64,000 nucleotides of DNA from an uncultured archaeon (GTDB lineage: Archaea > Asgardarchaeota > Thorarchaeia > Thorarchaeales > Thorarchaeaceae), in contig CAYYQL010000002.1 of the NCBI GenBank assembly GCA_964473825.1, forward strand, positions 96,001 to 160,000. The letters run 5' to 3'. The notes beneath the pieces are model-generated. The model was not told where the DNA came from and ran no database searches. It saw only the letters and a list, made by a program, of their open reading frames with translations. Numbering within the stretch: the stretch's first letter is position 1; every line of letters begins with the position of its first letter. The position numbers and the translations under genes were made by a program. Below, piece by piece: positions 1-64,000 of the stretch.

Positions 1-2
1 CA

Positions 3-890
3 GAGACGGCATTGGAGCGCGGCGCAGATATGGTGAATGACGTAACTGGGTTTCAGGGAGATGCAGAGATGATTCACGTGATTCGTGAGTATTCGGTTCC
101 TGCGATAGCCATGGCTCATTGCGAACCAAACAGCCAAACATTGGCTGCCAGCGTAAACGCTCTCAGGAAGAGCCTAGAGATTGCTGAACGGAGTCATGTC
201 GAAACCAGTCAGTTAATACTGGACCCTGGTGTTGGATTTGGAAACCCCACAGAGGTGGATCTTCGAATTATAAGATTCCTTAATCGATTCATAATGCTTG
301 GGAGACCCTTGCTTGTTGGTGTTTCACGAAAGGCCTTTGTTGGAGAGATATTGAATCAGGAACGTCCGGAGGACAGGCTTATTGGTAGCCTTGCGGTCAC
401 AGCAATTGCTGTTTCAAAGGGGGCATCTGTCGTCAGAACTCATGATGTCAGAGAAACAGTGATGCTTCTCAGAATGAGTAACGCAGTAAGAGGGAGAGAG
501 GAGTTGCAGACGGAGAAGGCAGTGTTGCTTGATGTGGAAGATGAATCAGGGATCGAAGTGCTATTGGAACGAGTGGGAACACGAAGCGATGTAAGAAACG
601 CTCTTGCAAAGAAAGGAGTCATGCTGACTCTCCTGTTGAAAGACATGACTGTACCCGGTGCGCTGATCTTGAAGCAGGAGATGCTTGCACTGGGGGGTGA
701 TGCGGCCTACCATCATGATACCATCGACTTTGAGAGGAAGAAGACAGATGTCTTGCTCATGGGTACCGTACTCCAGATTGGTAGACTCTCCTCGAAGATA
801 AGGGGTATGGGCTACTTTGGACTGCCCAAGATTGGGCAAGATTTACAGAGGCTTCTCAAAGAGAGGAAAAAAGAGATGTGTGGAGTATGA
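3..890 (+). CDS. folP: Dihydropteroate synthase (5'-truncated by window) with C-terminal extra domain
   Basis: VNDVTG, ILDPGVGFG, GVSRKAF and VRTHDV TIM-barrel motifs; the last ~120 aa (LILKQEMLALGGDAA) resemble the N-terminal extension of Helicobacter-type FolP. Confidence 0.9.
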   Translation, partial: ETALERGADMVNDVTGFQGDAEMIHVIREYSVPAIAMAHCEPNSQTLAASVNALRKSLEIAERSHVETSQLILDPGVGFGNPTEVDLRIIRFLNRFIMLGRPLLVGVSRKAFVGEILNQERPEDRLIGSLAVTAIAVSKGASVVRTHDVRETVMLLRMSNAVRGREELQTEKAVLLDVEDESGIEVLLERVGTRSDVRNALAKKGVMLTLLLKDMTVPGALILKQEMLALGGDAAYHHDTIDFERKKTDVLLMGTVLQIGRLSSKIRGMGYFGLPKIGQDLQRLLKERKKEMCGV

Positions 891-1600
891 TGGACTGGCG
901 CCAATGGAAACCCATCTATGGAACTATTGTTGAGAGGCTTAGGCTTGATCCAGAAGAGGACAGGAAAGCGACTCGATTGCTGACACACCTGCTCAGGGAA
1001 ACAAGTCCAGACCTGCTGATGCACCGACTCCGAGGGCTGATCAAGGGGCAGAGCGTGATAGTATGTGGTGCAGGGCCGTCATTGGAAAATCATCTTCTTC
1101 GAATCAGTAGTGACTTGGACTTGAAGAAAGCAGTGCTTGTTGCTGCCGATGGTGCTGCAGAGGGGATGGCTTGTTTTGATATGAAACCAGATGTGGTTGT
1201 AACAGATCTTGACGGGGATCGTGGCACACTTCGGCAGTTAGCAGAGAGTGGAGCAGTTGTCATTGTGCATGCACACGGAGACAATATGGCCCTAGTCAGA
1301 CGTATCACTCCCATTCTTCCTCCAGTGCTCGGAAGTACTCAAGTAGAGCCGACAGACAGAGCATTCCTCTGGGGAGGATTCACTGATGGAGATAGGGCAT
1401 GCTATGTGGTGGCAGAGTATGAACCTTCAATGATTATTCTAGCTGGAATGGACTTTGGCGATTACGTCGGAAAATGGTCAAAGCCTGACAGTTTGCAATC
1501 ACAGCTGGCAACTGAAAATAAGAGGGAGAAGCTCAGAATCGGACAGGAACTCCTAGAGCAACTCATTGCATCATCAGGAATCAAATTCACCAAGTTGTGA
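887..1600 (+). CDS. mptE: 6-hydroxymethyl-7,8-dihydropterin pyrophosphokinase (DUF115)
   Basis: GAGPSL, VAADGA, VTDLDG, HAHGDN and GGFTDGDRA motifs; ATGA overlap with folP. Confidence 0.9.
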   Translation: MMDWRQWKPIYGTIVERLRLDPEEDRKATRLLTHLLRETSPDLLMHRLRGLIKGQSVIVCGAGPSLENHLLRISSDLDLKKAVLVAADGAAEGMACFDMKPDVVVTDLDGDRGTLRQLAESGAVVIVHAHGDNMALVRRITPILPPVLGSTQVEPTDRAFLWGGFTDGDRACYVVAEYEPSMIILAGMDFGDYVGKWSKPDSLQSQLATENKREKLRIGQELLEQLIASSGIKFTKL

Positions 1601-1624
1601 GAGTACCCATGTGGGCCCTCTTCC

Positions 1625-2038
1625 TCAATACTTCATTCCAAAGAGGTACGTGATGATAAGGAAAGCAGAACCTGCGAGTATCGCTCCCAGTATCATCAGT
1701 CGGGAAGCATAGCCAGGCTGGAGTACATACTTGGATGAATAGTAGACTAGTCCAAGACCTAGGGTGCCCATGAAGAAAACCACTGCGGTAACGATGCCCT
1801 CCATACCAAGCTGAGCTTCAGGAGTTGGAGCAATCAGAATGGGTGTGCCACCAGAACCAGTAGCAATAGGCGGCGGGTTCCTGACAAGTGTGTATATATT
1901 CCCTCCAAGCACGAAGAGGACTACTATGAACATAATGCCGAATATGACAATGTCAGGCGGACGGGTCGGTGAAGTGAAACGCGGCCTCGTTAGTCTGACT
2001 CTTGGCTTGACAATGAACCGTAGCCACCGTTGGGTCAC
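1625..2038 (-). CDS. OSTC/DC2-like (OST3/OST6 family) oligosaccharyltransferase accessory subunit
   Basis: Three TM helices; GGNIY..V.NPP and Q..MEG.....F.MG.LG match the eukaryotic DC2 pattern as recalled. Confidence 0.75.
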   Translation of the reverse strand: MTQRWLRFIVKPRVRLTRPRFTSPTRPPDIVIFGIMFIVVLFVLGGNIYTLVRNPPPIATGSGGTPILIAPTPEAQLGMEGIVTAVVFFMGTLGLGLVYYSSKYVLQPGYASRLMILGAILAGSAFLIITYLFGMKY

Positions 2039-2193
2039 TTTCTTGTTACCTCAGCGCATTTCTTTGGAGGTCCTCTTTTAAGACTATCGCGGTATGCACG
2101 GATGTACTAGAGCCGTCGGCTACCAACAGATAAATTTAGCGAATATCAAGTGAAGAAAGCTTACACTGAGAGTGAACTATACTGTCCAAGATA

Positions 2194-4284
2194 ATGGTGA
2201 TTTCAGAAAAACCAATGGCTGCCAGGAAGATAGCAGACGCCCTTGATGAATCCGGAGCACCGCAAGAAATCAAGAAAGGAAAGAGCTCCTATTTTCAATG
2301 TAAGAGGGGCAATGATGAGTTACTTGTCGTCTATGCATTGGGTCATCTGTATGAACTCAAGCAAACTGAGAAGGGATGGAAATATCCGAGACTGGAGACC
2401 AAGTGGGTTCCTAAGTACGAAGTTGATAAGAAGGCTAAGAATGTCAAACCCATCATCTCCCTCATCAAGAAGCTGTCATCGGAAGTGGAGAAGTACGTTG
2501 TGGCAACCGACTATGATGTCGAGGGGAGTCTCATCGGTTATCTCACGCTCAGATACGCATGCAAGAGCGATGTTGAGAAGGCAAAACGAATGCGATTCTC
2601 AACTCTTACTAAGAGAGACCTGCAGGTGTCCTACGATGAGCAGCTTAGCAGCCTCAATCTCCCAATGATAGAGTCAGGACATGTGAGGCATGAGATCGAC
2701 TGGTTATATGGCATAAACCTGACCCGTGCTCTTACACTGGCAATCAAAAATGCTGCGGGCTGGTTCAAGATAGTATCCACAGGCAGAGTACAAGGCCCGA
2801 CACTTGCTTTTGTAGCTGAGCGGGACCAAGAAGTGAATGTCTTTGTGCCACTGCCCTACTGGATGATAAGGGCCACCGGATTGTATGAAAAAGTGGAGCT
2901 GGAACTTGAATACTCAAAGAAGAGGATTGACCAGAAGACTGAGGCTGAGAAGATTGTTGCAGCAGTCAAAGGAAGAACAGCAGTAGTCCAAGACATCAAG
3001 AAGAGAGAGATATCTCAGTCACCTCCGCCCCCCTTCAACCTGAGTTCGCTTCAATCTGAGGCTTATCGACACTTCGGCTTCAAGCCAAGCCGCACACTCG
3101 CGATTGCCCAGAAGCTGTATCTTGATGCACTCATCTCCTATCCACGAACAAGCAGTCAAAGAATACCAGAGAGTGTGGATGTCAGGAACATTCTCGAATT
3201 GCTCGGAAAAACGAGAAACTACAAAAGTATTGTGAACGCCATAGTGACTGCTGGGAACTTGGTGCCACAGCAGGGGGAGAAGTCGGATCCAGCACATCCA
3301 GCCATTCATCCAACAGGGGAGAAGGCAACAAGAAAGCTCACCTCTGCCGAGAAGCAATTATACGATTTAGTGGTCAGAAGATTCTTGGCTGCATTTGGAG
3401 AGAACTCGGTAAGACAGTCCATTAGGGCCGATATTCATTGTGAGGAACATCTCTTCTACCTGAGGGGGATAAAGACGCTGATTGAAGGTTGGACAGAATT
3501 CTACGGTCAGTATGCCTCCCGAGAGGAGAGGAAATTACCACCATTGGCCGTAGGTAGCAAGATACAGATTTCTCTAGTTCAGGACGAGGAGAAGAGGACT
3601 CCACCACCATCGCGATATAATCCTTCGAGCCTGCTCAAGACTCTCGAAAAAGAGGACTTAGGCACGAAGGCGACTAGATCAGGAATAGTTGACTCGTTAA
3701 AATCACGCGGGTACGTTCTCAATGACAAGTTTGAGGTGTCGACCCTAGGATATGCTGCTTATGAAACCCTCCAGCGCTATGTTCCGGAACTACTGTCAAC
3801 GGACTTCACCCGAAGACTTGAACAGCAGATGGAAGAGATTCGAGAGGGAGGATGTAGCCGAGAACAGGTCTTAGCCAATGCCAAGGAGGATCTCGCGGGG
3901 TTGTTGAAAACGTTCAGCGATCAGGAGGAGAGAATTGGGCAAGATCTTGTTGCAGGGTTGAAACGCTACTGGAGAGAGAAGGAGGAGATTGGGCCATGTC
4001 CAAAGTGTGATGACGGAACGCTCATCATCATCCGCTCACCAAAGAGTGGAAAACGCTTTGTCGGTTGTTCGAATTACCGTAAGACAGGTTGTGATCAGAC
4101 CTATCCGTTGCCTCAGAAAGGATCGATACAACCTCTTGAGAAGAAATGTGAGTACTGTGGTCAGGCTATGCTCAGGGTGAGTTCAAGAAGACGCTCATGG
4201 GAGACCTGTGTGAACTGGGCTGACTGCCCGGGCAGACAAGAGGCCCTTGAGGAACTAGAGAAGAGGAGGAAAGGCAGTGAATAG
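2194..4284 (+). CDS. topA: DNA topoisomerase IA
   Basis: TOPRIM SEKP and ATDYDVEG, GRVQGPTL, catalytic ISYPRT, C-terminal Zn ribbons. Confidence 0.95.
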   Translation: MVISEKPMAARKIADALDESGAPQEIKKGKSSYFQCKRGNDELLVVYALGHLYELKQTEKGWKYPRLETKWVPKYEVDKKAKNVKPIISLIKKLSSEVEKYVVATDYDVEGSLIGYLTLRYACKSDVEKAKRMRFSTLTKRDLQVSYDEQLSSLNLPMIESGHVRHEIDWLYGINLTRALTLAIKNAAGWFKIVSTGRVQGPTLAFVAERDQEVNVFVPLPYWMIRATGLYEKVELELEYSKKRIDQKTEAEKIVAAVKGRTAVVQDIKKREISQSPPPPFNLSSLQSEAYRHFGFKPSRTLAIAQKLYLDALISYPRTSSQRIPESVDVRNILELLGKTRNYKSIVNAIVTAGNLVPQQGEKSDPAHPAIHPTGEKATRKLTSAEKQLYDLVVRRFLAAFGENSVRQSIRADIHCEEHLFYLRGIKTLIEGWTEFYGQYASREERKLPPLAVGSKIQISLVQDEEKRTPPPSRYNPSSLLKTLEKEDLGTKATRSGIVDSLKSRGYVLNDKFEVSTLGYAAYETLQRYVPELLSTDFTRRLEQQMEEIREGGCSREQVLANAKEDLAGLLKTFSDQEERIGQDLVAGLKRYWREKEEIGPCPKCDDGTLIIIRSPKSGKRFVGCSNYRKTGCDQTYPLPQKGSIQPLEKKCEYCGQAMLRVSSRRRSWETCVNWADCPGRQEALEELEKRRKGSE

Positions 4285-4543
4285 TCAAGAGAAACCGCCA
4301 CAAGAGCACTGTTCCGTCTGCGGAAGACCAACGAAATCGTTCTTCTTCTGTGAGTACCATGAAACTGCACTTCATAACCTGAGAAACGCCTTCGTGACCT
4401 GGCAAGGCGCCCTGTCTATTGATTGGGCAACATTCTTGGAAATAGTACAAGAGGCTGATGAAACAGGCGACTGGGTACTTGAGGTTATTGAATTCATCAG
4501 GTCAGAAGACGTTCCTTTAGAGTTGAAACAACCTCCAACATAG
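4277..4543 (+). CDS. Small Zn-finger protein coupled to topA
   Basis: CSVC...CEYH; overlaps the topA stop. Confidence 0.65.
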   Translation: MNSQEKPPQEHCSVCGRPTKSFFFCEYHETALHNLRNAFVTWQGALSIDWATFLEIVQEADETGDWVLEVIEFIRSEDVPLELKQPPT

Positions 4544-4838
4544 ACGCACGATCGAATTCACTGACAGCAACGATTGCCATGCATGGCTGACCAGTCCACG
4601 CACTGAGACGTTCCGCAATGGTCCGAACTAGAGTGGTATCGATACCCATGGTGAACAGTCCGGTAGAAGTTGGCCCAGAATGACCTGTGCTCGACGGGAT
4701 AGCAACTGCAGAGGGGCCAATCTTGTATTTATTCGAATCGGATATCATGACCATAAGGCCGTTCTCCAGCTCCATCACGCGAAAAAGGAGTCTTCCCTTA
4801 CTAGTTTCTGCTGTGAAATCACTGATGTTACTCGGCAA
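4497..4838 (-). CDS. Proteasome assembly chaperone PAC4-like protein
   Basis: F.VMEL.NGL.V.I...AVAIP....PTSTGL.....AERLS..T.QP follows the PSMG4 pattern; TTG start inferred. Confidence 0.6.
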   Translation of the reverse strand: MPSNISDFTAETSKGRLLFRVMELENGLMVMISDSNKYKIGPSAVAIPSSTGHSGPTSTGLFTMGIDTTLVRTIAERLSAWTGQPCMAIVAVSEFDRASMLEVVSTLKERLLT

Positions 4839-5024
4839 CTCAATCAACTCGTTCTGGATTCGCCCACAGAGGAATATCAGAGAGACTGCAAATAAACTAG
4901 CAGGATTTACGGCAGCCATGCCTGAGCTAGACAGATTTGAGTGCCTATCAGAGGGCTCAGATGCCTGTCTAACTCACTGAATGGTATGGACTGATAGAAC
5001 AACAGTATTATCAAGCTCGGTTAT

Positions 5025-6989
5025 TTGAGTGGCGTTGGAAAGAAGATGAGTCAGCAGGAACTATCCTATGAAGATTTCTTCCCTTATGCCTCCAAGAGGG
5101 CTGGACAGGCAGACATGATGAACAGGATAGAGGACTGTGTACGTGCAGGAACAAACATACTCTGCGAGGCGCCAAATGGATTCGGAAAGACATGTGCCAC
5201 TTTGTGTGCTATTCTACCGTGGGCCCAGAAACATAGGGGGAAGGTCCTCTATTGCGCGCGAACACATAGACAGCTGGACCGCGTTGTTGAAGAACTTGGC
5301 CAGATTGAAAAAACGAAAAATGTTTCGGGACTGTCATTCCGTGGACGAAGCCATATGTGCATCAACAAGTTCGTGCTTGATAATGCGGATATGATAGTTT
5401 CAGTCAGCGAGATGTGCCAACAACTGAAAGCAGATGGCAAATGTGCCTTCTATGAGAAGACCCGGAAACTTGGTGACCCAGAGGTCCTTCTTACAGACAT
5501 GCCGAAGAAGATTCTGACTGCACCTGAGATAGCCATGATTGCAAGAAAACGAGGCTTATGCCCATACGAGCTGGCGAAAAGACTTGCAAGAGCTGTCGAT
5601 GTGATAGCTCTTTCATACCTCTATGTATTTGACCCCTCCATTAGAGAAACCTTCATACCGGAGCTAGATTTTCCCATGTCTCGGGCAGTGCTTGTTCAAG
5701 ATGAGGCGCACAACGTCCCATCCACTGCACTCGACTCAGCAAGTGAAAAGTTGACTCTGGGAACAATCCGTCAAGCAATGCGCGAAGGGCGCACCTACAA
5801 CGATCAAGTAACCTATGACTTCTGCAGAGCCCTTGCACAGTCTATCATCGATATATCAGCGGGTATCTCAAATAACGATGAAATGATTGTGAATTCAGTT
5901 GGTATCTACGAGAAGGCAGTGGAGGAATCGGGAATTGGGGATGCAACTCATCCGTTGACACATATGAACGAATTGGGTGCCAATATTAGGAAGAATCAAC
6001 TTCGCCATGGTAAACCGCCAAGATCAGCAATATACCGTGTCGCCGATTTCATGATTAACTGGCTGGACCATTCTGACAGAAATGACTATGCATTTGTGCT
6101 TTCATCTGAGCTTAGAAGATTTCAGAGTAGAAGAATTGCCCTAGAAAGAGTAGCACTTGACCCCACCGCGGTCACTATTCCCCTGCTTCGATTCCTTCGT
6201 TGTTCTGTTGCCGTGTCGGGTACGGCATCGCCGCTCTCTGCATATGCTGAAATGCTTGGATTTTGCGAAGACTCTGCGCAGGTGTCCTTTCGTAGCCCGT
6301 TTAGTGATCAGACGAGGATTGGAGTTGTTGTGGAAGGGGTGGACACATCCTATAACGCGCGTTCTGATGAGATGTTCACAAGGATGGTTGAGCATTGTGC
6401 TGTAGTAGTGGAAGGAACTCCCGGAAATACGGGAATCTTTACGACCAGTTACGGAATAGCTGCAGCCCTTCGAAAGGCAGGCTTGGAACGAAGAGTTTCA
6501 AAGAAGTTGTTCTTGGAAAAGCAGGGAGCTGCAGGAAAAGAGAATGACAAGATGATTGAAGAATTCAAGCTCCAAGGACAGAGTGGTGGTGCGGTGCTCT
6601 TAGGAGTACAAGGGGGTAGGAACTCAGAGGGGGGAGATTTCCCGGGCCCCACAATGGAGAGTGTTGTAGTTGTGGGGGTTCCTTATGCTAGACCTACTCC
6701 ACGGACTGAGGCTCTGATTTCCTACTATGACACACGTTTCAATGGCCGAGGGAGGGACTATGCATATGTTCTCCCTGCGATGACAAGATCCATTCAGACT
6801 GCAGGGAGACCCGTTAGAAGACTTGATGATCGTGGAGTGATAGTCTTACTGGATCAGAGGTTCAACACGCCCTATCTCAAGAGGTTCATGCCACCTTGGC
6901 TTGGGGAGATAGTTCATAGTATTCCAGATAGTCCAGCAATGCTCTCTTCTATAGTGACAGAATTTTTCAGAGGGGCACATGAGGAGTGA
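5025..6989 (+). CDS. xpd: XPD/Rad3 Fe-S DNA helicase
   Basis: APNGFGKT, Fe-S cysteines including CPY, DEAHN, SGT, SEGGDF, QTAGRPVR. Confidence 0.9.
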   Translation: MSGVGKKMSQQELSYEDFFPYASKRAGQADMMNRIEDCVRAGTNILCEAPNGFGKTCATLCAILPWAQKHRGKVLYCARTHRQLDRVVEELGQIEKTKNVSGLSFRGRSHMCINKFVLDNADMIVSVSEMCQQLKADGKCAFYEKTRKLGDPEVLLTDMPKKILTAPEIAMIARKRGLCPYELAKRLARAVDVIALSYLYVFDPSIRETFIPELDFPMSRAVLVQDEAHNVPSTALDSASEKLTLGTIRQAMREGRTYNDQVTYDFCRALAQSIIDISAGISNNDEMIVNSVGIYEKAVEESGIGDATHPLTHMNELGANIRKNQLRHGKPPRSAIYRVADFMINWLDHSDRNDYAFVLSSELRRFQSRRIALERVALDPTAVTIPLLRFLRCSVAVSGTASPLSAYAEMLGFCEDSAQVSFRSPFSDQTRIGVVVEGVDTSYNARSDEMFTRMVEHCAVVVEGTPGNTGIFTTSYGIAAALRKAGLERRVSKKLFLEKQGAAGKENDKMIEEFKLQGQSGGAVLLGVQGGRNSEGGDFPGPTMESVVVVGVPYARPTPRTEALISYYDTRFNGRGRDYAYVLPAMTRSIQTAGRPVRRLDDRGVIVLLDQRFNTPYLKRFMPPWLGEIVHSIPDSPAMLSSIVTEFFRGAHEE

Positions 6990-7743
6990 TAATCTCCTCT
7001 AGTGAGAGTGTGCCTGATAGTAGTTCTTCTGCTTCGCCTGTTGATATCTCAATACGTCCATTGGTTAGTCTGCTGACGAGCCGCTTGAGCGAACGGATAT
7101 AACCAGTCCTTGGTTCCAGCTGCAGACTTGCAGATGTAATCGACTCGCCAGGTCTGAGGGCGATGAGCATAGCCGACGATATATCCGCATCAGGGCCTTT
7201 GGTAATGGTGGTATGATGCTCGTCTACCAGTTCGATATCAGTCGATGATTTGGCATCCAGTATCGGTCGAACAACAAGCACTCTATAGAGGGGGGATCCT
7301 GACCCTACTCGGACTAAAAAACGGCACTCGGGATAGGTTTCCGAGATGTAATTGTTCCAGCCAGATACGATATCAGCAGCCCTCAGAGGGGATCGAGTAA
7401 CATGTGTCGATACCGCCCTCTCATCCATATTCAGTGCAAGACCGTATCTGAAACCGGGGTCAATGCCTGCAACGACCAACGATGGCGCGGAGATATCATT
7501 CAGTCGCATAAGAATCTCGATTCGTACTTGTTCCTCATCTGGTATCTCTCCGAGTAGAACAAGACGCGGATCGGACAAATCTGGCGCTTCGTCTTGAGTA
7601 GACAAGAGAACCTTGGTCAGAGTGCAGGCCTCATCATCGGGGGTACAGACTATGGAAGAGAGCTCAAGTTTCTTGAGAATCTCCAGAGTCAAATAGAGAG
7701 TCTTGGGTTTTTCCGTAGCAACAGCAATCTCTGGATGTGACAT
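6967..7743 (-). CDS. RNase H-fold (YqgF/RuvX-like) putative nuclease
   Basis: GIDPG..YGLA, VG.G, LVDE..TT and D..SA..IA motifs. Confidence 0.55.
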   Translation of the reverse strand: MSHPEIAVATEKPKTLYLTLEILKKLELSSIVCTPDDEACTLTKVLLSTQDEAPDLSDPRLVLLGEIPDEEQVRIEILMRLNDISAPSLVVAGIDPGFRYGLALNMDERAVSTHVTRSPLRAADIVSGWNNYISETYPECRFLVRVGSGSPLYRVLVVRPILDAKSSTDIELVDEHHTTITKGPDADISSAMLIALRPGESITSASLQLEPRTGYIRSLKRLVSRLTNGRIEISTGEAEELLSGTLSLEEIITPHVPL

Positions 7744-7789
7744 GCTCTATTTTTCCTCTCTTGAGCTAACCTTATCACTCTGATGATAT

Positions 7790-8503
7790 ATGCCGCTTGT
7801 GGTGATATTATCTTTGACTCTTCCGTCGAGAATCTCAAGACTTGATTTGATGCTCGGGGGTGGCATTCGCACAGGTGATATCACACATGTCTACGGAATG
7901 GCAGGTTCGGGAAAGACAACTCTAGCACTTGAATTCGTCTTGTCAGCTGTTCGAATGAACTATCACACAATATACGTGAACTCGGAGGGGTCTTCGCCAA
8001 TTGAGAGAATAGAACAGATGTCTGGAAGTCCCTACCACGAGCTTGTGGACTCTATCAACATCATTGTGCCCAAGGACTTTGGAGAACAAGGAGGAATCAT
8101 CGAGGATCTTAATCTATATGCCCCAAAGACTACACGACTCATCGTGGTTGATACGCTGACACGGTTGTACAGGGCCTCATTGGATGATAAGAAGACGAAT
8201 TACGCTGCACATAGAGAACTGAACAGACAGGCAGGCTTCCTGAAGGGGATTGCCAAGCAAAGGGATATTGCGATTTTGGTTTTGAATCAAGTCAGAGCCA
8301 AACTAGATGGTTCTGACGATTTCGAGCCTGTGGCAAGAAATATCATGGAATACTGGTCAGACGTGACATTGAAAGTGTTGATTGGAGAAACAGAGGCTGA
8401 GAGACTGATAAAGAGAACCGACTTCCCGTCAGATAAACCCTGTGTAAGAGTTACAATCCAGAATCAAGGATTGGTCGCCGAAGATAACACACAACAAGAG
8501 TGA
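7790..8503 (+). CDS. radB: RadB-type RecA/Rad51 paralog
   Basis: LD.MLGGG, GMAGSGKT, LIVVD, NQVR; no N-terminal HhH domain. Confidence 0.8.
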   Translation: MPLVVILSLTLPSRISRLDLMLGGGIRTGDITHVYGMAGSGKTTLALEFVLSAVRMNYHTIYVNSEGSSPIERIEQMSGSPYHELVDSINIIVPKDFGEQGGIIEDLNLYAPKTTRLIVVDTLTRLYRASLDDKKTNYAAHRELNRQAGFLKGIAKQRDIAILVLNQVRAKLDGSDDFEPVARNIMEYWSDVTLKVLIGETEAERLIKRTDFPSDKPCVRVTIQNQGLVAEDNTQQE

Positions 8504-8542
8504 AAAACATAGAATCAGGAAACGGAAAGGGAGCGCCACCAG

Positions 8543-9103
8543 ATGTACGAGGAAATAGTAATCATCGAGCTAGCTCTGTGGCTGGGCTTACCCGCTTGGA
8601 TAGCCAATTCTACTCCGGTGATCTTTGGGGGTGGCACTCCTATTGATAGAGAAAAAACACTCAGTGATGGACGAAGAATACTGGGGGATGGAAAGACCCT
8701 TCGCGGGTTCGTCGCAGGGGTTCTATGTGGAACTCTTACGGGGGTAGTACAGATCTCCATCGCGCCACTTCTTTTCCCGGTACTTTCCAACTATGTGATT
8801 GTCACATCAATCATGGAAGAGATTCTCTTCATGTCAGTACCCATTGTTGTGTTGCTCTCAGTGGGAGCCCTTCTTGGGGATATGATAGGGTCGTTTCTCA
8901 AGAGGAGAGTTGGACTTCAGAGGGGAGGGCCTGCACCTGTACTAGATCAGCTCGGGTTCATCATTGCAGCACTTGCATTAGCCTCTCCATTCATACAACC
9001 TAGTGCCATTTACGTCATTGTGCTCGTTTCCGTGACCCTGCTAGCACACTGGATAACGAATGTACTGGGATACCTTCTGGGCCTGAAAGAGAATCCTTGG
9101 TGA
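8543..9103 (+). CDS. carS: CDP-archaeol synthase
   Basis: PAWIANS.PV..GGG.PID, GDGKT.RG, GD..GSF.KRR, LDQL. Confidence 0.92.
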   Translation: MYEEIVIIELALWLGLPAWIANSTPVIFGGGTPIDREKTLSDGRRILGDGKTLRGFVAGVLCGTLTGVVQISIAPLLFPVLSNYVIVTSIMEEILFMSVPIVVLLSVGALLGDMIGSFLKRRVGLQRGGPAPVLDQLGFIIAALALASPFIQPSAIYVIVLVSVTLLAHWITNVLGYLLGLKENPW

Positions 9104-9269
9104 AAAGGAATACCTGAAAGAAGCGTACAGATGTGCAGCTAAGCCCAAGGATAGATTAAAAAGGTCGGCGAGTGCCCTTAACTCATTCTGTTGCGTCGGC
9201 TAAGACCAGAGTGTCCCAGCAGAGTTTAATCGACCCACTAAATTTCTCAGTACCGGAGTCGCTTCAACA

Positions 9270-10121
9270 ATGAAGGTATCAGATTGCATGCAGTCAGACA
9301 TAGTCTATGTGTCCGTTCCTGGCACGAGAGAAGACGTTCTGCAGATTATGGCGGAACAAGAAATCATGGGCTTGCCAGTAGTGAAGAAGGGAACCAAGAA
9401 ACTCGTGGGAATTGTGACTAGGACTGACCTATTAAAGAAGGCAGATGAGAATCAACTGGCCATGTTGATGGTGCGAGACCCAAAGACCGTCACCCCACGA
9501 ACGGAGATTAAGACAGCCGCAAAGATGATGTTAGAGAACGACTTCCGCAGACTCCCAGTTGTTGATAATGACGAATTGGTTGGGCTCATCACTATAGCCG
9601 ATATTTTGGGTGCTGTATTGGTAGGCAATGATGAATTTGAGCAGATGGATGTACGCGATTTCGTGAAGAAACAAGTTAATGCGGTCTGGGAAGAAACCCC
9701 CTTGCCGCTTTCGTATCTCATCATGGAAATGGCAGATGTTACGAGTTTAGTGGTACTGAATGCTGCCGGGGGAATCACAGGGATGATTTCTGTTAGCGAT
9801 TTCGTGCGCCTATCTGAAGTGACCATAGAAGACAATATCTCGAAGACATATAGCGGCTCTGATAGCGCGGCGGACTGGGGCTGGACGTCAAAGGACTTCC
9901 TAGTTGTAACTAAGAAACTGCTGAAACTGCCAAATGTGCCCATAGGAGCCATTATGACCAAGAACATAATCACAGTGAGTGAGGTCACAACTGTTTCGGA
10001 ATGTGTTCAGATACTTAGAAAGAATAACATTGACCAAGCACCAGCTATTTCAGCCACGGGTAACCTCATTGGTATGATTGAAGACAGAAGTCTGCTGCAG
10101 CTAGCGCTCGAGCATTCTTGA
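9270..10121 (+). CDS. Tandem CBS-domain protein
   Basis: Four CBS repeats (LPVV...LVGI.T..D). Confidence 0.9.
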   Translation: MKVSDCMQSDIVYVSVPGTREDVLQIMAEQEIMGLPVVKKGTKKLVGIVTRTDLLKKADENQLAMLMVRDPKTVTPRTEIKTAAKMMLENDFRRLPVVDNDELVGLITIADILGAVLVGNDEFEQMDVRDFVKKQVNAVWEETPLPLSYLIMEMADVTSLVVLNAAGGITGMISVSDFVRLSEVTIEDNISKTYSGSDSAADWGWTSKDFLVVTKKLLKLPNVPIGAIMTKNIITVSEVTTVSECVQILRKNNIDQAPAISATGNLIGMIEDRSLLQLALEHS

Positions 10122-13100
10122 TCAATTGAGGAAATCTTCAATACATGTCTGTTCTGAAATGAAGAGAGAGTCCAAAGCTGACTCTATCAGGCGCAACCTC
10201 TGCCCAAGATAACCGCCGAGTCCATTATCAGCAATAATCTTCTTCGATATTTCAAGGTACTTAGAGATGTTTTTCTGACTAACCGTCAGAGAGAGTGGAG
10301 AGCCACATTCACAAACACCAGATAACGGAATTCTTCTGTATACGCGATTACATCTTCGGCATTGAGTCTTCTGAGTAGAATATGCGCGAAGATTACCACG
10401 GATATCACGAATGAAATGATGGGAGATAACCCGTTCCGCTACATCTCCTTCATCTACTGCAGCAATCATCTTTGCAAGCTTCAGCTGTGCCTCAAGCTTC
10501 TCAATCATGGTGCCCAGAGTCTTATAGCGCGAGTTTTTGGGCCCAAGGTCAAAGGAACCTGTTCCGTGGGTGAACTGGAACCCCTCATATTGTGCCTGTG
10601 AGTCCAAGCGGTTGGCAATGATATCTACCAAGGATTCCACCTCTCGGGGATGTTTCGCCTTTGAAACATGCCGATAGAATTCTGCAGGATATCGGCTACA
10701 AACTTCCATGTTATGACTCTCATCATCTACTTCTTCCGGGTTCAGGATCACAGATAACACTAGAGGGGCATCCATGAATCCTCCACGTCCAGCGGGGAGA
10801 TATGCCTTTGAGAAGTTGATGAGAGCGTCCATCACGAGTATCAAGGCGTCTTCATCACCATCACAGTTGCGTCGCTTTGCAGCATGCCAGTATGGGTGTG
10901 CGTAGCAGACACTGGCATTGGTGAATCCAATAATCCGGCCAATGATTCCTGCAGAAGTGTGTGGTGCAAGCCCAATAACCAGTGTACCAAGGATATCTTC
11001 TTGATTCTTGAACTCGTAGTACCGATCCAGTCCATAGATTTTCTCCAGACAGTCATCTACGAAGAGCGCAACCCGCACCATGTAGTCTGCACACTTCTCT
11101 GGCACTATGAGATCTTGTACCTTCAGTTCGACTACTTGCTCCTCAGAGGTTAACTTTTCACCATTGACATCTATACTGTATCCCAGGTCTCTTAGTTTGG
11201 AGACCGAAACACCAATCTCCTTGGGTATGAAGTGAGTGAGGGGGGCATCTGTTGCATCGAATCGAGCAGTACCGTCCCGGTAGCAGTATACATCATGCTT
11301 CGCCCTTAGAATCCCCTTTCCCAGGTACTCTGGGATTTTATAGTCATTGGTGAGTCCAAGCACACCCTTGACGCCGTATGTCTGGTGTTCGCCAATGTCT
11401 TCTTTAATGCGTTCAATGAGTGAGCTAAGATATAGAGGCAATGGAGTCCACTTTGTTGCTCTTATTAGATTGATGTCATGATTGCGGGGACAGCGACCTG
11501 TGTTTTCAGCGATAGGTTCACCGCAGCCTTCATGGGAGCACCATCTTCGGATTAGAGTATGGATTCCGCATCGATAGCATCTGGACTCGAAGGTTTCTTC
11601 CCCACAACTTGGGCAGACTCTAGAAACCAGTTCAACATCAAAACCAGATTTATGGTGTACCGGTGGATTCGCTTCATAGAGAGTTGTCTGATTTCGGGAG
11701 GGGTCGTTCTCCCGTGCAACCTTCTCGATTTCCCGCTCAGTCCCCAATGCACGACCAACAGGGAAAAGTGCTTGAACTGCCGGATGCATCTTTCGGGCTT
11801 CGGCTTTCTCAGGACGGCCCATCCGGGCACCAATAGAAAATCCGAGTTTGTCACGGATCTCAACAGTGGAGTGGGAATTGATGAATTCGATTACCGGTCT
11901 GTTCGAGGGAGGAGAGTTCCTATCGCCTATCTGAGCTTGGACTGTAACAGGATGGTCAAGCAGTTCTATAATCCGTCCCCTATCCCGAAACATGTGAGAA
12001 ACACCAAGGCGCTCTAAGTACTCTTTATGCTGAACACTGGCGGGCAATACAATCCGTTCCAAACCCTCAACCTTGACAATGTTTACCTCATCCAGAATCC
12101 AGTTACGGAGTTCTGCGGCCTCTTCCGTGGTCAGTACTCTCCATCTGTAAACATAGCGTGGATGAAGAGGCACTTCAAGCAAATCAGAAGTAACAACGGC
12201 CTCCTCAGGGGAGGGTATGTCACTGAGTGGAGATTGAATCCAAGACTCGAGTCGGTCATAGTCAATCCCTATCTCTTCCAGCCCCTTTTCGAGAGCTTTC
12301 TTTGTTTTCTTGCTGCAGGCCTCCTCCAAGTCATGAGACCACCACTCCTCGCAATATCCTGCGGGCACCAAAGGATGGTTGTTCTCCAGAAACTCTCCAA
12401 GAGCAACCAAGATGTCTCCCAGAAAGATGATCCGTTCGAGGGTCTCGCCGATTTTTCTTGCCTCTTCAACATCGCTAACTTGTTTGACTGTACCATCTCT
12501 TAGAAGCACAATGGGGCCTTCAATAGTATCTACGGGTGCGACTATCGATCCTTTTCCAGGGCGTTCTGTCCTAATGTGAGTCCCGGGAGCCAGAAATTCA
12601 TCTACCATATACATGGTCGCAGGGTGAATGCCTACTCCTGCTAATCCCGTATTCCTCGATCGCCCATATCGTAAACGAAAACCGCCGTTTCGAGAGGGGT
12701 GAGAGAAGACAGGACGACCACCAATTACGTCCGCTAAGTAATCCTCCTTGGGAGAAAGCGGGCTCTTCTGTGACTTCTTCTTAGATGAGTCAGACTTTGA
12801 CATCTTTCTTGCTATCTCTTGGAGCCAATCCCAGCCCGGCATTTCTAGTCTATTGACAATTTTCGCCAGCTTGGCAGCCCTACCGACAACTCCATCATTC
12901 AGCACAAGAACCGACCCACCTCTGACGCGATTCGTTTCTATTCGTTCCAAATCGCGACTCCCTGATACCTCAAACTGTTCAGTGGGCTCGCCTGTCAGCA
13001 TTATGGGCAAGTTAGAGGCAGCAAACCGTATCAACTCAGGGTGGACAGGATACTGAAGGTGTACATTTCGTGCATAGAGTTCTACCTCCTCGAGAGCACG

Positions 13101-13670
13101 TTCAACCTCGTCGTCGGTCGGTGCAAGAGGTGGTAGACCCAATACTTGTCGAACGTAATCAGCAACAAGGACTGTCACTGCGGCCTCCGTGCCCCCCGCG
13201 GCTCTGATTGGTCCTGCGAGGTAGAGTGCAAGATACTTGGAATCGCCCGATCCGCGAATCCGTACTTTGGAGATTCCCTCCAAAGGGGCAGCCGTTATGC
13301 TCTCAGTGAGTATTGCTAGAGCAACGCGGACAGCTTTGTCTGCGGCTTTCTCTGAATCTTCAAATTCGCCCAGTGACTTCTCAGCTATCTCTCGGGCTAT
13401 TGTGAATGCAACTTCTTCTCTTGACATGGTTTTCTGGAGTTCGCGAATACGTCTTGCCACCCCGACTGGCCCTTCAAGAGTTGCTTCTACCCTAGCAGCA
13501 ACATCGTGTGCTGGGGGAATCTCCACCCTCAGTTCCGGATCGTAGCCCTTAGATCGCGCAGCCTCTGCAACAGCATATATCGCCTCAACTTCCTTATTCA
13601 GAGTGTTGAAGTATTGGCCATAACCTATGCTGTGCTTCGGTAGGGGGAGATTCTTTTCTGACACCGTCAA
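10122..13670 (-). CDS. polC: DNA polymerase D large subunit DP2
   Basis: AGPIRAAGGT, GFRLRYGRSRNTG, catalytic RRNCDGDED, Zn fingers; no intein; TTG start inferred. Confidence 0.97.
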   Translation of the reverse strand: MTVSEKNLPLPKHSIGYGQYFNTLNKEVEAIYAVAEAARSKGYDPELRVEIPPAHDVAARVEATLEGPVGVARRIRELQKTMSREEVAFTIAREIAEKSLGEFEDSEKAADKAVRVALAILTESITAAPLEGISKVRIRGSGDSKYLALYLAGPIRAAGGTEAAVTVLVADYVRQVLGLPPLAPTDDEVERALEEVELYARNVHLQYPVHPELIRFAASNLPIMLTGEPTEQFEVSGSRDLERIETNRVRGGSVLVLNDGVVGRAAKLAKIVNRLEMPGWDWLQEIARKMSKSDSSKKKSQKSPLSPKEDYLADVIGGRPVFSHPSRNGGFRLRYGRSRNTGLAGVGIHPATMYMVDEFLAPGTHIRTERPGKGSIVAPVDTIEGPIVLLRDGTVKQVSDVEEARKIGETLERIIFLGDILVALGEFLENNHPLVPAGYCEEWWSHDLEEACSKKTKKALEKGLEEIGIDYDRLESWIQSPLSDIPSPEEAVVTSDLLEVPLHPRYVYRWRVLTTEEAAELRNWILDEVNIVKVEGLERIVLPASVQHKEYLERLGVSHMFRDRGRIIELLDHPVTVQAQIGDRNSPPSNRPVIEFINSHSTVEIRDKLGFSIGARMGRPEKAEARKMHPAVQALFPVGRALGTEREIEKVARENDPSRNQTTLYEANPPVHHKSGFDVELVSRVCPSCGEETFESRCYRCGIHTLIRRWCSHEGCGEPIAENTGRCPRNHDINLIRATKWTPLPLYLSSLIERIKEDIGEHQTYGVKGVLGLTNDYKIPEYLGKGILRAKHDVYCYRDGTARFDATDAPLTHFIPKEIGVSVSKLRDLGYSIDVNGEKLTSEEQVVELKVQDLIVPEKCADYMVRVALFVDDCLEKIYGLDRYYEFKNQEDILGTLVIGLAPHTSAGIIGRIIGFTNASVCYAHPYWHAAKRRNCDGDEDALILVMDALINFSKAYLPAGRGGFMDAPLVLSVILNPEEVDDESHNMEVCSRYPAEFYRHVSKAKHPREVESLVDIIANRLDSQAQYEGFQFTHGTGSFDLGPKNSRYKTLGTMIEKLEAQLKLAKMIAAVDEGDVAERVISHHFIRDIRGNLRAYSTQKTQCRRCNRVYRRIPLSGVCECGSPLSLTVSQKNISKYLEISKKIIADNGLGGYLGQRLRLIESALDSLFISEQTCIEDFLN

Positions 13671-13816
13671 CCACTCAAATATCAGGAGGTCCTTTCTTTT
13701 GGATTTTGCCGAGACATAACATTCGTCCCGGGAGCTCGGACATGGCGAGCAGTGAGCTTTAAAGCCTAACTGAGAACACAACAGACTGAAACCACCATCA
13801 CGGGGAAGATAGATAG

Positions 13817-15589
13817 ATGCTAACATTAGAAGAAACGATTCAGCTCATTTTAGAGAATTCTCCTGAATATGAGAGAAAGGACATCATGAAGATGATCGAA
13901 GAGAAGAGACAAGAGCTGGGTCCCGAGGTTGTTAACGAGGAGTCTGCCGCTATGATAGTAGCTCGCGAGCTTGGAGTGGACCTCCAACAGGTCTCTGCTA
14001 GGGCGCGGATGAAGATTGAGGACATAACCGAATCGACAAGAAACGTAGCTTTGACTGCAAAAGTAGTTGGCGTAAGTGGTGTTCGGACTTTCTCAAGGTC
14101 TGATGGTGGGGAGGGCAAGGTGGCAAGCATTACGATTGCAGATAGTACCGGAAGGATGAGAGTAGCCCTGTGGGATGATATGACCGGAGCTGTTTCTGAT
14201 GAGGTTGTTTCGGTTGGGAGTATTGTTCAGATTCGTAATGCATACGTCAAGAAGGGGCTAAGAGATTCGCTTGAGCTTAACCTTGGAAGAATGGGCAATT
14301 TACGAGTGTTGGAGGACTACGAGCTAGACGATCTGGACATAGAGATTCCTGAGGGAGAGATGACAAGCATCTCGGATCTTGAAGAGAATATGTATGATAT
14401 TAGTATCAGATTTCAGGTTCAACGAGCATTTCCACTCAGTACATTCACACGGAAATCTGACGGTAGCGAAGGAAAAGTTCTGAGTGTGATTGGAGCTGAC
14501 GAAAGCGGGAGTACAAGAGTCACGTTTTGGGATGGGCATGCAGAACAGATGAAAGATGTAAGAGAAGGAGAGGTCATTCATCTTTCCGGCGCCTATACAA
14601 GGGCTGGAAGGTATGGAGATGTTGAAGTTCATTCCGGTAGGTCAGCGATAATCGAAAGAAACATCGATGAAGAGATTGATGCAGTTGAAGTTCAGGGTTT
14701 CGGAGCAACAACTAGTGAGCCCTTGGGCCGAAAGAACATCGATAATCTGACGGTTGAGATGCGTGATGTGGATATTGAAGGGAAGATTATCAGAATCTTC
14801 CCGCCAAATGAATTTGAAAGGGATGGCAGCAAAGGACGCGTTCAGAATCTAATGGTTGCAGATAGCACTGGTACAATTAGAATGACCTTCTGGAATGAAG
14901 ACGTTGATAAGATAGCAGACCTGAAGGAGGGAGAGGTAGTTCGTGTTCGCCACGGGTATGTCCGAGAGGGCTTTCGTGGAGGAGTTGAATTCCATGCCGG
15001 ACGAAGGAGCGAGATAGAGGTGAATCCCAAGGATTCCACACTGCAAGATCTCGATCTATCGGACGTTTCGGTTAGACCGACGACGAGGGCTAATCGAACC
15101 ATGATTGGTGATATCGATGAAGCCATGGTCCAGAAGATTGTCGAAATCTATGGCAATATCGTGAAGGTCTTTGAAAGTCGACCCGTTTATCCTGCCTGTC
15201 CTGATTGCCGTAAGAAGGTCGAAGTGGTGGAGGGAGGTCATAGATGTGATGTTCATGGTGACATTAAGGATGTGGAATACAGGACGTTGTTTAAGGTGGT
15301 TCTAGACGATGAAACCGGTTCAATTACTGTCACCCTCTTTGGAGAGGCGGGGGAGAAACTGCTTGACATGTCTGCAAATGAGGCCCAGAAACTCATCGAG
15401 AAGACGGGTAATGTCACCGAACCGATTGACTTAGCCTGGCCGAAGATTCAAGGACAAGACGTCGTAATCCAGGGGAGGGTGTCGATGTTCAGAAAATCGC
15501 TAGATATCACGGCGATTTCTTTGGAGTTCCCCGATCGTCTACAGGAAATAGCTCGACAGAAGGATGAGATTGAGAAGCTCATCAGCTAG
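13817..15589 (+). CDS. rpa: Replication protein A large subunit (multi-OB-fold with Zn finger)
   Basis: Four repeated D.TG..R..(F/L)W-type OB folds; ACPDC...C..H Zn site. Confidence 0.9.
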   Translation: MLTLEETIQLILENSPEYERKDIMKMIEEKRQELGPEVVNEESAAMIVARELGVDLQQVSARARMKIEDITESTRNVALTAKVVGVSGVRTFSRSDGGEGKVASITIADSTGRMRVALWDDMTGAVSDEVVSVGSIVQIRNAYVKKGLRDSLELNLGRMGNLRVLEDYELDDLDIEIPEGEMTSISDLEENMYDISIRFQVQRAFPLSTFTRKSDGSEGKVLSVIGADESGSTRVTFWDGHAEQMKDVREGEVIHLSGAYTRAGRYGDVEVHSGRSAIIERNIDEEIDAVEVQGFGATTSEPLGRKNIDNLTVEMRDVDIEGKIIRIFPPNEFERDGSKGRVQNLMVADSTGTIRMTFWNEDVDKIADLKEGEVVRVRHGYVREGFRGGVEFHAGRRSEIEVNPKDSTLQDLDLSDVSVRPTTRANRTMIGDIDEAMVQKIVEIYGNIVKVFESRPVYPACPDCRKKVEVVEGGHRCDVHGDIKDVEYRTLFKVVLDDETGSITVTLFGEAGEKLLDMSANEAQKLIEKTGNVTEPIDLAWPKIQGQDVVIQGRVSMFRKSLDITAISLEFPDRLQEIARQKDEIEKLIS

Positions 15590-15690
15590 ATAGGCACATA
15601 TCAGGGTACACCAACAGAAACCAAAGTTGGACATATAGTAGATAATAGTGAGGACAATGGGAGAACATCAGAGTGGGGTCTAAATGCTCT

Positions 15691-15875
15691 GTTCCTGATA
15701 ATAATCTGTTTCTTACAGTTTGGTGAGTGAGCCTCCCCTGTAAGAGACTTCTGCGTTCCACCTCTCCTCTGCCAGCGTCCAGAGCGGGATGTCAGCAAGG
15801 GGGAATCTTACATATATCTGATACTCTTGTCTGACAGATTAACTAGGAAAAGGGGGTATTTTCATTATCCCTGAA
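15691..15875 (-). repeat. Copy 1 of ~180-bp non-coding repeat (inverted relative to 17988-18162)
   Basis: Reverse complement aligns to 17988-18162 with 7 substitutions, one 11-nt indel and one 1-nt indel (hand alignment). Confidence 0.95.
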
Positions 15876-15946
15876 CTCTCATCTGGAAACCGCACTGGGG
15901 GAACAACTCTCTGGTGTCAAAGATTGTGCAACATACAATGAACGGT

Positions 15947-17188
15947 TCAAGAGCTCATATGTATCAGTTTGCTAAGACCGGTGAGAAAACGGTCTACATC
16001 TTCTGTGTTATTGTAGATATAGAAGCTGGCTCGGACTGAACCGTTCTCGGGATTGAGTCCCAGCTGATAATGAAATGGACCTGCACAGTGCCACCCGCTT
16101 CTCACCATCACACCGAATTCTGTGTCAAGGAAGGTAGCGACATCATGAGCAGACTGTACGGTATCCACTGTAAAGGTAACAAGACCAGTTCTGATGGTAA
16201 TATCGCTGGTTCCGATTATGTGCACATTCTCCATACTCAGGAGCTTCTCAAGAGCATGAGATAGCAGGGTCTTTTCACGTTTCTCAATTTCCTTCATTCC
16301 GATTGCTTGAAGATACTCAGCGGCGGCTCCCGCACCGATGGCACCAGCATAATTCTGAAGACCTGCCTCGAACTTCTCTGGAGGGGGCAAATATTCTGGA
16401 ATAATCTGCCCGTTTTCGAACCGTACATCTGCAACGGTATCGCCTCCAGTTAGAAACATGTCCATCTCGCTGAGAAGACTTGACTTCCCGTATAGAAGGC
16501 CCATGCCCGAAGGCCCACACATTTTGTGTACTGATATGGCGGAGAAGTCAACATCCGAGGCTTGGACATCCATGGGATGATGAGGAGCGTACTGGGCATC
16601 GTCAGAGAGAACAAGAGCCCCCTGATCATGGGCTAATTCGGTGATCGCCTCCAAAGGAGCAACAGTTCCTGTGACATTGGAAGAGTGAACAACCGACACC
16701 ATACGCGTATCGTGGTCGATTGCCTCTTTCCATGCTTCAATGTCGAACGTGCCATCTGATTCCGCCTTGACGATCTCAACCCTCAGATTATCTCGTCTGG
16801 CACGTTCCACAAAGGGCAGCGAACCGCTATGGTGCTCCAATGTTGTTGTGACAATCTTTGATCCTGCAGGAATTTTCACAGATCGAGCTACTATGTTTAT
16901 CGATTCGGTTGCATTCCGGGTCCAAATACATTCATGGGGGCTGTCTGCATTGATAAATTCCGCAAACTTCTCCCTTGCTCTGGCATACGCTTCAGAAACC
17001 TCCTTTCCAAAGGTATGAATGCTCCGACCCCCACAGGCGGGATACCTCTCGTAGTATTCGTTCATGGCATCAATAACCCGCCGTGGCTTCAGTGCCATAC
17101 AGGCACTGTCAAGATAGACAGGATTGTGTCCATTTATGGTTCTCTTCAGTGCTGGGAAATCATTGCGGATTCTGTTCCAGTCGACCAC
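15947..17188 (-). CDS. sufS: Group II cysteine desulfurase
   Basis: YLDSA, EHHS, D.AQ, PLP lysine in S.HKM.GP, FEAG, catalytic RSGWHCA. Confidence 0.9.
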   Translation of the reverse strand: MVDWNRIRNDFPALKRTINGHNPVYLDSACMALKPRRVIDAMNEYYERYPACGGRSIHTFGKEVSEAYARAREKFAEFINADSPHECIWTRNATESINIVARSVKIPAGSKIVTTTLEHHSGSLPFVERARRDNLRVEIVKAESDGTFDIEAWKEAIDHDTRMVSVVHSSNVTGTVAPLEAITELAHDQGALVLSDDAQYAPHHPMDVQASDVDFSAISVHKMCGPSGMGLLYGKSSLLSEMDMFLTGGDTVADVRFENGQIIPEYLPPPEKFEAGLQNYAGAIGAGAAAEYLQAIGMKEIEKREKTLLSHALEKLLSMENVHIIGTSDITIRTGLVTFTVDTVQSAHDVATFLDTEFGVMVRSGWHCAGPFHYQLGLNPENGSVRASFYIYNNTEDVDRFLTGLSKLIHMSS

Positions 17189-17190
17189 GG

Positions 17191-17424
17191 CTATTTCCTC
17201 GTCAATTGCCAGCGATAGCCACCCTTGCCAAATTCTCTGGTTACAAGTCCTCTGTCGACCAGTTGGTTGGCAGCTGCCACAAAAGCATCACCACCAGCAC
17301 AGTCCGAACAGAGCTCCGCATACTGAGCGCTTTGTGCATACTTGAGTATCTCCGAAGTTGTTAGAGAGCCGGCATCTTCCAGTATCGTGAGAACACATCT
17401 CGCATTTGCTGTGAGGGTTGACAT
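17191..17424 (-). CDS. Small winged-helix protein with CxxC, directly upstream of sufS
   Basis: L..L...G.LTT.EI ... L..RGLV.R......Y.W wHTH pattern with inserted CSDC. Confidence 0.7.
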   Translation of the reverse strand: MSTLTANARCVLTILEDAGSLTTSEILKYAQSAQYAELCSDCAGGDAFVAAANQLVDRGLVTREFGKGGYRWQLTRK

Positions 17425-17720
17425 CAATTTCGGCTCGGCGAGAAGGACAATATGAAGGCTTCTATCGAGTATCTGTGGATTATTCTTAACGGCTCTGTGT
17501 GAAAAGTCGACGAAAGGACAAGAATTAGAAACATTCACACTATACCGTGCACGAATCTCAAAGGCGTCATCGCTTTTTGTGACCGTAATAATTCATGGTT
17601 GATGAGTTTTCACACAGCGCCATTCTTAACAAAATGCTTAAAACGGCTCCACCATGGAGCAGCTTGCTCTCTTTCTATCAGGGCTAGGCTCTGTTGTGAG
17701 AAAAGACAAGGTGGTTCGTT

Positions 17721-17972
17721 ATGGGACGAAGACGCAGACAGAAGGTTAGCAGAAGGCCAAGGAAGAGGATTCCCGATGTCTATCCATGTCCAGACTGTGG
17801 AAACACAGCGATTAAGATAGAGCTCTACCGGAAGAATGCGATGGCCATGGTTAAATGCGGATCTTGCGGCCTTGAGATGACCATAGAAGATGTCAATGAG
17901 CTGACAGAACCCGTTGATATCTATGGCAGCTTCATAGATGAGTTCTATGAACAAAGGAAGGCAGAAGCATAG
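17721..17972 (+). CDS. elf1: Transcription elongation factor Elf1
   Basis: Basic MGRRRR N-terminus, CPDC...CGSC, EPVDIY..FID. Confidence 0.92.
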   Translation: MGRRRRQKVSRRPRKRIPDVYPCPDCGNTAIKIELYRKNAMAMVKCGSCGLEMTIEDVNELTEPVDIYGSFIDEFYEQRKAEA

Positions 17973-17987
17973 ATACGTTCCTTGTAA

Positions 17988-18162
17988 TTCAGGAGTAATG
18001 AAAATACCCCCTTTTCCTAGTTAATCTGTCAGACAAAAGTGTAAGATTCCCCCCTTGCTGACATCTTGCTCTAGACGCTGGCAGAGGAGGGGTGGAACGC
18101 AGAAGTCTCTTACAGGGGAGGCTCACTCACCAAACTGTAAGAAACAGATTATTATCAGGAAC
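17988..18162 (+). repeat. Copy 2 of ~180-bp non-coding repeat
   Basis: See copy 1; starts 16 nt after the elf1 stop. Confidence 0.95.
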
Positions 18163-18200
18163 GATTATAAGCCAGATTCTTTGGAGGAAACACGATTCAC

Positions 18201-18317
18201 ATGCAAGCCAATTTGTACACTCAGATAATTGGACTCGTTCTAACAGGGTTCGGAATTCTTGCCCTACTACTGAGCCTGATTTATACTGTTTATGGTGATG
18301 ATGAACCCGAAGAATAG
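18201..18317 (+). CDS. 38-aa single-pass membrane peptide (MQANLYTQIIGLVLTGFGILALLLSLIYTVYGDDEPEE)
   Basis: ATG preceded by GGAGGA; one clean hydrophobic helix and an acidic tail; below the ORF-track cutoff. Confidence 0.5.
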   Translation: MQANLYTQIIGLVLTGFGILALLLSLIYTVYGDDEPEE

Positions 18318-18572
18318 CGCGATAAGGGTCTCGCATAGATGACAGACTCGCACACTCAATCACTAGAGTAACAGACAGTTCCTTCCCAAAGACTTCTTTT
18401 CCTCACTGCTGGAGCTAGCAGAAAATCAAAGCGAAGCTTGCCTGGGTTTGTAAGACCCGGAAGACAGCAGTATGGATAACAAGAGATGATAAGCACGGAG
18501 ATGCCGCTGTGAGAAGGGATATCCGCATCTTGATTAAGAAGACCCGGCACGTGTTGATGGGGACAACTTGAT

Positions 18573-21410
18573 ATGGATGCCTTCGATTTGCTTGACAGAA
18601 AGATAACAGACTTCCTGTCCGAAAATGGCATTACATCTCCCACTCCCATTCAGAAAGAAGCAATTCCGCAGATTCTAAAGGGAGAGGAGAACTCTCTACT
18701 TCTGGCCCCAACGGGAAGTGGAAAGACGGAGGCTGCAGTGCTTCCTCTTCTGAACAGACTGAATGAGATGCGCCACAGAAAGGAGCTCTTCGGCTTCTAT
18801 GTACTCTATGTGACTCCTCTAAGAGCATTGAATAGAGACGTCTTCAAGCGAATCGAAGGTCTATGTGAACACTTGGATCTATCAGTTCAGGTAAGGCATG
18901 GTGATACAACCTCGTATCGAAGGAGAAAGCAAGCTATATCCCCTCCGAATCTCCTCATTACCACTCCTGAAACACTCCAAGCCATTCTCCCAGGTAAGCG
19001 ACTCCGATATCATCTCAAGACTGTCTTTGCTGTAGTGGTGGATGAGATACACGAACTTGCTGATAGTAAGAGAGGGACACAGCTTAGCATAGGGCTTGAC
19101 AGGTTAGAAAGGCTGGTTGGGAAAAGGATTCAAAGGATAGGGCTCTCAGCTACAGTGGGCAACCCTGACGACGTGGCTGCGCTCTTGTCAGGTCCTAAAA
19201 GGCACGTCAGAAAGATATGGGCCGGTTATGATGCTCGCCAGATGCAACTGGATGTCGTATTACCACAACCAACTGATGGCGATAGTGGGGTTGCACGGCG
19301 CTTGCATTATCCTCCATATTCGACCGCTCGGCTTAGATACATAGTTGAACAGATTGCCAATCATAAATCTACAATAGTGTTTACTAACACGAGGGCTTTT
19401 GCAGAGATTCTCGGGTCAAAGATGAGAGGGCTGAGTCCGCCGTTTGAGTTTGATGTTCACCATGGATCGCTCTCAAAAGATGTGCGCCTCGCTGCAGAAG
19501 ATAGACTCAAGGATGGCATTTCGAAGGCCATTGTGGCAACATCGAGTCTTGAGCTTGGTATCGATATCGGGCAGGCCGATCTTGTCATCCAATATAGTTC
19601 TCCAAGAGAAGTCAGGCGTGCATTACAGAGAACTGGGCGCGCAGGACATGGAATAGGACGAGTGGCAAAAGGGCTGTTCATTGCAACAGCTAACCTAGAT
19701 GATATTACTGAGTCTGCAGTCATAGTGCGTAGAGCACTCTCAAACAAAGTAGAACCAGCAGCAATCCCGGAGAAATCTTGGGATGTTCTATGTCATCAGA
19801 TTGCCGGTGTGTTATTGGATGAAGACAGCTTGAGTCTTGACGAGTTGCACAGTCGCATTCAGGTGTCTTATCCCTTCAGAGATACTACTCGTGAGGAACT
19901 AAAGCGGTTATTAGATTTCATGATAGACAGGAAGCTGGTCAAGAGAGTGGGGACAGCAATTGAACGTTGGGGAAAAACTCGGATCTTCTATTATGAGAGG
20001 TTGAGTACGATTCCGGATGTCCATCAGGTAACTGCGGTCGACATAAGCTCTAGAACGGGAATTGGAGTGCTTGATGAGGATTATGTGTCTGAGAACATAG
20101 GGCCTGGATCTCTATTTGTTATCCGCGGCAGACCGTATAGAGTCGTAAGCATAGAAGAAGATGAGGTTCTATGTGCCCCTGCTGGAGAAGAGGACAGTGA
20201 TGCTCCACGTTGGATTGGTGAGATGATACCCGTTCCGTTTGAAGTTGCTACTGAGGTGGCAGATGTCTGGGGCAGAGTAGGACGAATGGGAAGAAAACAC
20301 ATCGCTTCTTGGTTGACACAACAATACAGGATGTCGGATGCCGCTCAGAAGCATCTCATTGACATGGTGGACAAGAGCATAGAGGCGCTTGGAACACTCT
20401 CCTCCGCGGACAGGATTGTTATCGAGGACTTTGGAGAGGGAATAGTCATCCATGCACCATATGGAACAAAGACGAATGAAACACTTGGAATTGTAGTTGC
20501 ATCTCTCTTGACCACAAGGAGTGGGGTAGATGTGGCGGTTGAACAAGACCCATATCGAATCTTACTCTCATCTTCAGAGAGGATAGATCCACAACATGTG
20601 GTGGATATATTCTCCGACTATGCTCCGTTGCAAGCTTCCACAGTTCTCAGACTGGCAATGAAGAACACACAGACTTTCTCGTCCCGATTTGTTCATGTAG
20701 CAAGACGAATGGATGTGATTCGCAGAGATGCCAAGCTTCGAGAGGTGCCCGTACGACTTCTTATTGCTATCTATGAAGAGACTCCCGTATTCGAGGAGGC
20801 AATGAGAGAGGTGATTGCGGATAAGATGGACGAGCGGCGTGCAATGGATGTATTCGATAAAGTACGGAGTGACAAGATCGAATTGCAAATAGTAAGAACA
20901 GCCGAACCTTCGCCTCTAGCCCGTCTGATAATCGAAGAGAGAACCCGGTTTGAAGTAATGGGGGAGATAACGGAGGAACACGAGGTGCTTCGAATGATGG
21001 AGGAGAGACTTATGTCAAGCAAATTCAGATTGCTATGTATTAATCGGCACTGGAACTCGGTCCGAACCATTTCAACCCTTGAAGACAAGGTCAGCTGCCC
21101 CGTCTGTGGGTCGAGAATGGTCTTGGCAATTCATCCATCACAGAAAGACCTAGAGAGAGTATTGACAAAGGTTTCAAAGGGAGAGAAGCTCTCTCCAGAT
21201 GAAGAGAAGGAATACAAAAGGGCGATGCTGTCAGCTTCCCTGGTTTCAGAGTACGGAAAGACTGCGCTCATGGTACTTGCGGGAAGAGGAATTGGGCCCA
21301 GTACTGCTTCACGTATACTGCGGCCGAGCCGTGTAACAAGAAGGGACTTGCTACAGGAGATAGCAAAGGCGGAGAAGATGTATGCAAGAACGCGACAATT
21401 CTGGGACTAA
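18573..21410 (+). CDS. lhr: Lhr-type SF2 helicase
   Basis: APTGSGKT, DEIH, SAT, HHGSL, LELGID, QRTGRAGH; C-terminal Zn finger/HhH. Confidence 0.93.
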   Translation: MDAFDLLDRKITDFLSENGITSPTPIQKEAIPQILKGEENSLLLAPTGSGKTEAAVLPLLNRLNEMRHRKELFGFYVLYVTPLRALNRDVFKRIEGLCEHLDLSVQVRHGDTTSYRRRKQAISPPNLLITTPETLQAILPGKRLRYHLKTVFAVVVDEIHELADSKRGTQLSIGLDRLERLVGKRIQRIGLSATVGNPDDVAALLSGPKRHVRKIWAGYDARQMQLDVVLPQPTDGDSGVARRLHYPPYSTARLRYIVEQIANHKSTIVFTNTRAFAEILGSKMRGLSPPFEFDVHHGSLSKDVRLAAEDRLKDGISKAIVATSSLELGIDIGQADLVIQYSSPREVRRALQRTGRAGHGIGRVAKGLFIATANLDDITESAVIVRRALSNKVEPAAIPEKSWDVLCHQIAGVLLDEDSLSLDELHSRIQVSYPFRDTTREELKRLLDFMIDRKLVKRVGTAIERWGKTRIFYYERLSTIPDVHQVTAVDISSRTGIGVLDEDYVSENIGPGSLFVIRGRPYRVVSIEEDEVLCAPAGEEDSDAPRWIGEMIPVPFEVATEVADVWGRVGRMGRKHIASWLTQQYRMSDAAQKHLIDMVDKSIEALGTLSSADRIVIEDFGEGIVIHAPYGTKTNETLGIVVASLLTTRSGVDVAVEQDPYRILLSSSERIDPQHVVDIFSDYAPLQASTVLRLAMKNTQTFSSRFVHVARRMDVIRRDAKLREVPVRLLIAIYEETPVFEEAMREVIADKMDERRAMDVFDKVRSDKIELQIVRTAEPSPLARLIIEERTRFEVMGEITEEHEVLRMMEERLMSSKFRLLCINRHWNSVRTISTLEDKVSCPVCGSRMVLAIHPSQKDLERVLTKVSKGEKLSPDEEKEYKRAMLSASLVSEYGKTALMVLAGRGIGPSTASRILRPSRVTRRDLLQEIAKAEKMYARTRQFWD

Positions 21411-21996
21411 GAAGCCTCTTGTGGTGTTTGCAGGTAGAAGTAACGTCGGAAAGAGCAGCACGATAAGAGCTCTTACGGGGGTAAAACTCCGCGTAGGCAA
21501 GAAACCCGGCAGTACACGAAGAGAAAGAAAGGTGGATCTTGGATCCGTAATGCTTGTTGATATACCCGGATTTGGCTACATGAGTGGGACTAGCAAGACT
21601 GACATAGAGAAGATGAAGGTGAATCTGGTCCAACAGCTGGAAGAGTGGAGTGATGACATAATACTCGGTGTGTTGGTACTGGACATCTCGATATTCAGAG
21701 AGATTGCCGAGAGATGGGAAAGTCGAGGTGAGATTCCCATCGATGTGGAATTCTATACGTTTCTAAACGAAATAGCGAACAATGTTCTGGTCATTGCAAA
21801 CAAAATAGACAAGGTGAAGAAGAAGAATCGCCATGATGAACTCGAGTTTCTTAGATACAAACTCATAGCATCTATGCCTACAGTTGAACCATTGATTATG
21901 CCTATATCGGCCTCAAGAGAACAGGGAATCGGACAATTGAGAGGCATCATTACAGAGATGATACAGGCAGCAGGGCTTGGCAGCCCACGATGGTAG
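21382..21996 (+). CDS. engB: EngB/YsxC GTP-binding protein
   Basis: GRSNVGKSS, PG.T, DIPGFG, NKIDK. Confidence 0.9.
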   Translation: MQERDNSGTKKPLVVFAGRSNVGKSSTIRALTGVKLRVGKKPGSTRRERKVDLGSVMLVDIPGFGYMSGTSKTDIEKMKVNLVQQLEEWSDDIILGVLVLDISIFREIAERWESRGEIPIDVEFYTFLNEIANNVLVIANKIDKVKKKNRHDELEFLRYKLIASMPTVEPLIMPISASREQGIGQLRGIITEMIQAAGLGSPRW

Positions 21997-22003
21997 CTCC
22001 CTG

Positions 22004-23110
22004 TTATCGTTTCTTCTTCAACATGTAGTAGGCTACACCGACGAGGAAGACTGCAGTCGAGATTGCAATCAATGGTTCTACCGCACTGGGTGGTTCCACA
22101 AAGCCCTCCGATAGCCAATCGAGCATATTCATGAATAGACGGGAATTGTCAGCTGAATAGAACCACTGCTGCTCAGTTCTGGAATCGGAATCAGGAAGAT
22201 CCAAGGTACGACCGGAAAACATTATGGTAGACCCTGAAACAACCACTCTGCTGTTTCCATATTCAAAGGCGCTCAACCATGGAGGATATGTTCCATTGAT
22301 AGCGGAATAAGACCGAGGGCGTTCCTCAAATTCGGCCAAAGACATGTTGGGGAAGGAGAAGTTGGCAAATGTATTAGGCCCACGTCTATACTGAGCGAAA
22401 GATGATTCGGAACCAGTAGCAACAACACCAACTGCATCAAGTGGTTTTAGAGTGGCCGTCATAAGAACGAGTTCGTTTATGTCACGAAAGATAGGATGCT
22501 CTAGGTTCCAGTTGTTTGTGTCCATTCGCAGAACCCAATGATGGCTCTCATTCAGGGCCAAATCATAGTCGAACATTGCATCTTGCCAGTATCTATCAGC
22601 GCCAGTTTCGTTGATACTGAAACGTACTCCCGTGATATTCAGTGCATCCAGAACCCGGTTTACTGCAATGTTATCACCTAAATCCTGAAATGGCTGCTCA
22701 GTCCAATAGGTGGAATTCTGACTGATTGCAGGATCGCCTAGAACTAGGAGCGAACTCCCGTTATTCAGCATCTCTTTGATGGCAGATACTTCTTCTATCT
22801 CAAACTCAGAGCTTCTGTCAGGCGATGCAACTATCAAGATATCGACATCTTCGAGAATTGTAACGTTGATGGGGGAACCCTGATGCACTTTCAAAAGGTA
22901 CCTGGTTGATGCATTTACCATGTCAAGCATGAGTTTTAGACCCTTCTCCTCGTTATCTGCAGAGAATTGAGGCGCATGGCTTGCATCATAGAGGACCACA
23001 ACAGGATCAAGTTCTCCTTGTGCCCGGGCCTCCATCTGAAAATTTGTGAATATAATCATGAAAGCGATGACGGCTACACAGACCTTAGTGAGTTTCCCGA
23101 GCTTTATCAT
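22004..23110 (-). CDS. Secreted, C-terminally anchored GldG/IFT52/OST48(Wbp1)-like glycoprotein
   Basis: Signal peptide, VLYDASH, RVVVSGS..MFS, N..L..N...WL, C-terminal TM plus KKKR, ten N-x-S/T sequons. Confidence 0.6.
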   Translation of the reverse strand: MIKLGKLTKVCVAVIAFMIIFTNFQMEARAQGELDPVVVLYDASHAPQFSADNEEKGLKLMLDMVNASTRYLLKVHQGSPINVTILEDVDILIVASPDRSSEFEIEEVSAIKEMLNNGSSLLVLGDPAISQNSTYWTEQPFQDLGDNIAVNRVLDALNITGVRFSINETGADRYWQDAMFDYDLALNESHHWVLRMDTNNWNLEHPIFRDINELVLMTATLKPLDAVGVVATGSESSFAQYRRGPNTFANFSFPNMSLAEFEERPRSYSAINGTYPPWLSAFEYGNSRVVVSGSTIMFSGRTLDLPDSDSRTEQQWFYSADNSRLFMNMLDWLSEGFVEPPSAVEPLIAISTAVFLVGVAYYMLKKKR

Positions 23111-23200
23111 ATGCTCCTTCCGACCTTTCTTGCTCTGTCAGCGTGGTCGAATCGGGGCGATGTTAAAAACTTATCTTCAGATCCGTTGCAGGGACTCTCT

Positions 23201-23608
23201 TCAGTCGGTCCTGCGCCACCTAGTGTAGAGTCTTCTTCTTTCAGAATCACTGGTTTCAGCATTCTCCTGTAACTCCCGAACCTCCGCTATTCGTTGGGCA
23301 AGCATATGATAACACATCTCAAACTCGTGTGCAATAACCACAGATTGGTAGAAACTTCTGCAGCTGCAGTAGACATCCGGAATCACCAAGTACTCGCGCT
23401 TTCCGCCTCGCACAGTCCATGTAGTTGTATCACTTGGTAAGAAATGATAACAAATAACACGCTTCTCTTCTACCGCTCGCAATGCTCTGATAAATCGATT
23501 GTTGTACTTGTTACGAAAATACTGAATAGTATCCTGAGTCAGCTCGTCCTCTGAAAGCAAACGAATCTCATAGGGATTGAGCGGCATTGTTCTCATAGTT
23601 CTGTTCAC
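23201..23608 (-). CDS. SWIM Zn-finger protein, SWS1/ZSWIM7-like
   Basis: AL..V....V, YCSC..F...V.......C.H.LA. Confidence 0.75.
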   Translation of the reverse strand: MNRTMRTMPLNPYEIRLLSEDELTQDTIQYFRNKYNNRFIRALRAVEEKRVICYHFLPSDTTTWTVRGGKREYLVIPDVYCSCRSFYQSVVIAHEFEMCYHMLAQRIAEVRELQENAETSDSERRRLYTRWRRTD

Positions 23609-23648
23609 AAGACCATGTTAAAATGATATAGATTTCTCAAAGCACCAT

Positions 23649-24476
23649 ATGGAAACCATCTTCGACGACAGGGCACTAGTTCTTCGGGCGGATGATGAAA
23701 ATATTCTACATATAGCAGACCTACATCTTGGCCTTCACGAAGCTTTGCACCAAGAAAAGGGAGTTGCTTTTCCGCCACAAGACCAGCCTATGCTGCAACG
23801 CATCAAATCGCTCATTTACAAGCACGATGTGGAGAGGCTCTACATTCTAGGTGATGTCAAGCACGAGATTCTTGTGGATCATGCACATCATTGGGACAGA
23901 ATCCCACATTTTATGGAGTGTCTTACAAGAATGGCCGAGGTGAGCGTCATACCAGGTAACCATGATGGTGATCTATCTGTGCTTCTTCCAAGGGATGTAG
24001 AGATACTGGATGTGAGAGGGCATACGATTGCCAACGGAAGAATAGGACTCATCCACGGTCATGCTTGGCCAAATCGTAGTATTCTTGACGCGTCGCTTAT
24101 TGTGTGTGGTCACAGCCATCCTGGTGTGAAACGGTATCGAAGAGCTGATGTGCCCGATATTCATCATCCAAAACGAGTCAGATATGCAGGCACACTCCCG
24201 GTCTTTCTTCGCTCCAGCTTGGACAAAAACTGTGTCAGAGAGAAGCTCGGAGTGCCACCCTCTGTAGACACAAATCGTGCAACCCTTCTCACAATGCCGA
24301 GCTTCAACAAACTTGTTTCGGGTGGAGGGATTGACAACAAAGGTTCAGGATTGCAGGGGCCACTGTTTAGAAGCGGCTGTGTTAGTGTGGCTGACTCAGA
24401 AGTATACAGCATCGATGGGCTGTTCTTGGGTACGATAGCATCCATCATAAAGCAGCTCAACGAAACGATTAAATGA
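23649..24476 (+). CDS. Calcineurin-like metallophosphoesterase (Lhr-associated type)
   Basis: ADLHLG, GDVKH, GNHD, HGH, GHSHP, MPSFN. Confidence 0.9.
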   Translation: METIFDDRALVLRADDENILHIADLHLGLHEALHQEKGVAFPPQDQPMLQRIKSLIYKHDVERLYILGDVKHEILVDHAHHWDRIPHFMECLTRMAEVSVIPGNHDGDLSVLLPRDVEILDVRGHTIANGRIGLIHGHAWPNRSILDASLIVCGHSHPGVKRYRRADVPDIHHPKRVRYAGTLPVFLRSSLDKNCVREKLGVPPSVDTNRATLLTMPSFNKLVSGGGIDNKGSGLQGPLFRSGCVSVADSEVYSIDGLFLGTIASIIKQLNETIK

Positions 24477-24503
24477 CTGCCGAGAGGGGGAGTTTCTTGT
24501 CAT

Positions 24504-24580
24504 GGGTCGGTGGTCTAGCTTGGTATGATTCTTGGTTCGGATCCAAGAGGCCGCGAGTTCAAATCTCGTCCGGCCCACCA
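24504..24580 (+). tRNA. tRNA-Pro(CGG)
   Basis: Cloverleaf; anticodon arm CTTGG-TTCGGAT-CCAAG; TTCAAAT loop; encoded CCA. Confidence 0.95.
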
Positions 24581-24664
24581 TCTCTTTTCTCTTCCGTGTT
24601 TCTGCTCTTGTATAGAAATGACAACCTCCACCATGCTTTTCATGTGGCACATGCTAGATAGTAG

Positions 24665-25957
24665 TTGATTGATATGTCGCGTGTCGGGATTGTTGATATT
24701 GGTGATAGTATTGATTTGGCCGTGAAGACCATATTTGATGAAACGGTTCCTGGAGAAGAGCTTCTAGGAGAATCCGGCACAGTCTATCTGAAGCCAAATG
24801 GAATTGATTTCAAGCCCTATTCTTATACAGACAAACACGTACTCAAGGCTGTGATAGAATACTTCCGTGATTGTGGAGCCTCTGAAGTATTCGTTATGGA
24901 GAACTCGACGCAGGCAAACATGACACGGATTGTATTCAAGTTCACAGGTTATGACGATATCTGCAAGCAGACTGGTGCAAAGCCCCTCTATCTTGATGAG
25001 GAAAGCTTGGTTGAAGTAAAGCTTCCCCATTTCGAGAGGAAAGTGTCCTTCCCAAAGGTGATCGTGGAGGCTCTCATCAGGCATGGCAGCGAGAACACTT
25101 ATGTTTCACTGCCGAAACTCAAGACGCATTCCATGAGTACTGTGACCTTGGGTATCAAGAACCAGATGGCATTCCCGTCACACAGCGACAGGGGTTATCA
25201 ACATAACTACAATCTACACAGGTACTTGGCCGACATCTACAGTGTCGTGAAGCCAGACTACACTCTTATTGATGGGACCTACGCTGTATTCAATGGCCAC
25301 TATCCTCTCGAATCATTCCTTAACGAATCACTTGACAGGTTGGATATTCTCATTGGAGGGAGGAATGCATTGTCAGTTGATGTGGTTGCTGCCCGTGTGC
25401 TTGGTTACAGCCTCGAAGATGTGAAGCATCTGACGATTGTGAGCGAGGACGCACATGAAGAAGGAGATATTGAGAAGATAGAGGTTCTTGGGAATCTGAA
25501 TCGTTTTGACAGACGGTATCCATGTGAAATCCTCGACAGGATGCCTGATGATGTCCGGATTATCAGAGGTACGGAGATGCTTTGCCCAGAGGGGTGTGAT
25601 CTCAATGTGAGAATGGTCCTGCAGTTGTTGTATTTCGATTATGGGGGAAAGGGAGATTTCACCATTTTAATGGGCAAAGGATTCGACAGAAACGTTCTCG
25701 AGTCCGTCGAGGGACGGGTCTTTATTGCCGGGGATTGTGCCATAGTCGAAGCAAAAGAGATTCTTGAGAACAGACTAGGGAAGAGAAACATCTATGTTTC
25801 GCGGACCTGCAACAGGCTTGCAGACACGACGTCTGCGCTCTGTAAACTAATGGGAGTTAGCCCACTGAAATTACTGCCATCGCGATTAGCAGGTGCAAAA
25901 GCCCTGATAATGGGTAGATTGAAGGGCTCCAAAGCGCTGACTCCAAGAATCAGGTAG
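24665..25957 (+). CDS. DUF362 family Fe-S protein
   Basis: LKPN, PKLKTH, TLGIKN, IDG, D.VAA; C-terminal C..GC / GDCA domain. Confidence 0.8.
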   Translation: MIDMSRVGIVDIGDSIDLAVKTIFDETVPGEELLGESGTVYLKPNGIDFKPYSYTDKHVLKAVIEYFRDCGASEVFVMENSTQANMTRIVFKFTGYDDICKQTGAKPLYLDEESLVEVKLPHFERKVSFPKVIVEALIRHGSENTYVSLPKLKTHSMSTVTLGIKNQMAFPSHSDRGYQHNYNLHRYLADIYSVVKPDYTLIDGTYAVFNGHYPLESFLNESLDRLDILIGGRNALSVDVVAARVLGYSLEDVKHLTIVSEDAHEEGDIEKIEVLGNLNRFDRRYPCEILDRMPDDVRIIRGTEMLCPEGCDLNVRMVLQLLYFDYGGKGDFTILMGKGFDRNVLESVEGRVFIAGDCAIVEAKEILENRLGKRNIYVSRTCNRLADTTSALCKLMGVSPLKLLPSRLAGAKALIMGRLKGSKALTPRIR

Positions 25958-26153
25958 GATGTCCGAAGATGGCTGTCAGACCTCTCTTGAGTGGATTTTT
26001 TTCTCAGACAGAAGATAGTTTCTGGTATGCATCGTGGGGTAGCAGACAGCCGCTGAGGACAATGGCTGTGGAATCAGCTAGTTGTCGAAGGAAGAGTTCA
26101 AAAGCAGCGATTATCTACCGCGCTTTAGAGCTTCAATCTACGAGAGTGAGAGA

Positions 26154-27095
26154 ATGGGCAAAGGTTCCGGAAAGGGAAAGACCATACTCTTCGGCGAGCA
26201 CTTTGTTGTTTATGGGCTTCCTGCCATAGCCGCAGGAATCTCGTCTGAAACTACTGCCGAAGTTACAAGAACGAACAAACCAGGGTGGACGCTGGTTGAT
26301 AACAGACCTGCGATGCCGGGCTACAAGGACGAAAAAGCAGACGAACAAGAAGTATCCATCAGAAATGTCATCGATTTCACCGGAGTAGATATCTCTGAGA
26401 GAGGGATCCATATCAGGTTTAGTGGAGACCTTGTCTGTGCCTCTGGAATTGGAGCAAGTGCAGCAAGTTGTGTTGCTCTTGCGAGAGCACTCAATGAGGA
26501 GTTTGACCTTGGCTATGATGACGAGAAGATTAATGAGGCTGCATACGAGGGAGAGAAGGGGTATCATGGTACACCGTCGGGAATAGATAACACATCATCT
26601 ACCTTTGGAGGGCTTGTGTGGTACATTCGCAATCTCAAGGGAGGGGCGCCCTATTTTGACAGGATGAAGCTGGAAGAACCGGTTCATCTAGTGATTGCAT
26701 CAACGGGGTTAACAGCAAGCACCAAAGAAGTAGTGGGAGATGTGAGGGTCAAGAAGGATCAAAATCCCGAATGGTTTGAGAAGATAGAGAACGAGTACAA
26801 TGATGTTGTGCATGAGGGACGAGAAGCGCTGCTCAGCATGAACCTGAAAAAGGTTGGAGCGCTCATGGATAGAAACCATGATCTTCTGCGCCAACTGACA
26901 GTTTCTTGCCAAGAGCTTGACAGCTTGGTCGATGCGGCACGAAAGAGTGGTGCACTCGGCGCTAAGATGACGGGGACAGGACGAGGGGGCAACATGATTG
27001 CTATCGCACATAACGAAGAGGCAGCGAAGATAGTTACATCGGCTCTTGAAGATGCGGGAGCTGCAGGTGTCTGGACAACCTCATTTGGTGTCTGA
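26154..27095 (+). CDS. mvk: Mevalonate kinase
   Basis: GK.ILFGEH.VVYG, GHMP loop SGIGASAA, HG.PSGIDN, K.TG.G.GG. Confidence 0.92.
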   Translation: MGKGSGKGKTILFGEHFVVYGLPAIAAGISSETTAEVTRTNKPGWTLVDNRPAMPGYKDEKADEQEVSIRNVIDFTGVDISERGIHIRFSGDLVCASGIGASAASCVALARALNEEFDLGYDDEKINEAAYEGEKGYHGTPSGIDNTSSTFGGLVWYIRNLKGGAPYFDRMKLEEPVHLVIASTGLTASTKEVVGDVRVKKDQNPEWFEKIENEYNDVVHEGREALLSMNLKKVGALMDRNHDLLRQLTVSCQELDSLVDAARKSGALGAKMTGTGRGGNMIAIAHNEEAAKIVTSALEDAGAAGVWTTSFGV

Positions 27096-27108
27096 GAGGT
27101 GGAAAGAA

Positions 27109-28413
27109 GTGATTCTGGAGAATTATCTAAACCAATTAAGAGAAATGGGAGAAATCCGTATTGTGGACCAACCTATCTCGAAGCACTTGGAGATTGCTGC
27201 TGTACTCAACCAAGTGCAGCCTGAAACGGTACTCTTTGAGAATGTTAAGGAGTCTGAATTTCGGGTAGTGGGAAATCTGTTTTGCACAAAACAGCAGATT
27301 GCATCATATTTTGGCATAGGTGTTCAGGACATCATCCCGACCTTGACTGAGGCGATTGTAAAGCGATCACAACCAGAAGAGGTCGCTAACGCGGCATGTC
27401 AGGAAGTTGTTGAGGATAAGGTTGACCTATCCAAGTTGCCGATTCTTCTACATAATGAGGTGGATGGAGGGCCGTACATATCCTCAGGAGTTGTGGTGGC
27501 ATCTCATCCAGATTACGGGCAGAACTTAGATTTTCACCGAGCCATGCAGATTGATAATGATAGAATGGTCACTCGTGTTGTAAAGGGGCGAGATTTCCAT
27601 GGATTTCTCGAGAAGGAGGGCGAACTCGACGTGGCTTTTTGTATCGGAAACACGCCTGAAATCCTGATTGCGGCCGCTACATCAGTGGAAACCGGCATCA
27701 ATGAATTAGAGATTGCAAATGCTTTGCGAAGAACAAGGGTCACCAAGGCCAAGACTGTAGACTTGTCAATTCCAGCAGATTGTGAGTTCGTCTTGGAGGG
27801 AACTGTGTACTTGGAAGAGAAACATGACGAGGGGCCCTTCATCGATCTGACTGAAACAGTAGATGTCGTGCGTCAAGAACCTGTCTTTGAAGTCAAGAAG
27901 ATTACACATAGGAAGGCAGGAATTTGGCAAGCACTCCTGCCGGGCAAACTGGAACACAAGCTATTGATGGGCATGCCCAGAGAGCCTACGGTGTTTCGCA
28001 AAGTCAAGGAACGAGGAGTTGACGTTCTTGACGTCTATATCACACCCGGTGGGGCAAGCTGGCTACACATTGCGGTCAAGATAGACAAGAAACATGAGGA
28101 TGATGGACTGAGGGCAATCGAGGCAGCATTCCAGGGACATACTAGCGGCAAACATGTATGGGTATACGACAAGGATATCGACATCTATGACGAGCGAGAG
28201 AGAGAATGGGCCATGGCAACAAGGTTTCAAGCTGATGAGGATCTTCTCGTGAAAGATAGAGAGCCGGGGAGTTCGCTGGATCCAAGCGCAGAGCCGGGTA
28301 CAAAGATGACCACAAAGGTAGGATTTGACTGCACTAGGAGCATGGAAACAAAAGGGAAGAGCTTTGCCAAGGCAGAATTCCCAGCTGTAGATTTGGCGAA
28401 ATTCATGGGGTGA
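27109..28413 (+). CDS. UbiD-family decarboxylase, probable anhydromevalonate-phosphate decarboxylase
   Basis: DGGPYI, EFVLEG, EGPF.D.T, WA.ATR.Q, GSSLDPS; context between mvk and AcnX. Confidence 0.85.
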   Translation: MILENYLNQLREMGEIRIVDQPISKHLEIAAVLNQVQPETVLFENVKESEFRVVGNLFCTKQQIASYFGIGVQDIIPTLTEAIVKRSQPEEVANAACQEVVEDKVDLSKLPILLHNEVDGGPYISSGVVVASHPDYGQNLDFHRAMQIDNDRMVTRVVKGRDFHGFLEKEGELDVAFCIGNTPEILIAAATSVETGINELEIANALRRTRVTKAKTVDLSIPADCEFVLEGTVYLEEKHDEGPFIDLTETVDVVRQEPVFEVKKITHRKAGIWQALLPGKLEHKLLMGMPREPTVFRKVKERGVDVLDVYITPGGASWLHIAVKIDKKHEDDGLRAIEAAFQGHTSGKHVWVYDKDIDIYDEREREWAMATRFQADEDLLVKDREPGSSLDPSAEPGTKMTTKVGFDCTRSMETKGKSFAKAEFPAVDLAKFMG

Positions 28414-29606
28414 ATATTGTGGGACTAAGACTCGCTGCTGAAGAAAAGGAGATGCTTAGTGGAAAACACGGCAATGCAACAGCAAAAGCTATGGAGATCA
28501 TCACTACGCTGGGCGAGATATATGGGGCTGAACGTCTGATTCCGGTGTCTAGTGTCCAGATAGCGGGAGTTTCATACCATAACTTGGGTGAGGCAGGGCT
28601 TGAATATCTGGCTAAGATGGCAGAAGATGGCCAGACAAGGGTCCTCACTACGCTGAACCCAGCTGGTATGGATTTAGAAGAATGGAAGAAACATGGGATA
28701 TCTCCAGACTTTGCAGCCAACCAGCAGCGAGTGGTTGAGGCCTTCGCTAAGATGGGAGTAATAACTACCTGTACGTGTACCCCCTATCTTGTCGGGAATC
28801 TACCACACTATGGGGAGCATATTGCGTGGGCTGAATCTTCCGCGGTCTGTTTCGCAAATTCGGTCATTGGCGCACGAACAAATCGAGAAGGAGGACCTAG
28901 TGCACTTGCTGCTGCCCTTACGGGTCGAACGGCTGAGTACGGGCTCCATCTTGATGAGAACCGAGTTGCTGAAGTCAAGTATGAAATAGAAGCCGAGCTG
29001 CGGAATACGGATGATTTCGGTCTCCTAGGGCAAGTGATAGGACAACGGACCAAGAATGCCATTCCATACATCGCAGGTATTCCTCATGCAACCACGGAAC
29101 AACTCAAGTCGTTTTGTGCATCTGTTGCAACATACGGAGGGGTAGCATTGTTCCATATGGAGGGAATGACTCCCAATCGAACTCCCATTCCCAATAGGAC
29201 TGAGGCGGTCACCAATAACGACATAGATGATGCACGCGGGGAACTAGATGACAGAGGGGCAACGATTGATTTCATCAGTATCGGGTGCCCACACGCAAGC
29301 ATTGGCGAGATTGCAAGGATTGCTAAGATGTTAGATGGAAAGAAGGTATCCAAGAAGAAGACGCTCTGGATAACAACCGCAAAGCCAACAAAGGATCTTG
29401 CAATTAAGATGGGATACTACGACATAATCGAAAAGGCCGGAGCATATCTTGTAAGTGATGCCTGTTGTGCAGTCGCGCCCTTGAAGGGGAGATTCACAGG
29501 CCTCATGACCGATTCTGCAAAGGCATGCTTCTATGCCCGCGGTAAGAACAATTTCAAGACTGAGATAAGGACTGTCGAAGAATGTATAGAGGAGGCGATA
29601 TCATGA
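28410..29606 (+). CDS. Aconitase X large subunit (phosphomevalonate dehydratase L, DUF521)
   Basis: GVSY.N.G, TTLNP, TCTPY, AESSA, GCPH, D.C..V.P, DSAK. Confidence 0.9.
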   Translation: MNIVGLRLAAEEKEMLSGKHGNATAKAMEIITTLGEIYGAERLIPVSSVQIAGVSYHNLGEAGLEYLAKMAEDGQTRVLTTLNPAGMDLEEWKKHGISPDFAANQQRVVEAFAKMGVITTCTCTPYLVGNLPHYGEHIAWAESSAVCFANSVIGARTNREGGPSALAAALTGRTAEYGLHLDENRVAEVKYEIEAELRNTDDFGLLGQVIGQRTKNAIPYIAGIPHATTEQLKSFCASVATYGGVALFHMEGMTPNRTPIPNRTEAVTNNDIDDARGELDDRGATIDFISIGCPHASIGEIARIAKMLDGKKVSKKKTLWITTAKPTKDLAIKMGYYDIIEKAGAYLVSDACCAVAPLKGRFTGLMTDSAKACFYARGKNNFKTEIRTVEECIEEAIS

Positions 29607-29995
29607 AGCTGGAGGGGCGAAAGATCTTCAGAGGCAGGACGACTGGTGAGGTCCTGTTCAGTTCGGAAGAGATCTCGTTTTACGGAGGGTGTGATCCAGA
29701 AACCGGTGAGATTGTGGAAAAGAACCACCCTCTTGAGGGAAAATCGGTTTCAGGGAAAATACTTGTCTTTCCCACTGGAAAAGGAAGCACAGTTGGGTCC
29801 TATGTTCTCTATGCGCTCAGCAAAGCCGGGATGGGGCCTTTGGCAATCATCAACGAAACAACTGATCCAGTGGTTGCCGTAGGCTGTATAATCGGAGAGA
29901 TACCTGCTATAGATAAAGTAGATATCAACAAGTTAGAGAACGGACAGAAAGTGGAGGTTGACGCCGACGCTGGCGTCGTTTCAATACTGAAGTAG
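29603..29995 (+). CDS. Aconitase X small subunit (phosphomevalonate dehydratase S, DUF126)
   Basis: ISF.GG.DP.TG, GKGSTVGSY. Confidence 0.9.
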   Translation: MKLEGRKIFRGRTTGEVLFSSEEISFYGGCDPETGEIVEKNHPLEGKSVSGKILVFPTGKGSTVGSYVLYALSKAGMGPLAIINETTDPVVAVGCIIGEIPAIDKVDINKLENGQKVEVDADAGVVSILK

Positions 29996-29998
29996 TAA

Positions 29999-30634
29999 TC
30001 AAAGCCGCTGTAATTGCGGCTCAAAGTCTTCAGGTGTAAAAGCAACCTCCTCATCCATTGGAATATCCCCTCTCTCACGAAGTACCTGCCGTGTCAGTAG
30101 GAAGTAGATGAGCGCCAATGCCTTTCGACCTCTGTTATTTGTGGGAATTACAAAGTCAACATTGGTAGTCACATTGTCTGTATCACAGAGTGCAGCCACT
30201 GGAACACCAATTCTAGCTGCCTCGGTGAGTGCTTGTTGATCAGTCCTTGGGTCGGTTAGAATCACCAGTTCGGGCTCTATGTATGTCCTCGGACCCGCTA
30301 TGTTGGCGTTTGTCAAAGTACCAGGAACGAAGCGTTCTGTGAATGCATTTGCCCCGATGTAGTAGGCAAAGGTTTCGACGGGCCGTTTTCCATAGACACG
30401 TCCCGATATGACTGCAATCTTGTCCGAGTTGAACCTAGCAATGAACTTGCCGGCTGTCCGGATTCGTTCATCAGTCTTGCGCACATCGAGTACGTAGAGA
30501 CCTATGGGGCGTTGGCGATAGACAAAGGGCTCCATATCTTGCGTCTTGACCTGAGTACCAATATGACAACCAGCTGCAAGGTATTTGTCCATCGCTATCA
30601 GCAGGTCAGCATCTGAGATTTCCATTTCGCTCAT
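29999..30634 (-). CDS. rps2: 30S ribosomal protein uS2
   Basis: YLAAG.HIGTQ, RF.PGTLTN, IPTNNRGRKA. Confidence 0.97.
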   Translation of the reverse strand: MSEMEISDADLLIAMDKYLAAGCHIGTQVKTQDMEPFVYRQRPIGLYVLDVRKTDERIRTAGKFIARFNSDKIAVISGRVYGKRPVETFAYYIGANAFTERFVPGTLTNANIAGPRTYIEPELVILTDPRTDQQALTEAARIGVPVAALCDTDNVTTNVDFVIPTNNRGRKALALIYFLLTRQVLRERGDIPMDEEVAFTPEDFEPQLQRL

Positions 30635-30635
30635 T

Positions 30636-30851
30636 CTAGTTCTCCTCCACTATTTCAGATGTGGCGAATGCCATGAAGCTGTCAATGATGTCGATGTGAG
30701 ACAGCAACATACGCCGACAGCAATATCGATGTAGACCGAGGCGATCAAGAACGACAGCCGGGTCTTCACCTTGCCTTACTTCACGCCTGAATTCCTCAAA
30801 CTTATCCGCGACTACTTTTCCGCATGTGAAACAACGTACTGGAATTATCAT
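30636..30851 (-). CDS. rpoN: RNA polymerase subunit Rpo10
   Basis: [11 protein letters not shown] ... [11 protein letters not shown]. Confidence 0.97.
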
Positions 30852-30864
30852 ATCTCTGGCCACC

Positions 30865-31263
30865 TCATCTGTACGACTTCTGATAGCGTGAACGTGCTGA
30901 GGGTCCACCGAACTTCTTGGGTTCTGTTCTTCGGGGATCCCCAACAAGCATGGTTCGGTCATGATCCAACATCTTGGACCGCGCCTCGAAATTCTGACTC
31001 ATTCTTATTAGACCTGTGGCTACTGCCATTCGGATTGCATCGGCTTGGCCCATGAATCCTCCACCATGCACTCTGACTCCTATGTCGTATCGTTTCCAAT
31101 CATCTCCAAAGAGCATAAGTGGTTCCATAATCCTAAAACGAGCAATCTCTGGCTGATATATCTCAAGTGGTTGCCCATTGATTCTGATTCTGCCGGAACC
31201 GTCTTTGATGGTAGCCTTAGCCAATGAAGTCTTTCTCTTTCCTGTGGTAACTACTACTCGCAT
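30865..31263 (-). CDS. rps9: 30S ribosomal protein uS9
   Basis: GKRKT, GGG..GQA, EPKKFGG..AR..YQKSYR. Confidence 0.97.
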
Positions 31264-31264
31264 T

Positions 31265-31726
31265 CTATGCTACCCCCTTTCTCTTCCAACCAAGCTCACG
31301 ACTGAGTTCCTCGACCGTGATGTGTTTTCCTGTTAGACTGCTATACCGGGAACCCTCTAGAACTATCATTTCTTTCTCCAAATACTGTTCTGGTATGCCT
31401 ATGAAGACATGGATGCGTTTGTAGGCTTCTTTTCCACGAGGTCTGGGCCAAGGGAGCATTCCACGAATCATCTTTCGCACCATCTTGTCGGGGCGCCTCT
31501 CATGAAATGGGCCTTTACGCGGGTTGTACGAGGTTCGGATGTCGCGTTTTTCCTTGTGTGCCTTGATGACCGTTCTTCTGTCACCTGTTAGTATCGCCTT
31601 CTCGGCATTCACGATAACGACCTTGTTTCCTAGAATAGCGGCCTTTGCAGCCTTAGACGCAAGTCTGCCTACGACCATGTTTTCGGCATCGAATATCTTA
31701 ACTGATTGTTCGCTCATCAAAACCAC
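31265..31726 (-). CDS. rpl13: 50S ribosomal protein uL13
   Basis: DA....GRLAS, NAEK, RGMLP. Confidence 0.96.
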   Translation of the reverse strand: MVLMSEQSVKIFDAENMVVGRLASKAAKAAILGNKVVIVNAEKAILTGDRRTVIKAHKEKRDIRTSYNPRKGPFHERRPDKMVRKMIRGMLPWPRPRGKEAYKRIHVFIGIPEQYLEKEMIVLEGSRYSSLTGKHITVEELSRELGWKRKGVA

Positions 31727-32089
31727 CTATGCAATTATCGTGACACCAGTTCCACTGGGAACCTGCGAGATTAGCTCATCAATCGTGATTAAAGAGCCTC
31801 CCGCTGTTATTATCATTGATCGAGCTGTTGTGGATGCGTTCAGTGCTGCGACCGTCACCTTATGAGTGAGTGTTCCGGAACCGAGTACCTTTCCTGGCAC
31901 CACAACAATATCACCATCCTTTGTGTGCCGCTCTATCTTTCCAATATTGACTGTGGCACGCTTCCTTGATGGTCTTGCAACAAGCTCGGCAACGCGTTTC
32001 CATATTCTGACATCGTTCTTTGAGGAAGCCCTTGTGAGTGTGTTGATTAGAGCGCGTGTGTTTGGATCAGATGCTCGTGTTTCAATCAT
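31727..32089 (-). CDS. rpl18e: 50S ribosomal protein eL18
   Basis: IW..VA, VN..KI, VVPGKVLG.G. Confidence 0.96.
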   Translation of the reverse strand: MIETRASDPNTRALINTLTRASSKNDVRIWKRVAELVARPSRKRATVNIGKIERHTKDGDIVVVPGKVLGSGTLTHKVTVAALNASTTARSMIITAGGSLITIDELISQVPSGTGVTIIA

Positions 32090-32103
32090 TTGTTTCTAAG
32101 CTC

Positions 32104-32904
32104 CTACAGTGAGTTTGCAAAGTCCAGAGCCTCACCAATTCTCTCTTTGAGAAGCTCTGTGGCCCTCTCCACAATTTCCTCCGGTGGAAGAGCTCCCGTG
32201 GATTCCACCTTGAACAGAAAACTGTCCTCTTTGGAATCAATAGTTATGGCACCGGGCTCACATACACGAACACAGGCCTCGCAAAGACTGCATTCGAGTG
32301 TGTTTTGTGTGGACAATACATCATCCTCAAGCAATAGAATGCCCTTGGGGCAAACCTCAACACAGTCGCCGCATTGGTTGCATTTTGACCTATCAACGCT
32401 GACCAAGGGAACGTTCTTGTATGCCACTGTGGCCACCGGTTGGAATTTCGCATTCTCGAGGCCTGTGCCTAGTCGAGCATATGCTTCAAGTATCAGAGTC
32501 TGGCGTGGAGCAAGCTTGACAAGAGGTATACCTTCTGTGGCAGGCACGACCTCGGGGTCTTGTGATGATAGGTCACCAGAGTAGACCATCATGTCTTGAG
32601 CTCCAGCTTCCTTCTCGAGTGTAAGTGTGCATTGACAGAGGCTACATCCTTTGCCCTCGCAATCACACTCTTCTGGGAGATTGTAGTCGTCCAGTTTTGT
32701 GACGAGAGGCACAAGTCCCAAGCGGTGGGCGAGAATCTCATCGTACATGACGCTTGTATTCTCAAGTATCAGAACCTCATCGATTGACATCGAGGGGACT
32801 CTGGTCAACATTGTTCTGCGAAGTGCATTCGCAAACCCCACATGTGCGCCCTCGAGGAGAAAATGGATTGTATCATCTTGTTTCCGAATGATTGTGATTT
32901 CCAT
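32104..32904 (-). CDS. rpoD: RNA polymerase subunit Rpo3 with 2x[4Fe-4S] ferredoxin-like domain
   Basis: FANALRR, LAHRLGLVP, CxxCxxCxxxCP and CxxCxxCxxxC. Confidence 0.96.
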   Translation of the reverse strand: MEITIIRKQDDTIHFLLEGAHVGFANALRRTMLTRVPSMSIDEVLILENTSVMYDEILAHRLGLVPLVTKLDDYNLPEECDCEGKGCSLCQCTLTLEKEAGAQDMMVYSGDLSSQDPEVVPATEGIPLVKLAPRQTLILEAYARLGTGLENAKFQPVATVAYKNVPLVSVDRSKCNQCGDCVEVCPKGILLLEDDVLSTQNTLECSLCEACVRVCEPGAITIDSKEDSFLFKVESTGALPPEEIVERATELLKERIGEALDFANSL

Positions 32905-32951
32905 TCTAGCACCTGACCTCGGAGGTATTTGGTTACCCAAAAGACACTATT

Positions 32952-33009
32952 CCCGGACGGACTCGCTAAGGCCTGTACTCTCGGTTAGCTCACTCGCCCG
33001 TGTCCTGGG
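32952..33009 (-). promoter_or_regulatory. Hairpin leader with kink-turn-like motif upstream of rpoD
   Basis: CCC-A-GGAC-AC-GGGC-GAGU-GA-GCUAA...UUAGC-GA-GUCC-GUCC-GGG on the minus strand. Confidence 0.5.
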
Positions 33010-33030
33010 CTAGCCTGCCTCGATTTACAA

Positions 33031-33045
33031 AGCATAAAAGGATTG
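33031..33045 (-). promoter_or_regulatory. Putative BRE/TATA promoter of the rpoD operon (CAATCCTTTTATGCT)
   Basis: Identical 15-mer at 53207-53221; AATCCTTTTA also lies ~25 nt before SRP RNA. Confidence 0.6.
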
Positions 33046-33078
33046 TCCTAGAACGATCGAAGGCCTTCGCCTTGTTGT

Positions 33079-33576
33079 TCAGGCAGCAACTTGGACCATA
33101 TCCTTGAGTCCATTGACGATGAGTCTGTATCCCTTCAAGCGCTGCTTAGGGTCAATAGCCACCATCCCATAGGTAGGAATACCGAGCAGATCCTGAACTG
33201 ACTCGGGCTTCATTGAACCTGGAATATCCTGCTTATTCGCAATAGCAATGACTTGTGCACCAGCAAACCGATGTCTGTATTTTTCCAGCAACTGCCGCGT
33301 CTTCAGTACTGCCTTAGGTGTACTCTCTGTCACAACTACGACCATGCGACTTCCTTGCAACATGTCGGGCCACATGAACTCAAAATGCGATTGACCACCC
33401 ATCTCAACCAGAGATACCTTGGTGTCTTCATCAAGGGTGATTGTCCCACAGTCCATACCAACCGTTGGCCGATAGTTGCACTCTAATTTGGATTTGCTAT
33501 CAGTTAACAGCTTAATCAGAGTAGATTTCCCAGCGTATCCTGATCCCATAAGGGCAACCTTGACATATTGGGTCAT
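33079..33576 (-). CDS. Small Ras-superfamily (Arf/Rab/MglA-like) GTPase
   Basis: G1 GSGYAGKS, G2 PTVG, atypical G3 EMGGQ, G4 NKQD. Confidence 0.88.
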   Translation of the reverse strand: MTQYVKVALMGSGYAGKSTLIKLLTDSKSKLECNYRPTVGMDCGTITLDEDTKVSLVEMGGQSHFEFMWPDMLQGSRMVVVVTESTPKAVLKTRQLLEKYRHRFAGAQVIAIANKQDIPGSMKPESVQDLLGIPTYGMVAIDPKQRLKGYRLIVNGLKDMVQVAA

Positions 33577-33763
33577 TCCTGTAGACTCCAAGTGGTCGTC
33601 ACACTACGCGAAGCAGCCTGGACATATCAGGTGTCGTGTTACCAAGATAACACTGGGTAATACTCTCTTCGATGAGATATGACAAAAGTTTCCGAGAAGG
33701 CGTTTCGCACCAGATAGAAGCTCTTAACAGTGGATGATAAGTGCCTTGACCCGAGCTGATTCG

Positions 33764-34756
33764 ATGTCCAAGGTTTGCCCCAATACAATCATCGTTGAGG
33801 AGAATGCACTTCAGAAACTTGGGAGCCTTCTACAGGGGTATGAGAGAGTCATATGTGTTTCCGATGAAACAATAATTGGGCGATACAGCGCACAGCTCGA
33901 AGCCATTCTTAATCAAGAGCCACACTGGTTACTAGCAGAAGACGCTAGGAATGATGGAGATGAAGCTCTGTCCGAGGGAAGCATAATCATAGGATTTGGA
34001 GGAGGTAGAAGCCTTGATGCAGCCAAAATACTCGCAGCAAAGACTGACATGGATTGGATTTCGATTCCAACGGCTGCTTCCCATGATGGCATAGCAAGCG
34101 AAGTGGCATCGGTGAGTCACGACGGCTATAGGTATTCCAAGAAATGCAGATTGCCCATTGCCATTGTGGCAGATCTGACCATTATGTCGAAAGCACCAGA
34201 AAATCTACAGCGTGCAGGAATGGGCGACATACTCTGTAAAGCATCTAGTCTCAGCGAGTGGAAACTCGCTCACGAAAAGGAAGGAGAACCGCTTGATGAG
34301 GACGCGTTCAGCATGGTGCAGAGGGCTCTGGAAGATGTCTTGAGAAGTGATGACCTGAAAACGCTTGTCCGTGCCGAGATTGATGCAGGTACCGCCATGT
34401 GCATGAATGGCAGCTCGAGACCATGTTCCGGTTCCGAACATGCAATATCTCATGCTATGGACAGAAACCAACATAGTCTGCACGGACTTCAAGTCATTTT
34501 TGCTACTCCCTTGTGTCTGTACTTCCTAGAAAGGGCTGGGTATGCACTTTATTCACAGGAGTACATCAGTGATGTCATTAGGGAGAGGAACCTACCTGCA
34601 AAGTGCAGAGACATGAGCATTTCCAGAGAGATGTATCTGGATTATATCACACATGCCATCCGTATTATGAGAAAGCGTGGACGATATTCTATTCTAGAGA
34701 ACTTGGACAGGAAGACTTTGGCTGAAGTAATCGGCCACCTATACGATTGTGAGTGA
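33764..34756 (+). CDS. egsA: sn-glycerol-1-phosphate dehydrogenase
   Basis: GGG..LD.AK, PTAASHDGIAS, SSRP.SGSEH..SHA, HG.QV. Confidence 0.92.
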   Translation: MSKVCPNTIIVEENALQKLGSLLQGYERVICVSDETIIGRYSAQLEAILNQEPHWLLAEDARNDGDEALSEGSIIIGFGGGRSLDAAKILAAKTDMDWISIPTAASHDGIASEVASVSHDGYRYSKKCRLPIAIVADLTIMSKAPENLQRAGMGDILCKASSLSEWKLAHEKEGEPLDEDAFSMVQRALEDVLRSDDLKTLVRAEIDAGTAMCMNGSSRPCSGSEHAISHAMDRNQHSLHGLQVIFATPLCLYFLERAGYALYSQEYISDVIRERNLPAKCRDMSISREMYLDYITHAIRIMRKRGRYSILENLDRKTLAEVIGHLYDCE

Positions 34757-34869
34757 TACTTCGACAGTTTTAAAAGATGACTGAGCCTCGAGCCCGAGAG
34801 CACATGACGGCCATGTCGTGTACTTTTCACGCTTGATACCAATGAAGTGCGAACAGAGGTAGATAAAAG

Positions 34870-35241
34870 ATGCCAAAACCAAGTTTTGTAGAATGGGAGC
34901 CAACTGAAGAGCTCCAGAAGAAAGCTCTAGAATCCTTAGAAACAGCTCGTGATACCGGCAGGATTAAGAAGGGGATCAATGAGGCAACGAAGGCAGTTGA
35001 ACGAGGTAATGCTCGGCTAGTGCTGATTGCGGAGGATGTTGATCCACCAGAGATCATCATGTTCCTACCAGGCCTCTGCGATGACAAGAAGGCCCCCTAT
35101 ATCTTTGTCAACAACAAGGATAGTCTAGGTGAAGCTGCAGGCATTGACCGACCGACCGCTGCTGCTGCAATCGTGGTCGAGGGGAAGGCAAAGGATTTAG
35201 TTGCTGATGTCGTTGAGAAGATTGCGGGGATTCGGAAGTAA
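34870..35241 (+). CDS. rpl7ae: Ribosomal protein eL8/L7Ae
   Basis: IKKG.NEATKAVERG, IAEDVDP.EI. Confidence 0.97.
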   Translation: MPKPSFVEWEPTEELQKKALESLETARDTGRIKKGINEATKAVERGNARLVLIAEDVDPPEIIMFLPGLCDDKKAPYIFVNNKDSLGEAAGIDRPTAAAAIVVEGKAKDLVADVVEKIAGIRK

Positions 35242-35263
35242 AACCACCAGGTGATGACTCTTA

Positions 35264-35485
35264 ATGAGTAGTGATGATAAAGAACCGTCTATACCTGCTG
35301 AGGTAATTCAGTTACTCGGGAGAACTGGTGTCACTGGCGAGATTACACAGGTTCGAGTGAAAGTGCTCGAGGGAAGAGACAAGGGACGCGTCTTGACTAG
35401 AAATGTTAAGGGCCCCATAAGGATGGGAGATATTCTCATCCTTCGAGAGACTGAACGCGAGGCCCGAAAGATGAGGAGGCGTTAG
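35264..35485 (+). CDS. rps28e: 30S ribosomal protein eS28
   Basis: [24 protein letters not shown]. Confidence 0.97.
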
Positions 35486-35487
35486 AG

Positions 35488-35685
35488 CTGGTAGGTACAC
35501 AGCGCTGTCAATTCTGCGGCCAAGACATTGAACCCGGAACAGGGACAGCTTTTGTGAGAACCAAGGATGGGTCCATCCATTGGTTCTGTTCAAAGAAGTG
35601 CAAGGTGAAAAGCCTGAAACAGGGCTTCAAGCCAAGAGAAACAAAGTGGACTACGGCCTATGAAAAAGGTGGTAAAGAGAAGTAG
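35488..35685 (+). CDS. rpl24e: 50S ribosomal protein eL24, CTG start
   Basis: Missed by ORF track; translates C.FCG..IEPGTG..FV..DG....FCSKKC...PR..KWT; GGAGG upstream of CTG. Confidence 0.93.
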   Translation: MVGTQRCQFCGQDIEPGTGTAFVRTKDGSIHWFCSKKCKVKSLKQGFKPRETKWTTAYEKGGKEK

Positions 35686-35692
35686 AAGAAGA

Positions 35693-35709
35693 GGTGGCTC
35701 TTCGCCACC
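35693..35709. terminator. Hairpin between convergent rpl24e and ndk
   Basis: GGTGGC-TCTTC-GCCACC with pyrimidine runs following on both strands. Confidence 0.45.
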
Positions 35710-35717
35710 AATTCCTT

Positions 35718-36383
35718 CTAATCTGATTTTTCAATCTGCTCTTCAATGGTTGCATGGATTGCGGACGCAAGGGCTTTGATCTCTCGTTCCTTGATACCCT
35801 CTGCATCTTTGCTGAGAAGCGTCTCTAGTGACTCAACCACTTCGGGCCCCGCTTCTTGTCTTTCAATAGCCTCATTTATGACGCCTCGAATCTCCTCAGT
35901 ATAGTCGGCATCCAAATCAAGATGCTTCTGGACGTACTCGCGCGCTTGTTGTTCGGCCTTTTCAGAGCGTTCCAGTCCTCCGTATTCCGTCCATAGTTGG
36001 ATTTCTTTTTCTGCAGTTTTTGGCGCATCAGATGCATGAGCAATATTGATTCCTGCAATCAGGCCGTATTTACCTCTGAGTGAGTCAGGCGACGCTTTCT
36101 CAACGAAGGTTGCGCCAAGAGCGTCACGAACTCCCTGAATCACATCCTTGCCTTCAAGAATCATGACAAGCACTGGGCCAGATGTAATGAATTGAACCAG
36201 CCATGGAAAGAACGACCGCTCTTTATGCACATCATAGTGTTTCTTTGCCAAGTTCTCAGAGACCGTCATCTCCTTGAAAGCTTGAATATTATACCCCGTC
36301 TCAAGGAGTGTCTTGACAACCAGTGCGCCAACACTTCTCCGTAGAGTTCCATCAGGTTTGACTATAACAAGTGATTCTTCCAT
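35718..36383 (-). CDS. ndk: Nucleoside diphosphate kinase with C-terminal helical extension
   Basis: KPDG, HY..H....FF, SGP, P.SLRG.YG, N..HASD. Confidence 0.92.
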   Translation of the reverse strand: MEESLVIVKPDGTLRRSVGALVVKTLLETGYNIQAFKEMTVSENLAKKHYDVHKERSFFPWLVQFITSGPVLVMILEGKDVIQGVRDALGATFVEKASPDSLRGKYGLIAGINIAHASDAPKTAEKEIQLWTEYGGLERSEKAEQQAREYVQKHLDLDADYTEEIRGVINEAIERQEAGPEVVESLETLLSKDAEGIKEREIKALASAIHATIEEQIEKSD

Positions 36384-36558
36384 TGTTATCACCGAAGTTA
36401 ATCCGCCACCAATCGGTCTATCGAATATTGGCTATGGCGCCAGAATGCAGATTGTATTTTAGCGTTATGACATCACTGTATCAAAATGACAACAATCATG
36501 AAGCTAACGACAGTTTCATAAACATGCAATTGGTGGCCGCAGGTAATCTTCTCAGTAG

Positions 36559-38364
36559 GTGGTGACCGTGTCACACTCTCATTCAGGAAAGAACAGAAAA
36601 CTGCGTTCCCCTATTGTCACCGTTCTTGGTCACATAGACCATGGCAAGACATCATTACTTGATAAGATGAGGGGTACAGCTGTTCAAAGTAGAGAGGCGG
36701 CCGGGATAACTCAACACATTGGAGCCTCATTCTTTCCAACTGCAACCATTGAATCAGTATGCGGTGATTTGTTGAAGAGCATGACGACCGAGCTCGATAT
36801 AGACGGACTTCTCTTCATCGATACTCCCGGTCATGAGGCATACCTCAATTTAAGACGGCGCGGTGGGTCGATTGCGGATATTGCCGTTCTTGTTGTTGAC
36901 ATTACCGAGGGGCCACTGACTCAGACCTATGAATCACTGAAAATTCTTCGTTTGGGCAAGACACCGTTTGTCATAGCTGCGAACAAGCTCGATAAGATAC
37001 CAGGCTGGCAGTCCAAACCTGACAAGAAATTGATTCCATCCATAAGAGCACAGTCTAAAGCAGTACAGATGGAGATTGATAGAAGAATCTATGAGATAGT
37101 GGGCGCGCTTTCGGCAAATGACATCATGTCTGAACGATTTGATCGGGTAAAGGACTTCAAGAAAAGTGTGGCCATTGTCCCAACTAGCGCCAAGACCGGG
37201 GAGGGTGTTCCCGAACTGCTGGTTGTCTTGTCCGGTCTAACTCAGCAGTATCTGAAAGAACGTCTGACGTATACCGACGGACCTGCAAGGGGAGCCATCC
37301 TAGAAGTGCGCGAAGAAACCGGATTGGGAGTGACCCTTGATACCATCATCTATGATGGCGTATTGAAAAAAACCGATACGGTTGTGATAGGTGGTCTAGA
37401 GGGGGTCATTGTGGCCAAGATAAGAGCACTTCTTCAGCCGAAAGAACTTGATGAGATCCGCGATCCGAGAGAACGATTTGTCCCTGTCGATGAAGTTCAT
37501 GCTGCAGCAGGTGTTAAGATTGTGTCTCCAGACATCGAAAAAGCCGTGGCAGGAGCTCCGGTCTATGCAGTGGAAGACCCCGAGAATCTAGACGAGATTG
37601 TTGAGAGGGTGAGAGGAGAAGTTGCGGCGATTCGGATTAAGAAGGACTCGTCCGGAATCGTTCTCAAGACAGACACGCTAGGTTCATTGGAGGCAGTAGC
37701 ACAGTTTCTACAAGAGAGAAAGGTACCCGTACGTATTGCTGATGTGGGACCCATTGTAAAGCGGGATATTGTTGAAGCGGCAGCCGCAGGAGACACAGAT
37801 CCTCTCAATGCAGTAGTCCTCGGTTTCAATGTCAAAGTTTCCTCGGAGATGGAGGAGCTTGCTGCAGAGTATGGCGTTGAGATATTCCAGAGCGACGTCA
37901 TATATCGGCTATATGATGAATACAATGCATGGCTTGTTGTTAAGAGAGAGCAAGCAAAGGCAGAATCACTGAGCAGCATCGTTCGACCCGCCAAGATAGA
38001 ATTGATTCCAGACTATATCTTCAGACAGAGTGGACCGGCAGTCGTTGGTGTGCGGGTTCATGGCGTTCTTCGACCAAAGGTCGGTCTCATCAATGAGGAG
38101 GGAAAGCGGGTGGGGCAAGTACAGCAAATCCAAGATCGTAGTGTCACGATTGATGAGGCGACCAATGAGATGGAGGTAGCAGTTTCGATTCGTGGACCGA
38201 CAATAGGACGACAGGTGAAAAAGGATGAAACTCTGTACGTCGATGTGCCTGACAAGCACATACTGGCGATAAGAAAAAAATTCAAGGAAGACTTGACACA
38301 GCCCGAACTAGAGGTCTTAGAGGAGATTACCCAAATCAAACGAGCAGCTGGAGCCTTCATCTAG
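36559..38364 (+). CDS. infB: Translation initiation factor aIF5B/IF-2
   Basis: LRSPIV.VLGH.DHGKT, GITQHIGA, DTPGH, NKLD. Confidence 0.97.
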   Translation: MVTVSHSHSGKNRKLRSPIVTVLGHIDHGKTSLLDKMRGTAVQSREAAGITQHIGASFFPTATIESVCGDLLKSMTTELDIDGLLFIDTPGHEAYLNLRRRGGSIADIAVLVVDITEGPLTQTYESLKILRLGKTPFVIAANKLDKIPGWQSKPDKKLIPSIRAQSKAVQMEIDRRIYEIVGALSANDIMSERFDRVKDFKKSVAIVPTSAKTGEGVPELLVVLSGLTQQYLKERLTYTDGPARGAILEVREETGLGVTLDTIIYDGVLKKTDTVVIGGLEGVIVAKIRALLQPKELDEIRDPRERFVPVDEVHAAAGVKIVSPDIEKAVAGAPVYAVEDPENLDEIVERVRGEVAAIRIKKDSSGIVLKTDTLGSLEAVAQFLQERKVPVRIADVGPIVKRDIVEAAAAGDTDPLNAVVLGFNVKVSSEMEELAAEYGVEIFQSDVIYRLYDEYNAWLVVKREQAKAESLSSIVRPAKIELIPDYIFRQSGPAVVGVRVHGVLRPKVGLINEEGKRVGQVQQIQDRSVTIDEATNEMEVAVSIRGPTIGRQVKKDETLYVDVPDKHILAIRKKFKEDLTQPELEVLEEITQIKRAAGAFI

Positions 38365-38438
38365 TCGTGTTCTTCAGGGCATTACGAGAAATTGTGTACG
38401 ACGGAATCCTTTTAGGTGAACCTAGCAAGTCTAACAAC

Positions 38439-38751
38439 TGCAGCGGGCAGGGTGGGCCGTTTGCCGCGGCTGAAACCATAATGGCAATAATGGCACCAGT
38501 AACACCGTAGAGGCTGAACCCAGACTCTCATGGTTTTCGTTGCGTGACGTTGATGGGCGGTCTTTGGAGTCCGTCACGGCCGAAGCAGCATTCGTAAGTC
38601 TGCTGTGATCGGCTTAGACTTCCGAACCGTGTCAGGCCCTGGCGGGAACAGCACTTAGGATGGGTGGTGGAGCCCCAGAGGTAGCCGCTCTGAGAAGCGC
38701 ACCGAGTTCGCCATCAGCGAATGGACAGTCGAAGCTGTGTGGGCCGCTGCA
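38439..38751 (+). ncRNA. ffs: Archaeal SRP (7S) RNA
   Basis: Ends pair (TGCAGCGG/CCGCTGCA); ~313 nt; helix 6 with GUAA loop; helix 8 GAACCGTGTCAGGCCC-TGGC-GGGAACAGCAC. Confidence 0.85.
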
Positions 38752-38843
38752 CCTAATTATTCTTCTGCTGGTCAGATGCTCCGCTGAAATAGCATCCTTA
38801 CACACAAACGTTTAAGAGAAAAACGCAATCTCAGCAGATTTGA

Positions 38844-38991
38844 GCTGAGGTTTCCTAGCCTGGACTTCGACCTTATCAGATGTCGAAGGGGCAACAAGGA
38901 GCTGGCCTGCTATTCGCCCTTGCGTGAGGCAGGCGAGCTGTCAGTCAGTGCGGTTATCCGCGCGAGGGTTCGAATCCCTCCCTCAGCGCCA
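38844..38991 (+). tRNA. tRNA-Ser(GCT) with two introns (38864-38894 in D-loop; 38913-38942 at 37/38)
   Basis: Removing both BHB-like introns gives a cloverleaf with GCTGAGG/CCTCAGC acceptor, long variable arm, G73 and CCA. Confidence 0.88.
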
Positions 38992-39052
38992 TCTTCTCCC
39001 AGATTTTGACATATTGCTTCTCTTTAGCCACATCAAGACCTGATAGGATAAG

Positions 39053-39466
39053 TTATCCTATGAAGAGGCGAGCACTGCAAATCGGACAAAGAACAACCTT
39101 GTCGGCAATCGGCGTTGCATTGGCCAGCTCGAAGGACATGCCGCAGTCTGGACAACGGTACATCTCAAGCCCGCCCACCTGCTCTGCGGGTAAGGCATGA
39201 TGACGCATCGGTTCAAAGATCTCCCCATCGTTTGATGTATCGCCAGACACAGAATACCCCTGTGCCCATCTGAATGCTATATAGAGAAAGAGGATCACGC
39301 CGGGTACAAGCAGTATGGTGTAGAAGAGGATAGACTCATACGAAGCTGTGAGAACGACTCCTAGAATCAGAGTGATTCCTAGAGCCAACAATGTAAGGAA
39401 GACTGCCCAACGGAATGGGGATACCTCATCCTGTAGGTCATCTTCGCGGTAATCATCATTCATCAT
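39053..39466 (-). CDS. Two-TM membrane protein with C-terminal Zn ribbon
   Basis: Two hydrophobic segments; CPDC...CPIC. Confidence 0.75.
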   Translation of the reverse strand: MMNDDYREDDLQDEVSPFRWAVFLTLLALGITLILGVVLTASYESILFYTILLVPGVILFLYIAFRWAQGYSVSGDTSNDGEIFEPMRHHALPAEQVGGLEMYRCPDCGMSFELANATPIADKVVLCPICSARLFIG

Positions 39467-39499
39467 GATAAGAAGGATAGGAATCAGGGAGATTTCAGC

Positions 39500-39745
39500 C
39501 TACCGTATCGCAGAGAAATGAGAGAAGGGGGTCCGGCGGCGGTTTCGAATAGTTCGAGCTACTATGAATACAGACACGGCGAATACTCCTGCAACAAACA
39601 GCAGAAGAACTGCATTCGGTCGCTGGTCAGGAACAAACAGAACAATGAAGCCGGGAGATACAAGGAGCGCAATGACTAGAATCGTAAGGATTAGTCGTAT
39701 GCCCCTGATGGCCGGGTCTTCTTCGTGCCAAAGTTCCTCGTTCAT
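39500..39745 (-). CDS. Small two-TM membrane protein
   Basis: Two hydrophobic helices with basic C-tail. Confidence 0.65.
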   Translation of the reverse strand: MNEELWHEEDPAIRGIRLILTILVIALLVSPGFIVLFVPDQRPNAVLLLFVAGVFAVSVFIVARTIRNRRRTPFSHFSAIR

Positions 39746-39932
39746 AACAAGCACTAACAGCTTTCATGTTGATGCAGATAAGACTGCTTCGAAATGGTAA
39801 CAACGTTACCGCTAGTATGATGGCACATGGGAGAAAAACTGTGGTAGTTAATTGATGATGTATTCGCTCTCCTGGACGAAATCCGGATTCTTACCATTTT
39901 TGGCATCAGATTCACAGTTCTCTCTGTGATTG

Positions 39933-39973
39933 AAACAAAAAGAAGAAAGAACGCGGGCCGTGCGGCCCGGTTC
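39933..39973 (-). terminator. GC hairpin plus U-rich terminator after tuf
   Basis: CGGGCCG-CA-CGGCCCG followed by TTCTTTCTTCTTTTTGTTT on the minus strand. Confidence 0.7.
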
Positions 39974-39996
39974 AATGAACTAGGAGTTGTATCGGC

Positions 39997-41322
39997 CTAT
40001 TTCTTCTTGGCTGCGCCCATGTCTCTGGGCGTCACGTCAAGTACTACGCCCACAGCAACAGTCATACCCATGTCTCGCACTGCGAAACGTCCGAGCTGTG
40101 GAAGTTCCTTGTACTTCTCAATCACCATCGGCTTGAGTGGCACAAGTACCGCGTGCATCGACTCTCCCTTCTTGATGAAATCGGGATTCTCCTCGATGAC
40201 CTGGCCTGAGCGCTGGTCGAGTTTCTTGAGGAGCTTGTCAAATCTACATGCAATCTGTGCAGTATGCGCATGTATGACTGGGGTGTAGCCCACAGTGATT
40301 GCAGTCGGATGCTGGATGACCATTACCTGACCTGTGTAGTCTGCAGCCACAGTTGGTGGTGTATCAACAGGACCAGCAACGTCGCCACGACCGAGGTCTT
40401 TCCTCTCGACACCACGGACATTGAAGCCGATGTTGTCACCAGGAACTGCCTCATCCATTGTTTCATGGTGCATCTCGATGGTCTTGACCTCACCGGTCTT
40501 GTTTGGCGGCATGAACGTAATCTTTGAGCCTACCTTCAGGACACCGGTTTCGACACGACCAACTGGAACAGTACCGACGCCCTTGATAGAGTAGACGTCG
40601 TTGATTGGTACACGTAGGGGTTTGTCTATTGGCTTGGGAGGGAGTTCAACAGTGTCAAGTGCCTCCAGCAGGCTTGGGCCCTCGTACCATGGGGTCAGGT
40701 CAGGAGTCTTCTCCTTCAGGTTGCATGCGGATAGCGCAGAAGTTGGTATGAAGTCCATCTGATCTGTCTTGTAGCCGATGCTCTTCAGGAACCCACCGAC
40801 CTCTTCTTTGACTTCTTTGTACCTGTCCTGGCTGTATTCGACGCTATCATCGTCCATCTTATTGATGCACACAATGATGCTGGGAACACCAAGAGTCATC
40901 GCTAGGTATGCATGCTCCTTGGTCTGACCACCAGGGCCAACTCCGGCTTCAAACTCGCCTCTCTTGGCTGAAACAACCAAAAGAGCAACGTCTGCCTGAG
41001 ATGCACCTGTAATCATGTTCTTGATGAAGTCCTTGTGTCCGGGAGCGTCAATAATCGTGTAGTAGTACTTGTCAGTGAGGAACTTGAAGAACGCAATGTC
41101 TATTGTAAGTCCTCGCTCTCGCTCCTCTTTCAGCCTGTCAAGGGCAAATGCCCAAGCCCAGGAAGGACGGCCAAGCTTCTCGGCCTCAGCCTTGTGCTGC
41201 TGGAATGTTCTCTCGTCTACAGCACCGGTTTCGTAAAGCAATCTGCCCGTCATAGTGCTTTTACCGTGGTCAACGTGCCCTATGACGACCAGGTTTAGGT
41301 GCTCTTTATCTTTCTTACTCAA
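39997..41322 (-). CDS. tuf: Elongation factor 1-alpha
   Basis: GHVDHGKST, ERERGLTI, DAPGH, NKMD, LGRFAVRDM; TTG start inferred. Confidence 0.98.
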   Translation of the reverse strand: MSKKDKEHLNLVVIGHVDHGKSTMTGRLLYETGAVDERTFQQHKAEAEKLGRPSWAWAFALDRLKEERERGLTIDIAFFKFLTDKYYYTIIDAPGHKDFIKNMITGASQADVALLVVSAKRGEFEAGVGPGGQTKEHAYLAMTLGVPSIIVCINKMDDDSVEYSQDRYKEVKEEVGGFLKSIGYKTDQMDFIPTSALSACNLKEKTPDLTPWYEGPSLLEALDTVELPPKPIDKPLRVPINDVYSIKGVGTVPVGRVETGVLKVGSKITFMPPNKTGEVKTIEMHHETMDEAVPGDNIGFNVRGVERKDLGRGDVAGPVDTPPTVAADYTGQVMVIQHPTAITVGYTPVIHAHTAQIACRFDKLLKKLDQRSGQVIEENPDFIKKGESMHAVLVPLKPMVIEKYKELPQLGRFAVRDMGMTVAVGVVLDVTPRDMGAAKKK

Positions 41323-41475
41323 TTGTAACACCACGTTTTTATAAAGCCCAATCCCTCATCTGGGGAATGGACTAACCCTCCAGTTTGAGTGTTACTTTTA
41401 ATGATTTCGACAAGGTTCTTTCGCCAGGGCAGGTCATAGCAACACCGAGGAGCAATTCTGTGTGAAATCTCTCAG

Positions 41476-42135
41476 ATGTCCGGAGGACCTGATACGAAAG
41501 TAAGACCATCGGAAGTGAGATATCCGTCCTCTGTAGTAGGCCTGTTCGATGCAGAGAAAGCACCGGGAATCGCAGGTGGGCTTGAGGGGAAGATGGATGA
41601 TGACAGTGTACTGTATCCCTGTTATTTTGGAGCGCCAGCAGCAGGACTCCACTTGGAAGCACTCATCGCGTCCGGTGTCAGCACTGTGGTGATGGCCGGT
41701 GAAGGTGGTTCGATTTCCGCGGATTTGCCCATAGGTTCGATTGTTATTCCTACCTGTGGAATGAGAGAAGAAGGGACATCCTATCATTATCTTCCTCCAC
41801 AGGATACGGTCCTTCCATCGGAATCGCTTCTTAGGCAGATTGAGGAGTCGATTGGAGCAGATGGCTCGACACAGGGTGGTGTATGGACGACAGACGCAGG
41901 ACTCCGCGAAACCAAAGACAAGGTCATAAAATATGCAGAGAAAGGAATTGTAACGGTGGATATGGAATGTACTGCCCTGATGGCCATTGCAATATTCCGA
42001 GAGGTAGAATTCGCGGCAGTGCTTGTTGTCACAGATGAACTCTTTGCTGGACGATGGAAGAGAGGTTTTAGAAGCAGAGAAGTTGAAGTGGCAAAGAAAC
42101 ATGTTGCAGAGAGCATCGCGAGAGTTCTACACTAG
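41476..42135 (+). CDS. Nucleoside phosphorylase (PNP/UDP family)
   Basis: GAP, REEGTSYHY, WTTD...RET, VDME. Confidence 0.85.
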   Translation: MSGGPDTKVRPSEVRYPSSVVGLFDAEKAPGIAGGLEGKMDDDSVLYPCYFGAPAAGLHLEALIASGVSTVVMAGEGGSISADLPIGSIVIPTCGMREEGTSYHYLPPQDTVLPSESLLRQIEESIGADGSTQGGVWTTDAGLRETKDKVIKYAEKGIVTVDMECTALMAIAIFREVEFAAVLVVTDELFAGRWKRGFRSREVEVAKKHVAESIARVLH

Positions 42136-42347
42136 CTCTGTTGTCTGCAGAGACCGGTGTTCCAGTAGTTCTTTGACGGAAGTTCTGGTTCTGCGTGCTA
42201 GGTCTGTCTGACGGTCTTGCCCCAAGACACTTCCGCCCCCACCATCTTCTTCCATGTTTCGGGATTCATCAGTGGCATCATGGAACAAGAGTGTCACTAC
42301 TAGCTGAAAGAAATAGCGAGTGCTCCTTTCCGATCCGTTCAGGTGTG

Positions 42348-42899
42348 TCATACTAAGAGACTGCGTATCCAGTTTCTAACTTGCTCGAAGTCCCGAAAGT
42401 CTATGACTTCAGGAATCTCCTCATCCGTCTTCTGTCTGCTCTTGACGATTTTCTTAACAAGAAATCCCACTAAACGATTATACTTGGAGAAATCAAAGGC
42501 CCCGCCAAATAGGCCTGTCGAAACTGGATTGAGGCCCGGATAGGAAGAGGCGACCTTATCCAAGTATTCTTCTTGTGCAATCTCGCATCTTTCAGGATCC
42601 CCAGCGTCACCACATACTACAAAGAGTGCAGTCTTGGTGTCTGAGAGAAGCGCTAGGTTGGTTTCGATGAATTTGAGAGGCTCCTTTGTCCATTGACCTG
42701 CCTGTATCCCACTCCCAATAACGACGAGGTCGTAGGCTGAGAGGCCCTCAGACGGTTGGGCCTCCTTCAGATTGAAGACATCAACCTGTACATTCTGCTC
42801 ACGTGCAGTCTTCGCCATCTCCTCAACAATACCTATTGTGGTCCCATAGCGTGTCCCGTAGCCAATCAGCATGCGTTCAATCATGGCAATCTCCTTCAA
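42348..42899 (-). CDS. Flavodoxin-domain protein (HemG-like)
   Basis: Y.TRYGTT, YD.VVIGS.I..G.W, FGG...F, DFRD...V..W. Confidence 0.85.
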   Translation of the reverse strand: MKEIAMIERMLIGYGTRYGTTIGIVEEMAKTAREQNVQVDVFNLKEAQPSEGLSAYDLVVIGSGIQAGQWTKEPLKFIETNLALLSDTKTALFVVCGDAGDPERCEIAQEEYLDKVASSYPGLNPVSTGLFGGAFDFSKYNRLVGFLVKKIVKSRQKTDEEIPEVIDFRDFEQVRNWIRSLLV

Positions 42900-43115
42900 T
42901 CAAGACGATCGGGATGCTTTTGAACCTTCCACTCGTCCATAGTGCTAGAGCAGTTTCCTGTAAAGGAGAGAAGCGTTTACTTCTTCAAAAAGAGATAGTG
43001 ATGCTCACGTTGCTTCTAACGCAAGCACTTCTTCGCGAGAGGGGGTGTTGTTACCTTGGGAGGAGACATCATTGCCCTGAAGCTGCTCAGCGATAGGCTG
43101 CGAGGTCATAACAGA

Positions 43116-43199
43116 CTATCTCCTAAAGTATGAGTATGCAACAGCATCAGCGGAATCGGGATACTTCATTGTCTTCGTTTTGTTCTTAGCAAGTGCCAT
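43116..43199 (-). CDS. 27-aa micropeptide B (MALAKNKTKTMKYPDSADAVAYSYFRR)
   Basis: GAGGTGA SD 7 nt upstream; similar to adjacent peptide A. Confidence 0.55.
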   Translation of the reverse strand: MALAKNKTKTMKYPDSADAVAYSYFRR

Positions 43200-43206
43200 G
43201 ATTGAT

Positions 43207-43308
43207 TCACCTCAGAATGGTGTAGTATGCGTAACCAATGGCTTGGGTAGACTGAATGGTCTTGTTCTTCTTCTCGGAGTCAGTTCGGTTGTTGGTTGTT
43301 AGAGCCAT
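43207..43308 (-). CDS. 33-aa micropeptide A (MALTTNNRTDSEKKNKTIQSTQAIGYAYYTILR)
   Basis: TTATATA box ~33-39 nt upstream; similar to adjacent peptide B. Confidence 0.55.
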   Translation of the reverse strand: MALTTNNRTDSEKKNKTIQSTQAIGYAYYTILR

Positions 43309-43378
43309 GATATTTCACAAGGATTACCACTCAGAATCAGTATATAATGGAAAGCCACAATGGAGGGTCACGCAATGA

Positions 43379-43395
43379 AGTCACAATTTGTGACT
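43379..43395. promoter_or_regulatory. Perfect palindrome AGTCACAA-T-TTGTGACT, candidate operator
   Basis: 8-1-8 inverted repeat ~30 nt upstream of the TATA of the micropeptide pair. Confidence 0.55.
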
Positions 43396-43517
43396 ATGTG
43401 GATTGTGCTCCGGGCTTGGTGAGAACTAAGGAGATAGGCTGTTCGTGAGCCCATGGATTCCATTCTCTACAGCAAGGGATCCTTCGAAAAAACGGCCCAC
43501 AAAGTGCGAAATCGAGT

Positions 43518-44207
43518 CTATCTTGCCGACCGTGCTACACGTTCACGTTCATCCTTTCGGGAGATCGCATAGCTTGAAGGGTCTGCATTATATGCAAGAA
43601 GCAGTTCATCAACGATGCATTGCTCGACAGGTTTTGCGCTCTTATGGGCCGCCCGAATAGCGCCCACCGAGAGATACCTCAGGGCTATGTCGATTCTACG
43701 CTGTGGAGCAACATCGACTGAGCGGGGATATGCCATTCCACCGTAAGAAATGCGGGTTGTTTCCTCTGCTGGAGCTGCATTCTCTACGGCCGTCACCAAG
43801 ACCTGCATAGGATTCAAGCCGGTCCTATAGTCGATAATCTCGAAAGCCCGTCGAAGGAAAGAGATCATGCGGAGTTTCTTACCAGCACCTCGACCAGTAC
43901 GAGTCTTCTTTTCCTTGCGTTTTCCGGCGTTCATGAGCTTGTTAACAAAGCGCTCTACTATAGGCACTCTAGATTTGTGAAATCTGCTTCGAGCATGTCT
44001 TCCAGATGTATGAGGAATCAGAACAGGCTTGAGTGAAATGTAACGTTCAAGGCCAATATCCTTGATCTCTACCCTTGATGGATCCCACTTACCGAATAGA
44101 AGAAGGTCCGGAGTTTCTTCTGGTTGAATAGCCTCAGGGGGTTGACCGCCTTCGGGTTGTTCCTGTTCTCCTTCCACATCATTATCGACAGTTTCTTCTT
44201 CAGACAT
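43518..44207 (-). CDS. rps7: 30S ribosomal protein uS7 (acidic N-terminal extension)
   Basis: LFGKW, PHT.GRH, IVER, NP.QVLV.A.EN, VD.AP.RR. Confidence 0.97.
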   Translation of the reverse strand: MSEEETVDNDVEGEQEQPEGGQPPEAIQPEETPDLLLFGKWDPSRVEIKDIGLERYISLKPVLIPHTSGRHARSRFHKSRVPIVERFVNKLMNAGKRKEKKTRTGRGAGKKLRMISFLRRAFEIIDYRTGLNPMQVLVTAVENAAPAEETTRISYGGMAYPRSVDVAPQRRIDIALRYLSVGAIRAAHKSAKPVEQCIVDELLLAYNADPSSYAISRKDERERVARSAR

Positions 44208-44216
44208 TGTGAGCAC

Positions 44217-44660
44217 CTAGCGAATTGGTTTCTCGGCCTTACCATAGATTAGAGACTCAAGGCTGACGCCATTGACCTTGATAACTTTCCATCGCACGCC
44301 CGGAAGGTCACCCATAGCCCCACCCATTGCACCGCCGATGCCTTCCACAAGCACTTGATCGTGTTCGTCTATGTATTTTAGACCGCCATCGCCCGGGATG
44401 AAAGCTGTGATTTGTTTACCATTCTTGGACAACTGCAATCGAACAGCCTTCCTTATAGCCGAGTTTGGTTGCTTACTCTCAATTCCAACCTTCTCAAGCA
44501 CAATTCCTCGAGCCTGAGGAGCTCCCTCTAGAGGATCGGTCTTCTTCCTTAGATTCAATACTTGCCTTTTGTAGCTGGCCTTCTTCCATCTAAATCGCTT
44601 TCTCTTGGCCTTTAATGCCCGGCCAGCGAATTCGCCCAACGGACTCTTCGACCCTGTCAA
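44217..44660 (-). CDS. rps12: 30S ribosomal protein uS12
   Basis: [19 protein letters not shown]. Confidence 0.98.
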
Positions 44661-44772
44661 TTACATTACCTCTATCATAGCTAAGGAGCCTACATTCATG
44701 GTGTGCTCTGTGGGTGGTCAGTGCATCGCCCTTATGTATGCTTAAAAGCATTATGAAACGGGGCTGTGTGTT

Positions 44773-45207
44773 TCATGCGATAACAACATTATCAACGTCA
44801 AAATGTCGTCTGACAAGAATCCGAGCTCGCGCAACGTTACGGCCATCCTTGCCTATTGCAATGCCACGATCCTCTTCGTTCACAGTGACGCTAGCAACCT
44901 TAGTTCCATCTTTCTGTTCGGAGATTACCACATTCTTAACTCGTGCTGGGGCTAGCGCACTCTTTACAAACTCCTCTGGAGTGTCCGCGATTTCGACAAT
45001 GTCAATATGCCTGCCCAAGACTTCTGATGCGTGTCGTACGTTTGACCCCCCCTTTCCTATGGCTTTTCCCAAGTGCTTTCTGGGCACTACAAAAATCAAT
45101 CGTTCTGCTTCATCATCTCTAACGACATCAACTGCAGGAGCACCTGTGATTTTTTCGAATGAAGCAATGAGTGACATATCCTCCATTGAGATCTTGACAC
45201 TGGGCAA
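44773..45207 (-). CDS. nusA: Archaeal NusA (two KH domains)
   Basis: AIGKGG.NV and AIGK.G.NV; TTG start inferred. Confidence 0.93.
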   Translation of the reverse strand: MPSVKISMEDMSLIASFEKITGAPAVDVVRDDEAERLIFVVPRKHLGKAIGKGGSNVRHASEVLGRHIDIVEIADTPEEFVKSALAPARVKNVVISEQKDGTKVASVTVNEEDRGIAIGKDGRNVARARILVRRHFDVDNVVIA

Positions 45208-45217
45208 ACGGCTCGCC

Positions 45218-45517
45218 TCACACCATGTCAAGTATTCTTGAGTCGCCAGGCTTGATGACTGCAATAGCAGAAACCATGAACGGTTTCCCAATGACTTCAC
45301 CCAGATCCCAAGACGTGCCCTGGAATATTGTGAGTTTTGTGCCGCTCATCTGTGTGTATTGTTCGATGTCTTCATACGCATCCACAGGACAGTTAGCCGC
45401 AACTACTACCAGTTTCGCCTCACCCTTTCTAAGGGCGTCGATAGACTCTTGCGTACCGATGCGGCACTCGCCTGTGTTGACTGCACTCTCGATTGGTTGA
45501 TTTAGGCTCAATTCCAA
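45218..45517 (-). CDS. rpl30e: 50S ribosomal protein eL30
   Basis: AKLVVVA.NCP, LG...GKPF.VS, GDS.IL. Confidence 0.96.
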   Translation of the reverse strand: MELSLNQPIESAVNTGECRIGTQESIDALRKGEAKLVVVAANCPVDAYEDIEQYTQMSGTKLTIFQGTSWDLGEVIGKPFMVSAIAVIKPGDSRILDMV

Positions 45518-45615
45518 ATACCTCGCTATTCTATGTTATAACTTCTTATTGAACCTGAAGCGGTTCTTTCGGGTTGAAGCACCGTTTTAATGCTTCCGTA
45601 CTGTGCCTCCAAACC

Positions 45616-46815
<1,200 letters not shown>

Positions 46816-49473
46816 CTATTTCATCCTACTCTTGCCTAGTACCTTCTCTATTGCAATGTCAATGTTCACTGACCTACCGTGGTCTGATTTACTTGGGTCG
46901 ACACCATCATCACCAAATCGGAATTGTACAATCCGACCTGGTGCAGTCCTGACAGTACCATCAGATTCTACCTTCAAGTCCTGCAACGCCGTCATCAGTC
47001 TTCGCTGCATATACCCGGAAGTAGATGTCCGAACTGCAGTGTCAACAAGACCCTCTCGGCCACCAGCTGCGTGGAACCAGTATTCAATTGGATCAAGTCC
47101 ACTCTTGTAACTAGATGTAACAAAACCACGAGCACGAGCGCCCAAGTCACCTCTCTCAAAGTGAGGGAGTGTGCGGCCAATATAGCCTCGACTGATGCGT
47201 TCGCCACGAACAGCCTGCTGTCCAACAACCGCAGCCATCTGTGAGAGGTTCAGTCGTGACCCCCGAGCTCCTGTCTGTGCCATGATAACTGCAGAGTTCT
47301 CAAGGCCCAAGTGTTCACCTGCAACCTCACCTGCAGAGTCTCTTGCCTCTGCAAGTGTGGCCATGATTCGCTGCTCTAGTGTTTCAAGCAGTGTCTGGCC
47401 GGGATTTGGATCTAGCTCAGCTCGTTTGTAAGTTTCAATGAGTTGATTGACCTTCTTGTCAGCCTCTTCGAGGATTATCTTGATTCTTCGAGATGCCTCC
47501 TTAGGCAGCGTCACGTCATCAAGACCCATTGAAAAGCCTCGATCTGTGATTAGTCGAACAAGAAGGCGTCCAACTGAGTCCATGAAATTGCGCCCTGCGG
47601 TGGAGCCTTTTTCCTTGATGATGCGATGGAATAAGGAGTCGGGCTCACCGGCACCAAAGGCTTTCTCATCCACAACGCCGAACTCTAGTTCTCCGTTCCG
47701 GATGACAACGTATGCGTCATACTCACAGTCCTCCATCTTGCACACCTTACATTTTCGGCAAATATTGGCCTTGAACGAGATGTTGATGCCTTCGGGGATG
47801 AACATACTGAATATCTGTTTCCCGGTCCATAACTGCAGAGGTGCCTTGATTGCGGGTTCAGGTAGCTCGCCCTCAAACTTTGCTGTGGCCGTCAGCTGGT
47901 TCACCTGATTCAGAGTGAACAGACTTGACTTCCGAGTCAGCAAAAATGCTGCTGAAATGTAGTCCTGTAGTGCTCCGATGATAGGACCACCATACCGCGG
48001 AGAGAGGATCTGTTCTTGTACCCGCATGAGGACACGTGCCTCGGCGCGGGCCTCTTCAGATTGTGGTACATGAAGATTCATTTCATCACCATCAAAGTCT
48101 GCGTTGTAGGGTGGGCAGACGAACAGGCTCAGTCTGAAGGTTCGGTAAGGCATTACCCGCACTTCATGAGCCATGATGGACATCCTGTGAAGTGAAGGTT
48201 GTCGATTGAACAACACGATATCGCCTGAGTCAAGGTGTCGTTCCACAACGAAACTGGGCTCTATCGTTTCTGCTATGGTAGTTCTGTCCTTCACGAATCG
48301 TAGGTCTACTCTACGGCCATCGGTACGAATCAAATAGTTCGCACCCGGATGACGATCGGGACCCCGAATCACAAGCTCTTTCATCTTATCCATGTTCCAC
48401 TCAGTCACCCGTTGTGGAATTGTCAGGATCCTCGCTATCTCTTCGGGAACCCCTACCTCATTCATGCTTATATTCGGGTCGGGCGAAATCACTGTTCGCG
48501 CTGAAAAGTCCACACGTTTACCTGACAAGTTAGATCTGAATCGACCTTCCTTACCTTTGAGCCGTTGAGCCAGTGTTCGCAGCGCTCGACCACTTCTGTG
48601 CCTTGCTGGTGGAATACCACTCACTCCATTATCAAAGTAGGTAGTCACATGGTACTGAAGCAGCTCCCAGAGATCCTCAACAATCAGTTGAGGGGCTCCA
48701 GCATCGAGGTTCTCTCGAAGACGTTGATTGATTCGGATGATATCGATGAGTTTGTGGGAGAGATCGTCTTCTGAACGTACCCCTGAATCCAGTGTGATAG
48801 AGGGGCGCACAGTGACAGGGGGGACTGGCAGCACTGTGAGAATAGCCCATTCAAGTCGTGCAGCCTCAGCATTGATATTCATAAGCTTAAAGTCTTCATC
48901 TGGAATGTTCTCAAGGCGAGCCCGAACATCGATAGGCGTGAGCCGAACAGACCCTGCCTCACTGATCTCATATATCGATGTGGGTTTCTCGAGCTTGATC
49001 TTAAACTGTTCAGCCTCGCAATGGGGGCAGTTCTTTGCCTTATTGCCCCGTTTCAGAATCTCCTTGGAGAGATTTGCGGTCTTCTGACCAATCTCAGGAT
49101 AGCGTTTGAACAGTTGCTCAAAGTGTTCAATCTCCTCTTCGCTAAGAAGAAGTCGGTTGCATTCTCTGCATGTGGCTCTCAGTACCTTATAGATTACCTT
49201 AGCGTAGCCCTCGTGCATCACAGGACGAGCAAGCTCAATGTGTCCAAAGTGGCCCGGACAGTTACCCACACGGTTTCCGCAGGTTCTGCAACGCTGACCC
49301 GGGTCAATAACACCCAGTCGTGGATCCATAATTCCTGATTCGATTGGATAACCATCTTCATCGTACGTGTCAGCGACCACGATTTGTGCGACAGACATCT
49401 TGCGGATGTCCTCCGGTGCGAGTAGTCCGAACTCAATCTCGTCAACTTTCTTAGTGCTAGTTGTGGACATCAT
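46816..49473 (-). CDS. rpoA1: RNA polymerase subunit Rpo1N (A')
   Basis: Catalytic YNADFDGDEMN, CPGHFGHI. Confidence 0.98.
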   Translation of the reverse strand: MMSTTSTKKVDEIEFGLLAPEDIRKMSVAQIVVADTYDEDGYPIESGIMDPRLGVIDPGQRCRTCGNRVGNCPGHFGHIELARPVMHEGYAKVIYKVLRATCRECNRLLLSEEEIEHFEQLFKRYPEIGQKTANLSKEILKRGNKAKNCPHCEAEQFKIKLEKPTSIYEISEAGSVRLTPIDVRARLENIPDEDFKLMNINAEAARLEWAILTVLPVPPVTVRPSITLDSGVRSEDDLSHKLIDIIRINQRLRENLDAGAPQLIVEDLWELLQYHVTTYFDNGVSGIPPARHRSGRALRTLAQRLKGKEGRFRSNLSGKRVDFSARTVISPDPNISMNEVGVPEEIARILTIPQRVTEWNMDKMKELVIRGPDRHPGANYLIRTDGRRVDLRFVKDRTTIAETIEPSFVVERHLDSGDIVLFNRQPSLHRMSIMAHEVRVMPYRTFRLSLFVCPPYNADFDGDEMNLHVPQSEEARAEARVLMRVQEQILSPRYGGPIIGALQDYISAAFLLTRKSSLFTLNQVNQLTATAKFEGELPEPAIKAPLQLWTGKQIFSMFIPEGINISFKANICRKCKVCKMEDCEYDAYVVIRNGELEFGVVDEKAFGAGEPDSLFHRIIKEKGSTAGRNFMDSVGRLLVRLITDRGFSMGLDDVTLPKEASRRIKIILEEADKKVNQLIETYKRAELDPNPGQTLLETLEQRIMATLAEARDSAGEVAGEHLGLENSAVIMAQTGARGSRLNLSQMAAVVGQQAVRGERISRGYIGRTLPHFERGDLGARARGFVTSSYKSGLDPIEYWFHAAGGREGLVDTAVRTSTSGYMQRRLMTALQDLKVESDGTVRTAPGRIVQFRFGDDGVDPSKSDHGRSVNIDIAIEKVLGKSRMK

Positions 49474-49474
49474 A

Positions 49475-52400
49475 TTAGATCATCTCCTTGAGCCTGAGTC
49501 TACAGGCAAGTCCCAGCGACATCATTTCCTGCAGTAGAAGCTTGAATGCATACGACACGGTGATATTGCTCACCTTAGCGCTGGTACCACAGATGGGGCA
49601 GTATGTCATGTCCTTATTCCTATCATAGACCCCAATGAGGCCACATTCCTCACAGACAAGCATACTGCTCTTGTCTGATTCGTCCAAAAGGCGGCCCTTG
49701 AGAAGGATTGCCGCGCCGTGCCCAATCAGTACATCACGCTCCATCTCTCCGAACCTGAGCCCGCCCTCTCGCGCACGCCCCTCTGTGGGTTGTCTTGTAA
49801 GGATCTGGACAGGGCCACGAGCGCGAGCGTGAATCTTGTCAGCCACCATGTGGTGAAGCTTCTGATAATAGATTACACCGACAAAGACATCGGTTGTGAG
49901 TTTCTCCCCTGTGATGCCAGAGTACATGGTTTCGCGACCGTTGTACTGGAGACCGTGCCCCTGTAGCTGGTCGAACAGCTCCTGCTCGGTGACACCACAG
50001 AACGGGGTAGCATCCTCTTGTTCGCCCTCCATACAGGCTGCCTTTCCGGCAATCATCTCAAGAATCTGACCGATTGTCATTCGACTTGGGATAGCATGAG
50101 GATTGATTATCAGATCGGGAACAACTCCATCCTCGGTGAATGGCACGTCTTGTTGGGGTACGACATATCCAATGACACCCTTCTGTCCGTGTCGTGAAGC
50201 GTACTTGTCGCCTAGCTCAGGTACTCGCAAGTCACGTACTTTCACCTTCACAAGACGGTTTCCGTCAATGGTTTCTGTAAGGATGACACTGTCTACAACA
50301 CCCGATTCGCCATGTCTCACCGCGACGGAGGTTTCACGACGGTTTGGTGAAGCAATCTCAAACTCTGAGTATTCTTCAAGGAAGCGTGGGGGAGATGTTC
50401 GTCCAATCAGTACATCACCGCCCTGCACCTCAACCTCAGTTTCGATGATTCCGTCTTCACCAAGATTGCGATATGACTCAGAGGCTCTATAGCCCCGCAC
50501 GCTGCGTTCAGGAATCTCAAATCGATCCTCTTGACCACCAGGGTATTTCCGCTCCTCGCTCTCATATACACGAGCAAAGGTGCTTCTTCCCAGACCTCTT
50601 TCGATGGAGGCCTTGTTCATTATGAGTGCGTCTTCTATGTTGTAACCCTCAAAGGAGAGAATTGCAACAACAAAGTTCTGTCCGGCCGGACGCTCTTCGT
50701 AGCCAATGGAATCCATGGCACGAGTCTTGACAAGCGGTATCTGAGGATAGTGGAAGAAATGGGAACGGGTATCTGCACGATACTTGAAGTTTGAAGCAGG
50801 CACGCCCACGGATTGCTTTGCCATTCCAGCCATGTAGACGTTTCGAGGAGACTGATTTCGCTCAGGGAAAGGAATAAGGGCGGCAGAAATACCAAGAATG
50901 GTTGCAGGAACAATCTCAAGGTGCGTGGTATTAGGTCCGATTTCTTCAGGACCCATTGCAATCAACGCATTTTCTTCTTCTTCTGCGTCAAGAAACTCAA
51001 CAATCCCGTTCCGCAAGAGGTCTGGATAGGCCCATTCGCCATCATCAATCATGCGAAGATGTTCATCTGTCAAACGACTGCGCCCATTCTCTACAACAAT
51101 CAGTGGCCGACGGACACGTCCGGCATCACAGTTCACCTGAACTTCGTGAGTGCCATCGTAATAGGCAATGTTTACCTCTGAGTCTATCTCTCCAGCACGG
51201 CGTTTCTGAATCATGGTCTTGGCCAAGACCTGAGGGGCTGGATGAACACCTACAAGTCTACCGTTGAGAAAGACATCGGCCCATTTCGAGTCCCTCTTGC
51301 CTTTGAGCTCCTCGATGGGCTCTACCTCTGCATTGAGCATTGTCCGCTCCACAGCCTCTTCGTCTGTTCCCACGGAGATGTAGGCCATCATTGCTATGTT
51401 CTTTACAAGACCACAGTTTGGTCCTTCAGGTGTTTCATTAGGACATATCTTTCCCCAGTGGGTCGAGTGAAGGTCTCTGGCCTCAAAGTGAGGTTGTGAC
51501 CTGGACAACGGTGAAACAACCCTTCGCAGGTGAGAGAGTGATGATATGTAGTTGGTGCGATCTAGTAGTTGGGATACGCCCGCCTTTCCGCCAACCCAAT
51601 TACCTGTAGCAAGAGCATGTTTCAAGCGCTGGGTAATGACATCGGCACGGACAGCAGTTCTGATGTTCGGTTTCCGACCGCGAACTGCCGTACGTTCAAG
51701 CTGGTACTTGATGTCCCTTGTCAGAGAATAGAGAGCGACTCTGAATAATGACATCAGTAAATCGCCAGAGAGCTTCAGTCGCTTGTTTGCATAATGGTCC
51801 TTGTCGTCTGGCTGTCTCTTGTTGAGTACAAGCTGAAGAAGTCTCTCCACCATCTGACCAAGATAGTATGCCTTCTTGAGGCGATGGTCTTCTTCTGTGC
51901 CAACGTGAGGCAGAAGATATCGATCCAAGACTTTCTCGGCTCTGGCTAAACGATAGTCCTTCGTCTGGCCCACTGCAACTCGTTTACCGAGAAAATCGAG
52001 TGCGTTCTCAAGGGTTGAACCCTCCTCATCGTCCATTTTGACATTGATTGGTTGAGCTTGTTCAATTGTTACAATCAGTTCATTGCGAATCTCATCATCA
52101 TCTGAGATTACATCAACAATCTCCCTATCGGACTCTAGACCCAATGCTTTCATCAGGATTGCTAGGGGTATCTTGCCTGGGACAGATGGAAATGATACAC
52201 GAAGCTCTCCGGTCTTCTTTCTCTCAATGGTGACAGGTGCACGGAAACCACGAGAAGTTGAGAATACTTTACCGACGTGCGTGTAACTGGAACTCTTACT
52301 GGCCTCTTCAATCAGGATTCTGTTGGGGGCAAGATCTTCTTGGGTGACAAGAACTCGTTCAGATCCATTGATGATGAAATAGCCACCCGGATCTTTCGGG

Positions 52401-52840
52401 TCTTCGCCGTGCTGGATGAGCTCCTCATCCGACATTCCATGAAGGAGACACTTCTCGCTACGAAGCATGATTGGCAAATCACCAATGTATATCCGAAGCG
52501 TTTCCATTCGGGTAGTAGATGAGTCTTCTTTTCTGACAGGAGTCATGTGAAGATACAGCTTGCTAGCGTAGGTCAAATTCCGAATACGTGCCTCATTGGG
52601 ATAGAGAGGGTGTTCACTGCCGTCTGCCTCGCGGACTGAAGGACTCTCAATCTCAATATCTCCCAGATCTACATAGTAGCCTTCCACTTTCGGATTCAAC
52701 CGAGCAACACTATCAACTACATCCTTCAATTCGTGCTTCACGAATCGATTGAATGAATCGAGATGCTGCCCAACTAAACCTCTGTCTCTGAAATACGCTT
52801 CAATTACTGGCCAATACTTTTGGCGCTCTTCGACACCCAA
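49475..52840 (-). CDS. rpoB: RNA polymerase subunit Rpo2 (unsplit B)
   Basis: GYFIINGSE, GDK.ASRHGQKG, GLRFGEMERD. Confidence 0.98.
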   Translation of the reverse strand: MGVEERQKYWPVIEAYFRDRGLVGQHLDSFNRFVKHELKDVVDSVARLNPKVEGYYVDLGDIEIESPSVREADGSEHPLYPNEARIRNLTYASKLYLHMTPVRKEDSSTTRMETLRIYIGDLPIMLRSEKCLLHGMSDEELIQHGEDPKDPGGYFIINGSERVLVTQEDLAPNRILIEEASKSSSYTHVGKVFSTSRGFRAPVTIERKKTGELRVSFPSVPGKIPLAILMKALGLESDREIVDVISDDDEIRNELIVTIEQAQPINVKMDDEEGSTLENALDFLGKRVAVGQTKDYRLARAEKVLDRYLLPHVGTEEDHRLKKAYYLGQMVERLLQLVLNKRQPDDKDHYANKRLKLSGDLLMSLFRVALYSLTRDIKYQLERTAVRGRKPNIRTAVRADVITQRLKHALATGNWVGGKAGVSQLLDRTNYISSLSHLRRVVSPLSRSQPHFEARDLHSTHWGKICPNETPEGPNCGLVKNIAMMAYISVGTDEEAVERTMLNAEVEPIEELKGKRDSKWADVFLNGRLVGVHPAPQVLAKTMIQKRRAGEIDSEVNIAYYDGTHEVQVNCDAGRVRRPLIVVENGRSRLTDEHLRMIDDGEWAYPDLLRNGIVEFLDAEEEENALIAMGPEEIGPNTTHLEIVPATILGISAALIPFPERNQSPRNVYMAGMAKQSVGVPASNFKYRADTRSHFFHYPQIPLVKTRAMDSIGYEERPAGQNFVVAILSFEGYNIEDALIMNKASIERGLGRSTFARVYESEERKYPGGQEDRFEIPERSVRGYRASESYRNLGEDGIIETEVEVQGGDVLIGRTSPPRFLEEYSEFEIASPNRRETSVAVRHGESGVVDSVILTETIDGNRLVKVKVRDLRVPELGDKYASRHGQKGVIGYVVPQQDVPFTEDGVVPDLIINPHAIPSRMTIGQILEMIAGKAACMEGEQEDATPFCGVTEQELFDQLQGHGLQYNGRETMYSGITGEKLTTDVFVGVIYYQKLHHMVADKIHARARGPVQILTRQPTEGRAREGGLRFGEMERDVLIGHGAAILLKGRLLDESDKSSMLVCEECGLIGVYDRNKDMTYCPICGTSAKVSNITVSYAFKLLLQEMMSLGLACRLRLKEMI

Positions 52841-52995
52841 CTTGTCACCACACCCTGATGGAGGACGGGGAAACTACTGCGAGCATGGATGCTTCCCAAC
52901 GCATGAACCCAGAGAAATCCGAGCTCGTCATATACCGCAATAGCCGCCCCGTTTGTTTCGCTCTTGCAGATCCCGATTCTAATCCTGTAGGACTG

Positions 52996-53072
52996 TGGCG
53001 GGCTCGGCGGGATTTGAACCCGCGGCCGTCAGGTTAAAAGCCTGCTGCGCTACCTAGCTGCGCCACGAGCCC
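52996..53072 (-). tRNA. tRNA-Lys(TTT)
   Basis: GGGCTCG/CGAGCCC acceptor, CTTTTAA loop, TTCAAAT, CCA. Confidence 0.93.
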
Positions 53073-53206
53073 GAACATCGATGCTTACCATATCGTGGCT
53101 CGTGCACCCAGAGTTCATGTAGAATCATGTCTTGCCTGCACTGTCAGTTATGGTCATGCATGGATGGGAAGCAGTACCTGCCTGAGCACCCGACGAAAAT
53201 TTTGTG

Positions 53207-53221
53207 AGCATAAAAGGATTG
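53207..53221 (-). promoter_or_regulatory. Putative promoter of tRNA-Lys/rpoB operon (CAATCCTTTTATGCT)
   Basis: Identical to 33031-33045. Confidence 0.6.
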
Positions 53222-53442
53222 CGATAAAACGAAGATATGGTCTATCAACTAGCGGGGCTATAAGAAAACAAGCCGAGAAATATATGGGATACTGTCTGTA
53301 AAAAGCTTATGCTGCTGTTATCAACTCAGGCTAGTGATGCCTTGAAGGAGATCTAGACTGAGCTATGTCCGACAACTTTAATAGATTAACAAGAATCGAG
53401 CGAATCGGCTCGTCAGTCCAAGGGGATTGAGGGCTGAATTGG

Positions 53443-53550
53443 GCCCCTGTAGTGTAGTTCGGCCTAGCATCCGAGACTGTCAAGCTTTGACGCTTGATGT
53501 CTTGGAGCAGACCTCTCGGGACCCGGGTTCGAATCCCGGCGGGGGCGCCA
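53443..53550 (+). tRNA. tRNA-Asp(GTC) with intron 53483-53512
   Basis: CGAGA-CTGTCA|intron|C-TCTCG; central BHB helix CTGT/GCAG; CCA. Confidence 0.92.
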
Positions 53551-53766
53551 CTTTCTTTTGACAAATAGTATTGTGATTCCGCCAAGGCACTGAGTTTGCC
53601 TTGTTGAGATTATGCTTTCACGTATTTCGCGTCTGTTCGAGCACAGTCTTGCTGAGAAACAACCTCTCTTGAAAGCTCTCGAGGAGTTTAATCTGGAATG
53701 GTAGCAATAGGATTGTTGAAATGGACGGCATATACCTTACCGGGTACAATGTTGTTCCAGTGGTGA

Positions 53767-54768
53767 GTGATGATTACAACTGATTTTCTTAGTTCCTGCT
53801 ACAAGGCAATGATACAGCAAGAGCAGTCAATTCCAAGAACCTTGAGGAACGTTCGGGAAGGACAAGAGGATATTCTGAGAAATGCGGACAGAGTGATTCT
53901 GACGGGTGCAGGAGACTCATTAGCAGTGGCAGAATACGGTGCATTGTTATTGCAAGAACTGGGTATTCATGCCATTGCTTTGACGCCACCAGTCGTCAAT
54001 AGATTGCCAATCTCTACAGGAGATCTCCTCGTTGGAATCACAGCATCAGGCAGAAGTCTTTCCACTATTGATGCATTAGAGTATGCTAGGGAAAAACGAG
54101 TCACATCTGTAGTCTTGACAGACAATCCAGATGGAAGCGCTGCAAATCTCGCAGAAACAGTATGGACTACAGTTTCAGGAGTTGATACATACGATATCAT
54201 TCCAACAGCACCTACAACGACAGCAATGGCCTTCCTGCTGGCTCTTGGTTCACGATTGGATGACAGATTGGACCAAGGAATCGAGAAATTACTTGAATAC
54301 CTGCCATCAATGATGGATTGGGCGGAATCTAGGGGAAAAGAGATTGCAGGAAGAATAAGATTGGATGGCATAGTGTGTCTCCTCTCAGAGGGAGCAAATA
54401 TGGTAGCTGCACATATAGGGATGATGAAACTGAATGAGAGCGCACTTGTTCGGGGAGTTGTGGTGCTTCGTGAAGAGTTCGAGCATCATGGCAACCTACC
54501 AGCCCGAGAAGAGGACTTCGTAATCCTAATCAGTGACACGCTGAATAACGAGAAGGATTTCCAGTATATGCAAGTGCTCACTGAACGCATTGAACTCCAA
54601 GCCTATAACCTACATTTGCCTGAAAGATACCAGATAGCGGAGCCAACAGTTCAGGCCTTGGGTAATACAATTGCCATGCAGATGATGGGATATTATCTGA
54701 TTCTCGAACATAATCGCTCAATGGAGTGGTTCAGAATGCCTAACGCAAAAGCATTCAGAATCTATTGA
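53767..54768 (+). CDS. SIS-domain (GlmS C-terminal-like) sugar isomerase
   Basis: TGAGDS, ASG.S..T, LTDN, K..E, EEF.HG. Confidence 0.85.
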   Translation: MMITTDFLSSCYKAMIQQEQSIPRTLRNVREGQEDILRNADRVILTGAGDSLAVAEYGALLLQELGIHAIALTPPVVNRLPISTGDLLVGITASGRSLSTIDALEYAREKRVTSVVLTDNPDGSAANLAETVWTTVSGVDTYDIIPTAPTTTAMAFLLALGSRLDDRLDQGIEKLLEYLPSMMDWAESRGKEIAGRIRLDGIVCLLSEGANMVAAHIGMMKLNESALVRGVVVLREEFEHHGNLPAREEDFVILISDTLNNEKDFQYMQVLTERIELQAYNLHLPERYQIAEPTVQALGNTIAMQMMGYYLILEHNRSMEWFRMPNAKAFRIY

Positions 54769-54829
54769 TCTTCATTGGGACTTGCGATAAGGCAAAAGGT
54801 AACATGTCCTTGCGTGCCTAGATACACAG

Positions 54830-55804
54830 ATGAAAGTGATTGAGATACTCTCGAGGATAGACGACCCTTCTAAGCGCGGAGAGGTTGCAGATTATATCAA
54901 TAACCACGAGAGTGCGTTCTCCGAACTGATTGATAAGGCATTCTCGGACTCGCCTGATGAGATGAAGGAGACGAGGAGGCGACTGCTTGATCTTGTGGAT
55001 CTACTGAATCAACGGATTGCAACAGAGATTATCGAACATGCAATATCCAGTACAGATACCAATACCAGAATAAAAGGGCTGAAAGCGGCCTATAGAAACA
55101 TGGTAGACGTACTGAATGATGAACTTCTAAGTATGCTTGACAACAGAAACTCCAACTTCGAAGCCCGGAAGTGGATTGTTCACATTCTAGCTACAACAGA
55201 TTCTGGGACCTTTGGCCGTAGCCTTAGGGCCTTGGCAAGAAACCACGATGAAACCGTTGAAATTCGCAAAGAGGCAATCTTTGCGTTGACCAATGTTGCT
55301 GATGATGAAAGCTTAGGGATCCTGTGTGCAGTCTTGGGTGATAGCGACGTAGAGATTCGTCGATCAGGAGCTTGGGCATTGAGCAAGATTGGTGACAGGA
55401 GTACTATCAACTGTCTTTTTGCAGCACTTGAAGATCAGGACCCCGATGTCAGGGACTGGGCCATCCGTGCACTACGCGACATGGATGATGCAAGAGCGCT
55501 TCAAGGACTGGCCGACGCACTTCACAGCGTGGCACCCGAGGAGCAGATTCGGATGATACGGCTAGTTGTTGAGAAACGTTCAGAGATTATTCTTCGTGCA
55601 ATTGCTGAGCTCCTCAGTTCGCCTAATACAGAAGTCCGACGAGTCGCAGCATGGGCGATGGGAGTATCTCCTTATCCGCCAGCTGCAGGAAGTCTTGAAA
55701 CTCTATTGAGTGACCAGGATGAACAGACGAGATATTATGCTAGGACGGCATTGCAGCGCTTAGGCACCGTAGAATACTCTGACTTTGGCTCGTTCCTTGA
55801 ATAA
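54830..55804 (+). CDS. HEAT (PBS-lyase-like) repeat protein
   Basis: Repeated L.D....VR..A..AL units. Confidence 0.85.
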   Translation: MKVIEILSRIDDPSKRGEVADYINNHESAFSELIDKAFSDSPDEMKETRRRLLDLVDLLNQRIATEIIEHAISSTDTNTRIKGLKAAYRNMVDVLNDELLSMLDNRNSNFEARKWIVHILATTDSGTFGRSLRALARNHDETVEIRKEAIFALTNVADDESLGILCAVLGDSDVEIRRSGAWALSKIGDRSTINCLFAALEDQDPDVRDWAIRALRDMDDARALQGLADALHSVAPEEQIRMIRLVVEKRSEIILRAIAELLSSPNTEVRRVAAWAMGVSPYPPAAGSLETLLSDQDEQTRYYARTALQRLGTVEYSDFGSFLE

Positions 55805-56560
55805 TCACATCATTCCTCTATACAGACCGCCATCTATGAGCAGCAAGGTTCCATGGATATAACTTGAAACGGGGCTCAAGAGGAATGCACTCGCTCTTCC
55901 AAATTCCTTGGGTGTCCCCATTCTTCCCAGTGGAATACGTGATATGATTTCACCCTTTGAAGAAGAGTCATCCGAGAGTAGCTCATCAACACGATCGGTC
56001 AAAATCCAGCCCGGGCAGATTGCATTGACTCTCATACCAGTGGGTCCGATTTCATCCGCAAGAGTGCGCATCATGCCAATGACCGCTGAACGGAGTGAAT
56101 TGGAGAGCATAAGGTTCTCGATGGGCTGTTTCACCGAGATTGAAGTACTGTACAGAATAGAGGGAGAATCGGCGTTCCGAAGAAGAGGGAGAGCCTCTCG
56201 GGTTAAACGTACAGCACTCATCAGCGTCAGGTTATATGCTCTCAGCCACTGTTCTTCCGACAGATCGGAGAATGAACCAGGTGGAGGGCCTCCTGCATTG
56301 ACAAAGAGGCCATCAATATGATCCGTGATGGCTGCTACATCGACAAGCAGAGCCGTGATATCTTCCTCTTGTGATAAATCGCAGACGAAGAAACGAGATA
56401 GATTTCCAAGGGAGCTGGTGGCAGACTTCAGAGCCGCTTTCTGGCGGCTACAGATTATAACGCTGGCGCCCTCCCCTACTAGTGCCTCTGCGACGCCATA
56501 ACCAAGCCCTCGAGAAGCGGCGGTCACTAAGAAGGTCTTTCCCTCTAGTCTAAGGTCCAT
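55805..56560 (-). CDS. Short-chain dehydrogenase/reductase
   Basis: TAASRGLG, NAGGPP, S...R in place of Y...K, N.I.PG.I.T.R. Confidence 0.9.
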   Translation of the reverse strand: MDLRLEGKTFLVTAASRGLGYGVAEALVGEGASVIICSRQKAALKSATSSLGNLSRFFVCDLSQEEDITALLVDVAAITDHIDGLFVNAGGPPPGSFSDLSEEQWLRAYNLTLMSAVRLTREALPLLRNADSPSILYSTSISVKQPIENLMLSNSLRSAVIGMMRTLADEIGPTGMRVNAICPGWILTDRVDELLSDDSSSKGEIISRIPLGRMGTPKEFGRASAFLLSPVSSYIHGTLLLIDGGLYRGMM

Positions 56561-56617
56561 GATGAATTGATCACCATCAGACAGAATTGAGATGGAGCTA
56601 TTTCACTGCTCCGAAAC

Positions 56618-56920
56618 TTAACCCCCCACTTCGTTTCGTTCCGATTCTGTGCGGGCGCCCATCACCACTTCAAGATGGACAAAGGCAGCACTAAGTCTTC
56701 GGAAGGAGTTCTCCACCTGAAAATGACCAATACCCATCGAATTCAGCGCCTTCTTGATCTTTCGTGGGGTCAACCGTTTGTTATCTCTGGATCCAAATGC
56801 TAGGAGAACTCGTGTTTCATTGACATCTGGCATTTGACATACTGAGTGACACTCAATGCCCTTCTCCTTGAGTCCGCTCTTTATGGTAGAAACGATTGCT
56901 GTCATTGTGTCTGTCAACAA
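56618..56920 (-). CDS. Hypothetical protein
   Basis: 100-aa protein-like ORF filling the gap; TATA-like box further upstream. Confidence 0.6.
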   Translation of the reverse strand: MLTDTMTAIVSTIKSGLKEKGIECHSVCQMPDVNETRVLLAFGSRDNKRLTPRKIKKALNSMGIGHFQVENSFRRLSAAFVHLEVVMGARTESERNEVGG

Positions 56921-57197
56921 GAATTATGTTCCTGATTGGAGTACTAAAAGACCCGTAATATGCAAGTATTACCGTGTAGTTCGCGCGAAATACGTACAGA
57001 ACGACACTCCTACTGGAGATGACGGTGACGATAGGGACGTGTACCTCCAAACGATGCAATCCGCCGTAGTCATCGGTTCATTAACAATATAAAACTCTGG
57101 ACATATCTGGGTCGAGGATACATGGCACCTCAAGTTCCCAAGCATGTTCTGCCTGAACTGCTTCCTTTCTATTATTCCCGAAACGGACAACCGAAAA

Positions 57198-57274
57198 TGG
57201 TCGGAGCGGCCGGATTTGAACCGGCAACCGATGGATCTACAGTCCATTGCTCTGCCAGGTTGAGCTACGCTCCG
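57198..57274 (-). tRNA. tRNA-Tyr(GTA)
   Basis: C1-G72 acceptor, ATGGA-CTGTAGA-TCCAT, CCA; no intron. Confidence 0.95.
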
Positions 57275-57592
57275 CAAGGGGGGAGCACAGCGATTTTCCT
57301 TTAAAGATTTCCCATTGAGTGCATCGGAAATTTCTCCTGGGTTTGTTTGTTCATAGCCATAATGATCTCACGATTCGACTTTACGAGGGGGAGGAATACA
57401 ATATGAAATCTGCTCCGATGACATTGAGATTCTCGGAGATAGATGGACAATCCCGGTTCTGTACGTGCCTTAACTTTATAGAGGATGACTATCGAAACAA
57501 CAAGAAGAGTAGACGAATTGCCCTTGTTTCTCGGAACCTTGAAAGGGCTTGGGGTCCTTGACTGAGATGACATACAACAAGGAGGTCCGAAC

Positions 57593-59815
57593 CTGAACGA
57601 TTCCCCAATTGAAATTATCTTTCCCATCTCTGAGGTCAATAGGATTGCAGAGAAGGAATCGACAGGATTTGGCAGAAGACACTATCGTCCAGTATACGTC
57701 ATGCACAAGTGGTGGGCGAGACGGTTGGGTTCTGTGTTTCGGGCGATACTATTGTATACTCTGGCTGATTCCAGCTTAGAAGGGTGGGATGGCAACCCGA
57801 AAAGCCTCTGGCAATTCTATGCTCGCGATGTAACTATGGAACCGAAGACTGTACTCGATCCAATGATGGGTGGCGGAACTACCATTGTTGAGAGTCTGAG
57901 ATTTGGATGTAGAGTCATAGGTGGAGACCTTAATCCTGTAGCTTGGTTTGTCGTCAAGAAACAGGTAGAAGACTTGGACCCGAAGCTGCTAGAGCAGAGT
58001 ATGAAGAAACTGGACGATGATCTGGGCGATGAACTGCGTCGCCACTATGTGACAAAATGCCCTGTATGTGGAAGAGATGCTGAGGGACTCTACTATTTTC
58101 ACACGAAGATGGTATCATGTCCTGACTGTGGTAGAGAACTCCCATTAGTCAGGGATTTCTTTCTTGCTCGCTCTCGCAGAGAAGAGGGGGATGTTGTGGT
58201 GTGTCCCAGCTGTTGGAACGTCTTTGAAACACCGGATGCAGAGAAACATACATCCTGCCCCCAATGTAGCAACGAGTTTGTTCCGAAAAAGTGCGGTCAT
58301 GTAAGGGGGAGAAGTTTCAGGTGCTGCGGTAAAGAGTGTGAGTCGCATAGCATTGTGGATCATATTCAGAAGAACGGGCGACCCTCAGAGAGGATGTATG
58401 CCGTTGAGTTCTACTGTCCCCATTGTGATGATGAGGAAGATTCAAGGCTTAAGAACGGGAGGGGATACAAGACGAGTGATGATCAAGATATACAGCTTCT
58501 CGAGGCTGCACGCGAGGAGTTCGAGAAAATAGGTCATAATTTGCCCATTCCAGACACGCGTATTCCTGATGGAGTTGAAACCCGACGGGCGTTAAACCAT
58601 CAATATAATCGGTTCCGAGATATGTTCAACAAACGTCAGCTGCTGAACCTTGGCAAAATATATCGTTGGATCTTGCAGGAAGAGAATGCGAATCTACGGG
58701 AGTTTCTGATTCTTGCATTCTCTAACTGCTTGAAGTACAACAACATGTTCTGCAAGTATAACGGAACGAGAGGCTTCATAACTGATATATTCCGTACGCA
58801 CTCCTTTTCGCCCTCGATGGCACCTGTCGAGTGCAACTGTTATGATATAACAAAGGGAAGAGGATCTTTCAGTGCCTTTGTGAACTTGGTCATCGAAGGG
58901 AAAGAGTACTGCATGAATCCTTTCGAGAGACACTTTCACCACGGGCAGATGAAGAAGACTCGAACGGAAACACCAATCTCCGGCAATGTCGTCGGTAGCT
59001 ACAAACAGTTAGAGAGTCCCGGAGACACCCTCTTGATGTGCAGTTCCTCTGCTCATCTAGAGATACCAGACAGTTCAGTTGATATCGTGGTCACCGACCC
59101 GCCATATGCGGACAACGTGATGTACTCTGAGCTGTCGAATTTCTTCTATGTCTGGCTGAAAATCGGGCTAGGTAGCGATTATGACGAATTCGGGAGTGCA
59201 CTGGTTCCTTGGGAATCGGAGGTGATAGCAAATAGAGTGCAGAACAAATCACCAGATGACTTCCTAGACGGCCTGCGCAGCATTCTTGAAGAAACAAATC
59301 GGGTGCTGAAGGAAAACGGAATACTTGTCTTCACATTTCATCACAAGTCCTTGGATGCATGGTCTTCTGTGCTGCAGGCTGTGCTAGATGCAGGATTCTT
59401 CATCCGGACAATCTATCCTGTTAGGAGCGAGATGAAGGCATCCACTCACTTTCTAGGCAAGAGCAACATCAAGTACGATGTGATTATTGTCTGTAAGAAG
59501 CGAAAAGAGAAAGGAGAATCCATCACTTGGGCTGAGTTGGCTTCAGAGATTCAGTCTTCTGCAACTCACCTAATGAAACGTATGAACTCCTCGGGTGAGG
59601 ACTTGGGACGGTTAGATAGATATGTCATTGCTGTTGGGAAGTGTTTGGAGCTCTATTCGCAATATTACCCGCAAGTCATAGAAGAGCAGATGCCGGTAGA
59701 TGTGAGAACCGCTGTTGAAAGAATTGAGAATTGGACTCTTGATATCGGTTTCAGAAGAACAGGAGTTGTGGTAGAAGACCAAGGACTGCAAGAATCACCC
59801 CAGTCAGAATCATAG
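57593..59815 (+). CDS. Adenine-specific DNA methyltransferase with Zn ribbons (DUF1156-like), CTG start
   Basis: HKWWARR, motif I DPMMGGGT, motif IV TDPPY, FTFHH, multiple CxxC; frame extends upstream of ATG 57701 to a CTG preceded by GGAGGT. Confidence 0.88.
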   Translation: MNDSPIEIIFPISEVNRIAEKESTGFGRRHYRPVYVMHKWWARRLGSVFRAILLYTLADSSLEGWDGNPKSLWQFYARDVTMEPKTVLDPMMGGGTTIVESLRFGCRVIGGDLNPVAWFVVKKQVEDLDPKLLEQSMKKLDDDLGDELRRHYVTKCPVCGRDAEGLYYFHTKMVSCPDCGRELPLVRDFFLARSRREEGDVVVCPSCWNVFETPDAEKHTSCPQCSNEFVPKKCGHVRGRSFRCCGKECESHSIVDHIQKNGRPSERMYAVEFYCPHCDDEEDSRLKNGRGYKTSDDQDIQLLEAAREEFEKIGHNLPIPDTRIPDGVETRRALNHQYNRFRDMFNKRQLLNLGKIYRWILQEENANLREFLILAFSNCLKYNNMFCKYNGTRGFITDIFRTHSFSPSMAPVECNCYDITKGRGSFSAFVNLVIEGKEYCMNPFERHFHHGQMKKTRTETPISGNVVGSYKQLESPGDTLLMCSSSAHLEIPDSSVDIVVTDPPYADNVMYSELSNFFYVWLKIGLGSDYDEFGSALVPWESEVIANRVQNKSPDDFLDGLRSILEETNRVLKENGILVFTFHHKSLDAWSSVLQAVLDAGFFIRTIYPVRSEMKASTHFLGKSNIKYDVIIVCKKRKEKGESITWAELASEIQSSATHLMKRMNSSGEDLGRLDRYVIAVGKCLELYSQYYPQVIEEQMPVDVRTAVERIENWTLDIGFRRTGVVVEDQGLQESPQSES

Positions 59816-60566
59816 TCATGAAAAAGCACACAGCGGTGTCTTTGAGCGTCCAGAAAGGTCTGCGAAGATACGTGCGAGTGTCTTGGTATCCGAAGCCGCG
59901 ACCGTCCATCGATAAAGACAGAGACTCAGCCTTGGTGAGCGCTGACACTAGTAAAGGGAAGAATGTGTAACGGATGGTTCGTAGTGTCTTACTTACTCCT
60001 CCCACCTTAGGATATACTCCCCTTGAGTGTTGAGCCATACGTACGGTTTCATTTTCTTGATCAAAGAGAGGCAAAAAGCGGAGTGCCACTACAAGTCCGA
60101 ACGCGTATCTGTAAGGGATTCCGATGTCTGTGAGAGCATAGGACAAGAGTGTGGGGTCAGTAGTGGCCACAAAGAGCATGCTGGATAGGACTATGACCAG
60201 GAAACGTAGCATTATGGAAACACCACGACTAATGCCGTAGTCTGTCACTGGGAGGGCAGGTCCAACGGGGCCAATCCTTGGAATCAGGTACCAGAAAACG
60301 GTTCCATTCATAGTAACAAGTACTTGAACAATGAACAGCAGAATGGAGAAGACAAGAATGAACCTCAGCTTTCGAACGACTCGTGCAAGAGATACCTTTG
60401 CTAGGCGAAAAGTAAGCAATAGAATGGACAAAACGAGAAGGCCGAATACCCCGTTCTGGTAAAGAATCACTGATGTATTCAAAGCAATTAGTATCCAGAA
60501 TTTTGTCAGGGGATGTAACTGGTGAATGGGGGACTTGACATCCATGAAACCGATTCTAGAAGGCAT
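59751..60566 (-). CDS. ecfT: ECF transporter transmembrane component T
   Basis: HP.TK, LRF.P, AQ.SRG and M.GRGF motifs. Confidence 0.9.
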   Translation of the reverse strand: MPSRIGFMDVKSPIHQLHPLTKFWILIALNTSVILYQNGVFGLLVLSILLLTFRLAKVSLARVVRKLRFILVFSILLFIVQVLVTMNGTVFWYLIPRIGPVGPALPVTDYGISRGVSIMLRFLVIVLSSMLFVATTDPTLLSYALTDIGIPYRYAFGLVVALRFLPLFDQENETVRMAQHSRGVYPKVGGVSKTLRTIRYTFFPLLVSALTKAESLSLSMDGRGFGYQDTRTYLRRPFWTLKDTAVCFFMTMILTGVILAVLGLLPQLLFF

Positions 60567-62014
60567 CAAACATCACCTGGTCTGTTGACGTATTCACTGC
60601 GTCCAAGTCTGCGAAGCTGATTCATGACATCGGCTGGCTTGCCATCGAGTAGAATCCGTCCATCGTCGATGAATACAATTCTGTCGCAGAACTGCACGGC
60701 AAACTGAGAGTCATGAGTCACAACAATGGCAGAGCCTCCACGATTTACTGTTGAGAGAATCATGCTCTGGACAAACTCGCGTCCCTGAACATCTTGGCCG
60801 ATGAAAGGTTCGTCAAGGAGGAGTAGTTCGGGTTCATGCATCATTATGGAAGATATGTTCAGTCTTCTCTTCTGACCGTGGCTTAGGGAGAAGGGATTCC
60901 GAGTACGAGTGTCAGCTAGTCCTGTCAGTTCAAGTAATTCATTGGCCCTTTCAAGGGCCTCCTCTTCCTCCAGTCCGAATATGTCTATGCCGAGAGTCTG
61001 TTCCCTCCATACGGAGGTTTCGAAGATTTGATGATTGGGGTTCTGAAAGACAACAGCAGTCTTTTTTGCAACAGCGGTCTTTGGCAAACTCTCTATTGTT
61101 TCTGAGTCCAGATAGACCAGACCCCTCTGAGGAGATAGCAGTCCTGCAAGAAGCAGCAGAAGGGTAGTCTTACCCGACCCATTATCCCCCATGAGAGCCA
61201 CAACCTCTTTTCTGGCCACTTCGATTGTGATATCCTGAACTGCATGTAGAGAGCCGTAGGAATACGCTATCGATTCTGCCCGAATCAGGGGACGATAATC
61301 TCGTTCAATTGGTGGTCTGATGGCCGAAGAGCTGAATTCGGATGATGGGCTGAAGGGCACGATATCATCACCTGTGAGGGACAATATCCTGTCTGCAATC
61401 GAACGCAGTTTCTCGAAACGATGTTCGATGCACAGTACTCCCATGCCCTGAGACCTTAGGTTTGATAGAACATGACGAAGCTTGGTCGCACCTGCGGGAT
61501 CAAGGCTTGAAGTGGGCTCGTCAAGTATCAGATAATCAGGCTCAGGTGCCAACATCGATGCAATGGCAACACGCTGCTTTTCGCCCCCCGAGAGCTGATA
61601 TGTAGCCCGATCTCTCAGGTCAGTGCGCTCCACTGCCTCGAGGGAACTGGTGACCCTTTGAGCTAGTTCACCTTCAGGAATTAGGAAGTTCTCGGGACCG
61701 AATGCTACTTCATCCGACACGCGCAGGGTACATAGCTGACCCTCGGGATCCTGTTGCACCAGAGCTATCTTCCGAGCTATCTCACTGATTCTCATCGAAT
61801 CTAAGTCATTGTCGTCAACTGCAACATAACCAGAGAGAGTGCCAGCTATTACGTGGGGGATGAATCCCGCGAGACATCTTGCTAGGGTAGACTTACCCGA
61901 ACCGGTTGGACCTGTAAGAAGGACAATTTCTCCTCTGTCCAAGTTCATTGAAACACTGTCAAGAACGATGCTTCCATCAACATATGAGAAACTGACATCT
62001 CTTGCCTCAAGCAT
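60566..62014 (-). CDS. ecfA: ECF transporter tandem ATPase
   Basis: Two Walker A motifs, LSGGE/LSHGQ signatures, DEP. Confidence 0.92.
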   Translation of the reverse strand: MLEARDVSFSYVDGSIVLDSVSMNLDRGEIVLLTGPTGSGKSTLARCLAGFIPHVIAGTLSGYVAVDDNDLDSMRISEIARKIALVQQDPEGQLCTLRVSDEVAFGPENFLIPEGELAQRVTSSLEAVERTDLRDRATYQLSGGEKQRVAIASMLAPEPDYLILDEPTSSLDPAGATKLRHVLSNLRSQGMGVLCIEHRFEKLRSIADRILSLTGDDIVPFSPSSEFSSSAIRPPIERDYRPLIRAESIAYSYGSLHAVQDITIEVARKEVVALMGDNGSGKTTLLLLLAGLLSPQRGLVYLDSETIESLPKTAVAKKTAVVFQNPNHQIFETSVWREQTLGIDIFGLEEEEALERANELLELTGLADTRTRNPFSLSHGQKRRLNISSIMMHEPELLLLDEPFIGQDVQGREFVQSMILSTVNRGGSAIVVTHDSQFAVQFCDRIVFIDDGRILLDGKPADVMNQLRRLGRSEYVNRPGDV

Positions 62015-62025
62015 TCTCTACCCGC

Positions 62026-63084
62026 CTAATAGATATGTAGCTCGGTCACCTGTCTTACCCAAACAGATCCCTCGTAGTTCCCGGCTATCAGCCAGAGGCC
62101 GTCACTAGATTCTGTAAGTAAAAGTCTTTGATCAGCTAGAACTGCCTCGAGATTGAAAGTAATTGTATACCCATCTCTGGCAATCACCTGTATACTACTC
62201 GTCTGTGGCTCTGGTTCTGCTACACCAATAATGGTTGATAGTAAGACCCCTGTGTAGTTAGTTGGAGGAATGTAGGTGTATGCCCCTTGGAGTTCTGCTA
62301 CAATAGTTACTTCATACTCTGAGAAATCAGCATGGTGATATATGTAGGGATTATCAACACGGCCCGTCACCGCACATGAATATGGATCAGCAAATACGTC
62401 TGCAATGGCTACCACGTAATAGGTGGACCCAAGAACAAGAAAGGTCACAAAGACAAACGCGGGAAGATTTCGTCGGATGATAACGGAACGGCCTTCTCTT
62501 TCTGTCACAGGAGGGTGATGTGTCAGACCCGCCTCATCTAGGAAACCCAGAGTTTCCCATGCAAAATAGCCGGCGAATATTATACCCGAACAGAATGCTA
62601 GTATCGTGATTAGGCCTATGTAGATCAAGGGTGTTCCGACAAAGTAGAAGAGCTGGAATGCGATAACGTTGGATGCGGACGACAGACCGGCGAAAAGCCA
62701 CCAGTTCAGTCGTTCCATGGCTGGTCTATCGGACGTAGCGTTAGGAGAAATCGAGGGAATATCAAGGATGATACCTTGAACAAGTGACACGATGACGGTC
62801 ACTATTCCATGTGTACTACCAGTGAACATCTCTACAAATCCTTTCAGGAAGCCAGCGAAAGTGCCAGAGCCACGTTTGGGGACAAGTACTCGAATCAACA
62901 CAATCCAGAAGACATGTAATCCTGCAATGATTTGTCCTGCACCGAAAGGGACTCCAACGGCGATATTAATCAGGTTTCCTAGATAACCAACAAAAGTGCT
63001 AAGAGCCCCACCTAACGAAGAGAGAATGAATAGTGTCACAAGTTCTCTTGTGGTCATAAGGTTCGAGAGGTTTTTCTCTGTCAT
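62026..63084 (-). CDS. ECF S-component fused to extracellular sulfite-oxidase-fold-like domain
   Basis: N-terminal multi-TM S-component (K.G.G...G...G.VE); C-terminal YTGV.L, A.DGY and G..WVR motifs. Confidence 0.7.
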   Translation of the reverse strand: MTEKNLSNLMTTRELVTLFILSSLGGALSTFVGYLGNLINIAVGVPFGAGQIIAGLHVFWIVLIRVLVPKRGSGTFAGFLKGFVEMFTGSTHGIVTVIVSLVQGIILDIPSISPNATSDRPAMERLNWWLFAGLSSASNVIAFQLFYFVGTPLIYIGLITILAFCSGIIFAGYFAWETLGFLDEAGLTHHPPVTEREGRSVIIRRNLPAFVFVTFLVLGSTYYVVAIADVFADPYSCAVTGRVDNPYIYHHADFSEYEVTIVAELQGAYTYIPPTNYTGVLLSTIIGVAEPEPQTSSIQVIARDGYTITFNLEAVLADQRLLLTESSDGLWLIAGNYEGSVWVRQVTELHIY

Positions 63085-63998
63085 GGTATCACCTCGATAA
63101 TCTGCGTGTAGCGGATCCACCGAGCCCCTGCTGAGAGGTATATGTTACAGCCCGTGCCTGGAGCTGATGTCTGAAGACAGTCCTCAATGCTGTACTGGCA
63201 ATCCTCCGGTAACATCACGAGTCGCAGCCCAATAGACCAGTCAGGAACGGTTGTTCCATTATAGGAATAGGCCAGTATCATGTCGCCTTGCAGCTGGTAC
63301 CAACTTTCGTTCGGATACACATTGCCATAGCAGAATTCTTGTTGGTAGCCATCATTAGCAATCACTCTAACTGTGTTTTCGGGAGTCATGCCACCCACTA
63401 GAGATAACAGGTCTGAAATCTTCACGCCTACGTAGTTACCTTGACCTTGCCAGTTTCCAAGCTGATTCTGGAAGGAGGAGAACCCCTCTATCGCTGGCAA
63501 TTGCATCAGATCTTCTATTGTTAGGGTTATGTCCTCGTCCTTACCCCGAACGACAACTTGATCTCTCGCAAAGGAAGGCTCTCCTAAGAGAATAGGTTCT
63601 ATCTCGATCTGCGAGTCGGACACTGTGACGTTGACATAGTGGTGTATGCCGCCCTTCTCAGCAGCTTCATAGAGAGTGGCACCTGCTCCACCCGTTATGA
63701 CATAGGTCACGTTGTTTCGATTACTGACATTGAACATATGGATGTGGCCTGCAAAGACCACATCCACCGATTCTGATTCGAAGATATCCATGAGGCGCAT
63801 GGCTGTTGTGGTGTTGAGTAATGTATGATTGCCCTCCGGTCGCGGGTCAAATGGCGGGATGTGTGTGAAGACGAATTTGTGCTGTGCCATCGCAGTGGAG
63901 AGGTCATTCTCAAGCCATTGCAGTGTTGTTTCTGATACATCCCCGGCCGATGAGTTGAAGATGATGAAATGCGCGCCACCAAAATCAAAGGAGTAGGT
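63081..63998 (-). CDS. Metallophosphoesterase fused to sulfite-oxidase-fold-like domain (5'-truncated)
   Basis: Frame open to window end (YSFDFG..HFI..NS, QWLE.DL, H.PP, AGH.H, TGGAG); then Y.GV.I, A.DGY, LAY..NG, GLRLV, WIR. Confidence 0.8.
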   Translation of the reverse strand, partial: TYSFDFGGAHFIIFNSSAGDVSETTLQWLENDLSTAMAQHKFVFTHIPPFDPRPEGNHTLLNTTTAMRLMDIFESESVDVVFAGHIHMFNVSNRNNVTYVITGGAGATLYEAAEKGGIHHYVNVTVSDSQIEIEPILLGEPSFARDQVVVRGKDEDITLTIEDLMQLPAIEGFSSFQNQLGNWQGQGNYVGVKISDLLSLVGGMTPENTVRVIANDGYQQEFCYGNVYPNESWYQLQGDMILAYSYNGTTVPDWSIGLRLVMLPEDCQYSIEDCLQTSAPGTGCNIYLSAGARWIRYTQIIEVIP

Positions 63999-64000
63999 GG

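Follow-up and report, generated by a model that had tools for sequence, protein, structure and literature searches.

The two inverted repeats of about 180 bp that bracket a small gene cassette in this Asgard (Thorarchaeota) genome are very probably independent, recent insertions of a miniature transposon that is common in the genome, encodes no protein and derives from a Cas1-TnpB parent, and they do not constitute a programmed switch. We consider the two-insertion reading correct because of the copy number of the element, the empty sites and target duplications associated with it, and the existence of a related autonomous element whose ends are the same. An earlier note on this DNA had offered, as its second choice, two insertions of a non-autonomous element that targets 3' untranslated regions. 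The first half of that proposal stands; as to the second, the preference that can be measured is for the hexamer TCNNGA.

Two inverted repeats surround resident host genes

The window examined is the whole 64,000-nucleotide stretch comprising positions 96,001 to 160,000 of contig C2 in the genome designated G000; congeneric genomes are designated G001 and G002. A repeat search of the window yielded one pair of inverted arms of 113 nucleotides with 96% identity (15691-15803 and 18050-18162) and another of 60 nucleotides with 92% identity (15816-15875 and 17988-18047). When 15693-15874 is aligned to the reverse complement of 17989-18160, the aligned bases are 96.9% identical and there are 13 gap positions; the repeats share an exact run of 66 nucleotides. 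The pairwise differences amount to about 5-7 substitutions, a 1-nucleotide indel and a 10-12-nucleotide indel, and thus the inverted pair described in the earlier note is real. The direct TCAGG noted at both ends of each repeat is likewise genuine, and it belongs to a 6-bp duplication (TCAGGA). The features are as follows.

15693-15698, minus strand: target-site duplication beside the right end of the left copy (plus-strand TCCTGA, TCAGGA in element sense; one copy of this hexamer in the empty site of G002)
15699-15868, minus strand: left mini-transposon copy, 170 nucleotides (left end 15868, right end 15699)
15699-15779, minus strand: omega-RNA-like module at the right end of the left copy, equivalent to the sequence that immediately follows tnpB stop codons
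15806-15836, minus strand: three direct heptamers at the left end of the left copy (TGTCAGA, TATCAGA, TGTAAGA)
15869-15874, minus strand: target-site duplication beside the left end of the left copy (plus-strand CCCTGA)
15947-17972, both strands: resident genes between the copies, namely sufS-like (minus), a 115-aa ORF (minus) and elf1 (plus)
17989-17994, plus strand: target-site duplication TCAGGA on the left-end side of the right copy (a single TCAGGA at the G002 site)
17995-18154, plus strand: right mini-transposon copy, 160 nucleotides, with element sense on the plus strand
18074-18154, plus strand: omega-RNA-like module at the right end of the right copy, aligning to tnpB 3' ends
18155-18160, plus strand: target-site duplication TCAGGA on the right-end side of the right copy, matching 17989-17994

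Each mini element is composed of a left end of approximately 80 nucleotides, in which a heptamer (TGTCAGA or TGTAAGA) is directly repeated two or three times, joined to a right end of approximately 80-95 nucleotides; the right copy is one heptamer unit shorter than the left. The left-end heptamers are probable transposase-binding sites, and the hairpin at the right end is built from the same heptamer. The arms of this hairpin occupy 15745-15738 and 15718-15711 in the left copy, which also carries the CTCACTCAC motif, and 18108-18115 and 18135-18142 in the right copy, where the motif lies at 18122-18130. The ends of the element share at most a 4-6-nucleotide TAAT-like match, such that terminal inverted repeats are absent. 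All listed ORFs that touch the 160-170-nucleotide element bodies are 65 aa or shorter.

The enclosed genes agree with the sufS-wHTH-elf1 cassette of the earlier note: a sufS-like aminotransferase (15947-17188, minus strand), the 115-aa ORF (minus strand) and elf1 (17721-17972, plus strand), with genes for an RPA-like protein and an Lhr helicase on either flank. As had also been described, each copy resides downstream of sufS or elf1 and in the sense of that gene, the left copy lying 72 nucleotides beyond the sufS stop codon and the right copy starting 23 nucleotides beyond that of elf1. The duplication flanking the right copy ends 40 nucleotides upstream of a conserved 38-aa ORF. Cassette order and orientation are unchanged in G001 and G002, both of which lack either element. 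Judged from this synteny, the sufS-like gene, the 115-aa ORF and elf1 are resident host genes and not transposon cargo. A composite-transposon reading of the cassette was also considered and discarded, since the cassette is ancestral at its position.

The element is dispersed, polymorphic and flanked by 6-bp duplications

A BLAST search with the element produced 16 matches in G000, several of them at contig ends, so that the element is no two-copy repeat. Matches are present in 12 of 41 related genomes, every one within the same family, and dozens occur in sister genera. Given about 20 copies in 3.27 Mb, chance alone would place approximately 0.3 pairs of copies within 2.5 kb of each other, and so the pairing of copies in the window is unremarkable.

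Both window copies are missing at the same sites in G002 (contig C6) and G001 (contig C73). Three other copies (at C3:118018, a 570-nucleotide copy on C12, and at C2:181076) are likewise absent from the corresponding sites of these two congeneric genomes, giving empty sites for all five copies compared, although C2:181076 has a complex junction. The sequences on either side show 87-93% identity in G002 and 74-82% in G001. The target hexamer is single in empty sites and double in occupied ones, and each window copy is flanked by a duplication of the form TCNNGA (here TCAGGA). The two flanking hexamers are identical in 8 of the 14 complete copies and match at five of six positions in three more, including the left window copy (TCCTGA and CCCTGA). 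Near-identical sister copies carry different hexamers (TCAGGA, TCTGGA, TCTAGA and TCCAGA), and copy positions vary between congeneric genomes. The comparison of occupied with empty sites shows that integration takes place at the hexamer TCNNGA and duplicates 6 bp. According to the earlier note, the mobile-element interpretation would fall if only two copies and no empty sites existed; the 16 matches together with the empty sites clearly favour mobility.

The right end corresponds to an RNA-like module downstream of tnpB

The mini element, an intermediate form of 570 nucleotides and the full-length forms have ends in common. The intermediate form can be aligned, codon by codon, with the final ~105 codons, the stop codon and the downstream region of a gene for a 561-aa TnpB, which matches the Pfam family Cas12f1-like_TNB at 1.3e-11. 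About 430 nucleotides are kept in the 570-nucleotide form, and only the last ~80-95 nucleotides in the short form, the latter being a conserved hairpin module located directly 3' of the tnpB stop codon. Among 33 aligned modules, both window copies included, the sequence TCACTCA is invariant or nearly so.

RNAalifold returned no consensus structure for the 33 modules because of indels within the hairpin, and the stem was subsequently assessed by hand with a control in which the partner strand was slid. The hairpin covaries, in that 81.8% of cells are paired compared to 35-48% with the partner slid, and it includes five pairs with double changes and many G-U pairs on the sense strand. Single-sequence folds on either strand were not clearly better than those of shuffled sequences (z of -1.9 and -1.4). 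A conserved, structured, RNA-like module at the 3' end of tnpB reaches the right end of the transposon, as expected of an omega-RNA, and the module is probably the 3' part of a TnpB guide-RNA (omega-RNA) scaffold. Downstream of tnpB we find a variable stretch followed by GTTCACTCA, the same order that is given for Asgard aCas1-TnpB loci by Altae-Tran et al. 2023 (PMC10691335). The ‘hypervariable’ stretch behaves as the 5' arm of the covarying hairpin, unlike a guide. In the short form, the presumed RNA scaffold is missing its 5' two-thirds, and so this form may make no working guide RNA.

Full-length elements pair tnpB with a giant gene for a predicted Cas1-like protein

The parent is a Thorarchaeota transposon of about 8 kb in which a giant gene is arranged head-to-head with a tnpB gene of about 570 codons. 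The giant gene is transcribed divergently from tnpB, and its product has 1,500-1,900 aa with an N-terminal Cas1-like domain. By coordinates, the TnpB C-terminal tail adjoins the giant gene at 21 loci, and all nine of these that were fetched exhibit the head-to-head layout. Only two large ORFs (at least 300 aa) are listed per full-length element. A TnpB with 75% identity is found in Candidatus Thorarchaeota archaeon, an Asgard host.

The autonomous partner with the same ends that the earlier note had proposed seeking does exist. For example, an 8.2-kb element in G001 (contig C163) carries TCCAGA on both sides, a perfect duplication, and its left ~165 nucleotides and right-end module match the mini element. 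The corresponding empty site in G000 (contig C53) has a single TCCAAA. Another full-length element (G013, contig C28) is flanked by TCAGGA on both sides, and three of the five full-length elements (G005:C42, G004:C37 and G059:C79) have no recognisable duplication. An intact parent with near-identical ends was not assembled in G000, where the right end of the closest candidate (C6:80.3-87.0 kb) shares only about 65-68% identity with the 570-nucleotide form. All TnpB and giant-gene matches fall outside C2:96001-160000. A search for the left end of the parent beside the tnpB start did not find it there because that end lies past the giant gene.

By sequence, the giant protein has no match in Pfam, NCBIfam or a PDB profile search, and a search with Pfam Cas_Cas1 recovered ordinary CRISPR Cas1 genes and not the giant gene. 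Its modeled N-terminus (pLDDT 78.7) resembles the fold of the Cas1 catalytic domain. Foldseek E-values were weak (0.06 and above) and the VIA-align comparison was clear: the top 31 PDB rows in the structure comparison are all Cas1 or casposase, with Z scores of 8.4-12.8, before a drop to 4.9 for the next. The casposase structure 6opm is among the top matches (Z of 12.0). Glu, His and Asp residues are invariant in an alignment of the Cas1-like domain. The N-terminus of the giant protein is accordingly predicted, from its modeled structure, to adopt a Cas1-like fold.

Alternative explanations

The headline proposal of the earlier note was that a recombinase flips the 2.1-kb cassette and thereby changes which transcript runs into the 38-aa ORF. 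Inverted repeats of 160-170 nucleotides with an exact run of 66, one of them located just upstream of a conserved small ORF, would suit such a programmed device. The absence of a recombinase or transposase gene from the window, which the note had already recorded, is confirmed, and G000 as a whole lacks a serine recombinase; its sole tyrosine recombinase (the only Phage_integrase match) is encoded on another contig, C1. The assembly contains one orientation only, this orientation is the same in G001 and G002 even though these genomes do not carry the repeats, and the repeats are part of a dispersed family in which each member may carry target duplications of its own. With no site-specific recombinase nearby and a constant orientation, the invertible segment is unsupported, and we regard it as highly improbable. 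Rare homologous recombination between the two copies could flip the segment, and nothing indicates that such an event is used. An assembly artefact, in the form of a collapsed or misjoined repeat in a metagenome bin, might be suspected given that many G000 contigs end inside copies of the family. However, the two copies differ by 5 substitutions and 13 gap positions, and the unique sequence on either side of each is collinear with that of two other genomes, leaving this explanation with almost no likelihood.

Also very unlikely is a gene-less derivative of an IS607-type or IS200/IS605-type element (a PATE) that is moved by a serine or Y1 TnpA. An origin from a tnpB element, a subterminal hairpin and the absence of terminal inverted repeats would all suit such a derivative, and serine recombinases of about 200 aa occur in 20 of the 61 genomes of the family. 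Yet Resolvase (PF00239) has no match in G000, G001, G002 or G013, and Y1_Tnp (PF01797) has none in G000, G001 or G002 and one in G013, despite the element being active or abundant in these genomes; Y1_Tnp is matched in only 4 of the 61 genomes. Six serine-recombinase loci that were fetched from other genera do not adjoin the TnpB clade of this element, their neighbours having no tblastn similarity to it. The lack of a serine or Y1 transposase in G000, together with a 6-bp duplication that has a variable centre and is evident against empty sites, disfavours the IS607 assignment. Two specific models were also eliminated: one in which the hexamer contains the core dinucleotide of a serine recombinase, as its central two bases differ between near-identical sister copies, and one in which the hexamer is a fixed IS200/IS605 element end, as its centre varies among the same copies. 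Finally, the conserved and covarying hairpin, which both copies carry in a 3' region and oriented like the gene before it, could be taken for a regulatory RNA gene of the host, or for a family of terminators, that only looks like a transposon end and was copied here together with its neighbourhood. We judge this very unlikely in view of the precise presence or absence with target duplication at five sites, the continuity of the module with tnpB 3' ends, positions that are not conserved between congeneric genomes, and an Rfam scan of 15000-19000 that gave no match at E ≤ 1.

For the preferred reading, insertion of miniature transposons, we propose that the Cas1-like protein acts in trans, making joins with a 6-bp stagger and mobilising the mini elements. 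Transcription of the RNA module that they retain may also persist, with TnpB possibly binding this module. On the same reading, the inverted layout around the sufS-like gene, the 115-aa ORF and elf1 is a by-product of two insertions in neighbouring intergenic regions.

Relationship to known mobile elements

The closest counterparts are the Asgard aCas1-TnpB loci of groups Cas1H-Asgard-1 and -2, which, in the relevant portion of the report by Altae-Tran et al. (PMC10691335), are often flanked by repeats and have aCas1 as a predicted transposase. They resemble the present elements in the Asgard host, in the combination of tnpB with a giant gene for a Cas1 homologue, and in the GTTCACTCA motif. 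Neither the ends and target nor the size of a duplication is given in that same portion, and derivatives without genes are not described there. The pairing with a giant gene is true of the parents, whereas the window holds only a gene-less derivative.

Casposons are self-synthesising transposons that combine Cas1-solo with PolB (PMC6977970; PMC4046053), and they carry terminal inverted repeats, a PolB gene and duplications of 14-15 bp (PMC6977970). The present family likewise has a presumed Cas1-fold integrase as transposase and target-site duplications, but differs in its asymmetric ends, its tnpB with an RNA module and its 6-bp duplication at TCNNGA. Judged from listed ORFs of at least 300 aa, these elements have two genes only and no PolB.

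PATEs depend on Y1 TnpA and leave no duplication. Like the mini elements, they are short, protein-less and multi-copy, with asymmetric ends, a hairpin, and retained transposon ends and guide-RNA region; G000, in contrast, lacks a Y1 gene and exhibits the 6-bp duplication. Also unlike the fixed target of IS200/IS605 elements, the hexamer at the right end varies and equals that at the left end. According to PMC6188088, neither IS607 nor IS200/IS605 elements create a target duplication. IS607 (serine TnpA plus TnpB) shares with the present element a right-end RNA of tnpB, repeated subterminal motifs at both ends and a lack of terminal inverted repeats. No serine recombinase is associated with the present element, which has a 6-bp duplication where IS607 has none. 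Classical MITEs are similarly non-autonomous deletion derivatives that reach high copy numbers, duplicate their target, are polymorphic for insertion and often land between genes, but the present element lacks terminal inverted repeats and bears the structured RNA module of an RNA-guided nuclease.

For the window itself the finding is of little consequence, since the repeats are selfish DNA that should be masked, with neither a switch nor RNA genes annotated there. They are ordinary mobile DNA; what is useful to know about the predicted Asgard Cas1-TnpB transposons is the length of the duplication, 6 bp. To our knowledge, transposons of this type are known from computational surveys only. The balance of the evidence leans slightly towards the view that the mini and 8-kb elements provide the first concrete ends, the TCNNGA target and the 6-bp duplication for these predicted transposons, and that the giant Cas1-family protein is a short-stagger transposase mobilising mini elements that carry the RNA module and are currently active in Thorarchaeota. 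With the ends, the consensus target and the 6-bp duplication in hand, as well as recently active gene-less copies and clean empty sites, the predicted role of aCas1 as a transposase can be tested directly in vitro. CRISPR integrases join DNA with a stagger of 25-50 bp and casposases with 14-15 bp, and so, if this view is true, Cas1-family integration geometries would include a third and much shorter spacing.

Two inverted repeats flank the sufS-elf1 cassette

A repeat search of the window returned inverted arms at 15691-15803 and 18050-18162 (113 nt, 96%) and a second arm pair at 15816-15875 and 17988-18047 (60 nt, 92%), and in pairwise alignment the two copies differ by a few substitutions and two indels, one of 1 nt and one of 10-12 nt. 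Both results bear out the inverted repeat pair described in the earlier note, whose account of the gene content likewise agrees with the ORFs and domain matches that we found:

13817-15589, + strand: RPA-like OB-fold gene
15699-15868, - strand: left repeat, between the RPA-like and sufS-like genes
15947-17188, - strand: class-V aminotransferase (sufS-like)
17191-17538 as listed, - strand: 115-aa ORF, GTG start
17721-17972, + strand: elf1
17995-18154, + strand: right repeat, between elf1 and the 38-aa ORF
18201-18317: 38-aa hydrophobic ORF (MQANLYTQIIG...), preceded by GGAGGA
from 18573: Lhr-type helicase

The 38-aa ORF is kept in G002, a genome of the same genus, with one synonymous change and one Tyr-to-Phe replacement. 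In element-free relatives it lies only ~60 nt past elf1, and the right copy now parts them. Because of this position, the right copy may change transcription of the ORF.

Two other repeats occur here. An unrelated third insertion (17482-17630) lies in the divergent promoter region of the 115-aa ORF and elf1. It comprises a 131-nt element (17491-17621), whose ends are inverted repeats of ~20 nt, and a perfect duplication of 9 bp, ATTCTTAAC. The genome has six copies of the element (90-98% identical); G002 and its congener G001 lack it at this site, and it encodes the N-terminus of the listed 115-aa ORF, including the GTG start. A ~52-nt repeat at the sufS 3' end (15895-15950; 17 matches in this genome, G000, and many in G001 and G002) is, unlike the mini-transposons, shared with G002 at this position, and is possibly terminator-like or an older mobile element.

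The repeats belong to a dispersed family

The earlier note had called for a search of the genome and its relatives. A 196-nt query found 16 places in G000, including a copy on contig C3 (96%; this copy and the window copies are mutually ~96-97% alike), copies on C2, C82 and C6 (78-82%) and many partial copies at contig ends. Of 24 further genomes in the same taxonomic family, 11 have matches to its first ~80 nt (17 in G002, at least 20 in G013), and related genomes searched outside the family gave none. Rfam yielded no match to the repeats. The window repeats are thus members of a dispersed family rather than a two-copy pair. G000 contigs break inside family copies (the C2 start, C33, C48, C51, C53, C57, C75, C76, C84), and therefore the true copy number exceeds our count; the assembly may also lack an intact parent whose ends match.

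Empty sites and target-site duplication

In G001 and G002 the entire region is present, with its order and orientation unchanged, and neither repeat is there. For the right site, the G002 sequence is ...GGTAT-TCAGGA-ACGATT..., versus TCAGGA, 160 nt and TCAGGA in the window; at the left site, G002 has one copy of the same hexamer. Three other G000 copies, C3:118018, a 570-nt copy on C12 and C2:181076, are also missing from the same sites in both relatives, so that the proposed check for empty sites gave a positive answer at all five. The C12 site has a clean 6-bp duplication of TCCAGA, and C2:181076 has a complex junction.

Of 14 complete copies, 8 have the same hexamer on either side, and in three more the two hexamers match at five of six positions. 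Near-identical sister copies bear different hexamers (TCAGGA, TCTGGA, TCTAGA, TCCAGA), and the consensus T-C-N-N-G-A is kept past the right end across genera. Because its centre varies and it is copied from the target, the hexamer is a true target-site duplication, and so neither a constant end of the element, as IS200/IS605 has, nor a crossover core of 2 bp like that of IS607.

Two sites show further similarities. In G002:C20 (~16289-16297; locus L097), 'empty' relative to G000 C2:181076-181231, TGACAGATAAAGATTAT resembles the element's right terminus and may be an excision footprint or a remnant of an older copy. At C3:118018-118203 (locus L002), six further bases (CACTAC) of the flank by the duplication also occur at the left terminus of the element itself, either by chance or as a sign of end-to-target similarity.

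The earlier note had raised the possibility of an invertible segment. No recombinase is at hand, and the orientation comparison that it proposed shows the cassette facing the same way in element-free G001 and G002 as in the window. Each copy has its own separate duplication, and thus the two arrived independently. A 66-nt exact run could permit rare homologous inversion, and nothing suggests its use. Many copies, empty sites and separate duplications favour instead the note's alternative of two non-autonomous insertions.

Descent from tnpB and the RNA module

The 570-nt version (C12:26417-27014; relatives on C19 and C102) has both ends of the mini element. The sequence between them aligns to the 3' part of a TnpB-like gene on C6 (561 aa; Pfam Cas12f1-like_TNB, 1.3e-11; OrfB_IS605 match weak), from ~105 codons before the stop into the region beyond it; a relative of this TnpB is present in a Candidatus Thorarchaeota archaeon sequence record. 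By this alignment, the window repeats carry as their right ~80-95 nt the sequence 3' of tnpB stop codons, where TnpB guide (omega) RNAs end.

Across 33 diverse modules, the stem on either side of an invariant TCACTCA has 81.8% of its cells paired, versus 35-48% with the partner slid; five pairs changed on both sides, and G-U pairs are frequent on the tnpB-sense strand. These features favour a structure formed by that strand as RNA (or as a single strand). The variable stretch that Altae-Tran et al. 2023 (PMC10691335) describe downstream of tnpB behaves here like the 5' arm of a hairpin with covarying pairs. Of this scaffold, the short copies in the window retain only the terminal part, and they may not yield a functional guide RNA.

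Many copies of the 570-nt form, across many genera, retain an open 102-136-codon frame of the TnpB C-terminal tail (uninterrupted at G000 C12:26565-26888 and at many loci of the relatives G055 and G059), which may reflect recent origin, RNA-scaffold constraint or a small protein.

A full-length parent with a predicted Cas1-like partner

The autonomous partner with the same ends that the earlier note sought is an 8.2-kb unit in G001:C163, ordered as left end, giant gene, tnpB and right-end module with TCCAGA on both sides; G000:C53 has the same site without the 8.2 kb and a single TCCAAA. A second full-length element, G013:C28, has TCAGGA on both sides, and three others gave no recognisable duplication. 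The left ~165 nt of the G001 unit are essentially a mini-element copy. This segment (989-1160 of locus L125) resembles a complete short mini element, including a degenerate right-end module copy, which suggests that the short form, otherwise read as the 570-nt form with still more of its interior deleted, may stem from the parent's left end.

The giant genes form a multi-copy family (1,400-1,900 aa). By coordinates, 21 loci across 17 genomes place a member head-to-head with a tnpB of the ~570-aa clade, and each of the nine loci fetched shows this arrangement. A second subfamily (G000 C2:67525-74538 and C26:26.4-33.3 kb) pairs giant genes with 726-741-aa TnpBs; the regions downstream of them have no GTTCACTCA module and adjoin tRNA genes.

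The giant protein had no match in Pfam, NCBIfam or a PDB profile search. Its N-terminal 375 residues were modelled with AlphaFold (14 homologues, mean pLDDT 78.7). Foldseek E-values were weak; in VIA-align the top 31 entries were all Cas1 or casposase (Z 8.4-12.8, rmsd 3.6-4.5 A over 143-198 aligned residues), followed by unrelated helical designs at Z 4.9. The protein is thus predicted to be Cas1-like, by fold only, and invariant Glu, His and Asp residues in its alignment would be consistent with the catalytic pattern of Cas1. The duplication would be accounted for if a Cas1-family integrase made staggered joins. Known casposases make 14-15 bp duplications, and CRISPR repeats measure 25-50 bp (PMC6977970).

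Pfam Y1_Tnp and Resolvase gave no match in G000, Resolvase none in G001, G002 or G013, and the single Phage_integrase match in G000 is on a contig other than the window's. Serine recombinases of ~200 aa occur in other genera, where the fetched loci do not adjoin this TnpB clade. The element fails the defining tests for IS200/IS605, for casposons and for IS607, which is defined by a serine TnpA and no duplication (PMC6188088). We conclude that it is a gene-less mini-transposon with a TnpB RNA module, which works like a MITE or PATE and belongs to the Asgard aCas1-TnpB transposons (aCas1, an Asgard Cas1 homologue) predicted by Altae-Tran et al. 2023 (PMC10691335).
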